Shown here one piece after another: positions 1 to 64,000 of a DNA stretch of 64,000 bases. Below the pieces are notes generated by a model that was not told the DNA's origin, made no database searches, and saw only the letters and a program-made list of their open reading frames with translations. Within the stretch, counting starts at the first letter, position 1; the number at the start of each line of letters is the position of its first letter. The stretch comes from Armatimonadota bacterium (lineage in GTDB: Bacteria > Armatimonadota > SYMT01), in assembly GCA_046292385.1 (NCBI GenBank), contig JBKBRF010000017.1, positions 32,001-96,000 of the forward strand, given 5' to 3'. The position numbers and the translations under genes are program-made.

Positions 1-1703
1 CCCGGCTGACCGCGGTAGGCGGCGGGGTAGTCCGCCATCATCGACATGTGGTTCTGGTAGACCACGTACATCGCCAGCTGGTGCGCGCGGGTGCCCTGCA
101 CGGGGGGAGCGAGGTTGCGGAAGCGGTAGTCCCGGGTGAAGACGTTCCGCATCCCGCCCTGGTGGTAATCGAGCGGCCCGGCGAGCATGCGGACGAACGC
201 CGCGTTGACGTTGTGCTCCGGCGGAGTGCCCAATCCGCCCGGCTGCTCCCATTTGTTGTACTCCTGGTTCAGCACCCCTTCGTAGGAGAGCACGTTCGGC
301 CAGGTCCGCTCCATCCCGGTCGGCTTGTAGGAGCCGTGGAGCGTGACCGTGAGGTGGTGCTTCGCGGCCTTTTCCGCCATCTCGTGGTAGAAGCGGACCA
401 TCTCCTGGTCGTCGCGGTCCATGAAGTCGACCATCACGCCCTCGATGCCCCACTCCTCGTACTTGCGGAACGCTTCGTCGATCTGCGGCTGGAGGGCCTT
501 CCAGTGCATCCAGAGCCGCAGCCGCACCCCCTTCTCCCGGGCGTAGCGGAGTAGCTCCGGCAGGTCGATCGACGGGGCGGCTGTCGTGACGTCGGTCGGT
601 CCCACCGGCGCGATCGGTCCCCCGTACCAGGCGATGTCGAGGCCGTCGAGGGAGTGGTAAGGGATCCCCTGCTCCGCGCAGAAGTCGATGTAGTGCTTCA
701 TCGTGGCGGTGTTGACACCCGGCTTGAAGTCGACGCCTTCGAGTACGTAGCCGTTCCACCAGGGGAAGGTGGTCTTGCCCGGCTTGATCCAGGAGGTGTC
801 CTGGATCGCCGGCGGGTCGCTGAGGTGGAAGACGAGATGCGACTCGACGAGGCGTCCCGGGTGGTCCGCGATCATCAGCACCCGCCACGGTGAGGCGTGG
901 GGAGTCTTGCCCAGGACCTTCGCTCCGTCGCGCCGGCCCGGCAGGGGGGACAGCTTCGTGGTCAGCGTTCCCGGCCGGCCTGCGCTCCCGGAGAGGTACA
1001 TGCCGGCGTAGTCGGTCAGGTTCGCCTCGGTCACCGCGAGCCAGGACCGCGGGGAGCCGCCGCGCCCGCGCTCCAGCAGCAGGGGCAGGCCGACCAGCCG
1101 CTGCGGACCGATCTCCGATACCGGCCGCGTCTCGTAGTACTTCTCGTAGGAAGTGGTGTAGCTGTCCAGAGGGAGGAGCCGCGCCGGCGGATCGCCGGGA
1201 AAGGTGAGCTCGGTCCGCTCCTCCGTCAAGACGAAGTCGGCGAGCGGCTTCTGCACCGGGAGCCGGTAGCGGAACGCGACGCCGTCGTTGAACGCGCGGA
1301 ACGCCAGCTCGAGCTTCCGGCCGGGCGCGGCCGTCTCCTCCAGCGAGACGACCAGCTCCCGGTGCTGATCACGCGCTCGGGAGGCCTTTCCGACCGGGAT
1401 GCGATAGGTCTCGTCCTGGGTCCTCCGGCGGGTGCGGACGATGCGCAGGTGGTCGCCCAGCAGTCCCGAGCCGGCGAGCTCCAGCGCGAGGCGTCCGGTG
1501 GCGACCGGCTCGCCGCGATAGGTCACTTCGAGCTCGGGCCGGCCTTCCGCTCCCAGCCGGAACGCCAGGCGGATCTGTCGATCGGGAGAGGTCAGCTCCA
1601 GCGGCACCGCGGGCTGCTCCGCCGCGGAAAGCGGCGCGAGAGAGGCGGCGAGCGCGAGAAGCAGGAGGCAGGGCGGCAAAATTCCGCAAGGGGGCGTGGG
1701 CAC
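1..1703 (-). CDS. Glycoside hydrolase family 97 (alpha-glucosidase/alpha-galactosidase), runs off the window start
   Basis: Not in the ORF track. Manual minus-strand reading: AAAGGAG RBS, GTG at 1703, signal peptide MPTPPCGILPPCLLLLALAASLAPLSA, then LTSPDR, DTSWIKPGKTTFPWWNG, HGSYKPTGMERTWPNVLSYEGV and GTRAHQLAMYVV, all typical of GH97. Confidence 0.9.
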   Translation of the reverse strand, partial: MPTPPCGILPPCLLLLALAASLAPLSAAEQPAVPLELTSPDRQIRLAFRLGAEGRPELEVTYRGEPVATGRLALELAGSGLLGDHLRIVRTRRRTQDETYRIPVGKASRARDQHRELVVSLEETAAPGRKLELAFRAFNDGVAFRYRLPVQKPLADFVLTEERTELTFPGDPPARLLPLDSYTTSYEKYYETRPVSEIGPQRLVGLPLLLERGRGGSPRSWLAVTEANLTDYAGMYLSGSAGRPGTLTTKLSPLPGRRDGAKVLGKTPHASPWRVLMIADHPGRLVESHLVFHLSDPPAIQDTSWIKPGKTTFPWWNGYVLEGVDFKPGVNTATMKHYIDFCAEQGIPYHSLDGLDIAWYGGPIAPVGPTDVTTAAPSIDLPELLRYAREKGVRLRLWMHWKALQPQIDEAFRKYEEWGIEGVMVDFMDRDDQEMVRFYHEMAEKAAKHHLTVTLHGSYKPTGMERTWPNVLSYEGVLNQEYNKWEQPGGLGTPPEHNVNAAFVRMLAGPLDYHQGGMRNVFTRDYRFRNLAPPVQGTRAHQLAMYVVYQNHMSMMADYPAAYRGQP

Positions 1704-1805
1704 GGTCCGGTGCTCCTTTAACCAGGCATTCATTCGCGGGGGACCCCAGACTATGGTAAAGAAGGGAGGGTGAGCGATCTTCCCCCGCCCTCGTCCTTCC
1801 ACGTC

Positions 1806-3146
1806 ATGAGCTTCCCACTTCGTTTCGTTCGCTTCGGCGTCCCCGGCCTGCTCTTCCTGCTGGCGATTCCGCTGGTGGCGCAGGAGCGCCGGTCCCGGCC
1901 GCCCGCGGTACCGCCGGCCGTGGCGCACCAGCCGCTGGCGATTCCCGACCGGGTGATCCTGACCTGGAACGGCGACCCTGCCCACTCGCAGGCGGTGACG
2001 TGGCGGACCGATACCTCCGTGGAGCGGGCCATCGCGCAGCTCGCGGAGGCGACCCACGGGCCGGAGTTCCAGAAGAGCGCGCGGACGGTCGAGGCGACCA
2101 CCCAGCCGTTCACCAGCGACCTCGGCCCGGCACACTACCACAGCGTCACCTTCGCCGGGCTGGCGCCCTCCACGCTCTACACCTACCGCGTGGGCGACGG
2201 CACCAACTGGAGCGAGTGGTTCCAGTTCCGCACCGCCTCCGAGGAGCCGGAGCCGTTCTCGTTCATCTACTTCGGCGACGCGCAGAACGACCTGAAGTCG
2301 CTCTGGTCGCGCGTCATCCGCCAGGCGTACTCCGACGACCCGAAGGCGCGGTTCCTGCTGCACGCGGGCGACCTGATCAACGTCGCCCCGCGCGACGCCG
2401 AATGGGGCGACTGGCACTACGCCGGCGGCTGGGTGAACGGCATGATCCCCAGCGTGCCGACCCCGGGCAACCACGAATACGGCCGCGGCCGGGACCTGAA
2501 GCCGCTCCTGGCGCCGCACTGGCGGCCCACCTTCACGCTGCCGGAGCATGGCCCGAAGGGGCTGGAGGAGACGGTCTACTACCTCGACTACCAGGGGGTG
2601 CGGATCATCTCGCTCAACTCCAACGAGCGGCAGGAGGAGCAGATCCCCTGGCTGGAGCGAGTGCTGGCCGAGAACCCGAACCGGTGGACGATCCTCACCT
2701 TCCACCACCCGCTCTTCAACGCCGCGAAGGGACGGGAGAACGAGAAGCTCCGCAACCTGTGGCAGCCGGTCTTCGACCGGTACCGGGTCGACCTGGTGCT
2801 GCAGGGACACGACCACACCTACGCCCGCAGCAACCTGATGTCCGGTGCCAACGTCCGCGACCCCGAGGCGGGGACCGTCTACGTCGTCTCGGTGAGCGGA
2901 CCGAAGCTCTACAACGTGGAGCGGGAGCCGTGGATGAAGCGGGTGGCGGAAGACACGCAGCTGTACCAGGTGATCTCGATCGACGGCGGCCGGCTCCGCT
3001 ACCAGGCCCGCACCGCCACCGGCGAGCTGTACGACGCCTTCGACTTGCTGAAGCGCGACGGCGAGCCGAACGAGCTGATCAACCGCATCCCGAAGCGGAT
3101 GCCGGAGCGCCTCCGCCCGCCGGCTCCTGCCGCTACTGCTCGTTGA
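1806..3146 (+). CDS. Secreted purple acid phosphatase-like metallophosphoesterase with FN3-like N-domain
   Basis: Signal peptide; motifs GDAQN, HAGDLIN, GNHE, HHP, GHDH. Confidence 0.9.
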   Translation: MSFPLRFVRFGVPGLLFLLAIPLVAQERRSRPPAVPPAVAHQPLAIPDRVILTWNGDPAHSQAVTWRTDTSVERAIAQLAEATHGPEFQKSARTVEATTQPFTSDLGPAHYHSVTFAGLAPSTLYTYRVGDGTNWSEWFQFRTASEEPEPFSFIYFGDAQNDLKSLWSRVIRQAYSDDPKARFLLHAGDLINVAPRDAEWGDWHYAGGWVNGMIPSVPTPGNHEYGRGRDLKPLLAPHWRPTFTLPEHGPKGLEETVYYLDYQGVRIISLNSNERQEEQIPWLERVLAENPNRWTILTFHHPLFNAAKGRENEKLRNLWQPVFDRYRVDLVLQGHDHTYARSNLMSGANVRDPEAGTVYVVSVSGPKLYNVEREPWMKRVAEDTQLYQVISIDGGRLRYQARTATGELYDAFDLLKRDGEPNELINRIPKRMPERLRPPAPAATAR

Positions 3147-4380
3147 TCGGGCGGCCGGGTGGGGGCGGGCCGGGGTCGGTCCAGCTCCAGGTGGGGCGGT
3201 AGCGGATCGCCAGGTGGGGCGTCTCCATCGCCGTGCCGCCGCCGTGGCGGGAGTGGAGCAGGGCGTCGAGCGCGCCGCTCGTCAGGAGGGTCCGCTCCAC
3301 CGGCCAGCTCGGGCGCCCGGTGTGGATCATCTCCTCGATCCCGTTCAGCAGCAGCGTGAAGTGGTAGAACGGGCGCGCCTCCTGCGTCCAGAAGAGCGTC
3401 GCTTCCGGCTCCTTCCCTTCCTCTCTCCAGGCGATCGACCACTCTCCCACGGCCGGGTTCAGGGTGAAGACGCTCGCCTTGAAGCCGTCCCGGTACTCCA
3501 GCAGGAAGACGGTCGGGTTCGGCACCGCCTTCTCCAGGTCGTCGACGGGGCGGGAGAGCCGTCCCAGCGCCTGCTGCAGCAGCGCGCGGTCGTATCTCCC
3601 CTGCCGGCCCGCCTCCCACACGGCGGGCCCTTCCAGGCACTGCACGCGCCGGATGCCGCTCTCCCCGCCCTTCCGCTGCTCCGCTACGCACTGCAGCATC
3701 TCCATCGCGTGGAAGCCGTAGCCGTAGAGCGTGTGGTAGGAGACGGCGACCGCCTCCCGCAGCGGGGCTCCCTTTCGGGGCGCGACGGGCGGGCGGCGCC
3801 AGGTGAGCGGGACGGATGAGCCGGCCATCAACGGGAATCCCAGCTCCCGCGCCGTGTCGTACATCTCCCGGCTCTCTTCCCAGGAGTGGGAGAGGTGCTT
3901 GTCCGTAAAGACCGACACCGAGCGCTTCGACTTTCGGAAGACCTCCACCGTCTCGTCGAAGAACCGCTTGCGCGGGTAGAGCTCGTGGCCCTGCGGGCTG
4001 TGCGGGTACTTCCCGTGCTCGCCGACGAGGATCACGCCGTCGACGGCCAGCCGGTCGCCTCCGAGCGTGAGGGTCTCGCGGATGTTCGGGTAGATCGGGA
4101 AGCCGTACTCCCGGGCAAACTTACGGCTCAGGTCGTTCTCCGGGAACTGGTCCACGTAGAGCGCGGCGAGCTGGAGGTCGGGCTTGCGGCCTTTGAAGTC
4201 GAGCGTCTTCGTCTGGAAGAGGCGGCTCAGGATGACGTCGGCGTGGGAGTTGTGGTGGTAGACGGTCACCACGCCCGCCACGCGCCTGGGGCGCCGCGGG
4301 GCGGCGGAGGCGGCGGCGCCGAGCAGGGCCGCGGGGGCGCCGAGGAGCAGGGCGCGGCGGTGGAGGGTGGAGGGGTTCAT
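3133..4380 (-). CDS. Conserved Tat-type exported protein, Gfo/Idh/MocA-like oxidoreductase fold
   Basis: Start MNPSTLHRRALLLG (twin-Arg); VDGVILVGEHGKYP, FTDKHLS, LMAGSS and YGFHAME motifs resemble a Planctomycete-type family. Confidence 0.65.
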   Translation of the reverse strand: MNPSTLHRRALLLGAPAALLGAAASAAPRRPRRVAGVVTVYHHNSHADVILSRLFQTKTLDFKGRKPDLQLAALYVDQFPENDLSRKFAREYGFPIYPNIRETLTLGGDRLAVDGVILVGEHGKYPHSPQGHELYPRKRFFDETVEVFRKSKRSVSVFTDKHLSHSWEESREMYDTARELGFPLMAGSSVPLTWRRPPVAPRKGAPLREAVAVSYHTLYGYGFHAMEMLQCVAEQRKGGESGIRRVQCLEGPAVWEAGRQGRYDRALLQQALGRLSRPVDDLEKAVPNPTVFLLEYRDGFKASVFTLNPAVGEWSIAWREEGKEPEATLFWTQEARPFYHFTLLLNGIEEMIHTGRPSWPVERTLLTSGALDALLHSRHGGGTAMETPHLAIRYRPTWSWTDPGPPPPGRPINEQ

Positions 4381-4793
4381 GGTGGATTCAGGTGCGGAAG
4401 ACGGACCCGGTTTCCCTGCTCCGCTCGGGCTGCAGCGTTTCGCCGGGGTGCAGCGCCGGGACCGTGGGTCCGACCCCGCGCCCTCGTTCCGGGATTCAGC
4501 CCTCCCGCGACGGGTGCCCTCCGCTGGCCCTTTCACACTTCGCTTCGCTCCGTTAGCGGGCCGCTGCGGGAGTGCTCCTCGACGCGCGCTTCCCGCGCCA
4601 TATTCGTGATCTACACGTCGGCTGTGCTCACGGGCTGAATCCCGGCCCTTCGAGCGATCCCCCCTTGGCCAAGGGGGGATCACAGGTGGCGTCCTCCAGC
4701 GGCGCCTGCGGCTCCGCTTCCAGACGCCCCGGGTTTCTGGCTGCACTGACGATGGCGAGTAGGGGTTCTCCCGACGACCAAACCAGGTCATCT

Positions 4794-4844
4794 GAGTCCC
4801 CGCAGGGGGACTTCGTGCCGTTGTTGCTGCGGTTTCAACCGCCC
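4794..4844 (+). repeat. REP-like palindromic dispersed repeat, copy 1
   Basis: GAGTCCCCGCAGGGGGACTTCGTGCCGTTGTTGCTGCGGTTTCAACCGCCC; related copies at 14882-14932 and 58232-58282 (reverse). Confidence 0.8.
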
Positions 4845-4963
4845 GACAGGCTGATCCACTGCCCCTCGGATGTTTCGACCATCCGGCAGGTGTGGGAGGC
4901 AAGCGGACGGGTGGGGGTGAACGTGGAGGGGTTCCCCATTCCTCCCGCTTCGAGTCCCTCCTC

Positions 4964-6007
4964 GTGAACCCGATCCAGACCCGTCTCCTCGATTACCAGG
5001 CGGAAGGCGACCGCGCTCTCCGCACCGCCGCCGGGCTGCTGCGCGCGGGCGGCCTCGTCGCCTTTCCTACGGAGACCGTCTACGGCCTCGGCGCCCTGGG
5101 CCTGAACCCTCATTCGGTGCGCCGGATCTTCGAGGCGAAGGAGCGGCCGGAGGCGGACCCGCTGATCCTGCACGTGGCGCTTCCGGAGTGGGCGCGGCTG
5201 CTGGCGGGAGAGATCCCCCACGCGTTCGAGCGGCTGGCCGCCGCCTTCTGGCCGGGCCCGCTCACGCTGGTGCTCCCGAAGAACCGGGACGTGCCGGACC
5301 TGGTGACCGCCGGCCTCGACTCGGTGGCGGTCCGGATGCCCTCCCACCCGGTGGCGCTGCGGCTGCTGCGGGAGGTGGGGGAGCCGCTCGCGGCCCCGAG
5401 CGCCAACCTGTTCGGGCACACCAGCCCCACCACGGCGGCGCACGTGCTCGCCGACCTGAACGGCCGGATCAACGCGGTGCTCGATGCCGGTCCGACCGAC
5501 GTGGGCGTGGAGTCGACGGTCGTCGACGTGCGCGGCGACACGCCGGTGCTCCTCCGGCCCGGTGGTATCTCCCGCGAAGAGCTGGAGCGGGTGCTCGGCC
5601 GGCCGGTCGAGCTGCACCGCGGCGGGGAAGTAGAGCTTCGCTCTCCCGGCCTGCTCGCCCGCCACTACAGCCCGCGGGCGGAGCTGCGTCTCTTCGCCGG
5701 GGATGACGACTCGGCGGTGCTCGCCGCCATACAGCGCGACCTCGCCGGCGAGGCTTCCCCGGACCAGGCGGTGCTCGCCTATCAGGAGGACGTGCCGGTG
5801 TTCCAGTCGCTGCCGGTGCGAGTGATCGAGCTGCCGTCCCGCACAGAGCCGGAGCGGGTGGCACAGCGCCTCTACGCCGCCCTCCGCGAGGCGGACGAAG
5901 CCGGCGCCCGGCTCCTCTACGCGCGCCTGCTGCCCCCCGGCGGCCTCGCCGAAGCGGTGAACGACCGGCTCCTCCGCGCCGCCTCCGGCGTCCTTCGAAC
6001 GGTCTGA
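4964..6007 (+). CDS. sua5: L-threonylcarbamoyladenylate synthase, Sua5/TsaC2 type with C-terminal SUA5 domain
   Basis: VAFPTETVYGLGA, AKERP, AFWPGPLT, LAAPSAN, GVESTVVD, SPGLLARHYSP motifs. Confidence 0.95.
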   Translation: MNPIQTRLLDYQAEGDRALRTAAGLLRAGGLVAFPTETVYGLGALGLNPHSVRRIFEAKERPEADPLILHVALPEWARLLAGEIPHAFERLAAAFWPGPLTLVLPKNRDVPDLVTAGLDSVAVRMPSHPVALRLLREVGEPLAAPSANLFGHTSPTTAAHVLADLNGRINAVLDAGPTDVGVESTVVDVRGDTPVLLRPGGISREELERVLGRPVELHRGGEVELRSPGLLARHYSPRAELRLFAGDDDSAVLAAIQRDLAGEASPDQAVLAYQEDVPVFQSLPVRVIELPSRTEPERVAQRLYAALREADEAGARLLYARLLPPGGLAEAVNDRLLRAASGVLRTV

Positions 6008-6117
6008 GACGGGCCGTCGACCGCTCTGCCACCCGTTCGCCGCACGGGCGGGCAGGGGAGCGTGGTCCTGCCGGTTAACGTTAGGAAGTCCTCTCTTTGC
6101 TCCAGTGGAGGCTTCCG

Positions 6118-6906
6118 ATGCGATTTCGCCTGCCGCTTCCGGCGACTCTCCTGGTCGCCCTCGCCTGCGCCGCGGTTCCCGCGCTCTCCGCCGCGCGGCC
6201 CGCGCCGATCCGCGCCGCCGCCACTCCGCAGATCTTTGGGATCTCCCCGGCGCGGGGAGAGCAGGGCGCCTCGCTGACGCTCGTCCTCCAGGGGACCCGC
6301 TTCGAGCACGGCGCGACCGTTAGCCTGGGAGAGGGGATCAGCGTGACGGAAGCGGTGGTGAGCGGGCGGGGAGTCCGGGCGCTGCTCGACCATATCCTGA
6401 CCCTGCGGATCGAGATCGCCGCGGACGCGGAGCCCGGCCCGCGGGATGTGACGGTCACCAACCCCGGCGGCGAGACCGCCGTCGCTCCCGCGGCCTTCGA
6501 GGTGGTCGCTCCACCCCCGGTGCCGCGGCCGGACCTGGCGGGCACCTGGAAGAAGGTGAAGGTCCGGAGCATCCCGGGCCGGCGGGGCGCGGAGGGCAGC
6601 ACCCTCTTCACCGGTACGCTGCAGGTCGCCAACTCCGGTGCCGCGGCGGCGCGCTCGTTCGTGGTGCGGTTCGTCGCGGCGGAGACCGCCGACGGTGAGG
6701 GCGCCCTCCCGCTCGGCAAGCCGAAGAAGGTGGCGCACCGCCTGAAGCCCGGCGCCCGCCACACCGTGAAGCTGAAGGCCCGGCTGCCGCGGAGCGCGCT
6801 CGATCCTACCGGGAAATACCTGCTGGCGCTCCTCGATTCCACCGATCGGGTGGAAGAGGGCGACGAGCAGAACAACGCCGTCGCCTTCGCCCTGCCGGTG
6901 CCGTAG
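6118..6906 (+). CDS. Secreted protein with an IPT/TIG-like Ig domain and a C-terminal CARDB-like domain
   Basis: GGAGG RBS, signal peptide, ISPARGEQG...GPRDVTVTNPGG, PDL...VEEGDEQNN. Confidence 0.7.
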   Translation: MRFRLPLPATLLVALACAAVPALSAARPAPIRAAATPQIFGISPARGEQGASLTLVLQGTRFEHGATVSLGEGISVTEAVVSGRGVRALLDHILTLRIEIAADAEPGPRDVTVTNPGGETAVAPAAFEVVAPPPVPRPDLAGTWKKVKVRSIPGRRGAEGSTLFTGTLQVANSGAAAARSFVVRFVAAETADGEGALPLGKPKKVAHRLKPGARHTVKLKARLPRSALDPTGKYLLALLDSTDRVEEGDEQNNAVAFALPVP

Positions 6907-6965
6907 CAGGTCTCCGAAGGCTCGCGCTCCTCTCGCGCCGGTGCTGAGACCCGGAAAAAAGCCTC

Positions 6966-7015
6966 TTGCGCCTCTGATATCGTGATGATATCATTCTGTC
7001 GTCGTGGTGACATCA
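6966..7015 (+). promoter_or_regulatory. Sigma70-type promoter overlapped by three phased TGAYATCR palindromes
   Basis: -35 TTGCGC 6966-6971, 17-bp spacer, extended -10 TGnTATCAT (hexamer 6989-6994); TGATATCG 6975, TGATATCA 6986, TGACATCA 7008. Confidence 0.7.
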
Positions 7016-7041
7016 GGGGCGAGGGCGGCCATACTGAGCGT

Positions 7042-7242
7042 ATGAGTGACTCGGCACCCCCCAAGAAACGGACGATGACGGCGGTCACCTATCCGAACCG
7101 CCTGCTGCACTACGACGACGACGAGGGAATGGCGCTGCTGCGCGAGATCGCGCGCCGGCACGGGCTCTCCCTCGCGGCGGCGCTGCGGATGCTCGTGAGA
7201 GAGGCCGCGGAGCGCCGCGGGATACGGAAGAAAACGGAATAG
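7042..7242 (+). CDS. Small ribbon-helix-helix (CopG-like) DNA-binding protein
   Basis: 66 aa; strand RLLHY, helix DDEGMALLREIARRHG, helix SLAAALRMLVREAA. Confidence 0.7.
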   Translation: MSDSAPPKKRTMTAVTYPNRLLHYDDDEGMALLREIARRHGLSLAAALRMLVREAAERRGIRKKTE

Positions 7243-7278
7243 GAGCCTATCCCTAGCGAGATCGGCTCTAGACTTTCG

Positions 7279-7348
7279 GCGCGGGCCGAAGTGCCTGGGT
7301 TCTCGTCTGCTAAACGAACCACCCCCAGGCGCACGTGCTTGCCCGCGC
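7279..7348 (+). ncRNA. Y-RNA-like element, type A copy 1 (short hairpin with Ro-binding stem)
   Basis: GCGCGGGC-C-GAAGTGCCTGGG...CCCAGGCGCAC...CTTGCCCGCGC: terminal helix with bulged C; upstream of rsr. Confidence 0.75.
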
Positions 7349-7355
7349 ATCCTTT

Positions 7356-7477
7356 CCAGACGTAGCTCAACGGCAGAGCATCAGGTAAACCCTTCGGCGG
7401 TGACTTGCCCGGAGACGGGCCGGATGTTGAAGGTTAACGGCCCTTGAGGGGTGCAGGTTCGAATCCTGCCGTCTGGT
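7356..7477 (+). ncRNA. tRNA-shaped Y-RNA-like element, type B copy 1 (Ro-binding helix in place of the anticodon loop)
   Basis: Acceptor CCAGACG/CGTCTGG, D arm GCTC-AACGGCA-GAGC, stem TCAGG/CTTGA enclosing 57 nt containing CTTGCCCG-GAGA-CGGGCCGGA, T arm GCAGG-TTCGAAT-CCTGC. Confidence 0.8.
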
Positions 7478-7479
7478 GT

Positions 7480-7582
7480 GAGATGGGCCGCTGCGAATCG
7501 GTTATCGGAGTTCAAGCCTTCCCGTCCCGACCTGTCGGGACGAGCCCACCGGGGGCACCCGATCGCGCTGCTTGCCTGTCTC
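7480..7582 (+). ncRNA. Y-RNA-like element, type C copy 1
   Basis: GAGATGGGC-C-GCTGCGAATCGGTTATC...CCGATCGCG...CTTGCCTGTCTC with internal hairpins. Confidence 0.7.
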
Positions 7583-7588
7583 GCTTTG

Positions 7589-7656
7589 GAAGCGGGCCGG
7601 AGTGCCTGGGTTATCCTGTCACGATGAACCCCAGGCGCATGCAGCTTGCCTGCTTC
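7589..7656 (+). ncRNA. Y-RNA-like element, type A copy 2
   Basis: GAAGCGGGC-C-GGAGTGCCTGGGTTATC...CCCAGGCGC...CTTGCCTGCTTC. Confidence 0.75.
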
Positions 7657-7689
7657 ACTCCTGGGGCTCTCCACGGAGCGGCCCCGGTT

Positions 7690-7812
7690 TCGGACGTAGC
7701 TCAGAGGTAGAGCACCAGGAAACCCCTTCGCTGCTCACTTGCCCGGAGACGGGCCGAAAGCTGAAGGTTACCTATACCCTGGCGGCCGCGGGTTCGAGTC
7801 CCGCCGTCCGGA
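7690..7812 (+). ncRNA. tRNA-shaped Y-RNA-like element, type B copy 2
   Basis: Acceptor TCGGACG/CGTCCGG, D arm GCTC-AGAGGTA-GAGC, stem CCAGG/CCTGG enclosing 58 nt containing CTTGCCCG-GAGA-CGGGCCGAA, T arm GCGGG-TTCGAGT-CCCGC. Confidence 0.8.
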
Positions 7813-7840
7813 GTGTTCGCTCTCCTGGGAGCGGACTTTA

Positions 7841-7933
7841 GAGATGGGCCGCTGCGGCTCGCTTATCGGCACACAGGTGGGCTCGAGACCCACCACCCTT
7901 CGGGGTTGGCGAGCCGCGTCACTTGTCCATCTC
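7841..7933 (+). ncRNA. Y-RNA-like element, type C copy 2
   Basis: GAGATGGGC-C-GCTGCGGCTCGCTTATC...GCGAGCCGCG...CTTGTCCATCTC; internal T-arm-like GTGGG-CTCGAGA-CCCAC and a UUCG hairpin. Confidence 0.7.
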
Positions 7934-8103
7934 AGGTTAGAACCGACCCCGTGGGCAAAACGGGCTGCGCCTGGCTGTGAGGTGCGGATTTGTCGTCGCG
8001 GCGGAACGTCCGATATTCGTCCATATCGACCGTCCCGCCGCTCCTAATCTCCGCCCCTCTCGCTCAGGCTCGCCGTACCTTTGCCTACGCGGACCGGTTC
8101 CTG

Positions 8104-8171
8104 GAAGCGGGCCGGAGTGCCTGGGTTATCTTAGGGAGATAACACCCAGGCGCGCGGAGCTTGCCCGCTTC
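8104..8171 (+). ncRNA. Y-RNA-like element, type A copy 3
   Basis: GAAGCGGGC-C-GGAGTGCCTGGGTTATC...CCCAGGCGC...CTTGCCCGCTTC, 62 nt before the rsr start. Confidence 0.75.
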
Positions 8172-8233
8172 ACCTGTCGGGGTGCGGGGGACAACGGGGT
8201 CTCCCGCACCCTCCGGCCGAGGAGGGCCGTGCC

Positions 8234-9868
8234 ATGACCCAGTACCTGAAGAACGTTTTTTCCGCGCGTCAGACGCCGCAGTCGGAGCCGATCCCCGGCT
8301 CCGGGCAGGTGCCGAACAGCGCGGGCGGGTTCGCCTGGCAGGTCGACGATTGGGCCCGCCTCGATCGCTTCCTGATCCTCGGCAGCGAGGGTGGGTCGTA
8401 CTACGCCTCCGAGCGGAAGCTGACGCTGGAGAACGCGGACGCCGTGGTCCGCTGCCTGGAGGCGGACGGCGAGCGGCTGGTCCGCCGGGTGGTCGAGATC
8501 AGCGAGTCCGGCCGGGCGCCGAAGAACGACCCGGCGATCTTCGCCCTGGCGCTGGCGTGCTCCTTCGGCGACGAGCGGGCGCGCGCGGCGGCGTTCGCGG
8601 CGGTGCCGCGGGTCTGCCGGATCGGGACGCACCTGTTCCACTTCGCGGAGTTCGTAAACGGGATGCGCGGCTGGGGACGCGGGCTGCGGCGCGCCGTGGC
8701 GGCCTGGTACCAGGAGAAGCCGGTGGGGGCGCTTGCGCTGCAGGCGGTGAAGTACCAGCAGCGGGACCGGTGGAGCCACCGGGACCTGCTCCGGCTGGCG
8801 CACCCGGTGCCGGCGGACGAGGACCGCACCGCCCTCTACCGCTGGGTGACCCGCGGGTGGGAGCCGGAGCGGGCGGACCGGTTCGGCCGCGAGGGCGAGC
8901 TGGCGCTGGTCGGCGGCTTCGAGGCGGTGAAGGCGGCCGCCACGGCGGCGGAAGTGGCGGAGTGCATCCGCACCTACCGGCTGCCGCGGGAGGCGGTCCC
9001 GACGCAGTGGCTGACCGACCGCGAGGTGTGGCGGGCGCTGCTGGAGGAGATGCCGATGACCGCGCTGATCCGGAACCTGGCGACGCTGACCCGCGTGGGG
9101 CTGGTGACGCCCGGCTCCGTGGGGACCCGGAAGGTGGTGGAGCAGCTCGGCGACCGGGAGCGGCTCCGGAAGGCGCGCGTGCACCCGATCCAGGTGCTCT
9201 CCGCGCTGAAGACCTACGCCTCCGGCAAGGGCGTGCGCTCCGACCAGAGCTGGGCGCCGGTGCCGCAGGTGGTCGACGCGCTCGACGCGGCGTTCTACGC
9301 GGCGTTCCGGAACGTGGAGCCGACCGGCAAGCGGTGGCTGCTGGCGCTCGACGTCTCCGGCTCGATGGAGTGCGGAGTGATCGCCGGGTGCCCGGGGCTG
9401 ACGCCGCGGGTCGCATCCGCCGCCATGGCGCTGGTCACGGCGGCGGTGGAGAAGCAGTACACGGCGGTAGCGTTCGCCTCCGAGGGGACCTTCGGGTGCC
9501 GGAGCGGGAGCGGGCTGCGGCCCCTGGCGCTCTCCTCGCGACAGCGCCTGGACGACGTGGTGAAGCTGACGCAGGCGCTGCCGTTCGGCGGCACCGACTG
9601 CGCGCTGCCGATGCTCTACGCGCTGGAGCGGAGGCTCGAGGTCGACTGCTTCGTGGTCTACACCGACTCGGAGACGTGGGCCGGAAGCGTCCACCCGGCG
9701 CAGGCGCTGCGGCAGTACCGGGAGTGGATGGGGATCCCGGCCCGGCTGATCGTGGTCGGCATGGTCTCCAACGGGTTTAGCATCGCGGACCCGAACGACC
9801 CCGGCATGCTTGACGTGGTCGGCTTCGACACCGCCACGCCGCAGCTGATGACGGACTTCGCCCGCTGA
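8234..9868 (+). CDS. rsr: Ro60/TROVE-domain RNA-binding protein with vWA domain
   Basis: QVPNSAGGFAW, RLDRFLILGSEGGSYY, KYQQRDRWSHRDLLRLAHP, MPMTALIRNL, ARVHPI, LALDVSGSM, GGTDCALPM, YTDSETW, DPGMLDVVGFD; GAGGAGG RBS. Confidence 0.97.
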   Translation: MTQYLKNVFSARQTPQSEPIPGSGQVPNSAGGFAWQVDDWARLDRFLILGSEGGSYYASERKLTLENADAVVRCLEADGERLVRRVVEISESGRAPKNDPAIFALALACSFGDERARAAAFAAVPRVCRIGTHLFHFAEFVNGMRGWGRGLRRAVAAWYQEKPVGALALQAVKYQQRDRWSHRDLLRLAHPVPADEDRTALYRWVTRGWEPERADRFGREGELALVGGFEAVKAAATAAEVAECIRTYRLPREAVPTQWLTDREVWRALLEEMPMTALIRNLATLTRVGLVTPGSVGTRKVVEQLGDRERLRKARVHPIQVLSALKTYASGKGVRSDQSWAPVPQVVDALDAAFYAAFRNVEPTGKRWLLALDVSGSMECGVIAGCPGLTPRVASAAMALVTAAVEKQYTAVAFASEGTFGCRSGSGLRPLALSSRQRLDDVVKLTQALPFGGTDCALPMLYALERRLEVDCFVVYTDSETWAGSVHPAQALRQYREWMGIPARLIVVGMVSNGFSIADPNDPGMLDVVGFDTATPQLMTDFAR

Positions 9869-9960
9869 GGGATGAAGGATGAGGGATGAAGGATGAGCTC
9901 GAGCCGGTGCTCAGCGGGCTCATCCTCTTCCTTTAGCCTTTTGACTTTAGCCTTCTGCCT

Positions 9961-10773
9961 TCACATCCCCACTCCCGTGTAGTGCTTCAGGCCCCAGCGC
10001 CAGGCGAGGCGGGAGAGGAGGTAGACGGTGACTAGCCAGAAGGCGAGCATTCCGAGGCCGAAGCCGACCTCGTCCGGCGGTACCCGGCCGAGGAAGAGAT
10101 CGGCGGCGAAGGAGAGGGTGTAGCGGAACGGCAGGTAGCGCGCCGCCTCTTCCACGGCGCCGGGGAGCAGGGCGAGCGGCACCACCTCGCCCGAGAGAAA
10201 GCTCGCCGGCATGTAGTAGAAGAGGAAGAGGCTCCGCACCTCGGTGAACCGCAGCGCCAGCAGGCCGAGCGTGTAGACCAGGCAGAACGAGAGCAGGTGT
10301 CCCCCCGCCACCGCCAGCCAGAACGCCCACCCGAGGTGGTAGCCCTCCCAGCGCACGTACTGGTGGAAGACGAGCAGCCACACCCCGAAGACCGGGATGA
10401 ACAGCACCGCTCGCAGCAGCCGCCAGGAGATGCTCCCCGCGAAGTGATACGCCATGTAGCTGAACGGCCGCGTCAGCATGGCGGAGAAGCGCCCCTCCCG
10501 GATCTCGAACTCGATGTCCCACTGCGCGTGGCTGATCATCAGGTTCTTCAGGCAGAGGATCACCAGGTAGTAGGTGACCATCTGGCCGGGCGAGAGGCCC
10601 TGGATGGTGGCCCGCCCGCCGTAGCTCGCCAGCCAGACCAGCGGCAGCAGGATCGCGGGGACCGCGTCGGTCAGCATCCAGATCACCGCCTGCCCGCGGT
10701 AGGTCAGGCTATCCGCCATGTAGACGGAGAAGACGGTGAGGAACTTCCGCAGGCCGCGGGCGGGGGAGGTCAT
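9961..10773 (-). CDS. ABC-2 family exporter permease, stand-alone
   Basis: Multi-TM; EIREGRFSAMLTRP and FLSGEVVPLALLP...YLPFRY motifs shared with the other ABC-2 permeases in the window. Confidence 0.85.
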   Translation of the reverse strand: MTSPARGLRKFLTVFSVYMADSLTYRGQAVIWMLTDAVPAILLPLVWLASYGGRATIQGLSPGQMVTYYLVILCLKNLMISHAQWDIEFEIREGRFSAMLTRPFSYMAYHFAGSISWRLLRAVLFIPVFGVWLLVFHQYVRWEGYHLGWAFWLAVAGGHLLSFCLVYTLGLLALRFTEVRSLFLFYYMPASFLSGEVVPLALLPGAVEEAARYLPFRYTLSFAADLFLGRVPPDEVGFGLGMLAFWLVTVYLLSRLAWRWGLKHYTGVGM

Positions 10774-10880
10774 GCGCACGATTCCGGAGCGTCTGCGGGC
10801 GGGCAGCGCACCTCGATTCTATCCCTCGGGTCCGGCCCGTTAGCGGTGCCCGTCTGAAAGGCGAGCGAGGAGAGAGCGGG

Positions 10881-11489
10881 ATGGGGTCGTGGTCGGACGA
10901 AGAGATCCTGGCGGGGATGCGCGACCCGGCCCGGCGGGAGCGCGCCTTTCGCGAGCTGCAGGGCCGCTACGTGCCGTGTCTGCTGGGGCTGCTGGCGCGG
11001 ATGTGCCATGGCGACCGCGAGACCGCGGAAGACGTGCTGGTCCGCGCGCTCTACAAGGCCTACCGCGCGCTGGCGGAAGAGGGGACTCGCTGCCGCGCCC
11101 TCTCGAGCTGGCTTTACACCGTCGCCTCCCGCACCGCGCTGGACGAGCTCGCCCGGATCCGGTCTGCGGAGCCGCCGGGAGGGACGCTCCCCCTGGCGGA
11201 AGAGCTGACGCGCCAGCCCGCGCCGGAGGCGGAGGGCCGCCTCCCTCCGGAGATCGGCCCGGCGCTGGATGCGGTGCTGGAGCGGCTCGACCGGGAGGAC
11301 GCGCGCTACCGCGTGCTGCTGGAGATGGAGCACGTGGGCGCGTGCGACCGGGGCGAGATGGCGGAGGCGACCGGTATTCCGCGCAAGCAACTCGCGCAGT
11401 ATCTGAAGCGAGCCCGGGAGCGGTTCGCGCGGCTGGCCCGGGAGTATCCGGCGCTCGCCTCGCTGGCCGCGGAAGAGGAGGGGGAGTGA
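10881..11489 (+). CDS. ECF-like sigma-70 family RNA polymerase sigma factor
   Basis: Region 2-like AFRELQGRY...AEDVL...SSWLYTVASRTALD; region 4-like EMAEATGIP...YLKRARERF. Confidence 0.8.
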   Translation: MGSWSDEEILAGMRDPARRERAFRELQGRYVPCLLGLLARMCHGDRETAEDVLVRALYKAYRALAEEGTRCRALSSWLYTVASRTALDELARIRSAEPPGGTLPLAEELTRQPAPEAEGRLPPEIGPALDAVLERLDREDARYRVLLEMEHVGACDRGEMAEATGIPRKQLAQYLKRARERFARLAREYPALASLAAEEEGE

Positions 11490-12145
11490 TGGCAGAGCGA
11501 CCCGAGAGCGACGAGCGCCCGACCCCGGTGGGTGAGGAGGCCGTCGGGGCCCGGCTGGCGGGGCTGCTGCTCGTCCGCCGCGCGGAGCTTTCGCCGGAGA
11601 CGGTCGCCGCGCTGGACCGCCTCGCTCCCCCGGCAGAGCCCGGCCCGGCGCTCCGCCGCCGCCTGCGGGAGCTCTCCGCGCGAGCGGAGCTCGACCTCCG
11701 CTTCGAGCAGGAGCACGCCTCCGGGAGAAGGTCGCCCTCCCTCGGCGCCTACCTGGTCTTCCTTCGCACGCAGGCGGGGCTTACCGCGGGGGAGGCGGCG
11801 CGGAAGCTCCGGATCGACCTCCAGCTCCTCGGCGACCTGGAGCGCGACACCCTCCGGCCCGCCCAGGTCCCCGCGCGGAAGCTGGCTGCCCTGGTGCGGC
11901 GGCTGCAGGGCACGCTGGAGATGACGGAGCGCCTGCTGCAGGGCCTGGTCCGCGCCCCGCGCCAGCTCGCCCGCCCCGCGCCCGGGCGCCTCTACCGCAC
12001 CCGCCCCGGCGCCACCCCGTCTGAAGCGGCAGCCGCCTCCCGAGAGGCGCGCGGCGAGCCGGTGGAGTGGATCGACAACCCGGAGTATGCGGAAGAACTG
12101 GAAGTCGTGGAAGAGCTCGCGCGAAAGCTTCGGGAAGCGTGGTGA
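11489..12145 (+). CDS. XRE-type helix-turn-helix protein, coupled to the sigma gene
   Basis: TGATG overlap with the sigma stop; SLGAYLVFLRTQAGLTAGEAARKLRIDLQLLGDLERD is an XRE-like HTH. Confidence 0.65.
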   Translation: MAERPESDERPTPVGEEAVGARLAGLLLVRRAELSPETVAALDRLAPPAEPGPALRRRLRELSARAELDLRFEQEHASGRRSPSLGAYLVFLRTQAGLTAGEAARKLRIDLQLLGDLERDTLRPAQVPARKLAALVRRLQGTLEMTERLLQGLVRAPRQLARPAPGRLYRTRPGATPSEAAAASREARGEPVEWIDNPEYAEELEVVEELARKLREAW

Positions 12146-12232
12146 GGGCAAGTTTGAGAGCTGAAAGAAGAGAGATGAAAGAACGGTCGGCGACGCACGA
12201 TGCCGCGACCTACTCCCCGGAGACAGACTCTT

Positions 12233-12757
12233 TCATCTCCCTTCTCTCATCTTCAAGGCTTGCACCCGCCAGTAGACGGCGGCTACGCTGACCTCGTACT
12301 TGCGGGCGAGGCGGTGCGGCTGCGGGTGCCGCTCCCAGTCCGGCGCGAAGAGGGCGCGCGGGAGCAGCAGCTCTCCCGCGAAGGCGTTCGCCTCCGCTTC
12401 GAGCAGGTCGGTCCGCTCCCACGGGTCGCCGGGCGGCTCCGGGAGCCGGTCCGCAGCTCCGCGCAGGAAGGAGAGGTCGCGCACCGGGTGCTGGTGATGG
12501 CGCAGCGCCAGGTGGCCGAGCTCGTGCGCCAGCGTGAAGCGGAGCCGCTCCCGCGGGAGCGACCGGTTCACCGCCAGGTGCGGCACCTCGCCCTCCCACC
12601 ACGATTCCCCCTCCACCTCCGGCGGGAAGTCGAGCAGCTCCACCTGCACCCCCTCCAGCACGAGCAGGTACTCCACCTCCACCGGCGCCGCGGTCACGCG
12701 GTGCCGGCGCAGGTACTTCCCGGCCATCTTCCGGGCGAAGTCGAGACGAGGACGCAT
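12233..12757 (-). CDS. ImmA/IrrE family metallo-endopeptidase
   Basis: RLRFTLAHELGH and EAEANAFAGELLLP, ending LARKYEVS. Confidence 0.92.
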   Translation of the reverse strand: MRPRLDFARKMAGKYLRRHRVTAAPVEVEYLLVLEGVQVELLDFPPEVEGESWWEGEVPHLAVNRSLPRERLRFTLAHELGHLALRHHQHPVRDLSFLRGAADRLPEPPGDPWERTDLLEAEANAFAGELLLPRALFAPDWERHPQPHRLARKYEVSVAAVYWRVQALKMREGR

Positions 12758-12760
12758 GGA

Positions 12761-12939
12761 AAGGCTAAAGGCAAAAGGCTAGAGTTCCGAACCCCCGCAT
12801 CCGGAGAGCCGGGTTTCTTGGTTCTACCTTTGGATGGGAAGGCGAAAGGTAGAAAGTCAAAACTCTAGAGTTCCGAACCCCCGCATCCGGAGAGCCGGGT
12901 TCCCACTTTAGCCTTTAGCCTTTTGACTTTTGCCTTTAG
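12761..12939. repeat. Composite intergenic repeat: two identical 37-bp direct repeats flanked by inverted heptamer-like arrays
   Basis: CTAGAGTTCCGAACCCCCGCATCCGGAGAGCCGGGTT at 12779-12815 and 12865-12901; AAGGCTAAAGGCAAAAGGCT on the left, TTTAGCCTTTAGCCTTTTGACTTTTGCCTTTAG on the right. Confidence 0.85.
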
Positions 12940-13011
12940 GGATGCCTCTGCACTCCGTCCTTCAACGAGCGTTAGCGTTCTCCGTCCTCTTCTCGCAGGG
13001 AGGCGGTGGCG

Positions 13012-13992
13012 ATGGCGCAGATTGTGGCGGAGGGGCTGGCGAAGACGTTCTACGTCTCGGAGCGGGAGCCGGGCTTCTGGGGGGCGGCGCGGGGGTTGGT
13101 GCGGCGGCGGCAGCGGAAGGTCTGCGCGCTGGACGGCATCTCGTTCCGGATCGAGCCGGGCGAGCTGGTGGGGTACATCGGGCCGAACGGCGCGGGGAAG
13201 TCGACCACCATCAAGGTGCTCGCCGGGATCCTGGTGCCCGACTCCGGCCGGTGCGAGGTGATGGGCCGGGTGCCCTGGCGCCAGCGGATCGAGCACGTCT
13301 CCCGGATCGGCGTCGTGTTCGGGCAGCGGACGCAGCTCTGGTGGGACCTGCCGGTGGTTGAGTCGCTCGAGCTGCTCCGGGACATCTACCGGGTGCCGCC
13401 CGCGCTCTACCGCCGCACGCTGAACGAGCTGGTGGAGCTGCTCGACCTCGCGCCGCTCCTCGATACGCCGGTGCGCCAGCTCAGCCTGGGCCAGCGGATG
13501 CGGTGCGACCTCGCCGCGGCGCTGGTCCACGCGCCCGAGCTTCTTTTCCTGGACGAGCCGACGATCGGCCTCGACGCCGTCTCCAAGCTGGCGGTGCGTG
13601 ACTTCGTCCGGCGCCTCAACCGGGAGCGGGGCGTCACGGTGCTGCTCACCACGCACGACATGGACGATATCGAGGCGCTCTGCACCCGCGTGATGGTGAT
13701 CGGGGGCGGCGCGCTGCTGACCGACGGCACGCTGGAAGAGCTCCGCGCGCGGGTGACCCGGGAGCGGTGGTTGATCGTCGACCTGGAAGATGGCTCCGGG
13801 GAGCTGCACGACCCCGCGGCGCAGGAGATGCGGCGGGAGGGCCAGCGGGTGAGCCTGCGCTTCGACCCTTCGGAGGTCGCTCCCGCCGAGCTGATCTGCC
13901 GCATCGCGGCCCGGTACCGGGTGCGGGACCTCTTCGTCCAGAACCCGCCGATCGAAGAGATCATCGCACGGCTCTACGGAGCGCCGGCGTGA
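13012..13992 (+). CDS. ABC exporter ATP-binding protein
   Basis: GPNGAGKST, LSLGQRMR, LFLDEPT, LTTH. Confidence 0.95.
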   Translation: MAQIVAEGLAKTFYVSEREPGFWGAARGLVRRRQRKVCALDGISFRIEPGELVGYIGPNGAGKSTTIKVLAGILVPDSGRCEVMGRVPWRQRIEHVSRIGVVFGQRTQLWWDLPVVESLELLRDIYRVPPALYRRTLNELVELLDLAPLLDTPVRQLSLGQRMRCDLAAALVHAPELLFLDEPTIGLDAVSKLAVRDFVRRLNRERGVTVLLTTHDMDDIEALCTRVMVIGGGALLTDGTLEELRARVTRERWLIVDLEDGSGELHDPAAQEMRREGQRVSLRFDPSEVAPAELICRIAARYRVRDLFVQNPPIEEIIARLYGAPA

Positions 13993-14780
13993 AGGGGTAC
14001 GGGTCGGTCTTTCAGGCGCGCTTCCGCCTCCTGCTCCAGTACCGCGCCGCCGCCACGGCCGGCTTCGCCACCCAGCTCTTCTGGGGGCTGATCCGCGTCA
14101 TGATCTTCGACGCCTTCTACCGCCAGGGCGGGGGCGAGCAGCCGCTCAGCTTCCCGGAGGTGGTGACCTACGTCTGGCTGGGCCAGGCGACTCTGGCGCT
14201 GACGCTGGGCGGGGCGGAGGCGGAGATCCGGGCGATGGTCCGCTGCGGGACGGTCGCCTACGAGCTGGTGCGCCCACTCGATCTCTACGGGTTCTGGTAC
14301 TGCCGCACGTTGGCCGGGCGCGTGGCGCCGATGCTGCTGCGCGGCGTGCCGCTCTACCTGGCGGCACTGCTGTTCTTCGGGCTCGGCCCGCCTGCCGGTC
14401 CGGAGGCGGCGCTCGGGTTCGCCGCCTCTCTCGCCGCCGCGGTGCTGCTGGCCGGGGCGGTCTTCATGCTGATGAACGTCTCGCTCTTCTGGACCGTCTC
14501 CGGCGAGGGGGTGGCCCGCTTCGGCCCGGCGCTCATCTACGTCTGCTCCGGGCTGCTGGTGCCGCTGCCGCTCTTCCCGGAGTGGGCGCGCGCCGCGCTC
14601 GGCTTCCTGCCGTTCCGCGGCCTGGCGGACGTGCCGTACCGGATCTACCTGGGTCACCTGCCGGCGGAGGCGGTTCCCGGCCTGCTGCTGCACCAGCTCG
14701 CCTGGACGGCGGCCCTGGTACTCTTCGGACGGTATCTACTCGCCCGCGCGGCCCGGCGCCTGGTGGTGCAGGGAGGCTGA
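13989..14780 (+). CDS. ABC-2 family exporter permease
   Basis: GTGA overlap with the ATPase stop; LLQYRAA, GTVAYELVRP, SGLLVPLPLFP...FLPF. Confidence 0.88.
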   Translation: MKGYGSVFQARFRLLLQYRAAATAGFATQLFWGLIRVMIFDAFYRQGGGEQPLSFPEVVTYVWLGQATLALTLGGAEAEIRAMVRCGTVAYELVRPLDLYGFWYCRTLAGRVAPMLLRGVPLYLAALLFFGLGPPAGPEAALGFAASLAAAVLLAGAVFMLMNVSLFWTVSGEGVARFGPALIYVCSGLLVPLPLFPEWARAALGFLPFRGLADVPYRIYLGHLPAEAVPGLLLHQLAWTAALVLFGRYLLARAARRLVVQGG

Positions 14781-14881
14781 GCGGTGCTGAAGCTCGGCAT
14801 CCGTGGGGCCGCGAGGCATTGAGATACCTCGCTGGACGGCCTGCGGCCACGCGTCCTCCGGACGCCCGAATCGAGCCCTCT

Positions 14882-14932
14882 CAGTCCGCGAAGGCGGACT
14901 TCGCGCCGTCGTTGCCGCGGTTTCAACCGCCC
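14882..14932 (+). repeat. REP-like palindromic dispersed repeat, copy 2
   Basis: CAGTCCGCGAAGGCGGACTTCGCGCCGTCGTTGCCGCGGTTTCAACCGCCC, between two permease genes. Confidence 0.8.
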
Positions 14933-14954
14933 GGTCTTCCATCAAACAACCGTC

Positions 14955-15758
14955 ATGCTCAACTCCCTTCACCTCTACCTCCGCTACCTCGCTCTCTCCG
15001 TCCGGGGGCAGATGCAGTACCGCGCCTCCTTCCTGATGTTGACGGCGGGACACTTCCTGCTCACCGGAACGGAGTTCCTGGGCGTCTGGGCGTTGATGGA
15101 GCGCTTCGGCGGGCTCCGGGGCTGGCGGCTGCCGGAGGTGGCGGTGCTGTACGGCGCGATCAACGTCTCGTTCGCGCTGGCGGAGGGGGTGGGGCGGGGA
15201 TTCGACATCTTTTCTCAGCAGGTAAAGTCGGGCGACTTCGACCGGCTCCTGCTGCGGCCGCGGAGCACCGCGTTCCAGGTGGCGGCTTCGGAGGCGCAGC
15301 TCTTCCGGGTGGGGCGGCTGGCACAGGGGGCGCTGATCCTGGCGTGGGGGCTCGCGTCGGCGCCGATCGACTGGAGCCCCGCCGCGGCGCTGCTGGTGCC
15401 GGCGATGGTCCTCGGCGGCGCCTGCCTCTTCTACGGGCTCTTCGTGCTCCAGGCGACGCTGGCGTTCTGGACCGTCGATTCGCTGGAGGTCTTCAACACG
15501 GTCACCTATGGCGGCATCGAGACGGCGCAGTACCCGCTGGAGATCTACCGGCCCTGGTTCCGCCGCTTCTTCACCGTGGTGGTGCCGCTCGCCTGTGCCA
15601 ACTACCTGCCGGTCCACGCGCTGCTCGGCCGCCCGGATCCGTTCGGAGCTCCGCCGCTCCTCCAGTGGGCCGCGCCCGCGGGCGGGCTCCTGTTCCTGCT
15701 CGTATGCCTCCGGGTCTGGAAAACCGGAGAGCGCCGCTATTGCTCCACCGGAAGCTGA
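14955..15758 (+). CDS. ABC-2 family exporter permease
   Basis: QMQYRASF, GDFDRLLLRP, QYPLEIY, RYCSTGS. Confidence 0.9.
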   Translation: MLNSLHLYLRYLALSVRGQMQYRASFLMLTAGHFLLTGTEFLGVWALMERFGGLRGWRLPEVAVLYGAINVSFALAEGVGRGFDIFSQQVKSGDFDRLLLRPRSTAFQVAASEAQLFRVGRLAQGALILAWGLASAPIDWSPAAALLVPAMVLGGACLFYGLFVLQATLAFWTVDSLEVFNTVTYGGIETAQYPLEIYRPWFRRFFTVVVPLACANYLPVHALLGRPDPFGAPPLLQWAAPAGGLLFLLVCLRVWKTGERRYCSTGS

Positions 15759-15935
15759 CCCGGCGCGCCGCGTGTGATTAAGATTCGTGCGTTGAATGTT
15801 TGCTGCACCAAGGGAACGCGGTGGGGGGGAGGCGAACGTGGGAAGGGCGGGGCACGCCGAGGCGAAGAGCTCCCCGCCCGCGCACGATCCGGAGCCGGCG
15901 ACCCGCGGGAGCCGCAGCAGAGCCCGAATTGACGA

Positions 15936-18053
15936 ATGGTTGAGACGAACCCGCAAACGCTGGCGCTGGTAAGAATGGCCGTGGCCCGTGTCGCCTCCGA
16001 TCCGGAGGACGAGCAGCGCTATCTGGAGCTGAACTGGGCGCTGGACCGGGCGGTGGAGCGCGATTTCCGCTACCGGGAGCTGCTGGCGATCTTCGAGGAA
16101 GGCGCCGCCACCGCCGCGGAGGATGTCTCCTGGGCCTGGTGGCTCGCCGCCGGCCTGGGGGGGAACCTGACCGGGGACTCGGAGCGGGCCACCCACCTGC
16201 TGGAGCAGGCGCGGCGGGAGCTGGAGGCGCAGGGCCGCGACCACACCGCCATCGGCTCCTTCACCTGCGGAGAGCTGGCCCGGGCCTACTACCACTGCGG
16301 CGGCGCCCCGGCGGAGGAGGCGGCCACCCGCGGCCTGCAGCTCGCCCGCTCCGCCAACTCGCCCCTGGCGGAGGGCTACGCCCATCACTACCTGGGGCTA
16401 ATCCTGGTCCGGCGGCGGGAGTACGACTACGCCCGGCGCCACATCCTGGCCGCGCGCGAGCTGTTCGAGCGGATGAAGCAGCGCCACGGCCGCGCGCGCG
16501 TGCTCGATTCTCTGGCCAGCCTGGAGATGGACCTGGGGCACTACGAAGTCGCCCGCCAGCTCCTGGAGGAGAGCCTGGGGGTGAAGAGCGAGTTCCGCGA
16601 CCTCCGCGGCCAGGCGCTCACCTGCTCCAACCTGGGGCGGCTCTACACCGGCCTGGCGGACTACTCCCAGGCGCTCCACTACCTGGACCGCGCCCGGGAG
16701 CTGAGCACCCGCGTGGGAGACGAGCGGACCGCCACTCTGCTGCGGATCCGCCTGGGCGAGCTGCACCTGCGGCACAACCACGCGGAGCTGGCGCGAGTGG
16801 AGCTGGAAGCCGCCTTCCGCATGGCGCGAGACCGCCACGACGAGATGCTGGTGGCGACCGCCTGCTTCGCCCTGGCGGAGGCGGAGCGCCGCCTGGGGCA
16901 CTATCCCGACGCGCTGCACTCGATCCGGCTGGCGGAGCGGTTCTTCGGGAAGAGCGACGACGTGGTGATGCGGGACCGCGTGGCGCTGCGCCGCGCCCTG
17001 CTGGAGGGGGTCGACTTCGAATCGTCACGGGTCGAGGGTCCGCTCAACCGGCTGCGGGCCTGCGACGCCTCCGGCGCGCTGGCCGACGCGCTCTTCGAAG
17101 CGGCCAGCTTCTTTCACGAGCGAGGGCGCGTGCAGCAGGTGGCGGCGCTCTACGCCGAAGCGCTCGACGCCGCCGAGCCGGCGCAGGCGATCCAGCTTGC
17201 GGAGCAGATGCGCAGCCGGGCCGAAAGCGTGGAGGGGCGCGCGTGGGTCGACGCGATGCTGAACGTCAAGCACCACAAAGACGAGCTGGAGCAGGCGTAC
17301 GGGGAGCTGCGCCGCGCCGAATCGCTGCGGGACGCGCTGACGCAGATGATCGTTCACGACCTCAAGAATCCGCTCACCGCGATCACTCCCTGGCTCCAGA
17401 CGATCCAGATGGGCGGTCTCTCGGAAGACGAGACCGAGTCGGTGCTGCAGACGGTGATCGATGAGTGCGACTACCTGCTCCGCACCATCGAGGACCTGAA
17501 CGACGTCGGGAAGATGCAGCACGAGCGCACGCTCGACCTCTCCCTGGAGCGGCTCGACCTGACCGAGCTGATGAACGAAGTGGCCCGCCGGCTGCAGACC
17601 CGCGCCCGCGATGCCGGCATGACGATCCGGTGCGACTGCCCCCGGGCCTCGCTGCTGCCGGTCCGAGGGGATCGCTCCAAGCTCCGCCGCGTGCTGGAGA
17701 ATCTGGTCGCCAACGCGATCAAGTACGGCCGGCCCGCCGAGGGCTCCGGCCTGCCGGCGGAGGTGGAGATCCGGGCGCGCGTGGAGCCGCCGCCGCCGGA
17801 CGGGGGCTCTCCCTCCGTACGGGTCGAGGTGTGCGACTTCGGTCCCGGGATCCCGCTGGCGGAGGCGGAGCGAGTCTTCGAGCCGTACTACCAGGCCGAA
17901 GCCGGCCGCAAGCGCAAGGCCGGGGTCGGCCTGGGCCTCGCCTTCTCCCGCATGGTGGTCCAGGCGCACGGCGGCGCCCTCTGGACCGAGCCGAATCCTC
18001 ACGGCGGCAGCGTCTTCGCCTTCCGCCTCCCCGCCGAGGACCTCTCGAGCTGA
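15936..18053 (+). CDS. Soluble TPR-repeat sensor histidine kinase
   Basis: N-terminal TPR array without TM segments; H box HDLKNPL, N box NLVANAIKY, DFGPGI, GVGLGL. Confidence 0.9.
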   Translation: MVETNPQTLALVRMAVARVASDPEDEQRYLELNWALDRAVERDFRYRELLAIFEEGAATAAEDVSWAWWLAAGLGGNLTGDSERATHLLEQARRELEAQGRDHTAIGSFTCGELARAYYHCGGAPAEEAATRGLQLARSANSPLAEGYAHHYLGLILVRRREYDYARRHILAARELFERMKQRHGRARVLDSLASLEMDLGHYEVARQLLEESLGVKSEFRDLRGQALTCSNLGRLYTGLADYSQALHYLDRARELSTRVGDERTATLLRIRLGELHLRHNHAELARVELEAAFRMARDRHDEMLVATACFALAEAERRLGHYPDALHSIRLAERFFGKSDDVVMRDRVALRRALLEGVDFESSRVEGPLNRLRACDASGALADALFEAASFFHERGRVQQVAALYAEALDAAEPAQAIQLAEQMRSRAESVEGRAWVDAMLNVKHHKDELEQAYGELRRAESLRDALTQMIVHDLKNPLTAITPWLQTIQMGGLSEDETESVLQTVIDECDYLLRTIEDLNDVGKMQHERTLDLSLERLDLTELMNEVARRLQTRARDAGMTIRCDCPRASLLPVRGDRSKLRRVLENLVANAIKYGRPAEGSGLPAEVEIRARVEPPPPDGGSPSVRVEVCDFGPGIPLAEAERVFEPYYQAEAGRKRKAGVGLGLAFSRMVVQAHGGALWTEPNPHGGSVFAFRLPAEDLSS

Positions 18054-18514
18054 TTCGCGCCCCGCTGCGCGCCTCGCGAGCTCCGCACCCGTCCGCCGCC
18101 CCGGCCCGGCTTCCCCGGCCCGGACCGCCAACCGAGCAGCCGCCTGTAAAAAAAGCGCTCCTCATTCAATCGATTGGCACGGCTCTTGCTTACTCATTCA
18201 TCCGGTTGACAGAATGGCCCATTCGGTGGACGAGCAGGCAGGCCTGCGGATCGCGCCGAAAACGCCAGAATGAAGTAGGAGCGCACGATTGGCCGGTCGG
18301 ACAGCGAGAACTGTCCGGTTGACCAAACGGCCGGCCCCACGCAGAGGGTAACCTGAACGGGTAGCCCACCCTCCGTGAGCTGCGAAGCTTGAAGCGATTT
18401 GGGAGCCCCGATTCCGGAGCTCCCGGCGAGCGAGTGCCCGTAGTACGGCGCGCGCCCCGCACTCTGTGAACGAGCCGCCGGCGGAGACCCTGCCGGCCAA
18501 GAAATGGTGAGAAG

Positions 18515-20533
18515 ATGCATCGATCCCTGAGCATCCTGGGGGTTGGGCTGGGGCTGACGGCACTGGCGGCGGGAACCTCCGGTGTCCGAGCGGGAGCTTC
18601 CGCTTCGGTCACTCTCCCGCCGGCGCTGAAGGCGAAGCTGGCGTCCAACCTTTACCGCGCCGAGGCGCGGGCGGGACGGCGAACCTACATTGTTCAGTTC
18701 CGCGACGCGAAGCGCGGCCTGGAGCTGGTACGACGGAGCGGGGCTACCGTGGAGCACGCGTTCAGCGTGCTGCCGATGGCGAGCGTGACCGCGGCTCCCG
18801 ACGAGCTGAACCGGCTCCTGGCTTCCTCCGAGGTGACGAACGTCAGCTCGGACGCCACCGTGAAGAAGTCGATGGAGTTCGCGATCCCCGCCGTGCGGGC
18901 CGACATGCCGCACAAGGTCGGCTTGAAGGGCAGCGGCGTCACGGTGGCAGTGATCGATAGCGGCATCGCCAATCACTGGGACATCCGCGAGGATCGCTCC
19001 GGGCAGCGCCAGAGCCGGGTGCTCGCCGGAGTGGACTTTGTCAAAGGTGGGTCCAGCACGGCGATGGGCAACGACGAGTGCGGTCACGGCACGATGGTTG
19101 CCGGGATCGCGTGCGGCGACGCCACCTCCAGCACCATGAACACCGATCGTGCCTGGAACACCCGGCACTTCTTCGGCGTGGCGCCGGCTACCAGCATCCT
19201 CAACCTGCGCGTGCTGGACAAGCACGGGCAGGGCACGGTGACCAACGCCATCAAGGCGCTGGAGTGGTGTATCCAGAACAAGACGAAGTACAACATCCGC
19301 GTCGTCAACATGTCGCTCGGCCATCCGCCGTTCCAGAGCTATCTGGAAGACCCGCTCTGCCAGATGACGGAGCAGGCGTGGAAGGCGGGCCTGGTGGTGG
19401 TGTGCGCGGCGGGGAACCGCGGCCGGGCGGTGGCGAACGACCAGAACGGCGGTGCCCGGTACGGCACGATCAACAGCCCCGGCAATAGCCCGTACGTGAT
19501 CACGGTGGGCGCCACGCGGGACAGCGGGACGGTCACCACGGATGACGACTGGGTCGCATCCTACAGCAGCCGCGGGCCGACGCGCATCGACCACATCGTG
19601 AAGCCGGACCTGGTGGCGCCCGGCAACCGGATCATCAGCCTGCGGCACCCCGGCAGCGAGTTGGAGCGCGTGGCAGGCGGCACCAACCTGATCGAGAACT
19701 GGTACTACTGGCAGCGGAAGAACGACAAGGACGTGAACGGCACGTCCAAGGACTACTTCCACCTGTCCGGGTCCAGCATGGCGGCGGCGGTGGTTTCCGG
19801 CGCGGCCGCGCTGATGGTCGGCCTCGATCCGTCGCTGACGCCGGACACGGTGAAGGCGCGCCTGATGCTTACGGCCCGCAGCGAGTGGCGCGCGGACGGC
19901 CAGTCGCCGGACATCTTCAGCCGCGGCGCGGGGCTGCTCGACGTAGACCGTGCCCTCCGCTGCCGGGTGGTGGCGACGCGGCCGGCCCTCTCTCCTTACG
20001 TCTCGCGGCACGAGAGCACGCTGACGTTCTACTACGGGCGAGGCCTGGGTGGAGAGGAGACGTTCTGGAGCGGCCTGGGTGTCCAGGCGCACCAGGCGCT
20101 CTGGAGCGACGACACGCCGAAGTCGTCCACCGGCACCTACCCCGGCTCGGGCGGGACCAGCACCTATCCGGATATGTCGTACTACGATCCCAAGAAGTAC
20201 ACGTACAATCCGGACGACTACAAGTCGCAGGCGCTCTGGAGCGATCAGGCGCTCTGGAGCGACGACGCCCCGCGTGCCCAGGCGGACACGGCGCAGGCGC
20301 TCTGGAGTGACCAGGCGCTCTGGTCCGACGGTCCTGCCGCGCAGGCGGAAGCGCAGGCGTTGTGGAGTGATCAGGCGCTCTGGTCGGACAGCCCGGCCGA
20401 CGCCATGCAAGAGCTCCAGAACTGGGCGCAGCAGGCGCTCTGGTCGGACGATAAACCTCGCAGCGATAGCGGGGAGCTCACCCAAGCACTCTGGTCGGAC
20501 GTGTTCCGAGTGTCCGTTCTGGGGGACGAATGA
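18515..20533 (+). CDS. Secreted S8 (subtilisin-family) serine protease with nine C-terminal QALWSD repeats
   Basis: Signal peptide, I9-like prodomain, triad VAVIDSG / GHGTMVAG / SGSSMAA, oxyanion AAGN, KPDLVAPG. Confidence 0.93.
   Translation: MHRSLSILGVGLGLTALAAGTSGVRAGASASVTLPPALKAKLASNLYRAEARAGRRTYIVQFRDAKRGLELVRRSGATVEHAFSVLPMASVTAAPDELNRLLASSEVTNVSSDATVKKSMEFAIPAVRADMPHKVGLKGSGVTVAVIDSGIANHWDIREDRSGQRQSRVLAGVDFVKGGSSTAMGNDECGHGTMVAGIACGDATSSTMNTDRAWNTRHFFGVAPATSILNLRVLDKHGQGTVTNAIKALEWCIQNKTKYNIRVVNMSLGHPPFQSYLEDPLCQMTEQAWKAGLVVVCAAGNRGRAVANDQNGGARYGTINSPGNSPYVITVGATRDSGTVTTDDDWVASYSSRGPTRIDHIVKPDLVAPGNRIISLRHPGSELERVAGGTNLIENWYYWQRKNDKDVNGTSKDYFHLSGSSMAAAVVSGAAALMVGLDPSLTPDTVKARLMLTARSEWRADGQSPDIFSRGAGLLDVDRALRCRVVATRPALSPYVSRHESTLTFYYGRGLGGEETFWSGLGVQAHQALWSDDTPKSSTGTYPGSGGTSTYPDMSYYDPKKYTYNPDDYKSQALWSDQALWSDDAPRAQADTAQALWSDQALWSDGPAAQAEAQALWSDQALWSDSPADAMQELQNWAQQALWSDDKPRSDSGELTQALWSDVFRVSVLGDE
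20093..20500 (+). repeat. Nine coding repeats of QALWSD
   Basis: CAR GCR YTS TGG (AGY/TCS) GAY x9, including three tandem doublets. Confidence 0.95.
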
Positions 20534-20715
20534 AAATGCGAAAACGAGTTGCATCCCATCGTGGCGTCCGCTCGACACTACTTCCGATGCTGAAGTATCT
20601 GGTCGTAGGACTCCTCCTCGCCGGCGTGGCCCTCGCTCCGGTCACGGCCCACGCGGCTGGCTGCGCCGGGGACTCGCCGAAGCCTCAAAAAACACAGGTT
20701 CTCTGGAGCGACTAA
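20530..20715 (+). CDS. Small secreted peptide ending in QVLWSD (alternative start 20587, 42 aa)
   Basis: ATGA overlap with the protease stop; hydrophobic signal MLKYLVVGLLLAGVALAPVTAHA with an AHA cleavage site; C-terminus matches the protease repeat. Confidence 0.75.
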   Translation: MKMRKRVASHRGVRSTLLPMLKYLVVGLLLAGVALAPVTAHAAGCAGDSPKPQKTQVLWSD

Positions 20716-20743
20716 CCGCTTTCAGGGTTCCGGAACGCGCACC

Positions 20744-20779
20744 GGACAGCCCGGCCTCCACCTGGAGGCCGGGCTGTCC
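20744..20779. terminator. Strong GC-rich hairpin between convergent genes
   Basis: GGACAGCCCGGCCTCCA-CC-TGGAGGCCGGGCTGTCC; no U-tract. Confidence 0.6.
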
Positions 20780-20871
20780 TGCGTACGGCTGCGGAGCTCA
20801 GTGGGAGAGTGAGAGAGTGGGATCCGGGGCCGGCCGTGTGGCGCCGGTCTCCCGGATCCCCGGCGCACCGT

Positions 20872-21555
20872 TTAGAGCTGTTTGAGGTGGAAGTCTTTGA
20901 ACTGCACCTTCATCGGCGGGCCCTGGTGGAGCTGCAGCGCGAGGATGCCCTCCGCCGCGCGGCCGTCGGTATCCTCGTCCGTCGTCTCGGCCGTCACCAC
21001 GCCGTTGATCTCGTGGCGGAGCTGGTTGCCGCGAGCGACGAGGTGGTACTCGTTCCACTCCCCTTTCCGCACCGCCGCCTTGATCTTCTCCGGGTCTCCC
21101 ACGGTGCCCACCACCTTCGGCTTGCCGTCTTCTCCGATGACGGTCCGCTGTCCCGGCTCGGCCAGGACGCCGCGTCCGCGCTCCTCGTAGATCAGGCCGT
21201 TCCAGCGGTCGCCGGCTTCGAAGTCGGCCTGGTAGCCTGCCACCACCCAGTTGCCCAGGTGCTTGCTGCGGTACTGGATGCCGGAGTTGCCGCCTTCGAT
21301 GCGGAACTTCACCCGGAGGTCGAAGTCCTTCAGCGTGCCGCCCTTCCAGATCAGGAAGGTGTTCTGCGGCGTGGGGCGGTCCGGCGTGGTGGTGCCGGTC
21401 AGGGCGCCGTCCTGCACGGACCAGAACTTCGGATCACCGTCCCAGCCGGTCAGGTCCTTCCCGTTGAAGAGGCTGCGGGAATCGGGCTGGGCGGCAGCCA
21501 CGGTCGCGGCCGCGAGGGCGACCAGCGCGGTAAGGGAAATCAGGCGATGAGCCAT
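20872..21555 (-). CDS. DUF1080 (3-keto-disaccharide hydrolase) protein, secreted
   Basis: SLFNGKDLTGW, GNSGIQYR, GYQAD, GEWNEY, GILALQLH. Confidence 0.92.
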   Translation of the reverse strand: MAHRLISLTALVALAAATVAAAQPDSRSLFNGKDLTGWDGDPKFWSVQDGALTGTTTPDRPTPQNTFLIWKGGTLKDFDLRVKFRIEGGNSGIQYRSKHLGNWVVAGYQADFEAGDRWNGLIYEERGRGVLAEPGQRTVIGEDGKPKVVGTVGDPEKIKAAVRKGEWNEYHLVARGNQLRHEINGVVTAETTDEDTDGRAAEGILALQLHQGPPMKVQFKDFHLKQL

Positions 21556-21631
21556 CCGGACGTCTCCTGCGGAAGCCGCGAGCGCCGACGGTCCGGCGCC
21601 GCACTACCGAATTTCCGCCGCCGTGCCCCGC

Positions 21632-22816
21632 TCACCTGCCCGCAGTGGCCTCGGCCAGCTCCGCGGCGGCGAGCGCGCGCTCGTCCGGGCCGCGCCTCGC
21701 GCTCGCCGGCGCGCCGCTGCCGCGCTCGCGCACCACTCGGATGAAGTGATCCGTGAAGATCGCGTTCCGCATCACGATCTCGCGCGGCATGTGGCAGCTT
21801 ACGCAGTTCCCCCGCGGCTGCTCCGGGCAGACCGCCAGGTGCGGCTGGCCGCCGTGGCAGCCGGAGCAGACTTTCTTGTAGTGCTCCGGGTCCTTGCTGC
21901 TGTTTCCGTGCGGCTGGTGGCAGGAGACACAGGAGAGGCCGCCCGGGGTCTCCGTGTAGCACTCGCTGCGCACCAGGCGCGCCGGGGCAAAGCGGATCAT
22001 CACCGGCGCGTCCGGGTCGGTTCCCGGCGGCGGCTCCAGGCGATGACAGGTGGCGCAGAACCGCACGTTCTCTGCGCCGGAGCCGGAGCCGGGATTGGGA
22101 ATGCTCCCCTTCGCCTGTCCGAGACGAGCCAGGCGGATGTGCTCGGCGCCGCCGCCGTGGCAGCGCTCGCACTGCACCCCTGCTTCGATGCGCGAGAGGT
22201 CCGGCCCATCCTTCTGCTGCAGCACGCCGGTGGCATGGCAGTCGAAGCAGGCATTGATCTCGTCCGGCGGCAGCGGGCGGCCGGCGGCGCTGCGGGAGCG
22301 GAGTGAGGGGTCATTCAGGAGGAAGCCGACAGTAAAGTCCCAGCCGGCGTTCCGATAGTAGGTGACGGGTGCCTCGACCCACTCACCGTTGGGGGTCTGC
22401 CCCACCGGGGTCATTGCCAGGGTTCCCGACCCGAACGCCCACTGCGTCGGGTTCCAGAGCGGGTTCCCGTTTAGCTGTCCTTCCACGCCGAAGACGCCGT
22501 CCTTCTGCGCTGCTCGCGTGAGCATCGGCAGCTCCGGATCGGAAAGCCACTTCGGCTCCGGGAGCGGAGAAGTGGCGGCGAACTGCTCCATCGTCGCCAG
22601 GGTGTGGGCGTGGTGACTCTCCGCGTGCTCGTCCACCAGGGCCGCGTGGCACTCCGCGCAGGCCTGGGAGCCGGCGAATCCTGGAACGAAGGCGCGCGGC
22701 GGCTGCGGCTCCGGACGCAGCGCCAGCGCAGCGACCCACGCCCCATACCCCGCGAGGGCCAGGGGAAGCAGCGCCAGCAGCCATCGCAGAGAACGGCCGC
22801 GAAGGAAGACGGGCAT
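21632..22816 (-). CDS. Membrane-anchored multiheme c-type cytochrome
   Basis: Seven CxxCH motifs (CAECH, CFDCH, CERCH, CATCH, CVSCH, CSGCH, CVSCH), N-terminal TM, C-terminal TDHFI. Confidence 0.9.
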   Translation of the reverse strand: MPVFLRGRSLRWLLALLPLALAGYGAWVAALALRPEPQPPRAFVPGFAGSQACAECHAALVDEHAESHHAHTLATMEQFAATSPLPEPKWLSDPELPMLTRAAQKDGVFGVEGQLNGNPLWNPTQWAFGSGTLAMTPVGQTPNGEWVEAPVTYYRNAGWDFTVGFLLNDPSLRSRSAAGRPLPPDEINACFDCHATGVLQQKDGPDLSRIEAGVQCERCHGGGAEHIRLARLGQAKGSIPNPGSGSGAENVRFCATCHRLEPPPGTDPDAPVMIRFAPARLVRSECYTETPGGLSCVSCHQPHGNSSKDPEHYKKVCSGCHGGQPHLAVCPEQPRGNCVSCHMPREIVMRNAIFTDHFIRVVRERGSGAPASARRGPDERALAAAELAEATAGR

Positions 22817-22934
22817 TACAGTCGAAAAGGCTAAGCAGACCGAGGAAGCCGGGGGAATGTTCCCTGCCGGACACCGGCAGTCGGTCCGCACGATTGGCAG
22901 CAGTAGCTTCGCCGCCGGCGAGCTCGATTCCTGA

Positions 22935-24161
22935 ATGAGGACGATGTCGAGAAACGGACAGCAGTCTCGCCGCCGCAGCGCCCGGAAGCTCGCGTTCGGG
23001 GTGCTCCTGCTCCTCGCCCTGGCCATTCCCCTCGATCTGTTCGTGACCGGGCGGGACGCAAGGGCGCGCTGGATCAGCGCGCTGCCGCCTGGCGCGGTGC
23101 GTCAGCTCGGTCGCAGCTTCCCGCAGGATCCACCGGTCCTTTTCGCTCTGGCGCGCTCCCAGCGGAACCAGGGCGACAGCGCCGCTGCCGTGGAGACCCT
23201 CCGCCGCGCGACGGAGCTCGATCCCACCTTCCAGCTGGGCCGGGGCGAGTATGCCGACACGTTGATCGACGTCGGACGCACGGCGGAGGCGCGATCGATC
23301 TCCCGCGAGTGCCTGATGAACCATCCCGAGGTGCTTCCCGCGCTGGTGGCGGAAGGGAGACTCTACGCGTCCCGAAACGAATGGCGTGAGGCCGCCCGCT
23401 CCGCGGCGGAGGCGCTCCAGGTGGCGCCCACCTCTCCGGATGCGTGGCTGCTTCAAGCCCGCGTCGACGCGGGGCAGAACCGGTGGCAGGAGGCCGCGGC
23501 CGCCGCGTCCCGCGTGTCGGGTATCGGCAGCCGGCAGTGGGAGGCGCGAGTGATCCGGGCGGAGGCGGCGATGGAGCTCGGGGACTTCACGCAAGCCGTG
23601 GAGCACGCCGAAGCGGCAGTAGCGCTCCGGCCGGTCGAGCACCGGGCCCAGACTTGCCTGGCGCGGGCGCTGCTGCAGGTGGGGGAGCCGGGCGCGCTGG
23701 AGCGTGCGAGGGGGGTCGCGGCGGAGGCGGTTCGGCTGGCCCCGCTGGACCGGCAGGCGCTCCTCGCCGCCGCGAGTGTGGAAGTGGCGCAATCTCGCTG
23801 GGATACCGCGCGAGAGCAGCTCGAGACGATCCTGCAGGGCTGGCCGGACGCGAACGACGCTCGCCTGCTGCTCTCGCGAGTGGCGAAGGCCAGCGGAGAT
23901 CTCGCCGCCGCCCGCCGCTGGACCACGGAGCACCTGCGCTGGGAAAAGTTCCTGGGTGAGCGGGACATGCTGCTCGAGCGGGTGCGCGCGGTTCCCTACG
24001 ACCCGCAGCCGTGGGTCGATCTCGCCGTGAGATACCAGGAATTCGGGATGTGGACGGAGGCCCGCCGCGCGGCGGGCGAAGCGCTCAAGAAGACGCGGGA
24101 TCCGGGCGCGCTTGCATTGATGCATTCTTTACTGGGGGGGAAGGAGAAACCATCCCCCTGA
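22935..24161 (+). CDS. TPR-repeat protein with N-terminal membrane anchor
   Basis: Repeated A..ALxLxP TPR pattern; KLAFGVLLLLALAI TM segment. Confidence 0.85.
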   Translation: MRTMSRNGQQSRRRSARKLAFGVLLLLALAIPLDLFVTGRDARARWISALPPGAVRQLGRSFPQDPPVLFALARSQRNQGDSAAAVETLRRATELDPTFQLGRGEYADTLIDVGRTAEARSISRECLMNHPEVLPALVAEGRLYASRNEWREAARSAAEALQVAPTSPDAWLLQARVDAGQNRWQEAAAAASRVSGIGSRQWEARVIRAEAAMELGDFTQAVEHAEAAVALRPVEHRAQTCLARALLQVGEPGALERARGVAAEAVRLAPLDRQALLAAASVEVAQSRWDTAREQLETILQGWPDANDARLLLSRVAKASGDLAAARRWTTEHLRWEKFLGERDMLLERVRAVPYDPQPWVDLAVRYQEFGMWTEARRAAGEALKKTRDPGALALMHSLLGGKEKPSP

Positions 24162-24214
24162 TCGAACCCTCTTTTTAAGTACCGTTTAAGAAGACGGGAA
24201 GGAGGTGAGCAGGC

Positions 24215-24469
24215 GTGCAGCAAGAGGTCAGCAAGACGACCATGATCGCGGCAGTCGTTGTCGCGGTCCTGGTGCTGGGTGGTCTGGGTTGGTGGATCAC
24301 GTTTGGGTCGAGCATGGCAACACCCCCGCCCCCGCGTACAAACCAGCCTCCGGGTGGGTACGAGGCTACCGCGAGTGGTCCGGCCGCCAAGATGCGAGGG
24401 ATGAGCCCGGGCGTCACCCCAGGCGCCAACGGAGCGGCCGGCGGCTACAACGGCGTGCCGGGCCAGTGA
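24215..24469 (+). CDS. Small single-pass membrane protein with Pro/Gly-rich tail
   Basis: GGAGGTGA RBS, GTG start, TM MIAAVVVAVLVLGGLGWWITF; directly upstream of the DUF1559 gene. Confidence 0.7.
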   Translation: MQQEVSKTTMIAAVVVAVLVLGGLGWWITFGSSMATPPPPRTNQPPGGYEATASGPAAKMRGMSPGVTPGANGAAGGYNGVPGQ

Positions 24470-24492
24470 CGGCCTTCGGAAGGAGATGAAGA

Positions 24493-25401
24493 ATGGAACG
24501 GGTTAAGAAACCGTTTAAGAAACGGGTCTCGGGCCCTTCGGGCTTTACCCTGATCGAGCTTCTCGTGGTCATCGCGATTATAGCCATCCTTGCGGCGATT
24601 CTCTTCCCCGTCTTCGCCCAGGCCCGAGAAGCCGCGCGGAAGGCGAGCTGTCAGAGCAACCTGAAGCAGCTCGGTGCCGCGATGCTGATGTACAGCTCCG
24701 ACTACGACGAGAAGCTGCCTCACGCGGGCTGGAACAGCGGCGGCGACGTGGGTGGTCTCCTGATCCCGACTACAGCAAGCTGTATGGCAACCGGGGCCAC
24801 GGTGGTTTGGAACGGGCAGATCGTGCCGTACGTCAAGAACCACGGCGTTTACAAGTGCCCCAGCGATCCGATCAACCGGGCGGTGAGCTACCTGTACAAT
24901 CAAGAGCTCTCCTGGCGGGCGGGCGGTGGCGATCCGCGCGCCAATCCCACGAAGGTTCCGGCGATCCCCTCGCCGGCAGAGGCGTTCCTCCTGGTTGACG
25001 GGGGGATCCAGCCCACGGGACCCGGGATGTACGGACTGGCCGCCAACACCCCGCGAGACCAGTGGGTACGGATCGACATCCAGTGCGGCGACTACACCGA
25101 GCCGCGCTCCTGGGACCGCCTGGTCGATCGCCATCGCGCGGGCCGCACCCACGGCGGGGGCGCCAACTGGCTCTTCGCGGACGGCCACGTGAAGTGGGCC
25201 AAGCTGCAAACGCACCAGCTCGGGACGGGGGCCGGCGACTGTCGCACCGGCTTCAGCCAGCCGAACGGTCATCGGACCAGCAGCGTGCCGATCTACTGGG
25301 CCAGCAACGTCGATAAGCCGTGCGGCCCGGACAACGGCGTAACCGATCCGTGGCAGCTCTGGGAGGACTGGGAGGAGCCGTCGCCGAACCCGGCGCAGTA
25401 A
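24493..25401 (+). CDS. Prepilin-type N-terminal cleavage/methylation protein (DUF1559, H-X9-DG motif)
   Basis: [61 protein letters not shown]. Confidence 0.95.
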
Positions 25402-25499
25402 GTCCCGGTCCAGGCCTCGAGCCTGAGCCAGAGAACGGCCGCGGGGAAGCAGCACTCCCCGCGGCCGTTCTCGTTCTCGGAGGTGGAGCCGCTCCGCCG

Positions 25500-27182
25500 C
25501 TATTCCGGCTCCTGAATAGTGAGGTACTGGTCCCCGGCTACGTTTCGCAGCCGGGTCCGCTTGCCGGAAGGCCAGTCGATCTCGACGCGGTCCGCTGCCG
25601 GGGCGCCTCCGAGCCCGACGAGGACGCGCGGATCGTTAGAGGAAAGCAGGCTCCCGGACGGCTGCGCTTCCAGGCGCTGCGTTCGACCGCCCGTCGTAAC
25701 CCGAATGCGTGCGCCGATGCCGTCCCGGTTGCTCCGTGTCCCGCGCAGCCGGATCCCCAGCCAGTGGCCGGTCGACTCCAGGCAGTTCCGGAGCAGCAGC
25801 GGCTGTCCTTCCAGATCGATGACCAGCGCGTCCACGCGGCCATCGTCGTCGAAGTCGCCGAACGCCGCTCCGCGCCCCACGATCTCGCGGAGGCCCGGCA
25901 GAGCGGCAGCCGAGACATCGTGGAACTTACCCTGCTGGTTGCGCAGCAGCAGCAGCGGCTGACGATACCGCTCGACCGAGCGGAGCTGCTCGACGTTGTC
26001 CTCTACGTGTCCGTTCACCACCAGGAGGTCTCTCCAACCATCATGGTCGAAGTCGAGGAACCTCGCTCCGAAGCCGACCAGCGGGTGGGTGGGACCGCCT
26101 ACTCCGGCGGAGTAGCTTTCTTCGCTAAAGACGCTGCCGTCGCTGCGGTAGAGGGCCGTCGCCTGGGCGCTGAAGGTGGTGACCAGCAGGTCGCTCCGGC
26201 CGTCGTTGTCGTAGTCGCCCCAATCGACTCCCATCCCCCCCTGGCGCCGGCCGTTCGCATCGTAGGCGGTGCCACTCTCGATGCCGATGTTCTTGAAACC
26301 GACGGCACCCCCGGCCGCGCCCTGATTGAGGAAGAGGTCCCCGGCAATCATGTCGTTCGCCAGGTACAGGTCGGGCCAGCCGTCGTCGTTGAAGTCCTGG
26401 AACATCGCGCCCCAGGTCCGGCCGTGGGCGGTGTGCAGTCCCGAGGCGCGAGTCGCCTCCCGGAAACGACCCCCGCCCAGGCCCCGGTAGAAGCGGCCGA
26501 TCTCCGGCTGATACAACTCCGGCCCGCAGACGGCCGATACGTCGCCATGGCGGCAGTACCGCTGGTCACGCGCCGGATCGAAGCGGGCGAACGCGCCGAT
26601 GTACAGGTCGAGCAGTCCGTCCCGATCGACGTCTCCGAACGCGATGCTCTGGCCCCAGGTGGGGAAAGTGACTCCGGAGGAGCGCGTGACGTTGACGAAC
26701 CGCCCCTCCCGATTCTCGAGCATCGCCCCGCAGCGGTATCCGGAGAGGCAGAGATCCGGGTCTCCGTCGTTATCCCAGTCCGCCGCGCCCACGCCGATCC
26801 AGAACCCGGGGAGCGACAGCCCTGTCTCCGCGGTCACGTCGGTGAACCGGCCCCGGTCGTTTCGGAACAGCGCGGGGAGGCCCCGTCCGACCAGGAGTGC
26901 GTCGAGGTCGCCGTCGCTATCGTAGTCGAGCCAGGCGCAGCCGGAGCCGTTCGTCTCCAGAATGTCGCGCGGGCGCTCGGTCGGCTCGTTGGCGGAATAC
27001 CGGATGCCGCGCTCCGCCGCCTCGTCCACGAAGACCCGCTCGCCGCCTTCCACTGCGCGCGCGGGGGTGGGCGCGGGCGCGGCGGTGCCGTGGGTGCGGC
27101 AGCCCCCGCCCCACAGCAGGGCTGCGGGGACGGAGAGCGCCGCCAGGACCCGGCCTTTAGTGGAAGTGAGACTCGATTTCAC
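25500..27182 (-). CDS. CRTAC1 family protein (FG-GAP repeats plus ASPIC/UnbV)
   Basis: Many DxDxDGxxDL motifs; GRGAAFGDFDDDG, NRDGIGARI, GLG, IDWPSG. Confidence 0.92.
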   Translation of the reverse strand: MKSSLTSTKGRVLAALSVPAALLWGGGCRTHGTAAPAPTPARAVEGGERVFVDEAAERGIRYSANEPTERPRDILETNGSGCAWLDYDSDGDLDALLVGRGLPALFRNDRGRFTDVTAETGLSLPGFWIGVGAADWDNDGDPDLCLSGYRCGAMLENREGRFVNVTRSSGVTFPTWGQSIAFGDVDRDGLLDLYIGAFARFDPARDQRYCRHGDVSAVCGPELYQPEIGRFYRGLGGGRFREATRASGLHTAHGRTWGAMFQDFNDDGWPDLYLANDMIAGDLFLNQGAAGGAVGFKNIGIESGTAYDANGRRQGGMGVDWGDYDNDGRSDLLVTTFSAQATALYRSDGSVFSEESYSAGVGGPTHPLVGFGARFLDFDHDGWRDLLVVNGHVEDNVEQLRSVERYRQPLLLLRNQQGKFHDVSAAALPGLREIVGRGAAFGDFDDDGRVDALVIDLEGQPLLLRNCLESTGHWLGIRLRGTRSNRDGIGARIRVTTGGRTQRLEAQPSGSLLSSNDPRVLVGLGGAPAADRVEIDWPSGKRTRLRNVAGDQYLTIQEPE

Positions 27183-28359
27183 TGAGCAGCCTGGAGGCGT
27201 CGGTATCGGCAGGATTACGGCGGATCGCGGAGAGCACGGCCTTGTGCGCCGGCTCCCAGAGCTCCATGTCGCGGTAGAGGCGGGCGAGGGCGACCCAATG
27301 CTTCGCCTCGTCCGGTTGAAGCGCCACGCGGTCGTGCAGCTTGACGCGCTGCTGCTCGAAGCGGTCCCATTTCTGGAACTCGGCGTCCACCTGCTTCGCC
27401 TCCGCGCTGCGTCCGAGCGCGCGCAGGGAGCGGGCGAGCGCGTAGCGGGCGGAGTTCAAAGACGGGTCGGCGCGCAAGGCGAACCGGAATTGCTGCTCCG
27501 CTTCCAGGTGCTTTCCCTCGGACTGGAGCACGGTGCCGAGGCCGGTATAGGCGCGCCCGGAGGTTTCACCCAGGGAGGTGGCGCGCTCGAATGCCGCCCG
27601 CGCGCGCTCCCGTTGGGCCGCGCCCCCCAGGAGGAGCGCCTGCCCGAGCTGGGTGTGGGTGTTGGGGTCCTTCGGCGCGGCGGCGACCGCCGCTTCGGCG
27701 TGCCGCTCCGCCTCGGCGAGCTTGCCGAGCTGCATTGCGGCTTCCGAAGCGAGCACCAGCGCCGCCGCGCTCCCCGGGTCGAGCGCCGCGGCGTGCTCGA
27801 AGTCGGCCAGCGCCTTTCCGTAGTCTCGCTGCCGCAGGACGGCGTCTCCGCGCAGGAGCCAGGCCTGCACGTTCTTCGGGTCCGACTGGATCGCGGCGTC
27901 GGCCGCCTGGAACTGCCGGCGCCACGCCTCCTGACCCTGGTAGAGCATGGCGAGGCCGAGGTAGGCGTCGGTGCTGGCGGGATCGTCCTGGATCGCCTGC
28001 CGCAGGTGCAGCAGCGCCTCCTGGTCCCGCCCGATCGAGACGAGGAGCGATCCCAGCGTGGCGCGCGCGCGGCTGAACTTGGGATCGATCTTGAGCGCCT
28101 CTTCCAGGGCGGCGAAGCCCTGGTCCGCCTGTCCCAGCTCCAGCTTCTTTCGCGCCAGGTAGTACTGCACCAGCGGATCGTCTTTCCGCGCGGCTTCCTT
28201 CTCAAGCTGCTGCACCGACATCCGCGCGAGCTGCGGCTCCCGCGGCGTGGGGTTGAACCAGATGCGCTGGATGCCCAGGGCGACGAGGCACAGCGCCAGG
28301 CCGCCGGTCAGCAGCGACAGGCGTTTGCGTTGGGACGGGTTCAGTGCAGCAGGTCGCAT
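27157..28359 (-). CDS. TPR-repeat protein with N-terminal membrane anchor
   Basis: Canonical TPR repeats (ALKIDP, AIQDDP, AALDP); overlaps the CRTAC1 start. Confidence 0.88.
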   Translation of the reverse strand: MRPAALNPSQRKRLSLLTGGLALCLVALGIQRIWFNPTPREPQLARMSVQQLEKEAARKDDPLVQYYLARKKLELGQADQGFAALEEALKIDPKFSRARATLGSLLVSIGRDQEALLHLRQAIQDDPASTDAYLGLAMLYQGQEAWRRQFQAADAAIQSDPKNVQAWLLRGDAVLRQRDYGKALADFEHAAALDPGSAAALVLASEAAMQLGKLAEAERHAEAAVAAAPKDPNTHTQLGQALLLGGAAQRERARAAFERATSLGETSGRAYTGLGTVLQSEGKHLEAEQQFRFALRADPSLNSARYALARSLRALGRSAEAKQVDAEFQKWDRFEQQRVKLHDRVALQPDEAKHWVALARLYRDMELWEPAHKAVLSAIRRNPADTDASRLLSEIESHFH

Positions 28360-28766
28360 AGACTTCAGCGAGACGGGGGCAGAGCGATGCAGTGAGGTTA
28401 ACTTGGACACGCTGGCAGACAGTTCCCTCCGCCCCGCACTTCCACCGCAGGACGAAGCTCGGGTGCTACCGAACCTAGCTATTCAAAGGCGGAGGGATCG
28501 GCGAACCGGCCGATCCGGAGTCGTTCGCCGGAACCGCGATCGGAAATGAAGCTGCCAGTCGTTCTCCTCACTGCGGGAGCGCCGGTGTTGTCCGTCCTCC
28601 CCGACCGGCCGCCGGCGCGGCCCCTCCGCCGGACGGATCGACGCTTTGCCCACGCGTCACGACCACCGCGGTGGGCTGCCACCCCCGGCCCCGGCCCCGG
28701 CCCCGCGCGACCGCGGCTTGCCGCCGCGCGGACGGCGGCGGGAGGTCGGAGGAAGAGGGAACTGCT

Positions 28767-29792
28767 ATGAGCGGGACAGTGCTGTCCGAATCGGAGCACC
28801 GCAGCGCGCCTCGGCGCGGCGGCCGGAAGCTGAAGCTGCTGTTGGCGGCGCTGGCGGTCCTCGCGGCGGCCGGGACCGGGACCTGGTACGTAGCGTTCCG
28901 GCTGCCGGCGGAGCGTGCCCGGGCGGCGTTCGAGACGGCGGCGCGCGGAGTGGAGCAGCAGCAGTCCGGCGACCTGGAGGCGGCCATCCGCTCGTTTCAA
29001 GCGGCCACCCGGCTCGATGCGGACAACTCACGCGCGTGGCTGCTGCTGGGCCAGGCGCATCGTGAGCGGGCGTCCGACTCCGCCGAGGGTCTGAAGGCGC
29101 TGGAGAGGGCGAGCGCGCTCGCCCCCACGGAGGCGCCGGTGGTCCGGGAATACGGCTTTGCGCTGCGGCAGACGGGCCGTTTCGAGAAAGCCCGGGACGT
29201 GCTGCGCCGCGTGGTGGCGCTCGATCCGACCGACGCCGCCGCCCGGGTGGAGCTCGCCCAGGCTCATCTGGGTCTCGACGGCTCACCGGAGAACCTGGAG
29301 GCGGCGATCAGCGAATTGAGAACGGGCCTGGACCTGGAGCCCGGCAACGCGCGAGCCCGCTACTTCCTGGCGCGGACTCTGTTCCAGCGCGAGCAGCTGC
29401 CGGAGGCGGAGCGAGAGTTCAAGCTCACGCTTTCGCTGCTTGCCGCCGGAGCCCGGCAGAGTCCCGGAATCATGGATGGCTTTCTGAACAACTCGGCGCG
29501 CTGGCTGAGCTTCGTCAAGAGCGCCCACCACTACCTGGGGCAGATCGCCTACCGCAGCCGGCGGGACGCCGAGGCGGCACGCTACCGCGCAGTGCACGAA
29601 GACATCAAGCGGTACCTCGAAGTGACGAGGGAGCCGTTTCGCATGCTGACGGTGGACGCGAACGATCCGGCCGCCAGGGCGGCGCTGAGTAAGATCTACG
29701 TGCGCTTTGGCTTCCCCAGGAGCGGTCCGGACGGCGCCGCCGCGGCCCGCCGGTGGATTCCCTCGGTGGCGGAGCCGAAGGGCGATGAGTAG
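28767..29792 (+). CDS. TPR-repeat protein with N-terminal membrane anchor
   Basis: GAGGGA RBS; KLLLAALAVLAAAG; TPR repeats. Confidence 0.85.
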   Translation: MSGTVLSESEHRSAPRRGGRKLKLLLAALAVLAAAGTGTWYVAFRLPAERARAAFETAARGVEQQQSGDLEAAIRSFQAATRLDADNSRAWLLLGQAHRERASDSAEGLKALERASALAPTEAPVVREYGFALRQTGRFEKARDVLRRVVALDPTDAAARVELAQAHLGLDGSPENLEAAISELRTGLDLEPGNARARYFLARTLFQREQLPEAEREFKLTLSLLAAGARQSPGIMDGFLNNSARWLSFVKSAHHYLGQIAYRSRRDAEAARYRAVHEDIKRYLEVTREPFRMLTVDANDPAARAALSKIYVRFGFPRSGPDGAAAARRWIPSVAEPKGDE

Positions 29793-31476
29793 GCTCCGCA
29801 CCGGCTGGCTGCTGGCGTGGGCTCTGGCCGCCCTGGCGCTGGCGGGCTGCGAGTGGACGCGCGCCGCCGCCCCGAGCGCGGATCCGGGGTCCGCCCCGGA
29901 GCTCTCCGTGCCCTTTGAAGAGGTCTCGGCGGCGGCGGGAGTGGAGCTCGTGCAGGGCCATCCGGACCGCCTGCTCGACATCCGGGAGGTGACGGGCAGC
30001 GGCGCCGGCTTCCTCGACTTCGATGCGGACGGAGACCTCGACCTGGTCCTGCTGGCAACGGATCGCTGCGCGCTCTACCGGAACGAGGGGAGCGGTCGCT
30101 TTCAGGACGTTAGCGCGACCGCGGGACTCCCGCAGAAGGGGCAGTGGACCGCCTGCGCTGCCGGGGACTACGACGCCGACGGGTTTCCGGACCTGTTCCT
30201 GAACGGCTTCGATTGCGTGGCGCTTCTGCACAATGAAGGGGGGAAGCGGTTCCGAGACGTCACCGCCGCGGCCGGGTTGACGATCCCCAGCCTTCCGGAG
30301 CCCCACTTCGGCGTTAGCGCCGGCTGGGCCGATTACGATCGTGACGGGCAGCTGGACCTGTACGTGGGACGTTACGTCCGCTTCGGACCCAAGTCGCCGC
30401 GGTTCTGCCCCTCGCGGACGGGGGGGCTCGTAACCTGTGGCCCCGCGTACTACCAGCCGCAAATCGGCGCGCTCTACCGCAACGTGGGGGGCGGCCGGTT
30501 CGAGGAAGTCACCGAGTCCACCGGAGCGCATCGCGTAGACGGAAAGACGTGGGGCGTGCGGTGGCTCGACTTCGACGACGACGGGTGGGACGATCTGTAC
30601 CTGGCGAACGACGAAGTGGCGGGCAACCTGCTCCGGAACGTGGCTGGCAAGCGCTTCGAGGACGTGGCGGTTGCAGCCGGGGCCGCTTACGATCGGGACG
30701 GCCGCGTACATGGTGGGATGGGGGTCGACTCCGGCGACTTCGACGGGGACGGACGGCTCGACCTGATCGTCACCACGTTCGTGCGGGAGTCGTATAGCCT
30801 CTATCGCAACCTGGACGGGCGTACTTTCACCGACGTTGCCCCCGTTACCGACCTCGCCCAGCCGACGCATGCGCCGTCGGGCTGGGGGACCAAGCTGTTC
30901 GACTACGACAACGACGGTCGGCTCGACGTGATGTTCGTCAACGGCCACGCCACCGATACCGACACCAATCCGCAGGTCCGCGCCGACCTCGAGCAGTCGA
31001 TGCAGCTCTTCCGCAACGAAGGGAAGCGGTTCCAGAGTGTTCCCCTGGGAGCCCTGGCGAAGCCGATCGTGGGGCGCGGCGCGGCATTCGGGGACTACGA
31101 TAACGACGGCTTCTGCGACGTGGCCGTCATCGACATGGAAGGCCGCGCGCTCCTCCTCCGGAACCGCGGCGCCTCCGCCCCGGGCGGGGCCCACTGGATC
31201 GGCTTCCGGCTGGAGGGCGGAAACGGGAACCGGGACGCCCTGGGCGCGCGGGTCACGCTGCAGGCGGGCGGACGGAGCCAGGTGGCGGAGGTCCGCACCT
31301 GCGGGAGCGTCTTCTCCACGCACGACCCGCGGGTCCGGTTCGGCCTCGGCCCCTCCGCGGAGGTGCAGGAAGTGTCGGTGCGGTGGCCGGACGGAAAGCT
31401 GGAGCGCTTCACCGGGCTCGCGGCGGATCGGTATCACACGCTGACGCAGGGAAGGGGCGCGGCGGCGAAGCCGTGA
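29785..31476 (+). CDS. CRTAC1 family lipoprotein (FG-GAP plus ASPIC/UnbV)
   Basis: Lipobox LAGC; DxDxDG repeats; NRDALGARV; paralogous to 25500-27182. Confidence 0.92.
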   Translation: MSRLRTGWLLAWALAALALAGCEWTRAAAPSADPGSAPELSVPFEEVSAAAGVELVQGHPDRLLDIREVTGSGAGFLDFDADGDLDLVLLATDRCALYRNEGSGRFQDVSATAGLPQKGQWTACAAGDYDADGFPDLFLNGFDCVALLHNEGGKRFRDVTAAAGLTIPSLPEPHFGVSAGWADYDRDGQLDLYVGRYVRFGPKSPRFCPSRTGGLVTCGPAYYQPQIGALYRNVGGGRFEEVTESTGAHRVDGKTWGVRWLDFDDDGWDDLYLANDEVAGNLLRNVAGKRFEDVAVAAGAAYDRDGRVHGGMGVDSGDFDGDGRLDLIVTTFVRESYSLYRNLDGRTFTDVAPVTDLAQPTHAPSGWGTKLFDYDNDGRLDVMFVNGHATDTDTNPQVRADLEQSMQLFRNEGKRFQSVPLGALAKPIVGRGAAFGDYDNDGFCDVAVIDMEGRALLLRNRGASAPGGAHWIGFRLEGGNGNRDALGARVTLQAGGRSQVAEVRTCGSVFSTHDPRVRFGLGPSAEVQEVSVRWPDGKLERFTGLAADRYHTLTQGRGAAAKP

Positions 31477-31564
31477 ACTTGCTCTGCGGAGCGGTGCGTG
31501 AAGCCGGACCGCTCCGCGGCCCGCGCGACCGGCGCGGCCGCGGCCCCGGAAGCGGTCGCCCCTG

Positions 31565-34372
31565 ATGAACCTCTGGACCCTCGTCCTGCTCTGCTGCGTC
31601 CTTCTCTCGGCTGCCGGCGTCGCCGGCCCGGCCGACGCGCGCGACGGCGACGGTGCGATCCGCCCCGTCGCGCTGACCTGCGAGTACGCGGTGAACCCGC
31701 TCGGAGTCGACTCTCCCGCGCCCGCGCTCGGCTGGCAGCTCCGCGCGGCCGACCCGAAGGCGCGCGGCCTGTCGCAGTCCGCCTACCAGGTCCAGGTCGC
31801 CACCTCCCCCGCGCAGCTCCGCGCCGGCAAAGCCGACGTGTGGGACAGCGGCCGGGTGGAGTCCGCGGAGAGCGTGCAGGTGCCGTACGGCGGCCGGCCG
31901 CTCCGCTCCGGCGAGCGGGTCTACTGGCGGGTGCGGGCCTGGGACACGGCGGGAGCGCCTTCGCCCTGGAGCGAAGCGGCCTGGTGGGAGATGGGGCTGC
32001 TGCGGCCGGAAGACTGGTCCGCCCGCTGGATCGTCCGCGCGAACGACACCCCGCCGGCCGATCCGTATGGTGACGATCCGGCGCCGCTGCTGCGGCGGGA
32101 GTTTACGCTCAAGGCGAAACCGGCCCGCGCCCGCGTCTACGTGAGCGGCCTCGGCTACTATGAGCTGCGGCTGAACGGGGAGCGGGTGGGCGACCGCGTC
32201 CTCGACCCGGCGTGGACCACCTACTCGGAGCGGGTCTTCTACTCCGTCTACGACGTGACCGACCGGCTGCAGCGCGGCCGGAACGCGCTGGGCGCCATGC
32301 TCGGGGGCGGCTGGTACGACCCGCTCCCGCTGCCGCTCTTCAACCGCTTCAACCCGCGCGACGTGCTGCCGGTCGGCCCCATGCGCCTGGTCCTGCAGCT
32401 CGAGGTGGAGTACCCGGACGGCAGCCGCGAGCGGGTGGTGACCGACGACTCCTGGAAGGCGGCGGAAGGCCCCGTGGTCCGGAACAGCGTCTACCTGGGC
32501 GAGCACTACGACGCCCGCCGGGAGCAGCGGGGCTGGGACCGTCCCGGCTTCGACGACTCGGCGTGGGGCCCGGTCGCCCTCGCTTCCGGAGAGCTCGGCC
32601 CGCTGCAGGCGCAGCCTCTCGAGCCAATCCGGTTGGCGCGGACGGTCGAGACCGTCGCCCTCTCCGAGCCGCAGCCGGGCGTCTACATCTTCGACCTGGG
32701 CCAGAACCTGGCGGGCTGGGCGACCCTGCGCGTGAAGGGCCCCGCCGGGACGCAGGTGCGGATGCGCTACGGGGAGCTGCTGCATAAGGACGGCACGCTG
32801 AACCCGATGACCTCCGTCACCGGCCAGCTCAAGCAGGGCCGCCCCTTCCCCAACTCGGAGCGCCCGCCGATCGCCTGGCAGGAAGACCGCTACGTGCTGC
32901 GGGGCGGCGGGATGGAGGAGTACACGCCGCGCTTCACCTTCCACGGCTTCCGCTACGTGGAGGTGACCGGCTATCCCGGCAAGCCGGAGCGGAGCGCCGT
33001 GCGCGGCCACCTGCTCCACTCCGCCGTGGCGAGCGCCGGCGACTTCTCCTGCTCCAGCGAGCTGTTCAACCGGATCCAGGAGATGGTCCGCTGGACGCAG
33101 CTCAGCAACATGTTCAGCGTCCAGTCCGACTGCCCCCACCGGGAGAAGCTCGGCTACGGCGGGGATATCGTCGCCGCCAGCGAGATGGGGATGCTGAACT
33201 TCGACATGGCGCGCTTCTACGCCAAGACGGTGCTCGACTTCGCCGACGCACAGCGCCCGAACGGCGGCTTTACGGAGACGGCGCCCTACCTCGGCATCGC
33301 GGACGAGGGGCTCGGCGGCGGCGCGGGACCGGTCGGCTGGGGCACGGCGCACCCGCTGCTCCTGGCGCAGCTTCACCAGTACTACGGTAACCGCCGCCTG
33401 CTGGCGGAGCAGTACGACCGGGCCGCGGCCTGGATGAAGCTGCTCCAGGAGCGGGCGGTCAACGGCATTCTGGACAACGGCATCAGCGACCACGAGAGCC
33501 TGGTCCCCAAGCCGCGCGCCCTCACCGGCACCGCCTTCTACTACTACAACGCGCGGCTGCTGGAGCGGATGGCGCGCGTGCTGGGCAAAGAGGCGGACGC
33601 GCAGCGCTACGCCTCCCTGGCGGGGGAGATCGCGGAGGCGTTCAACCGGCGCTTCCGCCGCCCGGTGCGCGGCCTTTACGACTCCGGCACCCAGGCGTGC
33701 CAGGCCTTCGCCCTCTACATGGACCTGGTCCCGCCGGAAGACCGGGAGCTGGCACTTCAGCACCTGGTGAGCGACGTGATGACGGTGCGGGGCGGGCACC
33801 TCTCCACCGGGATCTTCGGGACGAAATACCTGCTCCTCTCCCTGAGCGACCTGGGCCGCGCGGACGTGGCCTACACGATCGCCGGGCAGCGGACCTTCCC
33901 CGGCTGGGGCCACATGCTGGAGAACGGCGCCACCACGCTCTGGGAGCACTGGGAGCTCAGCGACAACACCTTCTCCCACAACCACCCGATGTTCGGAACG
34001 GTGAGCGAGTGGTTCTTCAAAGCGGTCGCCGGCATCCAGCCGCATCCGGACGCCGTCGGCTTCGACCGCGTGGTGATCCGGCCTCAGCCGGGCGGCGGCC
34101 TCACCTGGGCGAGGGGAGAGTACCGGTCGGTCCGCGGCCTCGTCTCCTCGCGTTGGAAACGGGAGGGGGACCGCGTGAGCCTGGAGGTGGAGGTGCCGGT
34201 CAACGCCTCGGCCCTGGTCTACGTGCCGGCCCGCCGCGGGGAAGAAGTGCTGGAGGGCGGCCGCCCCGCGGCGGAGGCGCCCGGCGTGCGGCTCCTCCGG
34301 TGGGAGGGGAGCGCGGCGGTGTACGAAGTCGGCTCCGGGCGCTACCGGTTCTCCTCGCGTGGTATTCTTTAA
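31565..34372 (+). CDS. Alpha-L-rhamnosidase (GH78)
   Basis: WDSGRV, DLGQNLAGW, FTFHGFRYVEV, SDCPHREKLGYGGD, GATTLWEHW, SHNHPMFG. Confidence 0.95.
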   Translation: MNLWTLVLLCCVLLSAAGVAGPADARDGDGAIRPVALTCEYAVNPLGVDSPAPALGWQLRAADPKARGLSQSAYQVQVATSPAQLRAGKADVWDSGRVESAESVQVPYGGRPLRSGERVYWRVRAWDTAGAPSPWSEAAWWEMGLLRPEDWSARWIVRANDTPPADPYGDDPAPLLRREFTLKAKPARARVYVSGLGYYELRLNGERVGDRVLDPAWTTYSERVFYSVYDVTDRLQRGRNALGAMLGGGWYDPLPLPLFNRFNPRDVLPVGPMRLVLQLEVEYPDGSRERVVTDDSWKAAEGPVVRNSVYLGEHYDARREQRGWDRPGFDDSAWGPVALASGELGPLQAQPLEPIRLARTVETVALSEPQPGVYIFDLGQNLAGWATLRVKGPAGTQVRMRYGELLHKDGTLNPMTSVTGQLKQGRPFPNSERPPIAWQEDRYVLRGGGMEEYTPRFTFHGFRYVEVTGYPGKPERSAVRGHLLHSAVASAGDFSCSSELFNRIQEMVRWTQLSNMFSVQSDCPHREKLGYGGDIVAASEMGMLNFDMARFYAKTVLDFADAQRPNGGFTETAPYLGIADEGLGGGAGPVGWGTAHPLLLAQLHQYYGNRRLLAEQYDRAAAWMKLLQERAVNGILDNGISDHESLVPKPRALTGTAFYYYNARLLERMARVLGKEADAQRYASLAGEIAEAFNRRFRRPVRGLYDSGTQACQAFALYMDLVPPEDRELALQHLVSDVMTVRGGHLSTGIFGTKYLLLSLSDLGRADVAYTIAGQRTFPGWGHMLENGATTLWEHWELSDNTFSHNHPMFGTVSEWFFKAVAGIQPHPDAVGFDRVVIRPQPGGGLTWARGEYRSVRGLVSSRWKREGDRVSLEVEVPVNASALVYVPARRGEEVLEGGRPAAEAPGVRLLRWEGSAAVYEVGSGRYRFSSRGIL

Positions 34373-34431
34373 GAGCCTCTCAGAGGCGCGCTCGCCGCGC
34401 CCGCAGCCGAATACGCAACCGAGTAGTGACG

Positions 34432-35595
34432 ATGTCAGAAGAAAACGAGAACCCAGCCGAACAGCCGGGGCAGGAGCTCCGCGAGCATCTCTTCGAGGCG
34501 GACCTGGTCCAGCTTCCGCCGCCGGACAGCGACCTGGATGGGTTCCTGCCGAACTGGTTCGAGGGGAGTCTCCCCGCCCTGGTCTATCCCCCGCTCGCCG
34601 AGCGGAACCTGGCGGACGGGGACACGGTGGACCTGCAGATCACGCCGTACCACCTCTACTACGGGGCGCTGCGAGAGCTGGCGGAGACCGCGGAGGCGGA
34701 GCGCGGCGACACGCTGCGCCGCCTGATCGGCGAGTGGAACCCGCAGGCCGCCTACGAGGTGTGCGAGATCGCGCGGCTCTACGTAGAGCACGATCCGGAG
34801 ACCGCGCTGCTCCACTACGAGCTGGCGCTGGAGCTGGAGCCGGAGCTGTACGAGGCGACGCAGGACGCCGGCATGTGCCAGTACGCGCTCTCGACGGTCG
34901 AAGAAGAGGACCCGGAAGAGCGGCGGGACGCCGCGGAAGAGCTGTTCCGGCGGGCGATCGAGCTGCGGCCGCAGTCCGGCCTCTCCTGGTGGAGCCTGGC
35001 CCGGCTGCTGAACGACCGGGGCGATGCTGCCGGCGCCCGGGGCGTGCTGGAGCAGTTCCTGCGGGAGCAGCCGGAGGGCGAGCACCGGGAAATGATCGAG
35101 CAGGCGCTGGGGGCCGGCTTCGAAGGGGAGCAGCCTTCCGACGAGCAACTGCTCTTCCAGCAGGCGCAGGCGCTGGCGTTCGGAGAGAACCCCGCGGAGG
35201 CGGTGGAGATGCTCACCCCGCTGGCGGAAGCCTATCCGGACAGCCCGCAAATCTGGTTCGTGCTGGGCGGCGCGCACCGCCGCGCGGGCGACTACGCGGA
35301 GGCGGAGCGCTGCCTGCGCCGCGCCTCCCGCCTGGCGCCGGCGGAGCCGTTCATCTGGTGGGAGCTGGCCAGCGCCTACGCGGAGACGGAGCAGTGGCGC
35401 GCGGCGGAAGACGCCAGCCGCCGGGGCCTGGAGTTCGACCCGGAAAACCCCGGCTTCCTGGTGGTGCTGGGCCGGGCGCTCCTGGGCCAGGGCGACCGCG
35501 AGGCAGCGGAGGACGCCATCTACCGCGCGCAGGAGCTGATCCCGGACGATCCGGAGGTCCAGGCCGCCGTCCAGGCCCTGGAGAGCTCCCGGTAG
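34432..35595 (+). CDS. Acidic cytoplasmic TPR-repeat protein
   Basis: TPR repeats (ALELEP, AIELRP, ASRLAP, GLEFDP). Confidence 0.85.
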   Translation: MSEENENPAEQPGQELREHLFEADLVQLPPPDSDLDGFLPNWFEGSLPALVYPPLAERNLADGDTVDLQITPYHLYYGALRELAETAEAERGDTLRRLIGEWNPQAAYEVCEIARLYVEHDPETALLHYELALELEPELYEATQDAGMCQYALSTVEEEDPEERRDAAEELFRRAIELRPQSGLSWWSLARLLNDRGDAAGARGVLEQFLREQPEGEHREMIEQALGAGFEGEQPSDEQLLFQQAQALAFGENPAEAVEMLTPLAEAYPDSPQIWFVLGGAHRRAGDYAEAERCLRRASRLAPAEPFIWWELASAYAETEQWRAAEDASRRGLEFDPENPGFLVVLGRALLGQGDREAAEDAIYRAQELIPDDPEVQAAVQALESSR

Positions 35596-35738
35596 GGGTC
35601 GGCCCCCCGGCCAAGCGACTCTTGCGAACAGGCCCTCGACCCCGCCCCTCGGAGGTCGAGGGCCTGTTCGGCTAAGGTTTGGCCTCCCGGCCCCGCCCGG
35701 TACGTCAGACCAGGACCTGGGCGGGATCCGGGCCGCCG

Positions 35739-36305
35739 ATGATGTCGCAACTCCCTCTCTTCAGCACGGAGCCGGCGCTGCCGGACGGCTTCCGATACCG
35801 GCCCGACCTTGTCTCCGCCGAGGAGGAGCGGCTGCTGGTAGAGCACCTGCGGGAGCTCCCGTTCCAGGAGTTCCAGTTCCAGGGCTACGTGGGGAAGCGG
35901 CGGGTGGTCTCCTACGGCTGGCGCTACGACTTCAACCAGCGGGAGCTGCAGCCGGCGGAGCCGCTGCCGCCGTTCCTGCTTTCGGTGCGCGCTGCCGCCG
36001 CGGGCTGGGCGGAGATCGACCCTGCCCGGCTGGAGCACGTGCTGATCACGGAGTACGCGCCCGGAGCCGGCATCGGCTGGCACCGGGACAAGCGGGAATT
36101 CGGAGAGGTGATCGGCGTCTTGCTCCTCTCCCCCGCCCTCTTCCGCCTGCGGCGCCAGACCGGCCACACCTGGGAGCGCGCTTCGCTCCGGCTGGAGCCC
36201 CGCTCCGCCTACCTGCTGCGCGGGCCGGCGCGCACCGAGTGGGAGCACAGCATCCCCGAAGCGGAGACGCTGCGATACTCGCTCACGTTCCGCACACTGC
36301 GGTAA
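35739..36305 (+). CDS. AlkB-like 2OG-Fe(II) dioxygenase
   Basis: LPDGFRY, EYAPGAGIGWHRD, WEHSIP, RYSLTFR. Confidence 0.9.
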   Translation: MMSQLPLFSTEPALPDGFRYRPDLVSAEEERLLVEHLRELPFQEFQFQGYVGKRRVVSYGWRYDFNQRELQPAEPLPPFLLSVRAAAAGWAEIDPARLEHVLITEYAPGAGIGWHRDKREFGEVIGVLLLSPALFRLRRQTGHTWERASLRLEPRSAYLLRGPARTEWEHSIPEAETLRYSLTFRTLR

Positions 36306-36397
36306 CGATCGCGGGAGTCTCGCCACTCGCTGAATCCCGAGGGTGCGGTTATCATGGGGTGGATCGATCTCGCTGCTCCTGTTTCGCTCGCGACCCT

Positions 36398-38035
36398 ATG
36401 ACAGAGCTCCTCGCCACCACCCATTCTCACCCGATCCTCGACGCGCTGCTCCTCGCGCAGGGGGAGGCGCTCGACCGCGCGCTGGAGGCCGCGTCGCCGG
36501 CGGTGGCGGCCCAGGCGGTCCGGGCCGCGCCGTCGCTGGAGCGCAAGACGCAGTTGCTCTGGGCGATGGATGACCGCCAGCGGCGCGAGGTGCTGGAGCT
36601 GGTGCCGGCGGCGCTGGTGGGGGCGCTCGTTCAGAACCTGGAGGAGGACAACCGGTACCTGCTGGGCGACCTCTCCCGGGAGCAGTTTCAGGCCCTCCTC
36701 TCGCTCTGCAGTCCGGAGCGGCAGTACTACTGGCTCGTCACCGCGCTCTCCTTCACGGACGCCCGCGCCAACGCGCTGCCGCTGCTGCTGCCGTCCCGGC
36801 TGGTGGCGGAGATCCTGCTCACGCGTCCGGAGTTCGAAGACCACGTCCGCGCGCTGGGCGACTACCCGCTCGAAGAGCAGCGGATCCCCCCGGAGATGCT
36901 GACCGACCCGGCGCAGGCGCTGGTCGACTTCTTCGGGGCGGACAACCTGCTGCGCCAGTTCCCGATCCGCGACGAGCGGCTGGCAGGGGTGATCGGCAAC
37001 ATCCTCCACTGGGACGCCGACCGGTACGTTGACATCCTCCGCGAGGCGCTGCGGCAGAGCGACTACGCGGAGAACCACCCCCTGGAGTGGGAGACGCTGA
37101 CCGAGGCCCCGGTGCTGCTGGATCGGATCGAGCCGGTCGGCCCCGAAGCGGAGGGGGAGACGGCGTTCTCCGCCCTGGAGGAGATTCCGCTGGAGGACAG
37201 CGCCGTCGCCGTGGAAGGCCCGGCGCTCGATCTGGTGCCGATCGCCGCCGCCCCGCTCGCCCGGCTCACCGGGTCGCTCCCCGCGGTGCAGCAGCGGCGC
37301 GTGCGGGACGAGCTGCAGTACCTCTATATCCGGCAGGCCGTGGCGGAGGGCGGCTCGTTCTTGCGGGAGGACTTGCAGCGGGTCGCGCGGAGTGTGGAGG
37401 CGTACCTGCTGCTGGGACTCGAGGGAGAATCCGGCGGGGAAGAGGCGCGGCAGCCGGAGCTTTTGGCGAAGCGCCCGCTCCACAAGCTGGCAATGAGCGG
37501 CGCGCGGCTGGTGGAGCGCCTGCGGCAGGTGGCGCTGCGCGTGGCGCCGCTGGAGCGGGTGCTCGACGCGGAGCAGCGCGCGGTGATCCGCAGCCTCTCG
37601 CACCCGCGACTGACGGTCGACTCGACCGGCGAGCCCCGCCTGCAGCTGCTGCCGGTCGGGAGCCTGCCGGAGCTGGCCGACCTGGAGACCGCGACGCGAC
37701 TGCTGCACGAGGTCGGCGCCTGGACCGCTTTCGCGCGGGGGCTGGGACTCGACGCCACCGAGCGGGCGCTGAAAGAAGCGGGGTCGCTGACGCGTCTACT
37801 GGAGCAGGTCGCGCTGGCGGGGGTGCTCTACTCCCGGCTGGAGGCGGGGCTGCCGGAGCCGGAGGACCGCGCCCGCTTCGAGCGGACCTACGTGGCCGGC
37901 GGGGGCCGCCGCCTCCCCGCGGCGCGGCTGGGCCTGCGGCGGACCGCCACCGCCTGGGCGCGGAACCGCGGCATCGATCCGGAGCTGGTGACGCCGCTCC
38001 TCGACGCCGCGCTCGACCGCCTCTCGGAATCGTAG
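36398..38035 (+). CDS. Hypothetical alpha-helical protein (possibly DUF6178-like)
   Basis: Long ORF with host codon bias; no clear catalytic motif. Confidence 0.6.
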   Translation: MTELLATTHSHPILDALLLAQGEALDRALEAASPAVAAQAVRAAPSLERKTQLLWAMDDRQRREVLELVPAALVGALVQNLEEDNRYLLGDLSREQFQALLSLCSPERQYYWLVTALSFTDARANALPLLLPSRLVAEILLTRPEFEDHVRALGDYPLEEQRIPPEMLTDPAQALVDFFGADNLLRQFPIRDERLAGVIGNILHWDADRYVDILREALRQSDYAENHPLEWETLTEAPVLLDRIEPVGPEAEGETAFSALEEIPLEDSAVAVEGPALDLVPIAAAPLARLTGSLPAVQQRRVRDELQYLYIRQAVAEGGSFLREDLQRVARSVEAYLLLGLEGESGGEEARQPELLAKRPLHKLAMSGARLVERLRQVALRVAPLERVLDAEQRAVIRSLSHPRLTVDSTGEPRLQLLPVGSLPELADLETATRLLHEVGAWTAFARGLGLDATERALKEAGSLTRLLEQVALAGVLYSRLEAGLPEPEDRARFERTYVAGGGRRLPAARLGLRRTATAWARNRGIDPELVTPLLDAALDRLSES

Positions 38036-38052
38036 CCTCGGGGAAAACCAGC

Positions 38053-39096
38053 GTGTCTCGCCCCACCACCACGTCTCGACTGCTCTCCCGGCGACAGCTC
38101 GGCGCCGCCGCGCTGGCGGCGGCCGGCCTGGCGGGCTGCAGACCCCGCGGAGGTGGGGCGGAGGTGGTGGTCTACACGTCGCTCGACGAGCCGTACGCCC
38201 GTCCGGTGCTGGAGGCGTTCACCCGCGAGACCGGGGTCCGCGCGGTGCCGGTGTTCGACACCGAGGCGACGAAGTCGCGCGGGCTGGCGCAGAAGCTGCT
38301 GGAGGAGCGGGACAACCCGCGCGGGGACGTCTTCTGGAGCTCCGAAGTGCTGCAGATGCTCCGGCTGAAGGAAGCGGGCGTGCTTGCGCCGTACCGCTCC
38401 CCCTCGGCGGAAGAGATTCCGGAGCAGTTCCGGGATCCGGACGGGCACTGGACCGGCTTCGCGGGCCGGTTCCGGGTGCTGGTCTACTACCGGCCGCGCG
38501 TCTCCGAGCCGCCGCAGTCGCTGCTCGACCTGACCGACCCCCGCTGGCGCGGCGAGGTGGCGATGGCGAATCCGGCCTTCGGCACCACCACCACGGAAGC
38601 GGTGGCGCTCTTTCAGATACTGGGCCCGGAGCGTGCGAAGGACTACTTCCGCGCCCGCGCCGCGAACGAGACGCGGATCGTGGACGGCAACAGCGTGGCG
38701 GCGGAGCGCACGGCCCGCGGCGACGTGCTGATCGGCCAGACCGATACGGATGACGCCTACATCCGCATGGACGAGAGTGAGACGCTGGGGCTCGTCTTCC
38801 CGGACCAGAACGGCTTCGGGGCACTGATGATCCCGAACACCGCCGGTCTCATCGCGGGTGCGCCGCACGCGGAGCAGGGGCGGGCGTTCCTCGACTACCT
38901 GCTGCGGCCGGAGACCGAGCTGCTGCTGGCGGGGCTCCCCTCCAGGCAGCTTCCGCTGCACCCGGGCCTGGAGGCGCGCCTTCCCGAGGCGGTGCGCCCG
39001 CTGGCCGACGTGAAGACGATGGACCTGAGCTATCCCCGGCTGCTGGAAGACTTCCAGGCGGCCGACCGGTTCCTCCGCGAGACGTTCGGATCGTGA
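38053..39096 (+). CDS. Fe(III)-type ABC transporter substrate-binding lipoprotein (Tat)
   Basis: SRRQL...LAGC; VVVYTSLD, NPRGDVFWS, AMANPAFGTT, TDTDD. Confidence 0.85.
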   Translation: MSRPTTTSRLLSRRQLGAAALAAAGLAGCRPRGGGAEVVVYTSLDEPYARPVLEAFTRETGVRAVPVFDTEATKSRGLAQKLLEERDNPRGDVFWSSEVLQMLRLKEAGVLAPYRSPSAEEIPEQFRDPDGHWTGFAGRFRVLVYYRPRVSEPPQSLLDLTDPRWRGEVAMANPAFGTTTTEAVALFQILGPERAKDYFRARAANETRIVDGNSVAAERTARGDVLIGQTDTDDAYIRMDESETLGLVFPDQNGFGALMIPNTAGLIAGAPHAEQGRAFLDYLLRPETELLLAGLPSRQLPLHPGLEARLPEAVRPLADVKTMDLSYPRLLEDFQAADRFLRETFGS

Positions 39097-40685
39097 AACA
39101 GTCCGCCCGGTCGCGCCTGCGCCGCGCGCCGCGGCGGAGCTCCCCCCTCGCGCTGCTGGCGGTGGCTGCCGCCCTGGTGGTGGTCGGTCCGCCGCTGCTC
39201 TGGCTCGCGGCGGCCGCGCTGCGCGCTCCCGCGGAGGCGGGGCCTCCGCTGCTCGACCCGCTGGCGCGCGGACTCCTCACCCGCAGTCTTACCGTGGCGG
39301 GGCTCGCCGCCCTGCTCGCGCTGCTCCTGGGCGCCCCGCTCGGCTGGGCGCTGGCTCGCCTGCGCCTGCCGGGGCGGCGCCTGCTGACCGTCGGGTGCCT
39401 GGCGCCGCTGCTCCTGCCGCCCTACGCCGCCGCGCACGCCTGGAGCCAGCTCCTGGCGCGGGAGGGGCCGGTGAACCGGGCGCTGCTGGGCGGGGGCTGG
39501 ATCGAGACGCCGATCGCGCCCGACCGGCACGCGTGGGTCGCCGCCGCCGTCCTCGCCTTCACGTACTGGCCGATCGCGGCGTGGCTGGTGCGGTTCGCCG
39601 CCCGCGCCGTGCCGCGGAACCTGGAGGATGCCGCCCGCATGGAGCTGCCGACGGAGCGGGCGCTCCTCCTCGCGGGGTGGCCCGCCGTGAGCCGCGCCGT
39701 CGGCACCGCCGCGCTGCTGCTCTTCCTGCTCTCCCTGGCCGACTTCGGCGTCACCAACTCCCTGGGACTGCCGACCTACCCCGTGGAGATCGTCCGCACG
39801 TTCCAGTCCCAGCCGGTCGGGGTGGTGATGCGCCTGGCCCTCCCGCTGCTCGTCCTGGTCGTCCCGCTCGTGGCGCTGCAGAGCCGCCTGCTCGAGGGAA
39901 CGCCGCTGGCACCCGCGGGCGAATCCGGAGAGCCGCTGCGGGCGAGCCTCCTCGTGCGCGCAGGGCTGGCTGGCTGGGGGGCGGCGGCGATCGGGCTCTC
40001 CGTGCTGGTGCCGCTGGGGGTGCTGGCGGCCGAGTCGCTGCCGCTTCACACCTACGTCGAAGTGTGGGGCGAGAGCGCGGACCACTTCGTCAACACGCTC
40101 CTCTCCGCCGGAGGCGGGGCGCTGCTGGCCGGAGCCCTGGCCGTCGGCTACGTCTGGGCGGTGCGCGGCCGGCGGGTGCGGGGGCTCGATCTGCTCCTGA
40201 CGCTGCCCTACGCGCTGCCCGGATCGCTGGTCGGCATCGCGCTGATCCAGCTCCTCAACCGCCCCGGCCCGGCCGAGCTGCTCTATTCCTCCCTCGGCGG
40301 CCTGGTGTGGCTCTACGCCATCCTCTTCCTGCCGTTCCCGTACAAGACGGTTCAGCTCGCCTGGGGGCACGTGGACCGGGAGCTGCTGGAGGACGCTCTT
40401 CTCCAGGGGGCGAGCCCGTGGCAGCAGTTCCGGGCCGCGGCTTGGCCGGCGCTGCGCCCGTTCGCGACCGCGGGCGGGGTGATCGCCGCCCTGCTCTCCG
40501 CCCGCGAGATCGACGGCACGGCGCTCCTGCGGATCCCCGGCGGCGACACCATCGCCTTCCGGATCTACGACTACCTCCACTTCGCACCCGGTCCTAAGCT
40601 CGGGGCGCTCTGCGTGCTCCTGGTGCTCCTGAGCGGCGCGGTAGCCGGCCTGGCGCTGCGCTGGGGTGGCCGCGCGAGCGAGTAG
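39093..40685 (+). CDS. Fe(III)-type ABC transporter permease with two ABC-TM domains
   Basis: PLLLPPY, LEDAAR, LADFG, LPYALPG, LLEDALLQGAS. Confidence 0.88.
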   Translation: MKQSARSRLRRAPRRSSPLALLAVAAALVVVGPPLLWLAAAALRAPAEAGPPLLDPLARGLLTRSLTVAGLAALLALLLGAPLGWALARLRLPGRRLLTVGCLAPLLLPPYAAAHAWSQLLAREGPVNRALLGGGWIETPIAPDRHAWVAAAVLAFTYWPIAAWLVRFAARAVPRNLEDAARMELPTERALLLAGWPAVSRAVGTAALLLFLLSLADFGVTNSLGLPTYPVEIVRTFQSQPVGVVMRLALPLLVLVVPLVALQSRLLEGTPLAPAGESGEPLRASLLVRAGLAGWGAAAIGLSVLVPLGVLAAESLPLHTYVEVWGESADHFVNTLLSAGGGALLAGALAVGYVWAVRGRRVRGLDLLLTLPYALPGSLVGIALIQLLNRPGPAELLYSSLGGLVWLYAILFLPFPYKTVQLAWGHVDRELLEDALLQGASPWQQFRAAAWPALRPFATAGGVIAALLSAREIDGTALLRIPGGDTIAFRIYDYLHFAPGPKLGALCVLLVLLSGAVAGLALRWGGRASE

Positions 40686-40775
40686 CCGCTGCGGGGACGA
40701 CCCCTGGACTGCGCGACGTACCGCGAAAAAGAAGTGACCAAACCCGCTGGTTTCTGCGTCTACCTGGTTAAGGGG

Positions 40776-40804
40776 TTGTGAAAACGTTGCGCGTCGTCTA
40801 TACT
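40776..40804 (+). promoter_or_regulatory. Sigma70-type promoter
   Basis: TTGTGA (40776-40781), 17 bp, TATACT (40799-40804). Confidence 0.6.
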
Positions 40805-40822
40805 CTGGTAGGAGTTGATGAC

Positions 40823-40906
40823 ATGGAAGCCGGCTCGATGCTAATTGCCCTCGTGGGGGCAGGGTTCATGACCTTCGTGGGGTATTACATCGCCCGCGGC
40901 GATTAA
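40823..40906 (+). CDS. Unannotated 27-aa hydrophobic small protein
   Basis: AGGAG RBS 8 nt upstream; MEAGSMLIALVGAGFMTFVGYYIARGD. Confidence 0.6.
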   Translation: MEAGSMLIALVGAGFMTFVGYYIARGD

Positions 40907-40996
40907 GGCGCCGGCTGCCCTGGCGGCCTGCCGATAGATTTTGCGCGCCACGCCCTTTGGGGTGTGGCGTTGCTGCGTACCGGCCCCCTTTCCCGC

Positions 40997-41500
40997 TCAC
41001 CGGCCGCGGCTGGGCCACGGGAGCGGACCTCCGGTTTCCACCCAGGTCTTCAGCGACGACAGGATCACGTCCCACGAGGCTTCCAGGGCGTTGTAGGCGC
41101 TGCTGGCCGGGTGGAAGCGGGAGTGGGTCAGCTCCAGGCAGCACATCCGGTCGCCGCAGCGGACCAGCTCCAGCTCCACCCGGCTGGGCGGGTCCGGCTC
41201 CAGGAGCGCGTTCTCCGCCGCGGCGTACGCGAAGCTGTGCACCAGCCGCCGCCCCGGCACCAGCTCCTGAACCGTCCCCTCGACGACCGGCGTACCGCCC
41301 AGCTTGCTGACGTACTGCACCGGGTCTCCTACCGCCTGGAGCGGCAGGAGCAGCGGCGCCAGATGATAGCGCTCCGTCAACTCCGGCTCCACCAGCCAGG
41401 GCCAGAGCTCCTCCGCCGGCACCCCCACGTAGAGCCGGCGGCGAACCGATCCGGTGAGGGTGACCGACTGGGGCTTCTGCTGCTCGTCGTGCTGCGTCAT
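40997..41500 (-). CDS. SRPBCC (AHSA1/START-like) domain protein
   Basis: EELWPWLVEPE, GTVQELVPGRRLVHSF, SRVELEL, WDVILSSLKTWVETG. Confidence 0.85.
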   Translation of the reverse strand: MTQHDEQQKPQSVTLTGSVRRRLYVGVPAEELWPWLVEPELTERYHLAPLLLPLQAVGDPVQYVSKLGGTPVVEGTVQELVPGRRLVHSFAYAAAENALLEPDPPSRVELELVRCGDRMCCLELTHSRFHPASSAYNALEASWDVILSSLKTWVETGGPLPWPSRGR

Positions 41501-41829
41501 GCTTCTGGCTCCCATTCTCCCGCGGGAGAGGCGAATTCGGTATTCCGTATCGCGCAGCGGAGCGCCTCCCCGCCCGGCACGACGTGACGAAAGCCGGCAG
41601 CCGCACTGCGCTACGCAATACGAGATACTCGCTGCGTCGATCTCCTCAAACAATCCGTCACATGCCGTTTAGAGTTTGCCCTCCCGCGGTAAATCGGCGG
41701 CGGAGTAAGCCGCAAGATCGTCGCAGACGGTTGTTCTCCACGGCTCGAGCTGAGAGGGGCTCCTCCCTGGAGCAGCGAGCCGGCGGACGGCGCTCCCCCA
41801 ACCGTGTGATCCATCCGGAGGTAGATCAG

Positions 41830-42798
41830 ATGAAGTTCCACGCTTTCACGCTGGCATTCGCCGGCGTTCTGGTGGCCGGCGCCGCGTCTGCGGGCGAGCG
41901 GGTCCAGTCCGAAGTCCAGGCCGATCGCGTGACGGTCGAGCGCAGCATGGACCGGGACGGCACCAGCCGGTACAGCTACTACGAGCGGACCTTCTTCGTC
42001 GAGCCGCTCTACACCGATCTCCCCAGCGTTGAGGAAGTGGCGCGCAAGGTCTCGGACATCGTGGCGAAGCAGCGCACCGAGATCGCGATGCTGAGCTCCG
42101 TGCAGCCCGCCGCGCGCACCGCCGGCTTCAATAACGTGGCGACGGTCTACGACTACATGATCCAGGACCACGACCGCCTGGCCGACTTCGGCAGCGAGTG
42201 GCTCAGCGAGCGCGGCTTCTCCGTGCCGGCGACCACCGCAGAGCCGGCCGCGTTCGAAGGCTCGCCGGAGGCGAGCGTGGAGGAGCAGATCCAGATGCAC
42301 CAGCGCGCCTTTAACGAGGCGCTGGAGATGCGCCGCAACGAGCGGAGCTCCACCGTGCGCGGCATGCTCCTCTGGGCGGCGGCGGGCGCGATGCAGCACA
42401 TCAGCCTGCTGCAGACGCTGGACCGTGACATCGAGATGGGCCGCCGGTCGATCTCGGCTCGCCTGAACTCGATGATGGACGGCAACTTCGTGGCGAGCAA
42501 CACCAACTGGCTCGACCAGATCATCGCCGAGGACCGCGCCTACTTCGAATCGATCCAGCGGACCACGGTCACCACGACGACCACCCCGCCGACCACGGCT
42601 GCCGAAACCACGGTGCCGCAGATCGTGCAGGTGATCGAGGTGGAGCGGCCGGTGGAGCGGATCGTAGAGAAGCCGGTCATCGTAGAGCGCGTCGTGGAGC
42701 GCGTCGTGGAGCGTCCGGTCTACGTGGAGCGGCCGGTCGTCCGCAGCCGCGTGGCCGGCCAGCGCCAGACCACCCCGCGCCGCCGCCCCGCCAAGTAA
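41830..42798 (+). CDS. Secreted hypothetical protein, possible ferritin-like helical core, with ERPV/ERVV repeat tail
   Basis: GGAGG RBS, signal peptide; E..MIQDH...MH...QH pattern; VERPVERIVEKPVIVERVVERVVERP. Confidence 0.7.
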   Translation: MKFHAFTLAFAGVLVAGAASAGERVQSEVQADRVTVERSMDRDGTSRYSYYERTFFVEPLYTDLPSVEEVARKVSDIVAKQRTEIAMLSSVQPAARTAGFNNVATVYDYMIQDHDRLADFGSEWLSERGFSVPATTAEPAAFEGSPEASVEEQIQMHQRAFNEALEMRRNERSSTVRGMLLWAAAGAMQHISLLQTLDRDIEMGRRSISARLNSMMDGNFVASNTNWLDQIIAEDRAYFESIQRTTVTTTTTPPTTAAETTVPQIVQVIEVERPVERIVEKPVIVERVVERVVERPVYVERPVVRSRVAGQRQTTPRRRPAK

Positions 42799-42899
42799 GC
42801 GAGTCGGGCGGTACCCGCACGGGGATCCGTGCCGCGACGGGGAGTGGAGCAGCCCTCCACTCCCCGTTCGCGCGTCTATACCGGGCAGGTGCGAGCGCC

Positions 42900-43757
42900 C
42901 TACGCGCGGCCGCCGGGGCGGCCCGGACCACCGCCGGGGCGACCACCGGGGCGATTACCGGGACCCCCGAAGCCGCCGAAGCTCGGCTGCGGCAGGGTGA
43001 TCTTCTTGCCCTGCATCTGCTGGAACTGCTTCTTCTGCGCCGCGGTGAGCACGCCGTTCAGCTTGGCGTCGGTGCTCTGGCGAAGCTGCTGCATCTTCTG
43101 GAACGCCTGCGGGTTGGGGCCGCCGCCCGGGCCGCCGGGACCGCCGCCGCTGCCGCCGCTGAACGCCGCGCGCATCCCGTCGCGCTCCGCCTGCAGCGCC
43201 GCGTCGACCTGCTTCTTCTGGGCCGCGGTCAGCTTCAGCGCGCTCGCCACCTCGGCGCGGTTGAGGGCGCGCGCGCCGGCCTGCTGCAGCTCGATCTGCT
43301 TCAGGCGCTTCATCTGCTGCGCGTTGAGGATGGCGGAGAGCTCCTTCTCCTGCTCCTTGCGCATCTGCGCCATCCGCTGCTCCCGCTGGGCCGGCGTCAT
43401 GTTGCGGAAGCCGCCACCCCCGCCGGGACCGCCTCCCGGGCCACCCGGGCGCCCACCGCCGGGACCGCCGGGACCACCGGGTCCACCGGGCCGGCCGCCG
43501 GGGCCGCGCAGCGCCTGGATCTTGGAGATCTGCGCCTGGCTGAGCTTCAGCTCTTTCTGCACCTCCGGGGTCTGGGCCAGCTGGCGCAGCCCGCCGAAGC
43601 CGAAGCCCCGGAAGCCCCCTCCGCCTGGACGTCCGCCGGGACCGCCGGGACCGCCGGGACCGCGGCCGGGGCCGCCGGGACGCTGCGCGAGCGCAGCGGT
43701 AGAAGTAGTGGCCAGCAGCGCGGCCACACTAACGACGAGCAGCTTTCGACACTTCAT
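42900..43757 (-). CDS. Gly/Pro-rich periplasmic protein with LTxxQ (Spy/CpxP-like) motifs
   Basis: Signal peptide; VQKELKLSQAQ, LNAQQMKRLKQIELQ, LTAAQK; GGPGG repeats. Confidence 0.8.
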   Translation of the reverse strand: MKCRKLLVVSVAALLATTSTAALAQRPGGPGRGPGGPGGPGGRPGGGGFRGFGFGGLRQLAQTPEVQKELKLSQAQISKIQALRGPGGRPGGPGGPGGPGGGRPGGPGGGPGGGGGFRNMTPAQREQRMAQMRKEQEKELSAILNAQQMKRLKQIELQQAGARALNRAEVASALKLTAAQKKQVDAALQAERDGMRAAFSGGSGGGPGGPGGGPNPQAFQKMQQLRQSTDAKLNGVLTAAQKKQFQQMQGKKITLPQPSFGGFGGPGNRPGGRPGGGPGRPGGRA

Positions 43758-43977
43758 GGGATCTCTCCGGAACGGTCGCGTTCGACCGGGCACCATTGCC
43801 CGGTCCTGGAACGAGGACGATGGCTCCGCTGGCGGGGTGCCTGCGGAGCGTGGAGCCGGGCCAGCGAAAGAAAAGCGCTGCGTGCCGGCACGTGCTCGTG
43901 GAGCAGGCCGGCACTAGTTAGAACGGTCTCTCCCCAGACAGAGTTCGGAAGTCGGGGGGCGCAACACCTCCGCAGTA

Positions 43978-45309
43978 TTACCGTCCGCGGCCGGCGCCTG
44001 TGCCGCCGGCTCCGGTGCGGCCGGTGCCGATGCGCGCAGCGTTCCCGCCGGACCTGCCGGTGTTCCCCTGCGCTTCGCCGAAGGCCGGCGCGCCGGAGTT
44101 GCCCGAGTTACCCGTCCGCCGCATCGTCTGCGGGTTGCTGATCGGCTGCGGTGCGGTGCTCGCGTCGGAGGCGCCGGGGGCCCGGGCGCCGGTGCGCCGC
44201 GCCGTCTGCGGGTTGGAGCTGGCCACGGGCGAGCCGCTGGACGAGAAGGCGCTGGTGCTGCCGCCGGAGCTCGCGCTGCGGCCGCCGCCGAATCCTCCGC
44301 CGCCCTGGCTGCGCCCGCCCATCGCGGCGCCGCCCCGGTTGGCCGAGGCCGCGAAGCCGCCGCCCCCGTTTCCGAACGCTCCGCCTCCGCCCGCGCTGCC
44401 GGCGGAGCTGCGGTTCCGGCCACCGCTGCTGCGAGAGGCGCGGTTCCCCGCGCTACTGCGGGGGGTGCTTGCCGAGCGCCGCGAGGCGCCGCCGTTTCCA
44501 CCGGAGCCCGAGAAGCCGGCGCGACCCCCGAAGCCGCCCGCGCCGCCGCGCGTGCCGCGGCCGCCGAAGCCGCCGCCGGGCCGCTGCGCCATCCGTGCAT
44601 CGTCCGCTCCGCCCGGGCCGCCGAATGGCGCGAAGGCTCCGGCGCCATCCCCCGAGCCGCCGCTTGCCGAGACCCCGCCGCCTGCACCCCCCGCGCTGGC
44701 CGAAGCGAGGAGGAGCGGCTGTTCGCCGACGCGCAGCACGAACTCCTCGCCGCCGCGGGAGAGGGTCGCCGTCTCGTCATCTACCTCGACCAGCGTCACC
44801 CCGAAGGCGCGCTCGCCCACGTGGATCGATTCCCGCCGCCGGCTGGGAACGTCCACCAGCATCACCTGGTCGCCGCTGTTGGAGCGCATCACGCCGGCCA
44901 GCGCGACGTTCTGGCGGGTATCCGGCGGGGTCGGGGCAGGCCGGGAGGCGGGCGAGGGCAGTGCCGGGACCGCGGCGAGCGCCGGTCTCTCCGCCTGCGC
45001 CGGAGCTGCGGGCCGGGGAGCCGCCGGCTGCGCCGGAGGCGGCGCGGGCGCGGCCGGGCGCGTTTTTGCCGGGACCGGCGGCGCGGCATCGAACGGCACG
45101 TAGCCGCTCGCCCTCGGCGTCTCCCACGAGAAGGCGTCGCCGGACGGGGCGGGCCGGCTCTGCAGCCGCTCTGCGAGCGCTCGCAGCGACTGGACGTCGC
45201 CGCCCGCCGTCTCCGGGGCCGAGCCGGCAATCATCATGGCCCAGCCGCCTCCGGCGACCAGAACCACCGCGGCGGCGGCCAGAACCAGCGTGGACGAGCG
45301 GTGCCGCAT
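43978..45309 (-). CDS. Membrane-anchored protein with a GspC/PilP-like beta domain and a long Gly/Ser-rich tail
   Basis: N-terminal TM, Pro/Ala linker, ALAGVM...VGERAFGVTLVEVDDETATLSRGGEEFVL. Confidence 0.6.
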   Translation of the reverse strand: MRHRSSTLVLAAAAVVLVAGGGWAMMIAGSAPETAGGDVQSLRALAERLQSRPAPSGDAFSWETPRASGYVPFDAAPPVPAKTRPAAPAPPPAQPAAPRPAAPAQAERPALAAVPALPSPASRPAPTPPDTRQNVALAGVMRSNSGDQVMLVDVPSRRRESIHVGERAFGVTLVEVDDETATLSRGGEEFVLRVGEQPLLLASASAGGAGGGVSASGGSGDGAGAFAPFGGPGGADDARMAQRPGGGFGGRGTRGGAGGFGGRAGFSGSGGNGGASRRSASTPRSSAGNRASRSSGGRNRSSAGSAGGGGAFGNGGGGFAASANRGGAAMGGRSQGGGGFGGGRSASSGGSTSAFSSSGSPVASSNPQTARRTGARAPGASDASTAPQPISNPQTMRRTGNSGNSGAPAFGEAQGNTGRSGGNAARIGTGRTGAGGTGAGRGR

Positions 45310-45435
45310 CTCTACCTCCGTACTTCAGAACTGCGATACAGCCCCTCAGACGAGCAGGAGGTGAAGATTTTGTAAACGTTCCAACCGGGATTGCGGCGAG
45401 ATTGTTGACCCGCTCGGATCCCTTCTGCCTGGAGC

Positions 45436-46848
45436 TCAGCGTCCGCGGCGGCTGCCGGGGGCGGGGTAGCGCTTCGACGCATCGTCCAGCACCAGGACCC
45501 AGTCGATCTGCTCCCCCGCGTCCGGCGGGGTGAACCGGTGGGTGCCGGTGTTGGGGAGCTCGCCGATCGCGGTGGCGCGGCCGGTGCGGGGATTGAACCA
45601 CCACGCCTTGACCTTGTTGCCGTGGATCTTGTCCATCTGCACGGAGAACGGCCGCCCGATCGGCGCATAGACCATCGCGTAGGTGCCCGCCTCGTCCCGC
45701 GTGGCGACATACCGCCGCGTGCCCGCGCCGGGGACGGAGGTCGGGACGGCGTCGGTCACGACGATCGAGTCGTCTGGCACGCGCGTCAGGAACGGCCGGC
45801 TCTCGATCAGCCAGCGCCCGTACTGCATCTGCGCGGCGCCGGGCTGGTCGATCGCCTCGTGCCACGGCAGCAGCGGATTGTTGATCGGGGCGCGGCCGGG
45901 CTGCCACATCTGCCACACCGAGTGGTGCCCGTAGGTATGCCCGAACGCGCCCGTGAAGAGGTCCCAGTAGAGCGGCCGGCGCACGTCGGCGGAGATCGAG
46001 TGGCCCAGGATCTTCGCATTGAAGGAGACCGGGTGGTCCTCGTAGACCGGCTCGCCATCCAGCACCGGCTTTACCGGGGTGCGGTCGTAGTCGGCCTTCG
46101 TGGCGTCGTAGCGGCCGGTGAACTCCACCGCGTGCCCGTTCTGGCGCATGTTGAAGTCGAGCCACTCCTCCCCGTGAAACCACTGGGCGGAGCCGGCGCC
46201 GCCGGGCGGGTGGAACGTGATCAGGTGGCGACCGCCGTCTCCCCGGCGGATCCCGCGGGCCATCGCGCGGATGATCTCCCGGTGGCCGTCACTCTCGATC
46301 GGCCGGTCGCCGCCCACGATCCAGATCACGCTCCGGTCGCGGTACCGCCGCGCCAGCCACTCGCCGTAGGCTTCCGCGTTCGACGGTGTAAAGATCTCCG
46401 GCCCCACGCCCCACTTCTTGTTCCACTTGTCGCCCCAGGTCGGGAGCATGCCGATGGTGAGCCCCAGCTCGTTGGCGCGCTCGACGATCCAGTCGACGTG
46501 CTTCCAGTACTCCTCGTTCGGCTGGGTGGGGTCGTTGTTCTTCAGCGGCCGATGTCCGTATGGGTTGGGGTCGTTCAGGCCGTCCAACTCCGCCAGCGCC
46601 ACCGCCTGGATGACGGTGAAGCCGTTCTTCGCGCGGTTCCGCAGGTAGCGGTCCGCCTCTTCCCGGTTCAGCCGGTGGAACAGCTCCCACGCCGTGTCGC
46701 CCAGGTAAAAGAACGGCTGCCCGTTCTCCTGCACCAGAAACCGCCGGTTTTCGCTTACCCGCAGCCGAGCGGGAGCCGGGGCGGCACTGCCCGCCGTCAC
46801 CGCCAGCACGGAGACCAGCAGCAGCGCGGTCATCACGAATCGCTCCAT
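45436..46848 (-). CDS. DUF4038 / GH140 apiosidase-like glycoside hydrolase
   Basis: [64 protein letters not shown]. Confidence 0.9.
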
Positions 46849-46955
46849 GGGGTTTTCTCCGTCTCGAGCCCTCCGTACCCAGGCACTCCTACTCCTGCTC
46901 GTACTCGTTCTCCTTCTCGAAGGCATTCCGGTCTCTCCGCACACCCGAAAGATAC

Positions 46956-46990
46956 GCAGGAGGATCTTACTACACGTAAAATGTACCTGC
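46956..46990. promoter_or_regulatory. Imperfect inverted repeat, candidate operator of the molybdate operon regulator
   Basis: GCAGG..AT.TTAC-N5-GTAA.AT..CCTGC in an AT-rich patch 19 bp before the GTG start. Confidence 0.5.
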
Positions 46991-47008
46991 ATCGGGAGGG
47001 AGGCGGCG

Positions 47009-48139
47009 GTGAAGAGTGAAGGCGAGCTGCGGAACCAGCTCCGCGCCGTGCGGACCCGCCTGGGCCTGAGTCAGCAGGAGCTGGCGGCGGCGGCGGGCAT
47101 TACGCGGCAGACGGTCGGCGGCATCGAGGGGGAGCTCTACGCTCCTTCCGCCAGTGTGGCACTCAAGCTCGCGCGCGCGCTCGGCTGCCGGGTGGAGGAG
47201 CTGTTCTGGCTGGACGGCGACCCCGCCTCGGTCCCTGCGGTGCCCGCGGAGGGGCTGCCGGAGGGGGACGGCCTCCGCATAGCGCTGGCGCGGGTCGGCG
47301 CGCGCTGGGTCGCCCATCCGCTGCTCGGGGACGATGCCGTGCGGGAGGAAATGGTCCCCTGCGACGGCCTGGCCGCGCATTCCGGCGGCGGCGCGGTGGT
47401 GCGGCTGCTGGATGACGCCGGCGCGCTGGAGCGGACAGTCGCCCTCGCCGGCTGCACCCCCGCCCTCTCGCTCTGGGCACGCGCCGCGGAGCGGTGGCAC
47501 CCGGGGCTGCGGGTCCACTGGAGCTTCGCCAACAGCAGCCGGGCGCTGGCGAGCCTGGCGCGGGGGGAGGTCCACCTGGCGGGGCTGCACCTCTGCGATC
47601 CCCGCACCGGAGAGTTCAACACGCCGTTCGTGCGGGCGGCGCTCCGCGGCCGGGCGGTGACGCTGGTGAACCTGGGGACCTGGGAAGAGGGCTTCCTGGT
47701 GCGCGCAAGCAACCCGCTCGGCCTCCGCGGCGGCGCCGACCTGGCCCGGCCGGACGTGCGCCTCGTCAACCGGGAGGCGGGTGCCGGCTCGCGCCTGCTG
47801 CTCGACGAGACCCTCGCCGCCGCCGGGGTCTCGCCGGACGGGGTGCGCGGCTACACGGAGACGGTGCGGGGACATTGGGAGGTCGCGCGGGCGGTCGCCT
47901 CGGGCGCCGCCGACGTGGGCGTGAGCACCGCCACCGTCGCGCTCGCCTACGGGCTCGGCTTCCTCCCGCTGCGCGAGGTCCGGTACGACCTGGCCGTGCT
48001 GAACGAGTACCGGGAGCACGAGCCGGTGCGGCAGCTCCTCGCCACGCTGGGGCACCGCTGGATCCGCTCGCAGCTCGGGGTGCTGGGAGGCTACGACACC
48101 ACGCGGACCGGCGAGGTGGTGGCGGAGGTCGCGGCGTGA
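47009..48139 (+). CDS. XRE-HTH plus periplasmic-binding-protein-like (molybdate) transcriptional regulator
   Basis: [48 protein letters not shown]; first gene of the modABC operon. Confidence 0.88.
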
Positions 48140-48918
48140 ATCGTCCTCTCCTCTGGCTCGCCCTTGCCGTGCTGTCCGCGACCGCACTCTCGTGTGCGCC
48201 AGGGGGTAAGTCGGAAGGGGACCGCACGCTCACGGTCTACGCGGCGGCGTCACTCACCGACGCCTTCAACGAGCTGGGACCGGCGTTCGAGCGCGCCCAT
48301 CCCGGCTGGCGCGTGCGCGTCAGCTACGGCGCCTCCTCCACGCTGCGGACGCAGATCGAGCAGGGCGCACCCGCGGACCTCTTCGCCTCCGCCGACTGGC
48401 AGCAGATGGAGCCACTGGCCGGCGCGAGCCGCGTGGAGACGCCGGTGGCGTTCGCGCGCAACCGGCTGGCAATCGCCGTGCCGGAGGGGAACCCCGGCGG
48501 CATCCGCTCCCCTCGCGATCTCGCCCGTCCGGGCCTCCGCCTCGTGACCGCCGCCGGCACGGTGCCGGTCGGCCGCTACACGCAGGAGGCGCTGGAAAAG
48601 CTCGGCCGCATGGAGGGTTATCCGAACGACTTCGCGGGCGCGGTGAACCGGAGCGTCGTCTCCCAGGAGAGCAACGTGCGCGCCGTGCTGGCCAAAGTGG
48701 AGCTGGGAGAGGCGGACGCGGGCATCGTCTACGAGACCGACTTCCGCAGCTCCGCGCACGTGAAGGCGGTGGAGATTCCCGCCGGCGCAAACGTGGAGGC
48801 GTCGTACCCGATCGCCGTGGTCGCCGGAACCCGGAACGCGGAGGGCGCTCGGGAGCTCGCGCGGTTCGTCACCGGGGAAGCGGGGCAGGCGATCCTGCGC
48901 CGTCACGGGTTCCGGTAG
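48136..48918 (+). CDS. modA: Molybdate ABC transporter substrate-binding lipoprotein
   Basis: VYAAASLTDAF, GASSTL, GAPADLFASA, VPVGRY, NVRAVL...GEADAGIVY. Confidence 0.95.
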   Translation: MNRPLLWLALAVLSATALSCAPGGKSEGDRTLTVYAAASLTDAFNELGPAFERAHPGWRVRVSYGASSTLRTQIEQGAPADLFASADWQQMEPLAGASRVETPVAFARNRLAIAVPEGNPGGIRSPRDLARPGLRLVTAAGTVPVGRYTQEALEKLGRMEGYPNDFAGAVNRSVVSQESNVRAVLAKVELGEADAGIVYETDFRSSAHVKAVEIPAGANVEASYPIAVVAGTRNAEGARELARFVTGEAGQAILRRHGFR

Positions 48919-48928
48919 CGGAGACGAG

Positions 48929-49762
48929 ATGACGGAACGGGCACAGCCGGGGCAGCGAAGCACGACGGGGGCGGTGGCCGAGCGCCGGGAGGGGAGGGCT
49001 CTCCTCGCCGTGGCGTCGCTGCTGCTGCTCCTGCTGCTCGGGATACCGCTTTTCGCGCTGGTGCGGGCGGCGGCGCCTGCGGAGGTGGCGGCGCGCCTGG
49101 GCGATCCGCTGGTGCTCTCCGCGCTCCGGCTGAGCCTGGTCACCAGCGGGATCGCGACCCTGGTCTGCGTGCTGCTCGGCCTGCCGCTCGCCTACCTGCT
49201 GGCGCGGCACCGATTCCCCGGGGCGGCGGCGGTCGACACGCTGATCGACCTCCCGATGACGATGCCGCCGGTGGTCGCCGGCGTGGCGCTCCTGCTCACC
49301 TTTGGCCGCGTCGGGCTCCTCGGCCGCCACCTGGAAGCGGCGGGGGTGCAGGTGGCGTTCTCCACCCTGGCGGTGGTGCTGGCGCAGACCTTCATGGCCG
49401 CGCCGTTCTTCGTCCGCGCCGCCCGCGCCGGCTTCGAAGCGGTGCCACTCTCGCTGGAGCAGGCGGCGATGACCCTGGGGCGCAACCGGTGGGGCGTCTT
49501 CTGGACCATCTCCGTCCCGCTCGCCGCACCGGCGCTCGGCGCCGGGGCGGTGCTCTGCTGGGCGCGCGCTCTGAGCGAGTTCGGCGCGACGATGATGTTC
49601 GCCGGCAACCGCCCCGAGGTCACCCAGACGCTGCCGCTCGCGGTGATGAGCGCCATGGAGACCAATCTGCAGCTCGCCATCACGATCTCGCTGCTCTCCC
49701 TGCTGCTGGCGTTCGGAGCGCTGGCGGGCGTGCGGCTGCTGGTGCGGCGGTGGGGCCGATGA
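48929..49762 (+). CDS. modB: Molybdate ABC transporter permease
   Basis: LPMTMPPVVAG, WARALSEFGATMMFAGN, TQTLPL. Confidence 0.95.
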   Translation: MTERAQPGQRSTTGAVAERREGRALLAVASLLLLLLLGIPLFALVRAAAPAEVAARLGDPLVLSALRLSLVTSGIATLVCVLLGLPLAYLLARHRFPGAAAVDTLIDLPMTMPPVVAGVALLLTFGRVGLLGRHLEAAGVQVAFSTLAVVLAQTFMAAPFFVRAARAGFEAVPLSLEQAAMTLGRNRWGVFWTISVPLAAPALGAGAVLCWARALSEFGATMMFAGNRPEVTQTLPLAVMSAMETNLQLAITISLLSLLLAFGALAGVRLLVRRWGR

Positions 49763-50841
49763 ACGGGGGACTGGCGCTGGAGATCGGGCTCGCGCGTCCC
49801 GGCTTCGAGCTGGAGGTGGAGCTCACCGTCGAGCCGGGGGAGACGGTGGTGCTGGTCGGCCCCAGCGGCAGCGGCAAGACGACCACCCTCCGCGCCATCG
49901 CCGGGCTGGTGCGTCCGGACCGCGGCCGGATCACGATTGCGGGGCGGGCGGTGCTCGACACGGAGCGGCGGATCGACCTGCCCCCGTGGGAGCGGCGGGT
50001 CGGCTACGTCTTCCAGGACTACGCGCTCTTTCCGCACCTGACGGTGGAGCAGAACCTCCGGTACGGCCTCCGCTCCCGGGACGCGAATTCGGGCGACCGC
50101 GTCCGGGAGTGGCTGCAGGCCCTCGGGATCGCGGAGCTGGCGCACCGACGGCCGGACCGGCTTTCCGGCGGGCAGCAGCAGCGGGTCGCGCTCGCCCGCG
50201 CCGCCGTGAGCGACTCCGACCTGCTCCTCCTGGACGAGCCATTCGGCTCCCTCGACGCCGCCACCCGGCGCAGCGTGCGGAACGAGCTGCGGGACTACCT
50301 GCGCCGCGCCGCGCGGACCGCGCTGCTGGTGAGCCACGACTACCTCGACGCGCTCACGCTGGGCGACCGCATCGCGGTGCTGGAGGAGGGGCGGCTGGTG
50401 CAGGTCGGCTCCCGCGAGGAAGTGCTGCGCCGTCCCCGCACCCCGTTCCTGGCGGCGCTCACCGGGCACAACGTGCTGGAGGGCACCCTGCAGCCGCCGG
50501 CGCCCGGCGCCGAAGAGCGGGAGGCCGCCGCCGGGCCGCTCCGCTTCCACGTCGCTGGCGGCACCGAGCTGCCGGCGGGCCCCGTCTTCCTCGCCTTCGG
50601 GCCGCAGGAGGTCACCCTGCTGCGGGAGGCCCCCGGCGCCGCCTCGCTCTCCGCCCGCAACCGCTTCCCCGCGACGGTGCGGGAGATCGTTCCGCTGCCG
50701 GACCGCCTGCGCGTCTACCTCGACGCCGGCCTGCCGCTCATGGCCGACGTGGTCCCCTCCGCCGCCGCGGAGCTCGGACTCCGCGAGGGCGCTCCGGTAA
50801 CCGCCGCGATCAAGTCGACCGCCATCGAGGTCTACCGGTAA
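49759..50841 (+). CDS. modC: Molybdate ABC transporter ATPase with TOBE domain
   Basis: GPSGSGKTT, FQDYALFPHL, LSGGQQQR, LLDEPF, SARN...IKSTAI. Confidence 0.93.
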   Translation: MNGGLALEIGLARPGFELEVELTVEPGETVVLVGPSGSGKTTTLRAIAGLVRPDRGRITIAGRAVLDTERRIDLPPWERRVGYVFQDYALFPHLTVEQNLRYGLRSRDANSGDRVREWLQALGIAELAHRRPDRLSGGQQQRVALARAAVSDSDLLLLDEPFGSLDAATRRSVRNELRDYLRRAARTALLVSHDYLDALTLGDRIAVLEEGRLVQVGSREEVLRRPRTPFLAALTGHNVLEGTLQPPAPGAEEREAAAGPLRFHVAGGTELPAGPVFLAFGPQEVTLLREAPGAASLSARNRFPATVREIVPLPDRLRVYLDAGLPLMADVVPSAAAELGLREGAPVTAAIKSTAIEVYR

Positions 50842-50984
50842 CGATAAGCTCGACCCGTGGCGTTCGGAGGCGGAGCCGGAGAACGCCCCTTGTGACCGCC
50901 CCTGGGCGCAGGGACGGTAGCTCGACCGACCAGGGCTCGGGGTCGGGCCCACGGAGCCAACGCTGCCGGGCGGACTGAAAACGC

Positions 50985-51020
50985 GAAGGGGGAGCGGCCT
51001 CGAAAGACCGCTCCCCCTTC
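50985..51020. terminator. Hairpin terminator between convergent modC and the HAF-repeat gene
   Basis: GAAGGGGGAGCGG-CCTCGAAAGA-CCGCTCCCCCTTC; on the minus strand it is followed by GCGTTTT. Confidence 0.65.
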
Positions 51021-51045
51021 CGATCCAACCTCACTCAACGGCCGA

Positions 51046-52557
51046 TTACTTGAATCCGATCAGCACCGGAAGCTGGTTGGAGACGAGGGTGTTGTTGTGC
51101 TCCTCGCTCTCCGCGATCTGGTTGCTGTGGTCCACAATCGCAAAGACGTACTTGCCCTGCACCACCTGGTAGAGCTCCGCCGAGAGCTTCCCGATCTTCA
51201 GCTTCACGGTGTCCGACTTCTTCCCGTTTAGCGCCGGAACGGTCGCCTGCACCACCCGCTTGCCGATCGCGAGCGGCAGGTCGTCTTCGCTCAGGGTGGC
51301 GTCGCTGGAGAGCACGAAGGCCACCTTCGCCGCCTTGGTCTTGCCCTTGCCGAGGTTGCTCACCTTCAGCACGCCGCTCAGAGCGTACTTCGTCCTGCGC
51401 GCCTTGCCCTCTTTCTTCACCTTCAGCTTGAACTGCGTGGGGTGCAGGTCCGCCAGGCTGCCGCCGCCGTCCCCGCCGCCGGGAGTGAGAATGTAGGAGC
51501 TGTAGTCGATTCCGTCCCACGCCTGCGTCGCGATCTGGCCTGCGTTGTTGATGTCGGTGGCGGAGATGATGAAGTCGTGGCCGCGGCGGCCCAGCACGTT
51601 CTTCAGGGAGACCATCTGCCCGTTCTCCCAGAGGAACGGTACATAGTTGGAGTTCCCGACTACCTGTCCGCGGTTATTGATCGCGAACGCGGCCGTGCCG
51701 CGAAGATACTGGTTCTCCGCCGGCAGGTTGCCGAGGTCCGTGATCGTGCCGTTCCGGTAGAGGAACGCGCGGTTCTCCCCGTGCGCCGTGCCCACGTCCG
51801 GGAGGGACGCCATGCCGACCACGTCGCCGGAGTCGTTGATGTCCGTCGCGTAGTGGCCGTTCGTACCGCCGAAGCCCGGCAGGGCGATCGGCACGCTGCT
51901 TCCTGCCTCCCAGAGCGCCGCGAATTCGTTGTACTCCTCGCCGTAGGTGGTGCCGACGATCTGTCCGTGGCTGTTGATGGCTCGCGCGATGCCCGGGCCG
52001 AGGTCGCGCAGGCCGGTCGCCTCATTCCAGGCGACGGCGTGCGAATCGGACTGGCCCACCACGGTCCGGTCGTCCGAGATGCCGAAGGCCGCACTGAAGT
52101 ACTCGGAGCTGAAGCTCTCCCCCAGGTCGACGAGCTGCTGCTCCGCAGCCTTCCAGAGGAACGCGTGGTAGGTCTCGTCCTCGCCGACCGCGCGCTGGGC
52201 CTCGCCCACCACGTCGCCCTGGCTGTTGATCCCGTAAGCCCGACCGTGGGTGCCTTCCGGGCCGAGGGTCGGCAGGATCGTCATCTTGATCTCGGCGCGG
52301 GGATCGTAGACGAACGGCCGGGTCACGCCCTCGTCCTGCAGCTCTCCGACGGCGACGCCGTTCTCGTTGATCGCGCTGACGAAGAGATATCCCGGCCAGG
52401 CGATCTTCTCGCCGGTAAAACTGAGCGCCGCCGCCTGAACGGAGGCGGAGGCGGAGCGGACCGCCAGCAGGCCGGCGGAGCCGGTGCAGAGGAGCGCGAG
52501 GGAAGCGGAAAGCACGCCCGCAAACCGGCGCGAGCGGAGACCAATCAGAGGGCTCAA
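51046..52557 (-). CDS. Secreted HAF-repeat (beta-propeller) protein with C-terminal CARDB-like domain
   Basis: Repeated A.GIN..GQ.VG / HAFLW / DLG motifs; TTG start after AGGAG. Confidence 0.88.
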   Translation of the reverse strand: MSPLIGLRSRRFAGVLSASLALLCTGSAGLLAVRSASASVQAAALSFTGEKIAWPGYLFVSAINENGVAVGELQDEGVTRPFVYDPRAEIKMTILPTLGPEGTHGRAYGINSQGDVVGEAQRAVGEDETYHAFLWKAAEQQLVDLGESFSSEYFSAAFGISDDRTVVGQSDSHAVAWNEATGLRDLGPGIARAINSHGQIVGTTYGEEYNEFAALWEAGSSVPIALPGFGGTNGHYATDINDSGDVVGMASLPDVGTAHGENRAFLYRNGTITDLGNLPAENQYLRGTAAFAINNRGQVVGNSNYVPFLWENGQMVSLKNVLGRRGHDFIISATDINNAGQIATQAWDGIDYSSYILTPGGGDGGGSLADLHPTQFKLKVKKEGKARRTKYALSGVLKVSNLGKGKTKAAKVAFVLSSDATLSEDDLPLAIGKRVVQATVPALNGKKSDTVKLKIGKLSAELYQVVQGKYVFAIVDHSNQIAESEEHNNTLVSNQLPVLIGFK

Positions 52558-52917
52558 GGGGAACTCCTGGTGAAAGAGCGCCTCCGTGGGGCTGCGGAGA
52601 AGAGGCGCTTGCGGGGGGAACTGGCTGTCGCCAGCATGATAGCTCTCAGAGCCACCCTATAGGATATTGGCTTCTATCCGCACTCAATGCAGCAATTCCA
52701 GCGGAGTTCTTTCGCTCGGCGGACGAGCTGGCGCCGCTGCGGAATGACGCGTAGACACCAGCGCGAAGTTCGGTATCCTTCCCAAAAGGCGCGGCCGCCG
52801 GCACCTGTCTCCGCGGCCGGGCCCGCCCCGCGAAGAGAACCGAGCGCAGGAGACTGGCTGAGCGGAAGCGGCAGCGCGCTGAGATCCGGTGGGACCGCGA
52901 TGCGAAGGGAGGTTCCC

Positions 52918-53604
52918 ATGGAGACCACGCGGCGGCAGGTGTTGACGGCGGCAGCCGGACTGGGGCTGGCGCTCTCCGGGATGAGCGGAGCAGCGGAGGA
53001 GAAGGGGATGGAGGAAATCCCGGCCACCGAGGACCTGATGCGGGAGCACGGGGTCCTGGACCGGGTGCTCCTGATCTACGAGGAGGGAATCCGGCGCATC
53101 CGGAGCCGGGAGGAAGTGGCGCCGGAACTGTTCACGCACACGGCGCAGCTCGTGCGGAAGTTCGTCGAGGATTACCACGAGAAGCTGGAAGAGCAGTTCA
53201 TCTTCCCGGCCTTCCGGAACGCGAACCGGCACACGGACCTCGTGACCACCCTCAAACGGCAGCACGAGGCGGGGCGGGCGGTCACCGACGCGATACTGCG
53301 GCTGGCAGCCCCCGACCGGTTCCGCAGCCGGGAGGAGCGCGGCAGGCTCGCGGACGCGGCGGCGTCGTTCATCCGGATGTACCGTCCCCACTCCGCACGG
53401 GAGGACACAGTGCTCTTTCCGGCTCTGCGGGAGATCCTCACCGCGAAGCAGATCGACGAGCTGGGCGAGCAGTTCGAAGAGCAGGAGCACAAGCTTTTCG
53501 GCGAGGAGGGCTTCGAGAAGACCGTGTCGGCGGTGGCCGGGATCGAGCGGCAGCTCGGCATCTACGATCTCGACCAGTTCACGCCGCGTCCACCGTGCTC
53601 CTGA
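52918..53604 (+). CDS. Tat-exported hemerythrin-like domain protein
   Basis: TTRRQVL signal; EDLMREH, DYHEKLEE, QHEAGR, HSAREDTVLFP. Confidence 0.88.
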   Translation: METTRRQVLTAAAGLGLALSGMSGAAEEKGMEEIPATEDLMREHGVLDRVLLIYEEGIRRIRSREEVAPELFTHTAQLVRKFVEDYHEKLEEQFIFPAFRNANRHTDLVTTLKRQHEAGRAVTDAILRLAAPDRFRSREERGRLADAAASFIRMYRPHSAREDTVLFPALREILTAKQIDELGEQFEEQEHKLFGEEGFEKTVSAVAGIERQLGIYDLDQFTPRPPCS

Positions 53605-53771
53605 GCTCGCTGCACGGGCGAGAGCCGGTCGGTCCCGACCAGACCGGAGGCCGCCGCCGCGGGATGCGGCCTCCGGTCTTACTCTTCCTCTTCCACCACT
53701 ACAGGAGGATTCCGCCGGGCGGCGAACCGGGGCATGGTAGTGCCGGTATCCGCGCGCAGAAGGAGGAGGCC

Positions 53772-54638
53772 ATGGACCAGCGAATCATCGATCTCTACGA
53801 CGAGTACACCCACGTGCCTCTCGACCGGAGGGTGTTCCTGGAGCGGCTGACCCGGCTCACCGGCAGCGCGGCCGCGGCGCTGGCCCTGGTGCCGCTCCTG
53901 GAGGCGAGACAGGCGAGCGCCGCGATCGTTCCGGCGGATGACGCGAGGTTGGAGACGTCGCGGATCACCTACCCGGGAGAGACGGGCGAGATCAAGGGCT
54001 ACCTGGCGCGGCCGAAGGGCGCGGGGAAGCTGCCGGCGGTAATCGTAATCCACGAAAACCGGGGGCTGAACGCGCACATCGAGGACGTGGCCCGGCGCAT
54101 GGCCCTGGAGGGCTTCCTGGCGCTGGCGCCCGACATGCTCTCCCCGCTCGGCGGCACGCCCGCGGACGAGGATGCGGCCCGCCAGATGTTCGGAAGGCTG
54201 GACGCGGGACAGACGGTGCAGAACCTGATCCGGGCCGTCGCGTTCCTGGAGAAGCACCCGCAGGCTAACGGCAGGGTGGGCGCCGTCGGGTTCTGCTGGG
54301 GCGGCGGGATGGTCGGCGAGCTGGCAGTCGCCTCACCCGCTCTCGACGCCGGCGTGGTCTACTACGGACGGCAGCCGCGCGCCGAGGACGTGCCGAAGAT
54401 CCAGGCGCCGCTGCTGCTCCACTACGCAGGGCTGGACACCCGGATCAACGCCGGCATCCCCGCCTTCGAAGAGGCGCTGAAGGCCGCGAATAAGAAGTAC
54501 ACGCTCCACGTCTACGAAGGCGCGAACCACGCGTTCAACAACGATACCTCGGAGGCCCGCTACAACAAGCAGGTCGCGGACCAGGCGTGGGCGCGGACGG
54601 TCGCCTTCTTCAAGGAGCACCTGAAGGCCGCGGACTGA
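53772..54638 (+). CDS. Dienelactone hydrolase family protein (YghX-like)
   Basis: IDLYDEYTH..DRRVFL, IHENRGLN, GFCWGG, NHAFNND. Confidence 0.93.
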   Translation: MDQRIIDLYDEYTHVPLDRRVFLERLTRLTGSAAAALALVPLLEARQASAAIVPADDARLETSRITYPGETGEIKGYLARPKGAGKLPAVIVIHENRGLNAHIEDVARRMALEGFLALAPDMLSPLGGTPADEDAARQMFGRLDAGQTVQNLIRAVAFLEKHPQANGRVGAVGFCWGGGMVGELAVASPALDAGVVYYGRQPRAEDVPKIQAPLLLHYAGLDTRINAGIPAFEEALKAANKKYTLHVYEGANHAFNNDTSEARYNKQVADQAWARTVAFFKEHLKAAD

Positions 54639-54699
54639 GTGGGTGAGTGGGGGAATGGGAGAGTGGGGGAAAGCGCTCTCTCACTCCTCCTCTCTCACC

Positions 54700-56604
54700 T
54701 CAGCGTGGCTTCCTGGGTGGGAGCGCGAACGCGACGTAAGCGTCTCCCGAGGGGGTCTGCAGCTTGCCGCCGCCGCCCGCGGCTATAACGACGTACTGCC
54801 GGTCGTCCACCTCGTAAGTGCACGGCGTGGCGTACCCGGCGAACGGCAGCGGGTGCTCCCAGAGCAGCTCGCCGCTCTCCTTGTCGAACGCGCGGATCTT
54901 CTCGTCCCGCGTACCGGCCACGAAGACGAGCCCGCCTGCCGTTACGATGCTGCCCCCGAGGTTTTCGGTCCCGGTGGGCGGCAGGCCCCGCGCGCGCAGC
55001 TCCGGGTACTCTCCCAGCGCCTGCTGCCAGGCGTGCTCGCCGCGTCCGAGGTCGATCGCGGTGAGCCGGCCCCACGGCGGCTTCACGGCGGGGTAGCCCT
55101 CGTGATCGACGAAGCGGGCGTAGCCGGTGTTCCGGTAGGGGTCCTTAGAACCGGGCGCCGACGCCTCCAGCGCGTGCTCCCGAGGGATGTCGTTGGAATT
55201 TACGTAGAGCCGGCCGGAGGTCGGATCGAATGAGGCCCCCGCCCAGCTCGCGCCGCCGTGGAAGCCAGGCATGCGGACCGTCGGCATGGTGCCGGTCGGC
55301 GTGAAGATTGGGCCGAAGCGCATCTCCTTCAGCCGCTCCAGCACGCGGCGCCGCGCTTCCGGGGTGCGGTCGGTCACGTCCGCCTCCGTAAACCCCTGGC
55401 GGGCGAACGGCGGAGGCTTGAGCGGGAACGGCTGCGCCGGCGCGGAGTGCTCGCCCGGAAGATCGGACTTCGGCACCGCGCGCTCCTCCATGCCGAAGAG
55501 CGGCTTGCCGGTGCGGCGGTCCAGCACCCAGCAGTGGCCGGTCTTCGTCACCTGTGCCACCGCCTCCACGTCGCGGCCGTTGATCCGGACGGTGCAGACG
55601 ACCGGCGGGCACGGGTTGTCGTAGTCCCACAGGTCGTGCCGCACCACCTGGAAGTGCCAGACCCGCTTTCCGGTCTCCCCGTCCAGCGCGAGGACGCAGT
55701 TCCCGAAGAGGTTGTCGCCCTTGCGGTCTCCGCCGTAGAAGTCGAACGCGGGGGAGCCGGTGGCGACAAAGACGAGTCCGTTCTTCGTGTCGACGCTCGC
55801 CCCGCTCCAGGCGTTGCAGCCGCCGCGCTCCTTCCAGTCGTCCCCCTGCCACGTCTCGTGACCCGGCTCCCCCGGCCGGGGAACGGTGTGGAACCGCCAC
55901 CGCTCCCGGCCGGTGCGGACATCGAATGCCCGCACGTCGCCCGGGGCGCCCGGCCGCGGCCCCTCGCCGTTGCTGAAGCCGAGGATCGCGAGATCGCCGT
56001 AGATCGCCGGAGCGGAGGTGCAGCCGTACGGCAGCTTGCTGATGTCTCGCTCCAGCCCGTCGCGGAGATCGACCACGCCCCCGCGGCCGAAGCGCGGATC
56101 GAGCCGGCCGGTGCGGGCGTCGACCGAGAGCAGGCGTCCGTCCGCCGTGGCGTAGAGCACGCGGCGGCTCCGGCCGTCGGTCCAGTACGCCACGCCCCGG
56201 TTCACCCCTCCGGAGGCGAGGAGCGGGCTGCGGGGCTCGAGCTGGAACGGATCGAGCTTCCACCGCTCCTCGCCGGTCGCCGCGTCGAGCGCCACCAGCT
56301 TCGGCTTCGGGCTGCAGGTGGTGGCGTAGAGCGTGCCGTCGACCACCACCGGAGTGCACTCGATGTTGGTCCACTTCGGCGGATCGGCGTCCCCCGTGCG
56401 GTAGACCCACGCCACCTGGAGACGGTCGACGCTGCGGCGGTCGATCTGGTCGAGACGGGAGTAGCGCGTCCCCTCCTGGTCGCCGTTCACCGCGAGCCAG
56501 TCCGCCCGCGTCCCCACGTGGGACGGCAGCCGCGCCGAGGCGGTGGAGAGCAGCCCGGCAGAGAGCGTCAGCAGCGGAAGCGAGAGCAGGAGACGGCGGC
56601 GCAT
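54700..56604 (-). CDS. PQQ-dependent dehydrogenase (glucose/quinate family), secreted
   Basis: RYSRLDQI, NRGVAYW, VWHFQVVRHDLWDYD, KPPWG, GTENLGG, ATPCTY. Confidence 0.93.
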   Translation of the reverse strand: MRRRLLLSLPLLTLSAGLLSTASARLPSHVGTRADWLAVNGDQEGTRYSRLDQIDRRSVDRLQVAWVYRTGDADPPKWTNIECTPVVVDGTLYATTCSPKPKLVALDAATGEERWKLDPFQLEPRSPLLASGGVNRGVAYWTDGRSRRVLYATADGRLLSVDARTGRLDPRFGRGGVVDLRDGLERDISKLPYGCTSAPAIYGDLAILGFSNGEGPRPGAPGDVRAFDVRTGRERWRFHTVPRPGEPGHETWQGDDWKERGGCNAWSGASVDTKNGLVFVATGSPAFDFYGGDRKGDNLFGNCVLALDGETGKRVWHFQVVRHDLWDYDNPCPPVVCTVRINGRDVEAVAQVTKTGHCWVLDRRTGKPLFGMEERAVPKSDLPGEHSAPAQPFPLKPPPFARQGFTEADVTDRTPEARRRVLERLKEMRFGPIFTPTGTMPTVRMPGFHGGASWAGASFDPTSGRLYVNSNDIPREHALEASAPGSKDPYRNTGYARFVDHEGYPAVKPPWGRLTAIDLGRGEHAWQQALGEYPELRARGLPPTGTENLGGSIVTAGGLVFVAGTRDEKIRAFDKESGELLWEHPLPFAGYATPCTYEVDDRQYVVIAAGGGGKLQTPSGDAYVAFALPPRKPR

Positions 56605-57053
56605 GGCTGGGCTCCCTGAAGGCAAGAGCGGCGGAGAGGGGGCACCGGGATGCGGGGCACGGACCCTCCGCCGCCAGGCCTGCTTCCGGAAACGCACGGA
56701 CCGCGGCGGTAGGGGAGAGCCAGGAGTTGCTTCGACGGGATGCGGACCGGCTCCTCGTGCGCTTCCCCGCTTGGATCGGCGGAGCTGGGAAGCGCCGGAT
56801 GAGCGGGTCACAGGACGCTGCGCCGCGCCACCGCTTGAGGAGCGCCGCTCCCGGGAACAACCTCGCAGCAGAGATCGGGGCTAAATCTCCGTCAGACCGG
56901 GATCGACGGGTGGAGATGGCAAGGGAGAGTGGGCGAGAGGGCGAGCTTGAGAAGCTGCTCCCGGGAGCGAGTCTCCCACTCTCCCGCTCTCCCTTGCTCC
57001 CACTCAATCCCGAAAGAAGTAGCCGGACACACCAGTAGGAATGAGGAGCAGAG

Positions 57054-57926
57054 ATGAACCTGGGGAGCGCGCGATCGTCGGGTGGACAGTGGCCGGGAGG
57101 CCGGATGGGGGAGGCCGCGGCGGAGGCGGCGCCGTGGGTCGAGACGCTTGCGCGGGCCGGCTTCGCGGCGAAGGGCCTGGTCTACGCGCTGGTCGGCTAT
57201 CTCGCGCTGCAGGCGGCGATCGGCAGCGGCGGGAAGACCACCGACTCCTCCGGCGCGCTCCGAACGCTCCTGACGCAGCCGTTCGGGCAGATCTTGCTCG
57301 GCGTGGTGGCGGTGGGACTCTTCGGCTACGCGCTCTGGCGCCTGGTGCAGGCGTTCTGCGACCCATCCGGCAAAGAGGCGGACGCCAAGCGGATCGCCAA
57401 GCGGATCGGCTACGCCGCCAGCGGCATCGCCTACGGCGCGCTGGGAGTGGCCGCGGTGCAGATGGCGGTCGGGCTCGGCGGCGGCAGCTCCCGCGGCGGG
57501 GGCGACGGCGCCGCGCAGGACTGGACCGCCCGCTTCCTGGCGCAGCCGTTCGGACCGTGGCTGGTGGGGCTGGCGGGCCTCTTCATCATCGGGCTCGGAA
57601 TCAACTTCCTCTACATCGCCTGGAGCTGCGCGTTCGAGAAGAAGCTGGCGCTGGGAGAGATGAGCGACAGCGCGCGGAAGTGGACCCTGCTGGCCGGGCG
57701 CGCCGGGCACGCCGCCCGGGGAGTGGTCTTCCTGCTGATCGGCGCGTTCCTGATCCAGGCGGCGCGGCAGTCCGACCCGAAAGAGGCGCACGGCCTCTCC
57801 GGCGCGCTCCACACGCTGGGGCAGCAGAGCTACGGGCCGTGGCTGCTCGGGATCGTCGCCGCGGGGCTGATCGGCTACGGGCTCTTCATGCTCTTCTCCG
57901 CCCGCTACCGCAAAGTCTGGGCGTAG
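57054..57926 (+). CDS. DUF1206 domain membrane protein
   Basis: Three repeats: ARAGFAAKGLVY, QPFGQILL, GRAGHAARG, GLSGAL. Confidence 0.9.
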   Translation: MNLGSARSSGGQWPGGRMGEAAAEAAPWVETLARAGFAAKGLVYALVGYLALQAAIGSGGKTTDSSGALRTLLTQPFGQILLGVVAVGLFGYALWRLVQAFCDPSGKEADAKRIAKRIGYAASGIAYGALGVAAVQMAVGLGGGSSRGGGDGAAQDWTARFLAQPFGPWLVGLAGLFIIGLGINFLYIAWSCAFEKKLALGEMSDSARKWTLLAGRAGHAARGVVFLLIGAFLIQAARQSDPKEAHGLSGALHTLGQQSYGPWLLGIVAAGLIGYGLFMLFSARYRKVWA

Positions 57927-57956
57927 CCGGAAGCTGCCTGGGCGCCGGGGCCATGC

Positions 57957-58139
57957 TCAGCGGCACCGGCGCCTAACGACGTCCAGGATGCCGCTGGAGA
58001 CGCAGTAGAGAAGGAACCACCACAGGCGCTCCTCGGGTGGCCGGAAGAACACCATCGCGAGCATGCCCCATGCTGCTGCGATGCCCGCGGCCAGAATCAG
58101 AACGCACTGAAGCCACGAGCAGAGCTTGAAGAACCGCAT
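57957..58139 (-). CDS. Possible small two-TM hypothetical protein
   Basis: MRFFKLCSWLQCVLILAAGIAAAWGMLAMVFF...LWWFLLYC hydrophobic pattern; no RBS seen. Confidence 0.3.
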   Translation of the reverse strand: MRFFKLCSWLQCVLILAAGIAAAWGMLAMVFFRPPEERLWWFLLYCVSSGILDVVRRRCR

Positions 58140-58231
58140 CGACCGATTCACGGGTCCACCCCCGGCGTGCGCGCGGTGCAACTCTGACCTGCGAGGCGGT
58201 TCGCCGGGTTGGGCGGCGAATCCTCGGAGGC

Positions 58232-58282
58232 GGGCGACTGAAGTCGCGGCAACAAAGGCACGAAGTCCCCCTCCGGGGACTC
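58232..58282 (-). repeat. REP-like palindromic dispersed repeat, copy 3
   Basis: Reverse strand reads GAGTCCCCGGAGGGGGACTTCGTGCCTTTGTTGCCGCGACTTCAGTCGCCC. Confidence 0.8.
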
Positions 58283-58451
58283 ACTCGGTCTCTTCTGCCC
58301 TCGCCTCCAATTCCCGGTGCAGCTCCTGGAGCATCTGGTTCAGGTATTCTTCGCCATCGCAGAGCTCTCCGCGATTGGCGCAATCTATTCCCACCTGGAT
58401 CTCGCGGCGCAGGGCCTCAAGCGTAGACTCATCGGCGTGGTTCTGCTGCAT
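58281..58451 (-). CDS. Small acidic protein resembling the C-terminal half of a ParD-family antitoxin
   Basis: GAGGA RBS; LEALRREIQVGIDCANRGELCDGEEY. Confidence 0.5.
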   Translation of the reverse strand: MQQNHADESTLEALRREIQVGIDCANRGELCDGEEYLNQMLQELHRELEARAEETE

Positions 58452-58479
58452 CAGCGGTTCCTCTCGCGCACTCATTGCT

Positions 58480-59265
58480 TCACGCGGATGCGCCGGTGTA
58501 GTAGCGCAGGCCGAAGCGCCAGAACGCGGAGGAGGCGAGCAGCGCGGCGGCGGCGGCCCCGAGGGCGACCGGCACGAAGTCGGGAGCGAGGCGGCCGGTG
58601 AGAGCCTCGGCGGGGACGGTGATGATGAAGACGACCGGCACCACGTAGGTGAGCGCCATCCGCAGCCAGTGGGGGTAGATCTCCACCGGGTACCGGCCGG
58701 TCTCGAACGCCTGCCAGATGATCTGCTCGATGTTCTCCAGCCGCACCACCCAGAAGGTGAGGGTCACCAGCACCAGCCAGAAGCTGTAGATCACCGCCAG
58801 GCCGGCGGCGAGGGTGACGGCGAAGGTCCCGGCCTGCGCCCAGCCGACGGAGAGCGCCAGCCGCTGCACGCAGTAGACCGCCAGCGCGCCGCCGATGAGC
58901 AGGTTGGAGGCGCGCCAGATGTTGAGCGTGCGGAACGTCGCCATGAACTGGGAGCTGACCGGCTTCATCAGGACGAAGTCGAGCGTTCCCTCCCGCACCT
59001 GGTTCATGATCTCGCGCATGTTCGGCGCGATGAACGTCTCGATCAGCCCGTCCATCAGGTAGTAGATGGAGAGGAGTACCAGCGCCTCCGCGAAGCTCCA
59101 GCCCTTGATCTCCGGCGCGTACTGGTACGCCACCCAGAGGCTGCCCGCCGTGGTGAGCAGCCCCAGGAGACTCGCGAAGATCCGGGTGAAGAAGTCCGCC
59201 CGGTACTCCATATCGGTCTGGATACTGGTGCGGTAGAAGACCCGCAGGAGCTTCAGGAAAAACAT
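58480..59265 (-). CDS. ABC-2 family exporter permease
   Basis: MEYRADF, GTLDFVLMKP, RYPVEIYP, RYYTGASA. Confidence 0.9.
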   Translation of the reverse strand: MFFLKLLRVFYRTSIQTDMEYRADFFTRIFASLLGLLTTAGSLWVAYQYAPEIKGWSFAEALVLLSIYYLMDGLIETFIAPNMREIMNQVREGTLDFVLMKPVSSQFMATFRTLNIWRASNLLIGGALAVYCVQRLALSVGWAQAGTFAVTLAAGLAVIYSFWLVLVTLTFWVVRLENIEQIIWQAFETGRYPVEIYPHWLRMALTYVVPVVFIITVPAEALTGRLAPDFVPVALGAAAAALLASSAFWRFGLRYYTGASA

Positions 59266-59383
59266 CGTGGGCTAGAAGAAAGAAGAGAGAAGAAAGAAGA
59301 AGGATGCTCTCCGGGGACCTTCACTCTCGCGTCGCAGCGGTTCCGAATTCATCCCTCATCGTTCATCCCTCATCCCTCCGAGG

Positions 59384-60238
59384 TTATGCGCCGACCGCCG
59401 AGTACTGCCGGACCCCCGCGCTCCAGACCACCTTCAGCAGCAGGAGGGAGACGCCGAGCCAGGCGAGCTGGAGCAGGAAGCCGGGCAGGATCTCCGCGGC
59501 GGGGACGCGGCCCAGCGCCAGCTCGACCGGAAACGCCCCCATCGCGCGGAACGGCGAGTAGTAGGCGAACGCCGCCAGGGCTCCCGGCAGCAGCGAGAGC
59601 GGCGCCACGCGGCCGGAGAGGAAGGCGTCGAGCGTGAAGTAGAGCTGGTTGATTGCCTCCACGCGAGTGGTCCAGAATGCCAGCGCGGCGAGGGCGTACT
59701 GCAGCACGTAGCGCATCACCCCCGCCAGCAGGAGCGCGGGGACGGCGAGGACGAGGCCGGTCCACCCCTCCGGCGCCGCGGGGCGCAGCAGCACGATCAG
59801 CAGCAGCCAGATCGGCAGCAGCATGGAGCTGGTCACCACCTTGAAGCTGAGGTTGTGGGCGGCGTCGCGGTGGATCGGGTGGATCGGCTTCAGGAGCTGC
59901 GCGGAGAGCTGGCCGGAGCGCACGCGGAAGGCGAACTCGAACGCATCCCACGACATCGTGAGATGACTGAAGATCATAAAGGTGAGGAAGTAGGCGGCGA
60001 AGTCGGCCCGCGCGAACTCCTCCGCGGAGCCGGGCGCGCTCACCGGCCCTCCCCGCGCCGCCGCGGCCGCCGTCCAGACAGCCAGGGAGACGAGCGGCCC
60101 CACGAAGCCCCACACGCCCCAGATCAGCACCGCGAACCGGTACTGCAGCATCAGCGCCATTCCGACCTTGAGCTGTGCCCGGTAGGTGTCGAAGTAGTAG
60201 CGGAGGTCCCAGCTCCCCGCGGCGAAGCGCCGGCTCAC
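59384..60238 (-). CDS. ABC-2 family exporter permease
   Basis: MLQYR, VRSGQLSAQLLKP, FLSGRVAPLSLLP, YSAVGA. Confidence 0.9.
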   Translation of the reverse strand: MSRRFAAGSWDLRYYFDTYRAQLKVGMALMLQYRFAVLIWGVWGFVGPLVSLAVWTAAAAARGGPVSAPGSAEEFARADFAAYFLTFMIFSHLTMSWDAFEFAFRVRSGQLSAQLLKPIHPIHRDAAHNLSFKVVTSSMLLPIWLLLIVLLRPAAPEGWTGLVLAVPALLLAGVMRYVLQYALAALAFWTTRVEAINQLYFTLDAFLSGRVAPLSLLPGALAAFAYYSPFRAMGAFPVELALGRVPAAEILPGFLLQLAWLGVSLLLLKVVWSAGVRQYSAVGA

Positions 60239-61266
60239 GGCGCTACCTCCGCCGGCTGCCGCGCGGCCTCGGAGTCGGCGGGAGGCTCCTCTCCGGTGCT
60301 CTTGAAGATCTGCTCGATCACCTCTTCCACCGGCGGGTCCTCCACCGTCAGGTCGATCACCGGGATCTCGGAGAGGAGCCGCGCCACGGTGGCGGAGGTC
60401 TCCGCCTTCGGGACGCGGAGCTTCACCTTCAGCTCCTCGCGCTCCACCACTTCGCCCAGCTCCTCCGCGCGTTTTGCGGCTTCCGGCGTCTCCACGTCGA
60501 GCCGGACCAGCTTGAACGGCGCGATCCGCTCTCCCAGGCCGGAGAGGGAGCCGTCGTAGACCAGCCGCCCGTGGTGGATCACGATCACCCGCTTACAGAG
60601 CGCCGTCACGTCCGCCATGTAGTGGCTGGTCAGCAGCACGGTCGCCCCGTGGGCGCGGTTGTACTCCGCGATGAACTGGCGGATCCGCCCCTGCATGGTG
60701 ACGTCGACGCCGAGGGTCGGCTCGTCGAGGAACAGGATCTCCGGCCGGTGCAGCAGCGCCGCGGCGAGCTCGCACTTCATCCGCTCGCCGAGTGAGAGGC
60801 TGCGGACCTGCTTCTTCAGCAGCGCTCCCAGGTCGAGCAGCTCTACCAGCTCGTTCAGGGTCGCCTTGAACTCCGGCTCCGGGATCTGGTAGACCGCCTG
60901 GTTCACCAGGAACGAGTCGAGCGCGGGGATGTCCCAGGCCAGCTGGTTCCGGTTCCCCATCACCAGGCTGATCCGGCGCAGGTAGTCCCGCTCCCGCTGC
61001 CACGGCACGTAGCCCATCACCCGCGCCTCTCCGGCGGTCGGGTGGAGCAGGCCGGAGAGCATCTTCAGGGTGGTCGTCTTCCCCGCGCCGTTGGGGCCCA
61101 GGAATCCCACCACTTCCCCCGGCTGCAGCGAGAAGGTGACGCCCTTGACCGCCTCGACGCTCTTGTAGGTGCGCCGGAACAGGCTGCGAATGGAGGCCTT
61201 CACGCCCGCCTCCCGCTCGTGGACGCGGTAGGTCTTGGTGAGTTGGGTCAGCTCGATCTGCGGCAT
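60235..61266 (-). CDS. ABC exporter ATP-binding protein
   Basis: GPNGAGKTT, LSLGERMK, LFLDEPT, LTSHY. Confidence 0.95.
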   Translation of the reverse strand: MPQIELTQLTKTYRVHEREAGVKASIRSLFRRTYKSVEAVKGVTFSLQPGEVVGFLGPNGAGKTTTLKMLSGLLHPTAGEARVMGYVPWQRERDYLRRISLVMGNRNQLAWDIPALDSFLVNQAVYQIPEPEFKATLNELVELLDLGALLKKQVRSLSLGERMKCELAAALLHRPEILFLDEPTLGVDVTMQGRIRQFIAEYNRAHGATVLLTSHYMADVTALCKRVIVIHHGRLVYDGSLSGLGERIAPFKLVRLDVETPEAAKRAEELGEVVEREELKVKLRVPKAETSATVARLLSEIPVIDLTVEDPPVEEVIEQIFKSTGEEPPADSEAARQPAEVAP

Positions 61267-61294
61267 GGCGGCCTTGCTTCCGGGAAGGAGAGAA

Positions 61295-61328
61295 GGAGAG
61301 ACGGAGAGACGGAGAGACGGAGAGACGG
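61295..61328. repeat. Short tandem repeat (GGAGAGAC)x4
   Basis: Read directly from the sequence. Confidence 0.85.
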
Positions 61329-61583
61329 ACCGCGTCTCGAAAGGTGGAACTAAAGTTACCAGATGGGGTTCATCACCCGGGTGCTTGCCCCCTCCTCGCC
61401 GTGCGATCGATCTCAGCCGCGGAGGCGTACGGGACTTCGCTCCCGGCCGCGCCGGGCTCCTCGCGCGTCGAGGTCCGCACTGGCGTGCCGGACCCCTCTA
61501 TCTTTGCACCGGCGAGATGAAGCGGAAAGGGCCGCACCCGGCTGGGGTGCGGCCCTGACTGACTCTACGGATGCCGGCGCGCG

Positions 61584-62087
61584 CTACGCGGCCTTCTGCA
61601 TCTGGGCGTCCTTGTTGATGTGCTTCTCGGCGAGCATCGTCAGCTTCTTGTCGGTCTCGCCCTCTTCATCGAGAGTCTGCTGCAGAAGCCGGGCGGCCTG
61701 CTTCTCGCCCAGCAGGTTGGCCCAGGTGCGGCAGGTGCCGTAGCCGGCCATTTCGTAGTGCTCCACGCGCTGGGCGGCGGAGATGAGCGCGGCGTCCAGG
61801 ACCTCCGGATCGCTGATCTCCTTCATCATCTCCTCGCCCTCGCTCAGGAGCCCCTTCAGACCCTTGCAGGTCTTGCGAGTCGCCTTCTCGTCCATCTGCT
61901 CGAAGACCTGCTCCAGCCGCTTGATCTGTCCTTCGGTCTGGGTCCGGTGCTGGTCGAACGCCATCTTCAGGTCGTTGGACGAGGCCTTCTTGGACATCTT
62001 CTCCAGCGCCTGGACGATCTGGTGCTCGGCGTCGTAGAGGTCCTTCATCTCGTCAATCAGAAGCTCGCGCAGATTGGTCGGTTCCAT
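61584..62087 (-). CDS. yciF: YciE/YciF ferritin-like protein (DUF892)
   Basis: KDLYDAEHQ, QHRTQTEGQIKRLEQVF, CKGLKGL, AAQRVEHYEMAGYG, TLDEEGETDKKLT. Confidence 0.92.
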   Translation of the reverse strand: MEPTNLRELLIDEMKDLYDAEHQIVQALEKMSKKASSNDLKMAFDQHRTQTEGQIKRLEQVFEQMDEKATRKTCKGLKGLLSEGEEMMKEISDPEVLDAALISAAQRVEHYEMAGYGTCRTWANLLGEKQAARLLQQTLDEEGETDKKLTMLAEKHINKDAQMQKAA

Positions 62088-62211
62088 GGTGCTCTCCTTT
62101 CGCGAGCCGGGCAGTCACCCGGCCAAAAGGTGGTACCCGCCGCCTTCGGCATGGAAACGATCCGAGGGGCCAATCTGGACCGGTCTCCGGGCGGACCGGC
62201 GTCGCGCGGCT

Positions 62212-63372
62212 TTAGCCCTCCTCCGCCGCGCGCGGCGCCAGCTCGTGACGGTCGAACTCACGGCCCCGATCGTCCAGGTGCCGCAGGACTGCGTGGTCCC
62301 CTTCGATTCGAAGGAAGGTGATCCCGTACCTGCCGTCCTGCCGGGCGGCGGTCCGGGCGTCCGACGGGCCCTCGAACGGATAGAGGCGGGCGCCGCCGTT
62401 TCCGGAGACGACGTAGGTAACGCCGTTGATCGGGTGGAGCCGCTGGTAGTTGTGGTCGTGACCGGCGAAGACCAGGTCGACCCCCTGGCGCTCGAAGACG
62501 GGAGCAAGCCCGCTCCGCAGCTTCTCACTGTCGCCGTGGTCGCCGCCGCTGTAGATCGGGTTGTGCATGAAGACCAGCTTCCAGCGGGCGGCGGTCGCCT
62601 GCAGGTCGTCCCGCAGCCAGGGGCGGACCACGTTCCGCAGCGTCGGCAGGTCGAGGCTGGCATCTAGCACCACGCAGTGGGCGGAGCCGTAATCGAACGA
62701 ATAGTTGCGGTGCGGCGGCAGCCCGGGAGGGCCGTTTTCCGGCGTGGCGGAGGCGCGCTGGAGCGGCAGCCCGTCGTCCGCGGCGAGGTCGTGGTTGCCG
62801 AAGACGTGCCACACCACGTGCGAATCGGCGTAGCGGGCCAGCGGCCGGAAGAAGCAGGAAGTCAGCGTTCTCTCGCTGGCGGTGGGGTACCCGAGGTCGC
62901 CGAGAGCGACCGCAAAGTCCGGGTTCTCCTTCTGCAGCACGCGGATCACCGCTTCCTGGGGAGGGCCGCACTGTCCCACGTCGCCCCACGCCGCCAGGGT
63001 AAACGGCGAGCCGTCCGCGGGGCGGGTGCGGAAGCGCGTCCACCTGGAGCGGCCGCGGTCCGTACGGACCCGGTACTCGTAGCGGCGGCCCGGCTCCAGG
63101 CCGGGCAGGGTCACCTGGTGGCGGAGCCGGCGGCCGGGGAGCCGCACCGTCCGCGCGCCTCCCTCACCCACCGGCCGCACCCACGCCTGGGTTTGCTGCC
63201 GCCGCTGGGTGGTCCAGCAGACGGTCATGGAGGTGCCGCGGTCGTCCTGCAGATAGGGCGCGCGGGGGCCCGGCGGAGCGGTGTCCGCCGGGGGCGGCAC
63301 CAGGCTGAATGAGGCGGCCAGGGCCGCGCCTGCCGCGAGCGCGGTGATACGAAGAGAGGTGCGGAGCTTCAT
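62212..63372 (-). CDS. Secreted purple acid phosphatase-like metallophosphoesterase
   Basis: RAPYLQ, WGDVG, LGDLGY, GNHD, HNP, GHDHNYQR, VVSGNGG. Confidence 0.9.
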   Translation of the reverse strand: MKLRTSLRITALAAGAALAASFSLVPPPADTAPPGPRAPYLQDDRGTSMTVCWTTQRRQQTQAWVRPVGEGGARTVRLPGRRLRHQVTLPGLEPGRRYEYRVRTDRGRSRWTRFRTRPADGSPFTLAAWGDVGQCGPPQEAVIRVLQKENPDFAVALGDLGYPTASERTLTSCFFRPLARYADSHVVWHVFGNHDLAADDGLPLQRASATPENGPPGLPPHRNYSFDYGSAHCVVLDASLDLPTLRNVVRPWLRDDLQATAARWKLVFMHNPIYSGGDHGDSEKLRSGLAPVFERQGVDLVFAGHDHNYQRLHPINGVTYVVSGNGGARLYPFEGPSDARTAARQDGRYGITFLRIEGDHAVLRHLDDRGREFDRHELAPRAAEEG

Positions 63373-63411
63373 CGGGAGTGGGATGGGGCGGGGGCGATCC
63401 CCCGCCCGTTA

Positions 63412-63575
63412 GAGCCTATCCGAACCGGCCTGCCTGGCTGCAGCCGGCTGTGAGCCGACCATGCGTCGTCCGGAGCGGGGGTCCGGCCATGCTTCGAGGC
63501 CGCATCCCCGCTCCCTCCTAGCCTGCTCGCCTCTCGCTCGGCTTCGCTAGCAACCGAGTCTGTTCGGATAGGCTC
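63412..63575. mobile_element. 164-bp MITE, IS5-family (IS1031-like) ends
   Basis: Perfect 14-bp TIR GAGCCTATCCGAAC/GTTCGGATAGGCTC flanked by a TTA direct repeat on both sides; no transposase. Confidence 0.75.
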
Positions 63576-63636
63576 TTAACTTGCCCCTCGCTCCTCTCGG
63601 CGCCTCCCTGCCGAGGCCAATCGCTGCCGGGGCCGG

Positions 63637-64000
63637 TTAGAGCACCCGGGTCGGTACCGGAGGACGCATCGGCGCCGCGGCCGGCGGCTCGCCTCCCGGC
63701 ACGCCCTGCCGGAGCATGCGGATCGCGCCGACGAACTGGCGTTTCCCCATGTTGTCCTGGTGCTCTAGCTCCACGAACGCGTAGATCTCCAGCCCGCTCC
63801 GCATCACGCGCGCATTGCCGATGACCGCATTCTCCTCCGGATGCTCATCCTCCGGATCCTCTTCCCGGTCCGGCTGCGGCTTCGCGTTGGGCGCGGGCTT
63901 CGGTGAGGGCTTCGGCGCCGGCTTCTGGCCCGGCTGCTTCCCGGGCTTCCCCGCTCCGGGCTGACCCGCCTCCGGCTTCTCCGGGGTGATCGGGTAGGCC
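63637..64000 (-). CDS. C-terminal part of a hypothetical protein with a Pro/Lys-rich linker, 5' end outside the window
   Basis: Open frame ...KPAPKPSPKPAPNAKP...LEIYAFVELEHQDNMGKRQFVGAIRM...PTRVL* with GC3-rich codons. Confidence 0.6.
   Translation of the reverse strand, partial: AYPITPEKPEAGQPGAGKPGKQPGQKPAPKPSPKPAPNAKPQPDREEDPEDEHPEENAVIGNARVMRSGLEIYAFVELEHQDNMGKRQFVGAIRMLRQGVPGGEPPAAAPMRPPVPTRVL

Follow-up and report, generated by a model that had tools for sequence, protein, structure and literature searches.

Probable Y RNAs in tRNA order, carrying a capped Ro60-type helix in place of the anticodon loop, upstream of an rsr gene in Armatimonadota

The stretch of DNA analyzed here (the window) comprises 64,000 nucleotides of an Armatimonadota genome (GenBank assembly GCA_046292385.1, contig JBKBRF010000017.1, positions 32,001–96,000); all coordinates below are window positions. 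It contains an rsr/Ro60 orthologue (8234..9868, + strand) encoding a protein of 544 residues, with matches to Pfam TROVE (E 5.4e-47) and vWA_Ro60 (E 1.3e-63). The closest named Rsr proteins, with 64–67% identity, are from Armatimonadota metagenome-assembled genomes (MAGs). Directly upstream of rsr lie seven Y RNA-like modules in the array A1-T1-B1-A2-T2-B2-A3, all of it between a promoter-like site (7007–7035) and the gene.

Each A and B module is a hairpin with the ordinary Y RNA helix as its terminal stem, the 5′ strand GGGCCG(G/A)AG preceding the 3′ strand CUUGCC(C/U)G. The three A modules are small: A1 (7275..7347, +; repeat family D3/D6; folding z-score −2.57), A2 (7588..7656, +; z −3.37) and A3 (8103..8171, +; z −4.96), the last ending 62 nt ahead of the rsr start codon. 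A2 and A3 match the nematode stem-bulge RNA model RF01656 with 32.5 bits (E 2e-4) and 32.1 bits (E 2.6e-4), respectively, below its gathering score of 38. The B modules, B1 (7480..7582, +; ~100 nt; z −2.49) and B2 (7841..7935, +; z −3.95), both belong to repeat D5. B1 starts 3 nt past the discriminator of T1, and its terminal stem is present in the minimum free energy (MFE) fold. Part of the stretch was recovered in 20 sequencing-run entries, and the single RNA library among them held 5% of the sampled words. A contig of a close relative from that library corresponds to 7845–8111, which is B2 plus spacer and lies outside T1 and T2; such contigs cannot show transcript ends. Two short tRNA-like pieces are also present in the same library.

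T1 (7356..7477, +) and T2 (7690..7812, +) are built differently. The first-pass annotation had described both as complete cloverleaves in normal tRNA order, and on reading the sequence from 6800 to 8400 we find every element where it had been placed. In T1, the acceptor strands occupy 7356–7362 and 7471–7477, the D arm 7365–7379, the anticodon stem 7381–7385 and 7443–7447, and the T arm 7453–7469, with a discriminator U at 7477; the discriminator of T2 is A. Both units have a 7-bp acceptor stem (CCAGACG/CGUCUGG in T1, UCGGACG/CGUCCGG in T2), followed by UA and a common GCUC/GAGC D stem, then a 5-bp anticodon stem (UCAGG/CUUGA versus CCAGG/CCUGG), a 5-nt variable loop and a T arm with a UUCGA loop. 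T1 and T2 are 82–88% alike; where they differ in the acceptor, anticodon and T stems, pairing is retained, as had been noted. The first base pair is C1-G72 in T1 and U1-G72 in T2. Such first pairs are unusual in bacterial tRNAs, and they might weaken cleavage by RNase P.

The tRNA model RF00005 aligns end to end with both units (positions 1–71 of 71), scoring 49.6 bits for T1 (E 1.3e-7) and 50.2 bits for T2 (E 8.7e-8) in a search of the 64-kb window; its gathering score is 29 bits, and T1 and T2 are the only Rfam matches in the window to reach gathering level. Neither unit has a 7-nt anticodon loop or an anticodon. In their place, the RF00005 alignments leave 56 (T1) and 58 (T2) nucleotides unaligned, and direct reading of the sequence gives inserts of 57 and 58 nt. 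The proposed scans of the native sequence with tRNA and YrlA tools were divided in outcome: RF00005 recognizes the units, whereas the YrlA model RF02553 is silent (see below) and ARAGORN, which rejected both units, calls no tRNA within the 64-kb window. Comparison with the resident tRNAs identified no parent isoacceptor and no close resemblance to any of them. The observation that no CCA is encoded in T1 or T2 is correct, but this is normal here: only 7 of 56 ARAGORN tRNA calls in the host genome have CCA at the gene end or flank. Because host tRNA genes mostly lack an encoded CCA, its absence from T1 and T2 is uninformative. Among relatives, CCA directly follows the unit in 6 of 46 copies.

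The inserts consist of an outer stem, CCUUC...GAAGG, enclosing CUUGCCCG-GAGA-CGGGCCG(G/A)A (7404–7424 in T1, 7738–7758 in T2). This inner part folds as a Ro60-type helix, formed by a 3′ strand CUUGCCCG, a GAGA cap and a 5′ strand with a bulged C, which reads CGGGC-C-GGA in T1 and CGGGC-C-GAA in T2. It is the same helix (GGGC-C-G / UUGCCC) that A1–A3 and B1–B2 form in the ordinary orientation, only with the 3′ strand first. The two strands of the Ro site are therefore literally swapped and closed by a GNRA loop in the sequence, as the first-pass annotation proposed, and five neighboring modules carry the unswapped version. Since the strands are joined by a loop, the helix in the T units is internal rather than formed from the RNA termini. 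The 5′ strand of T2, GCCGAAAG, fits exactly the published GNCGAAN0-1G motif (PMC4201824), and that of T1, GCCGGAUG, deviates from it at one position. A GGUUAAC motif follows in T1 at 7432..7438 (+), 16 nt past the start of the Ro 5′ strand; its UU and its spacing are conserved in the family described below.

These parts are those of YrlA, the bacterial Y RNA described as a circularly permuted tRNA whose acceptor is closed by a loop and whose termini lie at the Ro stem (PMC4201824; bioRxiv 10.1101/312249). The published YrlA-II alignment runs from the Ro 5′ motif through GGTTAYC, a variable region, the T arm, the acceptor and the D arm to the 3′ strand (PMC4201824). The T units run from the acceptor through the D arm, Ro 3′ strand, cap, Ro 5′ strand and T arm back to the acceptor, which is the same cycle opened elsewhere. 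The claim that the units are a circular permutation of the YrlA design thus agrees with the order of parts in that alignment, rotated.

Folding energy alone is unconvincing, with z-scores for the full units of −2.11 (T1) and −0.82 (T2) and an MFE fold for T2 that is not a cloverleaf, and the case for the cloverleaf therefore rests on conservation among relatives. A covariance model built from T1 and T2 only (R1) was searched against 16 loci fetched by Rsr homology. Full-length matches in tRNA order, with the capped GGGCCG helix, were found just upstream of rsr in 7 of them: five Armatimonadota MAG loci, one Caldilineaceae and one Entotheonella. A second model (R2), which scores T1 at 107.7 bits and T2 at 117.9 bits, was run over 61 genomes related to that of the window and gave matches longer than 100 nt in 12. 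An rsr gene lies within 1.5 kb in 10 of these 12 loci, as against 0 of 18 loci with ordinary tRNA matches. TROVE genes occur in 16 of the 61 genomes, a set that includes every one of the 12 genomes with listed long matches, so that strong R2 matches are confined to TROVE-bearing genomes; the related genomes in these counts are non-independent samples. An unfiltered search upstream of rsr in the remaining four TROVE genomes gave a 54.5-bit unit in one (G005), weaker units of 16–27 bits in two (G015 and G043) and one marginal match in the last (G030; 14.7 bits, E 0.029). Megablast comparison of loci from related genomes with the named Armatimonadota loci yielded no match. Altogether, the model building and the search near TROVE genes proposed in the first-pass annotation yielded ~45 tRNA-order copies adjoining rsr genes in relatives of the host, in Armatimonadota, Caldilineaceae and Entotheonella MAGs and in metagenomes. 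At related loci, T units alternate with ordinary small Y modules, which often start a few nucleotides past the 3′ end of a T unit.

Covariation in this family is strong. An alignment of 19 sequences has 96.0% of its cells paired and changes on both sides in 25 of 33 pairs; in one of 40 sequences, which excludes two loci that also hold ordinary tRNAs (L050 and L023), L012 and the actinobacterial loci, the values are 96.2% and 31 of 33. None of 500 shuffles reached the observed covariation in either set, and slid controls were 34–47% paired. Fitting the alignments to the model favors structure, a bias that an alignment-free check of 45 copies offsets only partly: the acceptor is paired at 7 of 7 positions in 41 copies, the T stem at 5 of 5 in 41 and the D stem at 4 of 4 in 39. 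Most of these copies have a T loop of the UUCGA or UUCAA type, and GGUUAYC starts 16 nt past the start of the Ro 5′ strand in most. The insert, which carries the Ro motif, is the most conserved part of the units. At the bulge, 38 of 40 family members have C, the GGG, bulged C and G of the Ro 5′ strand are kept in 36–39 of 40, and the UU of GGUUAYC is invariant (40/40). The caps, in contrast, vary from 3 to 70 nt in the 45 copies, often measure just 3–6 nt and are unconserved, as expected of a mere connector.

A pattern scan for the capped helix returned 2 viral and 42 metagenome loci. The pattern falls inside an R2 match (E ≤1e-6) in 16 of the 42 metagenome loci and in one of the two viral loci (IMG/VR contig L062). 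Among 26 pattern loci, a paired T arm was seen only in L061, whose contig is also that of L081, and no D arm was seen; many of the remaining loci look like coding sequence without tRNA arms, and the capped-helix pattern alone is therefore unspecific. In all seven metagenome or viral loci from the pattern scans that hold both a unit and rsr, the two are on the same strand. Six actinobacterial loci (L009–L011, L014, L017 and L018) were rejected as family members and are excluded from all counts; in L011, the long R1 matches span two neighboring canonical YrlAs beside tRNA arrays.

The comparison thus shows a conserved fold, a link between these RNAs and rsr, and the parts of YrlA arranged in a rotated order. 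We consider it probable that T1 and T2 represent an undescribed topological class among the Y RNAs, in which a complete tRNA body has its anticodon arm extended by a whole Y RNA stem. That stem would run from an upper stem through an internal loop into the Ro60-type bulged helix, and a loop closes it at the end where the RNA termini usually lie. The sole difference from YrlA would be the place at which the backbone is opened.

The most serious alternative is that the T units act only in cis, as processing punctuation or as Rsr sites in an rsr leader that autoregulates rsr, and give rise to no stable trans-acting Y RNAs. The position of the whole array, between the promoter-like site and an rsr start codon that follows A3 by only 62 nt, and the alternation of T units with small Y modules are both in keeping with such a role. 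The full tRNA elbow (D and T loops, U8 and variable loop) is, however, conserved well past the needs of RNase P and RNase Z. A leader-only function also fits poorly with three loci in which units lie downstream of rsr (L062, L079 and L084) and with L049, a second pair of units in one genome with no rsr within ~6 kb. We regard a purely cis-acting role as unlikely, although it is compatible with the T units being tRNA-order Y RNAs and the two are not exclusive.

A second alternative is that the array encodes canonical YrlAs read across neighbors, from the Ro 5′ strand of one unit to the D arm of the next, so that mature ends would fall in the cap loop. The window itself allows this, as the 3′ acceptor strand of T1 pairs 7/7 with the 5′ strand of T2 (5 Watson-Crick and 2 G-U pairs), and 6 of 23 tandem junctions, including this one, show cross-unit pairing of 7/7. 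In the actinobacterial loci, moreover, the long model matches truly are cross-unit readings of tandem canonical YrlAs, and a 128-nt "YrlA" of an Armatimonadetes species, Fimbriimonas ginsengisoli, appears in Table S1 of Chen et al. 2014 (PMC4201824). The family behaves differently. Acceptor pairing averages 6.92 of 7 within units (n = 36) but 5.13 of 7 across units (n = 23), where 9 junctions have no more than 4 pairs. Several loci (L006, L007, L013 and L052) contain a single unit. The caps often measure only 3–6 nt, and unit-to-unit spacers of 7–381 nt hold other modules. A search with RF02553, whose gathering score is 69 bits, gave nothing at the rsr locus (E up to 10) or in 8 related loci (E up to 0.01), and the best matches of this model in the genome, at 27 bits or less, are tandem ordinary tRNAs. 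This silence is weak evidence because the model is insensitive: even canonical-looking actinobacterial YrlAs escape it at E up to 0.01. It is the family that excludes the cross-unit reading, and not the window locus alone, because the T1/T2 junction also pairs 7/7. We thus judge this case, which the first-pass annotation had named as one that would overturn its proposal, to be very improbable, and the 128-nt RNA of F. ginsengisoli may instead be a cross-unit reading of the T class.

Least plausible of all is that these are intron-bearing tRNA genes from which splicing would remove the 57–58 nt insert to yield a decoding tRNA: they have a full tRNA frame with an insertion in the anticodon region, where tRNA introns lie, but once the conserved stem is taken away there is no 7-nt anticodon loop (T1 has the flanks UAAAC and UUAACGGCC), no group I or other intron family matches positions 6900–8300 at E up to 10, the part that would be discarded is the most conserved and carries the Ro motif, the genes lie beside rsr and only in TROVE-bearing genomes, and the units do not closely resemble resident tRNAs. 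The known bacterial tRNA introns are group I introns of ~200 nt or more.

Taking T1 and T2 to be tRNA-order Y RNAs, we infer a maturation route and a mode of Rsr binding from their architecture. The array A1-T1-B1-A2-T2-B2-(A3) would be transcribed on the rsr strand. RNase P would cleave each T unit at its 5′ end, and RNase Z or exonucleases would generate the 3′ end at the discriminator; CCA would then be added by the CCA-adding enzyme, as for the cell's own tRNAs. Since the small Y modules often begin a few nucleotides past a T-unit discriminator, the same RNase P and RNase Z cuts would also release these ordinary Y RNAs between the T units, in the manner of tRNA punctuation. Rsr would bind the capped bulged helix, and the tRNA-like L-shape would be placed on Rsr as in YrlA, as an effector-binding module for which PNPase is the known candidate partner. 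The host genome encodes RNase P RNA (265.7 bits), RNase Z (339 bits), a PolyA_pol/CCA-type enzyme (94.8 bits) and PNPase (952 bits). For the suggestion that the units might be aminoacylated we see no support: they lack an anticodon, share no conserved acceptor identity element (3 of 40 copies have G3-U70) and differ in the discriminator, which among 45 copies is C in 24, A in 14, U in 5 and G in 2.

Until now, the known bacterial Y RNAs with a tRNA-like domain were either permuted tRNAs, as in YrlA, or had the Ro helix in the acceptor position, as in Yrn1. The T class, widespread and with these parts in true tRNA order, bears on the origin of the tRNA-like Y RNAs and on the purpose of their tRNA mimicry, and it suggests a concrete route between tRNA and YrlA that complements the dimeric-tRNA idea (bioRxiv 10.1101/312249). 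If the T units are indeed matured like tRNAs and carry CCA in the cell, Rsr would be tethered to a molecule recognizable by the CCA enzyme, by modification enzymes and perhaps by EF-Tu or the ribosome. As natural Y RNAs with a predicted free acceptor end, the T units make processing, CCA addition and charging directly testable. The class would also explain rsr genes with no detectable YrlA in the phylum of the window and in some Chloroflexota; standard annotation misses T-unit genes or, like Rfam, labels them as tRNAs.

The description of these RNAs as an intermediate between tRNA and YrlA is a hypothesis. More tentatively still, the tRNA-order class could be the ancestral form of the tRNA-like Y RNAs, having arisen when a tRNA gained a Ro60 hairpin on its anticodon arm, with YrlA derived later from tandem copies by duplication and trimming, and with RNAs that are matured like tRNAs, including CCA, in living cells; we hold this to be possible but doubtful. 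In tight tandems, with spacers of 7–16 nt, the 3′ half of one unit and the 5′ half of the next already amount to a YrlA.

Compared with known RNAs, T1 and T2 share with ordinary tRNAs (RF00005) the acceptor, D arm, T arm, variable loop and elbow letters; they differ in having no anticodon loop, in not being called by ARAGORN and in being unlike any resident isoacceptor. With the metazoan Y RNAs and nematode stem-bulge RNAs (RF01656) they have in common the bulged helix, a UGGGUUAUC-type motif being present in the RF01656 consensus, whereas those RNAs have no tRNA-like domain and form the helix from their termini. Yrn1 of Deinococcus radiodurans, which carries the Ro helix at the acceptor position, likewise contains a tRNA-like module in tRNA order, D arm before T arm (PMC4201824). 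In Yrn1 the Ro helix replaces the acceptor stem and an anticodon-like arm is kept, whereas in the T units the helix replaces the anticodon loop and the acceptor would be free.

The closest relative is YrlA (RF02553). Both kinds of RNA adjoin rsr on the same strand, share the succession of Ro 5′ motif (GNCGAAN0-1G), GGUUAYC, variable region and T arm, have tRNA-like D and T arms, and carry the Ro helix on the arm that matches the anticodon stem. According to the published descriptions, YrlA has its termini at the Ro helix, a loop-closed acceptor and the order T-acceptor-D, whereas the T units have their predicted termini at the acceptor and a loop-closed Ro helix. A further parallel is YrlA of Mycobacterium smegmatis: the Y RNAs of this species arise from one precursor upstream of rsr, and its YrlA is cleaved by RNase P and acquires CCA in vivo (PMC4201824). 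The cut RNA would resemble the predicted T-unit products in its 7-bp acceptor stem, its real acceptor end with CCA and its precursor upstream of rsr. It differs in that the acceptor end is produced by cutting a permuted transcript, which leaves an RNA in two pieces with further ends at the Ro stem; a T unit would bear its acceptor end on a single piece, and its Ro stem would be free of ends. No account of a Y RNA in tRNA order whose anticodon arm carries a capped Ro helix was found in the full-text literature searched, which covers only part of the subscription papers, and the first-pass annotation had likewise known of no description.

Three hairpin RNAs of about 70 nt each (window 7275-7347, 7588-7656 and 8103-8171) combine an ordinary Y-RNA stem with the motif UGGGUU(A/C)UC. 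Two of the three match Rfam's nematode stem-bulge RNA model (RF01656, gathering score 38) at 32 bits with an E-value of 2e-4. A small bacterial Y RNA so near the eukaryotic consensus is striking. A fixed 22-nt signature, GGGCCG-N10-GGUUAYC, is present again in almost all related loci of rsr, the Ro60 orthologue gene.

The region preceding the array (window 6959-7242) contains a promoter-like site at 7007-7035, which is overlapped by an inverted repeat, TGATATC...GATATCA, at about 6978-6996. It is followed on the 3' side by a small ORF, with its ATG at 7043 and extending to 7242, for which no match was found in Pfam. This ORF may encode a small regulator at the head of the Y-RNA/rsr unit.

In locus L020, a tRNA frame adjoining rsr (943-1085) carries, in place of the anticodon region, a long AU-rich hairpin that is nearly perfect and lacks the Ro motif. 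This frame represents a third type of unit without an anticodon in the same array. Soil-metagenome contigs in which window position 7714 is joined to 7787 or 7789, with about 20 other letters in between, are not spliced forms of T2, the second tRNA-order Y RNA of the window (7690-7812), but ordinary tRNAs from other organisms, with matches to the D and T arms of T2.

In the genome of the window (G000), the ARAGORN calls include two adjacent tRNAs with the four-letter anticodons ctct and cgaa (C5, 199142-199303) and several over-long Thr, Cys and Arg tRNAs of 85-97 nt. In six loci from actinobacterial MAGs (L009, L010, L011, L014, L017 and L018), rsr and tandem canonical YrlA-like RNAs are immediately preceded by long arrays of ordinary tRNA genes, at a density of 10-20 genes per 3 kb. 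Within the phylum of the window, the tRNA-order units of locus L050 are adjoined by about 10 tRNAs. A 47-kb IMG/VR contig classed as viral (L062) bears the 3' end of an rsr gene and, about 1 kb downstream of it, two tRNA-order units (101 and 49 bits) with several tRNAs. This class may be carried by phages, as YrlA is by mycobacteriophages.

Follow-up and report, generated by a model that had tools for sequence, protein, structure and literature searches.

The Locus

The window, a 64,000-nucleotide stretch of DNA from an Armatimonadota bacterium, carries a histidine kinase gene, a gene for a secreted subtilase (S8 family) and, overlapping the subtilase stop codon, a small open reading frame (ORF) whose product ends on a near-copy of the repeat in the subtilase tail. 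The features of this region are, in window coordinates:

13006..15758, upstream of the block: ABC-2 exporter
15936..18053, plus strand: TPR, HisKA and HATPase (Pfam) histidine kinase of 705 amino acids; soluble, no membrane segment seen
18175..18190, plus strand: promoter motif of sigma-54 type, TGGCACGGCTCTTGCT, situated 325 nt before the start of the S8 gene
18515..20533, plus strand: secreted S8 subtilase of 672 amino acids, with a signal peptide, a propeptide-like domain, a catalytic domain and a repeat tail
20093..20500, plus strand: S8 tail with nine QALWSD units, as singles and doublets with variable linkers
20530..20715, plus strand: small ORF of 61 amino acids, product MKMRKRVASHRGVRSTLLPMLKYLVVGLLLAGVALAPVTAHAAGCAGDSPKPQKTQVLWSD
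20530-20655, plus strand: putative signal peptide of the small ORF (residues 1-42)
20656-20694, plus strand: linker of 13 residues with Pro/Lys and Cys45
20695-20712, plus strand: unit QVLWSD (residues 56-61), followed directly by TAA
20744-20779: perfect 16-bp hairpin with a 4-nt loop, between the small ORF and the convergent gene
20872..21555, minus strand: convergent DUF1080-type gene (3keto-disac_hyd match)

The TPR part of the kinase (residues 1-454) has generic Pfam matches (TPR_12/TPR_2) and one true ortholog cluster among 1.84 billion representatives. The nearest solved structures by sequence are LGN/Pins; RapI is reached only at E = 0.0048 and 19 bits. The protease matches Peptidase_S8 at E = 5.8e-48, and five Trp columns are invariant or nearly so in an alignment of 90 sequences. 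It has the make-up of its class: it is exported and has a C-terminal x-x-aliphatic-Trp-Gly/Ser-x array and a short conserved end, …G-D/E. An AF2 model from the 90 sequences (mean pLDDT 78) is confident to about residue 520, and pLDDT falls below 50 at residues 535-631 and 647-667; a model from 9 sequences only (mean pLDDT 52.6) was too poor for use. The tail is likely to be disordered, and its lack of a modelled folded domain fits a string of linear motifs.

The promoter motif (pattern TGGCAC-N5-TTGCW) is the sole match in the window and was found in none of 100 shuffles. Similar motifs lie upstream of the S8 genes at two related loci (L031 and L013) and of a paralogous S8 gene on contig C38 of the same genome, which also encodes rpoN and one strong sigma-54 activator. 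The protease and the small ORF therefore have the attributes of a putative sigma-54 dependent operon. At its other end, the 20700-20800 segment folds at -64.1 kcal/mol (z = -6.9; none of 200 shuffles folds as well). The hairpin is terminator-like and has no T run, which is why a consensus terminator scan did not list it; a search of Rfam over 17900-21000 gave no match at E <= 1. In an RNA library (metatranscriptome X9), a 481-nt contig of 96% identity covers 20260-20740, with the S8 tail and the entire small ORF, and ends 4 nt short of the hairpin. As RNA libraries can contain DNA, this is only a hint of transcription.

No MASE9 match was found in the window locus. The genome has three such matches, on contigs C44, C38 and C27, of which the first two adjoin paralogous S8 genes; two S8 paralogs are followed by MASE9 genes.

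Is the Small ORF a Gene?

The small ORF begins within the sequence ATGA, whose TGA is the S8 stop. Its N-terminus opens with a basic n-region, continues with a hydrophobic core (residues 23-38) and reaches AHA at 40-42, from which a signal peptide is read by eye; the export signal would be of the Sec type and possibly of the lipoprotein type. In bacterial lipoproteins the end of the signal peptide is marked by a lipobox of the pattern [LVI][ASTVI][GAS]C. The corresponding residues in the window are A-A-G-C45, with Ala at position -3 in place of Leu, Val or Ile. All elements that the first-pass annotation had described (overlap, signal ending in AHA, QVLWSD before the stop, and hairpin) are present.

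The G+C content at the three codon positions of the small ORF is 0.69/0.48/0.65, compared with about 0.7/0.5/0.9 in neighbouring genes. The value at position 2 is coding-like, whereas overlapping frames give 0.73-0.80; the value at position 3 is below the usual level. No scoring relative was found among 5.8 billion called proteins (3 candidates), which fits the earlier expectation that gene callers would miss the ORF. The matches in the ESM Atlas were all <=0.82, too low to inform.

What is the repeat unit, and could its presence in the small ORF be accidental? The residues before the Q of the nine tail units (H,S,D,A,D,A,D,Q,T) and those after the D (D,Q,D,Q,G,Q,S,D,V) vary, so that the unit boundaries are Q...D. 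The small ORF terminates exactly on this boundary, as had been noted before. The tail units also differ from each other at synonymous sites, Ser being encoded by AGC, AGT, TCC and TCG. The pattern Q[AVIM]LW[SG]D has only 12 matches in the 14,085,906 six-frame codons of the 7.04-Mb genome: nine in the window tail, one in the small ORF, one in the paralogous S8 tail on C38 and one elsewhere (C16). With 11 of the 12 in two S8 tails and the small ORF, a chance origin of the unit was rejected. The possibility raised in the first-pass annotation that the ORF is a frameshifted remnant of the protease 3' end is ruled out as well. The protease retains the family-wide C-terminal end …VFRVSVLGDE, a single unit lies downstream, and the S8 frame beyond its stop reads no units.

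Orthologous Loci in Armatimonadota

A search with the single protease as query returned no related locus in genome contigs and one unrelated locus in metagenome contigs; the related loci were obtained with an alignment query. Only two orthologous loci were found among the 41 genomes searched. The earlier proposal depended on such an ORF being present at these loci, and a one-unit ORF lies downstream of the protease at both. In genome G005 (L002/L031) the block of kinase, S8 and small ORF is kept, with the kinase 64% and the S8 protein 56% identical to those of the window. Its ORF of 36 amino acids has an AGGAG ribosome site and ends SQILWSD-stop, followed by a hairpin. The ABC-2 exporter is not kept in L031 and was rejected as a member of the module. 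In G004 (L003) the same block includes a signal-like ORF with SQMLWGD, which is truncated by the contig end.

The motif codons differ synonymously among the three ORFs (AGC/AGT, GAC/GAT). Thus, the unit is kept at the amino-acid level in three genera, and the stop follows directly in two. The N-terminal parts of the three ORFs are not alignable. The earlier description of an exported precursor holds for the window ORF, as far as its signal peptide can be read, but not for its G005 ortholog, which has no hydrophobic signal segment: either not all of these ORFs are exported, or the G005 copy has another mode of action or is in decay. Residues are present after the unit in the G004 ORF and at two further loci (L052 and L102), so a free C-terminal carboxylate is not always present.

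Across five genomes of the family, Q-x-L-W-S-D-stop occurs only in the two small ORFs with a direct stop and in one 9-codon frame (3 matches in the reversed control). The extra match, Q-A-L-W-T-D-stop on contig C46, is a 9-codon intergenic frame with no S8 gene nearby and was taken as chance.

Mini-Genes in Acidobacteriota

Small one-unit ORFs beside repeat-tailed S8 genes, for which the first-pass annotation had proposed a search, were also found in another phylum. Among ORF ends within 600 nt on the strand of an S8 gene, 12/1297 read [LIVMAFST]W[GSA]x-stop, compared with 30/10542 elsewhere outside S8 genes. The Acidobacteriota mini-genes beside Trp-tailed S8 genes encode 33-43 amino acids comprising an n-region, a hydrophobic core and ASAVWGS; in the 33-residue forms the unit comes directly after the hydrophobic helix. 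A profile of seven mini-genes matched 112 protein clusters at E <= 10, 95 of them at E < 1e-3. All 59 cluster members that were fetched end in ASAVWG[SNG], except one with a 13-residue extension.

Comparison of the mini-genes at L051 and L099 gave dN/dS values of 0.24 and 0.14; in the last eight codons there are 3 synonymous changes against 1 and 0 non-synonymous ones. This substitution pattern demonstrates purifying selection at the sequence level. ASAVWGS-stop occurs in the five source genomes only at mini-gene sites (2, 2, 0, 1 and 1 times; control 0). A census of 301 genomes of the class gave true matches only in the starting genome and none in the 300 others, with 4 matches in the reversed control; matches in G253 and G276 were rejected, having no S8 gene nearby and no ORF of >=25 amino acids. 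The mini-genes are thus sporadic, present at about 13 of some 80 Trp-tailed S8 loci. Their unit (SAVWGS) varies less than the units of the tails (SVIWGN, SVVWGQ and others), as would suit a competitor or a separate ligand no less than a pheromone. One subtype has …LLAIAC or …LVIGC before the unit, with A-I-A-C or V-I-G-C where a lipobox would lie. The Cys is not invariant: it is Gly in P0062 and is absent in other subtypes.

The Unit Follows the Local Protease Tail

Does the unit of a small gene match the tail of its own protease? Over 13 loci, the summed best identity of unit and own tail is 57/78 (permutation p = 0.0005, ignoring kinship), and the two residues after Trp match in 21/26 (p = 0.01, likewise ignoring kinship). 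The first-pass annotation had suggested testing whether peptide and repeat motifs co-vary; in this comparison the peptide unit follows the local tail unit. Single units on other exported carriers near such proteases are also always in the local dialect. For example, a small secreted protein of G004 has …AAA|QALWSD at its predicted mature N-terminus and lies beside a tail with 15 QALWSD units. On C38 of the window genome, a secreted protein with …ALA|HFVWGE adjoins a tail in which AHILWGE occurs twice; the 14.09 M codons contain H[FILVM][LVIM]WGE nowhere but at these 3 places. A MASE9 protein with the C-terminus …DSAVWGS is encoded immediately before an S8 gene with SAVWGS/SAVWGD units. The recurrence of one-unit ORFs and the matching of unit and tail support the view that Q(A/V)LWSD behaves as an autonomous functional unit, as had been proposed.

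The Acidobacteriota loci are flanked by genes for MASE9, MASE9-HD-GYP-GAF-GGDEF (for instance at L052 and L102) or sigma-54 activator-PilZ proteins. No partner other than the S8 gene accompanies all mini-genes, and L050 has no sensor within 4 kb. The propeptide junction of the proteases does not resemble the unit. Its candidate P1 residue, in a comparison confounded by kinship, is Ser with LWGS/LWGG units in 8/8 sequences of one clade and Asn with N-units in 2/6, while otherwise Asp dominates whatever the unit. A predicted complex of S8 residues 127-510 (90-row alignment) with peptide residues 32-61, run without controls, scored 0.04 against a mark of 0.32 and is evidence neither for nor against binding.

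What Does the Small Peptide Do?

The reading that we favour, tentatively and at somewhat less than an even chance, has three parts: the 61-codon ORF would be a genuine gene, transcribed together with the S8 gene from the sigma-54 type promoter and coupled to it in translation; the hexapeptide polar-small-aliphatic-Trp-Gly/Ser-x would be a portable recognition unit of this protease family; and the small peptide would serve a broadly Phr-like signalling module, linked to the protease, as its exported arm with one unit. The anatomy of the gene, its recurrence, the selection on the Acidobacteriota analogues, the match of unit and tail and the linkage to sensors are observed; export, cleavage, binding partner and direction of signalling we infer as follows. 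After transcription from the candidate promoter and coupled translation, the peptide would be exported and its signal peptide removed, leaving the unit with a free carboxylate. The free unit may then engage the same site as the tail units, most likely the substrate cleft of the protease or otherwise the linked sensor. The peptide would thus be a short ligand of pheromone type, made in step with the protease, and the signalling end would be the neighbouring TPR kinase here and MASE9 sensors in other lineages. The kinase at this locus is cytoplasmic and both peptide and tail are exported, so that the ligand would have to be re-imported to be sensed; the scanned neighbours of the block showed no Opp-type importer.

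A product mimic that carries no message between cells is an unlikely alternative, yet one with several points in its favour. The exported …LWSD C-terminus would fill the S4-S1 pockets of the protease like a cleaved propeptide and compete with the tail units, so that the enzyme stays latent or the tail is released. Subtilisin prefers a hydrophobic P4 and a small P2, a preference that the aliphatic/Trp/small/x pattern would fit. The constant presence of an S8 partner, even where a sensor is missing (L050), the coupling of the small-ORF start to the S8 stop and the exact ending on a unit boundary are in agreement with this, as is the steadiness of the mini-gene unit relative to tail units, which would be expected of a single high-affinity copy. 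However, a strict mimic disallows carriers with residues after the unit or with the unit at the N-terminus, and the propeptide junction is unlike the unit, with the candidate P1 tracking its last residue in one clade only. Alternatively, an uncleaved anchor, or a lipid on Cys45, might display one unit to the protease tail or to a sensor, making the peptide a small membrane modulator that can be likened to MgrB, a small membrane regulator of sensor kinases. Cys45 after A-A-G and the lipobox-like Acidobacteriota subtype point in this direction, as do the 33-residue forms with the unit abutting the helix and the MASE9 membrane protein bearing a unit at its own C-terminus; the describers of MASE9 (Galperin and Chou) propose intramembrane ligand binding (bioRxiv 10.1101/2021.11.05.467447). 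Such tethering is nevertheless improbable: the Cys is not invariant (Gly in P0062, none in the second subtype), the window lipobox has Ala at position -3, the G005 form has no hydrophobic segment, and the window sensor is a soluble kinase and not a membrane protein.

The low GC3 of the small ORF, its lack of relatives by sequence search and the unalignable N-termini of the three Armatimonadota ORFs, one without a signal, would be expected of a frame without function, arising by chance in 69% G+C DNA around a leftover unit. Tandem S8 duplicates are common in the family, and deletions during tail or tandem-S8 rearrangements could leave such pieces. Against this stand the conservation of the unit with synonymous differences in three genera, the near absence of the motif from the rest of the genome, the coding-like position 2, the ATGA coupling with a hairpin right after the stop, and the selection on analogous mini-genes in another phylum; lack of function is therefore quite improbable. 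The least probable reading is that of a RiPP precursor, in which the core QVLWSD would be modified (e.g., on Trp) and freed by the subtilase in the role of leader peptidase. S8 enzymes with this role are known for lanthipeptides, and a leader with a C-terminal core beside an S8 protease has the right layout. By contrast, the N-terminal part reads as a classical Sec signal and not a leader, and a large enzyme carries repeats of this unit in its tail. When 13 window/L003 proteins, 5 from L031 and 25 from ten other loci were scanned with Pfam, no radical-SAM, YcaO, LanB/C/M, cyclase, prenyltransferase or other maturase domain was detected, and the RiPP-like core considered in the first-pass annotation was set aside.

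The favoured reading, a protease-linked module with an exported one-unit arm, can be extended: Trp hexapeptides would form a linear-peptide signalling language of diderm soil bacteria (Acidobacteriota and Armatimonadota), with poly-pheromone tails on subtilases, mini-genes of 33-61 codons encoding hardly anything beyond a signal peptide and a pheromone, and orphan MASE9 proteins or TPR kinases as receptors with c-di-GMP, sigma-54 or phosphorelay outputs. In this full form the idea is unlikely.

Significance

We know of no function or ligand for the Trp-repeat tails of these widespread soil-bacterial proteases or for the neighbouring MASE9 sensors. The mini-genes consist of an export signal and one unit and are under purifying selection, from which it follows that a single unit is probably functional alone; their occurrence in other soil bacteria suggests a signalling device of peptide and protease not described before. 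The sequences to be synthesised can be read off the mini-genes directly: …QVLWSD at the window locus and, for Terriglobales, ASAVWGS, with AGCAGDSPKPQKTQVLWSD, QVLWSD and QALWSD for assays of the window locus. Function can thereby be addressed directly in assays of binding, cleavage and reporter output. Should the units be signals, ribosomal linear-peptide communication would extend to diderm phyla for which none has been described; if the signalling-language reading is true, it would have no precedent beyond the RRNPP and Agr families of Bacillota type, and MASE9 would gain its first ligand. If the units are instead protease tags or inhibitors, they would represent a new way to address substrates to a subtilase or to silence it. 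The case also illustrates how functional genes of 33-61 codons are missed or left 'hypothetical'.

Comparison with Known Systems

How does the locus compare with known peptide systems? In Bacillota, the Phr-type genes of RRNPP(A) quorum sensing encode a Sec signal and, at the C-terminus, the short active peptide, which is usually a penta- to hexapeptide (PMC11343458). The same paper describes extracellular proteases in maturation and tandem-duplicated pheromone copies for Rap-Phr, NprR-NprX and PlcR-PapR. The parallel with Phr/PapR drawn in the first-pass annotation holds for this layout. As far as can be read from its sequence, the window ORF is likewise a small gene with a Sec signal and a short C-terminal peptide, and the block also holds a TPR-containing sensor gene. 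However, the hosts belong to different, diderm phyla, the protease itself bears nine copies of the unit in its tail, Opp importers were not seen among scanned neighbours, and the linked sensors in Acidobacteriota are membrane MASE9 proteins. No receptor of the Rap/NprR/PlcR/PrgX/Rgg/AimR fold was found beside the small ORF: the TPR protein two genes upstream is a TPR-HisKA-HATPase kinase and not a Rap/Rgg/PlcR-type receptor. The small peptide is not an RRNPP member.

The iCF10/PrgQ, iAD1, SHP and ComS peptides of enterococci and streptococci are encoded by ORFs of about 20-35 codons with a hydrophobic export segment and a C-terminal peptide of 7-8 residues. They are hydrophobic peptides that Eep and PptAB process, and their sensors are cytoplasmic RRNPP regulators. 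The 33-residue ASAVWGS genes similarly comprise little beyond an export segment and a short C-terminal peptide, but here the conserved end is polar, has one Trp and copies the repeat of a protease tail.

Tandem copies of a short peptide together with an S8-family protease are also found in the fungal Kex2 systems. In Kex2 precursors (alpha-factor MFalpha1 and KEPs), the repeats are located in a separate precursor with dibasic cleavage sites, whereas here they form the C-terminal tail of the protease itself and cleavage is only putative. Also comparable are the pairs of Trp-repeat-tailed S8 proteases and MASE9 or other sensors: the window protease belongs to the Trp-tailed group, but its locus has a soluble TPR kinase in place of MASE9.

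A Small Gene Coupled to a Repeat-Tailed Protease

The window, taken from a 7.04-Mb Armatimonadota genome with 69% G+C, encodes an S8 subtilase followed by a coupled small gene whose sole conserved part is one unit of the protease tail, placed at its end.

18515..20533 (+): exported S8 subtilase, 672 aa (Peptidase_S8, E = 5.8e-48)
20530..20715 (+): small ORF, its ATG overlapping the protease stop as ATGA
20744-20779: perfect 16-bp hairpin (z = -6.9), 3' of the small ORF and ahead of a convergent gene

The last 150 residues of the protease carry nine QALWSD units, arranged as singles and doublets with variable linkers, and are closed by a short C-terminal end (VFRVSVLGDE) that is kept across the family. 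In an AF2 model built on a 90-sequence alignment, the propeptide-like and catalytic parts are well modelled (mean pLDDT 78), while pLDDT falls below 50 at residues 535-631 and 647-667 of the tail; such values do not prove disorder, but would be in line with the unit acting as a short linear recognition motif.

The small ORF product starts with a basic n-region and a hydrophobic core, continues with AHA (residues 40-42), Cys45, and a Pro/Lys linker, and closes with the six residues QVLWSD. The first-pass annotation had described the ATGA overlap, the signal ending in AHA, the QVLWSD end, and the hairpin, and was correct in every detail. GC content by codon position is 0.69/0.48/0.65. The second-position value is coding-like, compared with 0.73-0.80 in the overlapping frames, and the third-position value is lower than in neighbouring genes (~0.9).

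Conservation in the Armatimonadota

A protease search across 41 genomes of the phylum gave two best matches, at 56-57% identity, and the block of kinase, protease, and small ORF is kept in both genomes. In the first (G005; loci L002 and L031, which are the same), a TPR kinase (64% identical) and the protease are followed by a 36-codon ORF, which starts 17 nt past the protease stop behind an AGGAG ribosome site, ends in SQILWSD-stop, has a hairpin after it, and lacks a hydrophobic segment. In the second (G004; locus L003), a signal-like ORF begins 5 nt past the protease stop and bears SQMLWGD; the contig ends 11 codons further on. No alignment is possible between the N-terminal parts of the three ORFs, and the unit, with differing codon spelling, is all that they share. 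The flanks outside the block vary from genome to genome, so the conserved unit of the locus is the kinase, the protease, and the small ORF.

Could the small ORF be a chance frame or a remnant of the protease gene? The six reading frames of the window's genome (14.09 million codons) contain Q[AVIM]LW[SG]D 12 times: nine times in the window tail, once in the small ORF, once in a paralogous S8 tail (contig C38), and once elsewhere.

C16:52507 (-): Q-V-L-W-G-D, the one match in neither an S8 tail nor the small ORF, same genome

A search of five family genomes for Q-x-L-W-S-D-stop matched the small ORFs of the window and G005 and one 9-codon frame, which is taken as chance; the reversed control gave three matches. 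The small ORF with its unit is not a product of chance. Synonymous differences separate the nine tail units, among them AGY versus TCN serine codons, so conservation acts on the peptide and not on the DNA. Among the observations that the first-pass annotation had named as counting against its reading were the lack of such an ORF at orthologous loci and a frameshifted remnant of the protease 3' end. One-unit ORFs are present in both related genomes. Downstream of the window protease there is a single unit, the protease frame holds none beyond the stop, and the protease has not lost its conserved C-terminal end; these facts do not fit a frameshifted remnant of the tail.

Mini-Genes in the Acidobacteriota

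A query built from nine aligned proteases recovered 73 more Armatimonadota and Acidobacteriota loci, with lineage-specific dialects of the unit in their tails (e.g., SVIWGN, SVVWGQ, SAVWGS, and NAIWGD). Of the 1297 ORF ends on the protease strand within 600 nt, 12 read aliphatic/small-Trp-Gly/Ser/Ala-x-stop, compared with 30 of the 10542 that fall into the other classes and lie outside S8 genes. The unit is tail-like in 11 of the 12; the case at locus L009 looks like chance. Overall, about 13 of ~80 Trp-tailed S8 loci have a small ORF with one or a few units.

The Acidobacteriota mini-genes lie upstream or downstream of the S8 gene, at times two in a row, and encode a Lys/Arg n-region, a hydrophobic core, and ASAVWGS. 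The following, of 33-43 codons, come from Terriglobales-type genomes and combine an export signal with an invariant ASAVWGS end.

L051:5768-6024: mini-gene
L099:5616-5861: mini-gene
L048:3486-3614: mini-gene
L073:2698-2826: mini-gene
L050:3635-3766: mini-gene

A profile of seven mini-genes matched 112 clusters at E <= 10 (95 at E < 1e-3) in a 5.8-billion-protein collection, all of them unnamed 'hypothetical proteins' of 29-76 residues. Among 59 fetched members, all but one, which has a 13-residue extension, end in ASAVWG[S/N/G]; they form four subtypes with unrelated N-terminal carriers. ASAVWGS-stop is confined to mini-gene sites in the five source genomes. Another 300 genomes from the class gave zero true matches, and few species representatives have this form. 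Two paralogous mini-genes compared between two genomes gave dN/dS values of 0.24 and 0.14, with three synonymous against one and zero non-synonymous changes in the last eight codons. The mini-genes are under purifying selection.

Longer small ORFs (74-128 aa), with an S8 gene on one side and a MASE9-HD-GYP-GAF-GGDEF gene on the other, bear one to three units, none C-terminal.

L097:5631-5969 (+): longer small ORF
L052:5534-5920 (+): longer small ORF
L102:5683-5907 (+): longer small ORF

A Portable Unit Matched to the Local Tail

Do the peptide and repeat motifs co-vary between genomes, as the first-pass annotation had proposed to check? Over 13 loci, with kinship ignored, the small-ORF unit resembles its own tail more than it does other tails (summed best identity 57/78, permutation p = 0.0005), and the two residues after Trp match the own tail in 21 of 26 cases (p = 0.01).

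Single units also occur on other exported carriers. Two small secreted proteins, 39-41% identical to each other, have the unit at the predicted mature N-terminus.

C38:32561-32941 (+): N-tagged secreted protein, window's genome
L003:2451-2837 (-): N-tagged secreted protein, G004

The G004 protein has a twin-arginine signal ending in …AAA, then QALWSDGP, and its gene sits between the kinase and a protease bearing fifteen QALWSD units. The C38 protein reads …ALA followed by HFVWGESP; its gene is convergent with the paralogous S8 gene, whose tail bears AHILWGEP twice. H[FILVM][LVIM]WGE occurs in the whole genome only in these three places. The pair matches no Pfam family, and no other members were found in seven family genomes. 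Another carrier is a membrane protein.

L058:5414-6796 (+): MASE9 membrane protein, 461 aa, ending in …DSAVWGS-stop

It lies directly upstream of an S8 gene (start ~130 nt downstream) with SAVWGS/SAVWGD units, its SAVWGS end is identical to that repeat unit, and it looks like a sensor with a tethered unit. Since the unit occurs at the C-terminus, at the mature N-terminus, or in tandem, each time matching the neighbouring protease, it behaves as a short linear recognition motif.

Linked Sensors and Transcription

In Acidobacteriota and one Armatimonadaceae genome, the neighbours of mini-gene loci are stand-alone MASE9, MASE9-HD-GYP-GAF-GGDEF(-PilZ), or sigma-54 activator-PilZ proteins, and in the window's genome MASE9 matches follow two S8 paralogs. 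MASE9 is an orphan sensor domain, and the authors who described it expect it to bind ligands within the membrane (bioRxiv 10.1101/2021.11.05.467447). The window locus has a soluble TPR-HisKA-HATPase kinase rather than MASE9. Its TPR part has one true ortholog cluster among 1.84 billion representatives and resembles in sequence the peptide-binding LGN/Pins TPRs, with RapI at just E = 0.0048.

In three Armatimonadota genomes, Trp-tailed S8 genes are preceded by sigma-54 type promoter motifs, as is the paralog.

18175-18190 (+): TGGCAC-N5-TTGCW, unique in the window
L031:3749: similar motif
L013:3331 (-): similar motif
C38:34990 (-): similar motif, C38 paralog

The whole genome has 11 such motifs, and rpoN adjoins the sole strong activator gene on contig C52. 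With 325 nt between it and the start codon, the window motif would give a long leader. A 481-nt metatranscriptome contig (run X9; 19 differences) spans 20260-20740, from the tail through the small ORF to 4 nt before the hairpin, no more than a hint of co-transcription. Contigs with no differences to 20361-20719 (stretch 20361-20900) come from runs labelled as soil and root metagenomes in three further studies (X2, X4, and X5); the same strain-level sequence of this stretch is therefore widespread. Elsewhere, the window carries a gene of a kind that often has a Y-RNA-like partner nearby.

8234-9868 (+): Ro60/TROVE-type protein gene (TROVE and Ro60 vWA domains)

Possible Functions

What does the peptide do? 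The preferred, tentative reading is that it may be the exported arm, one unit long, of a signalling module tied to the protease. It would lose its signal between AHA and the following A, or be lipidated at Cys45; its unit would bind the same site as the tail units, and the peptide would act as a ligand of pheromone type that is produced alongside the protease. Against this stand the G005 ORF without a signal, the residues after the unit in three carriers, the cytoplasmic location of the window kinase with no importer seen among scanned neighbours, the low GC3, and the Acidobacteriota mini-gene unit, which varies less than the tail units and would suit a competitor equally. That the peptide mimics a product and so competes with or inhibits the protease is somewhat doubtful. 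It is unlikely that the peptide is a membrane-tethered dock or small sensor modulator, and a functionless leftover is less probable still. A RiPP precursor is very improbable, as no maturase was found among scanned neighbour genes. The first-pass interpretation is partly supported: it is for a recurring autonomous unit in a Phr-like architecture, but not for the RiPP core.

Comparison with Known Systems

Full-text literature searches returned no paper with SAVWGS, ASAVWG, QVLWSD, or QILWSD; words of the ALWGD/ALWSD type had no pertinent use there, and no paper on Trp repeats in acidobacterial subtilases came up. The very short pheromone genes of enterococci and streptococci have an architecture like that of the small ORF. 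Phr-type propeptides (PMC11343458) share it too. The small ORF belongs to neither family. In contrast to Phr/RRNPP systems, the receptor candidate at the window locus is not of the RRNPP type, and the phyla are diderm. Unlike all of these pheromones, the small-ORF peptide is a copy taken from the protease's own tail.
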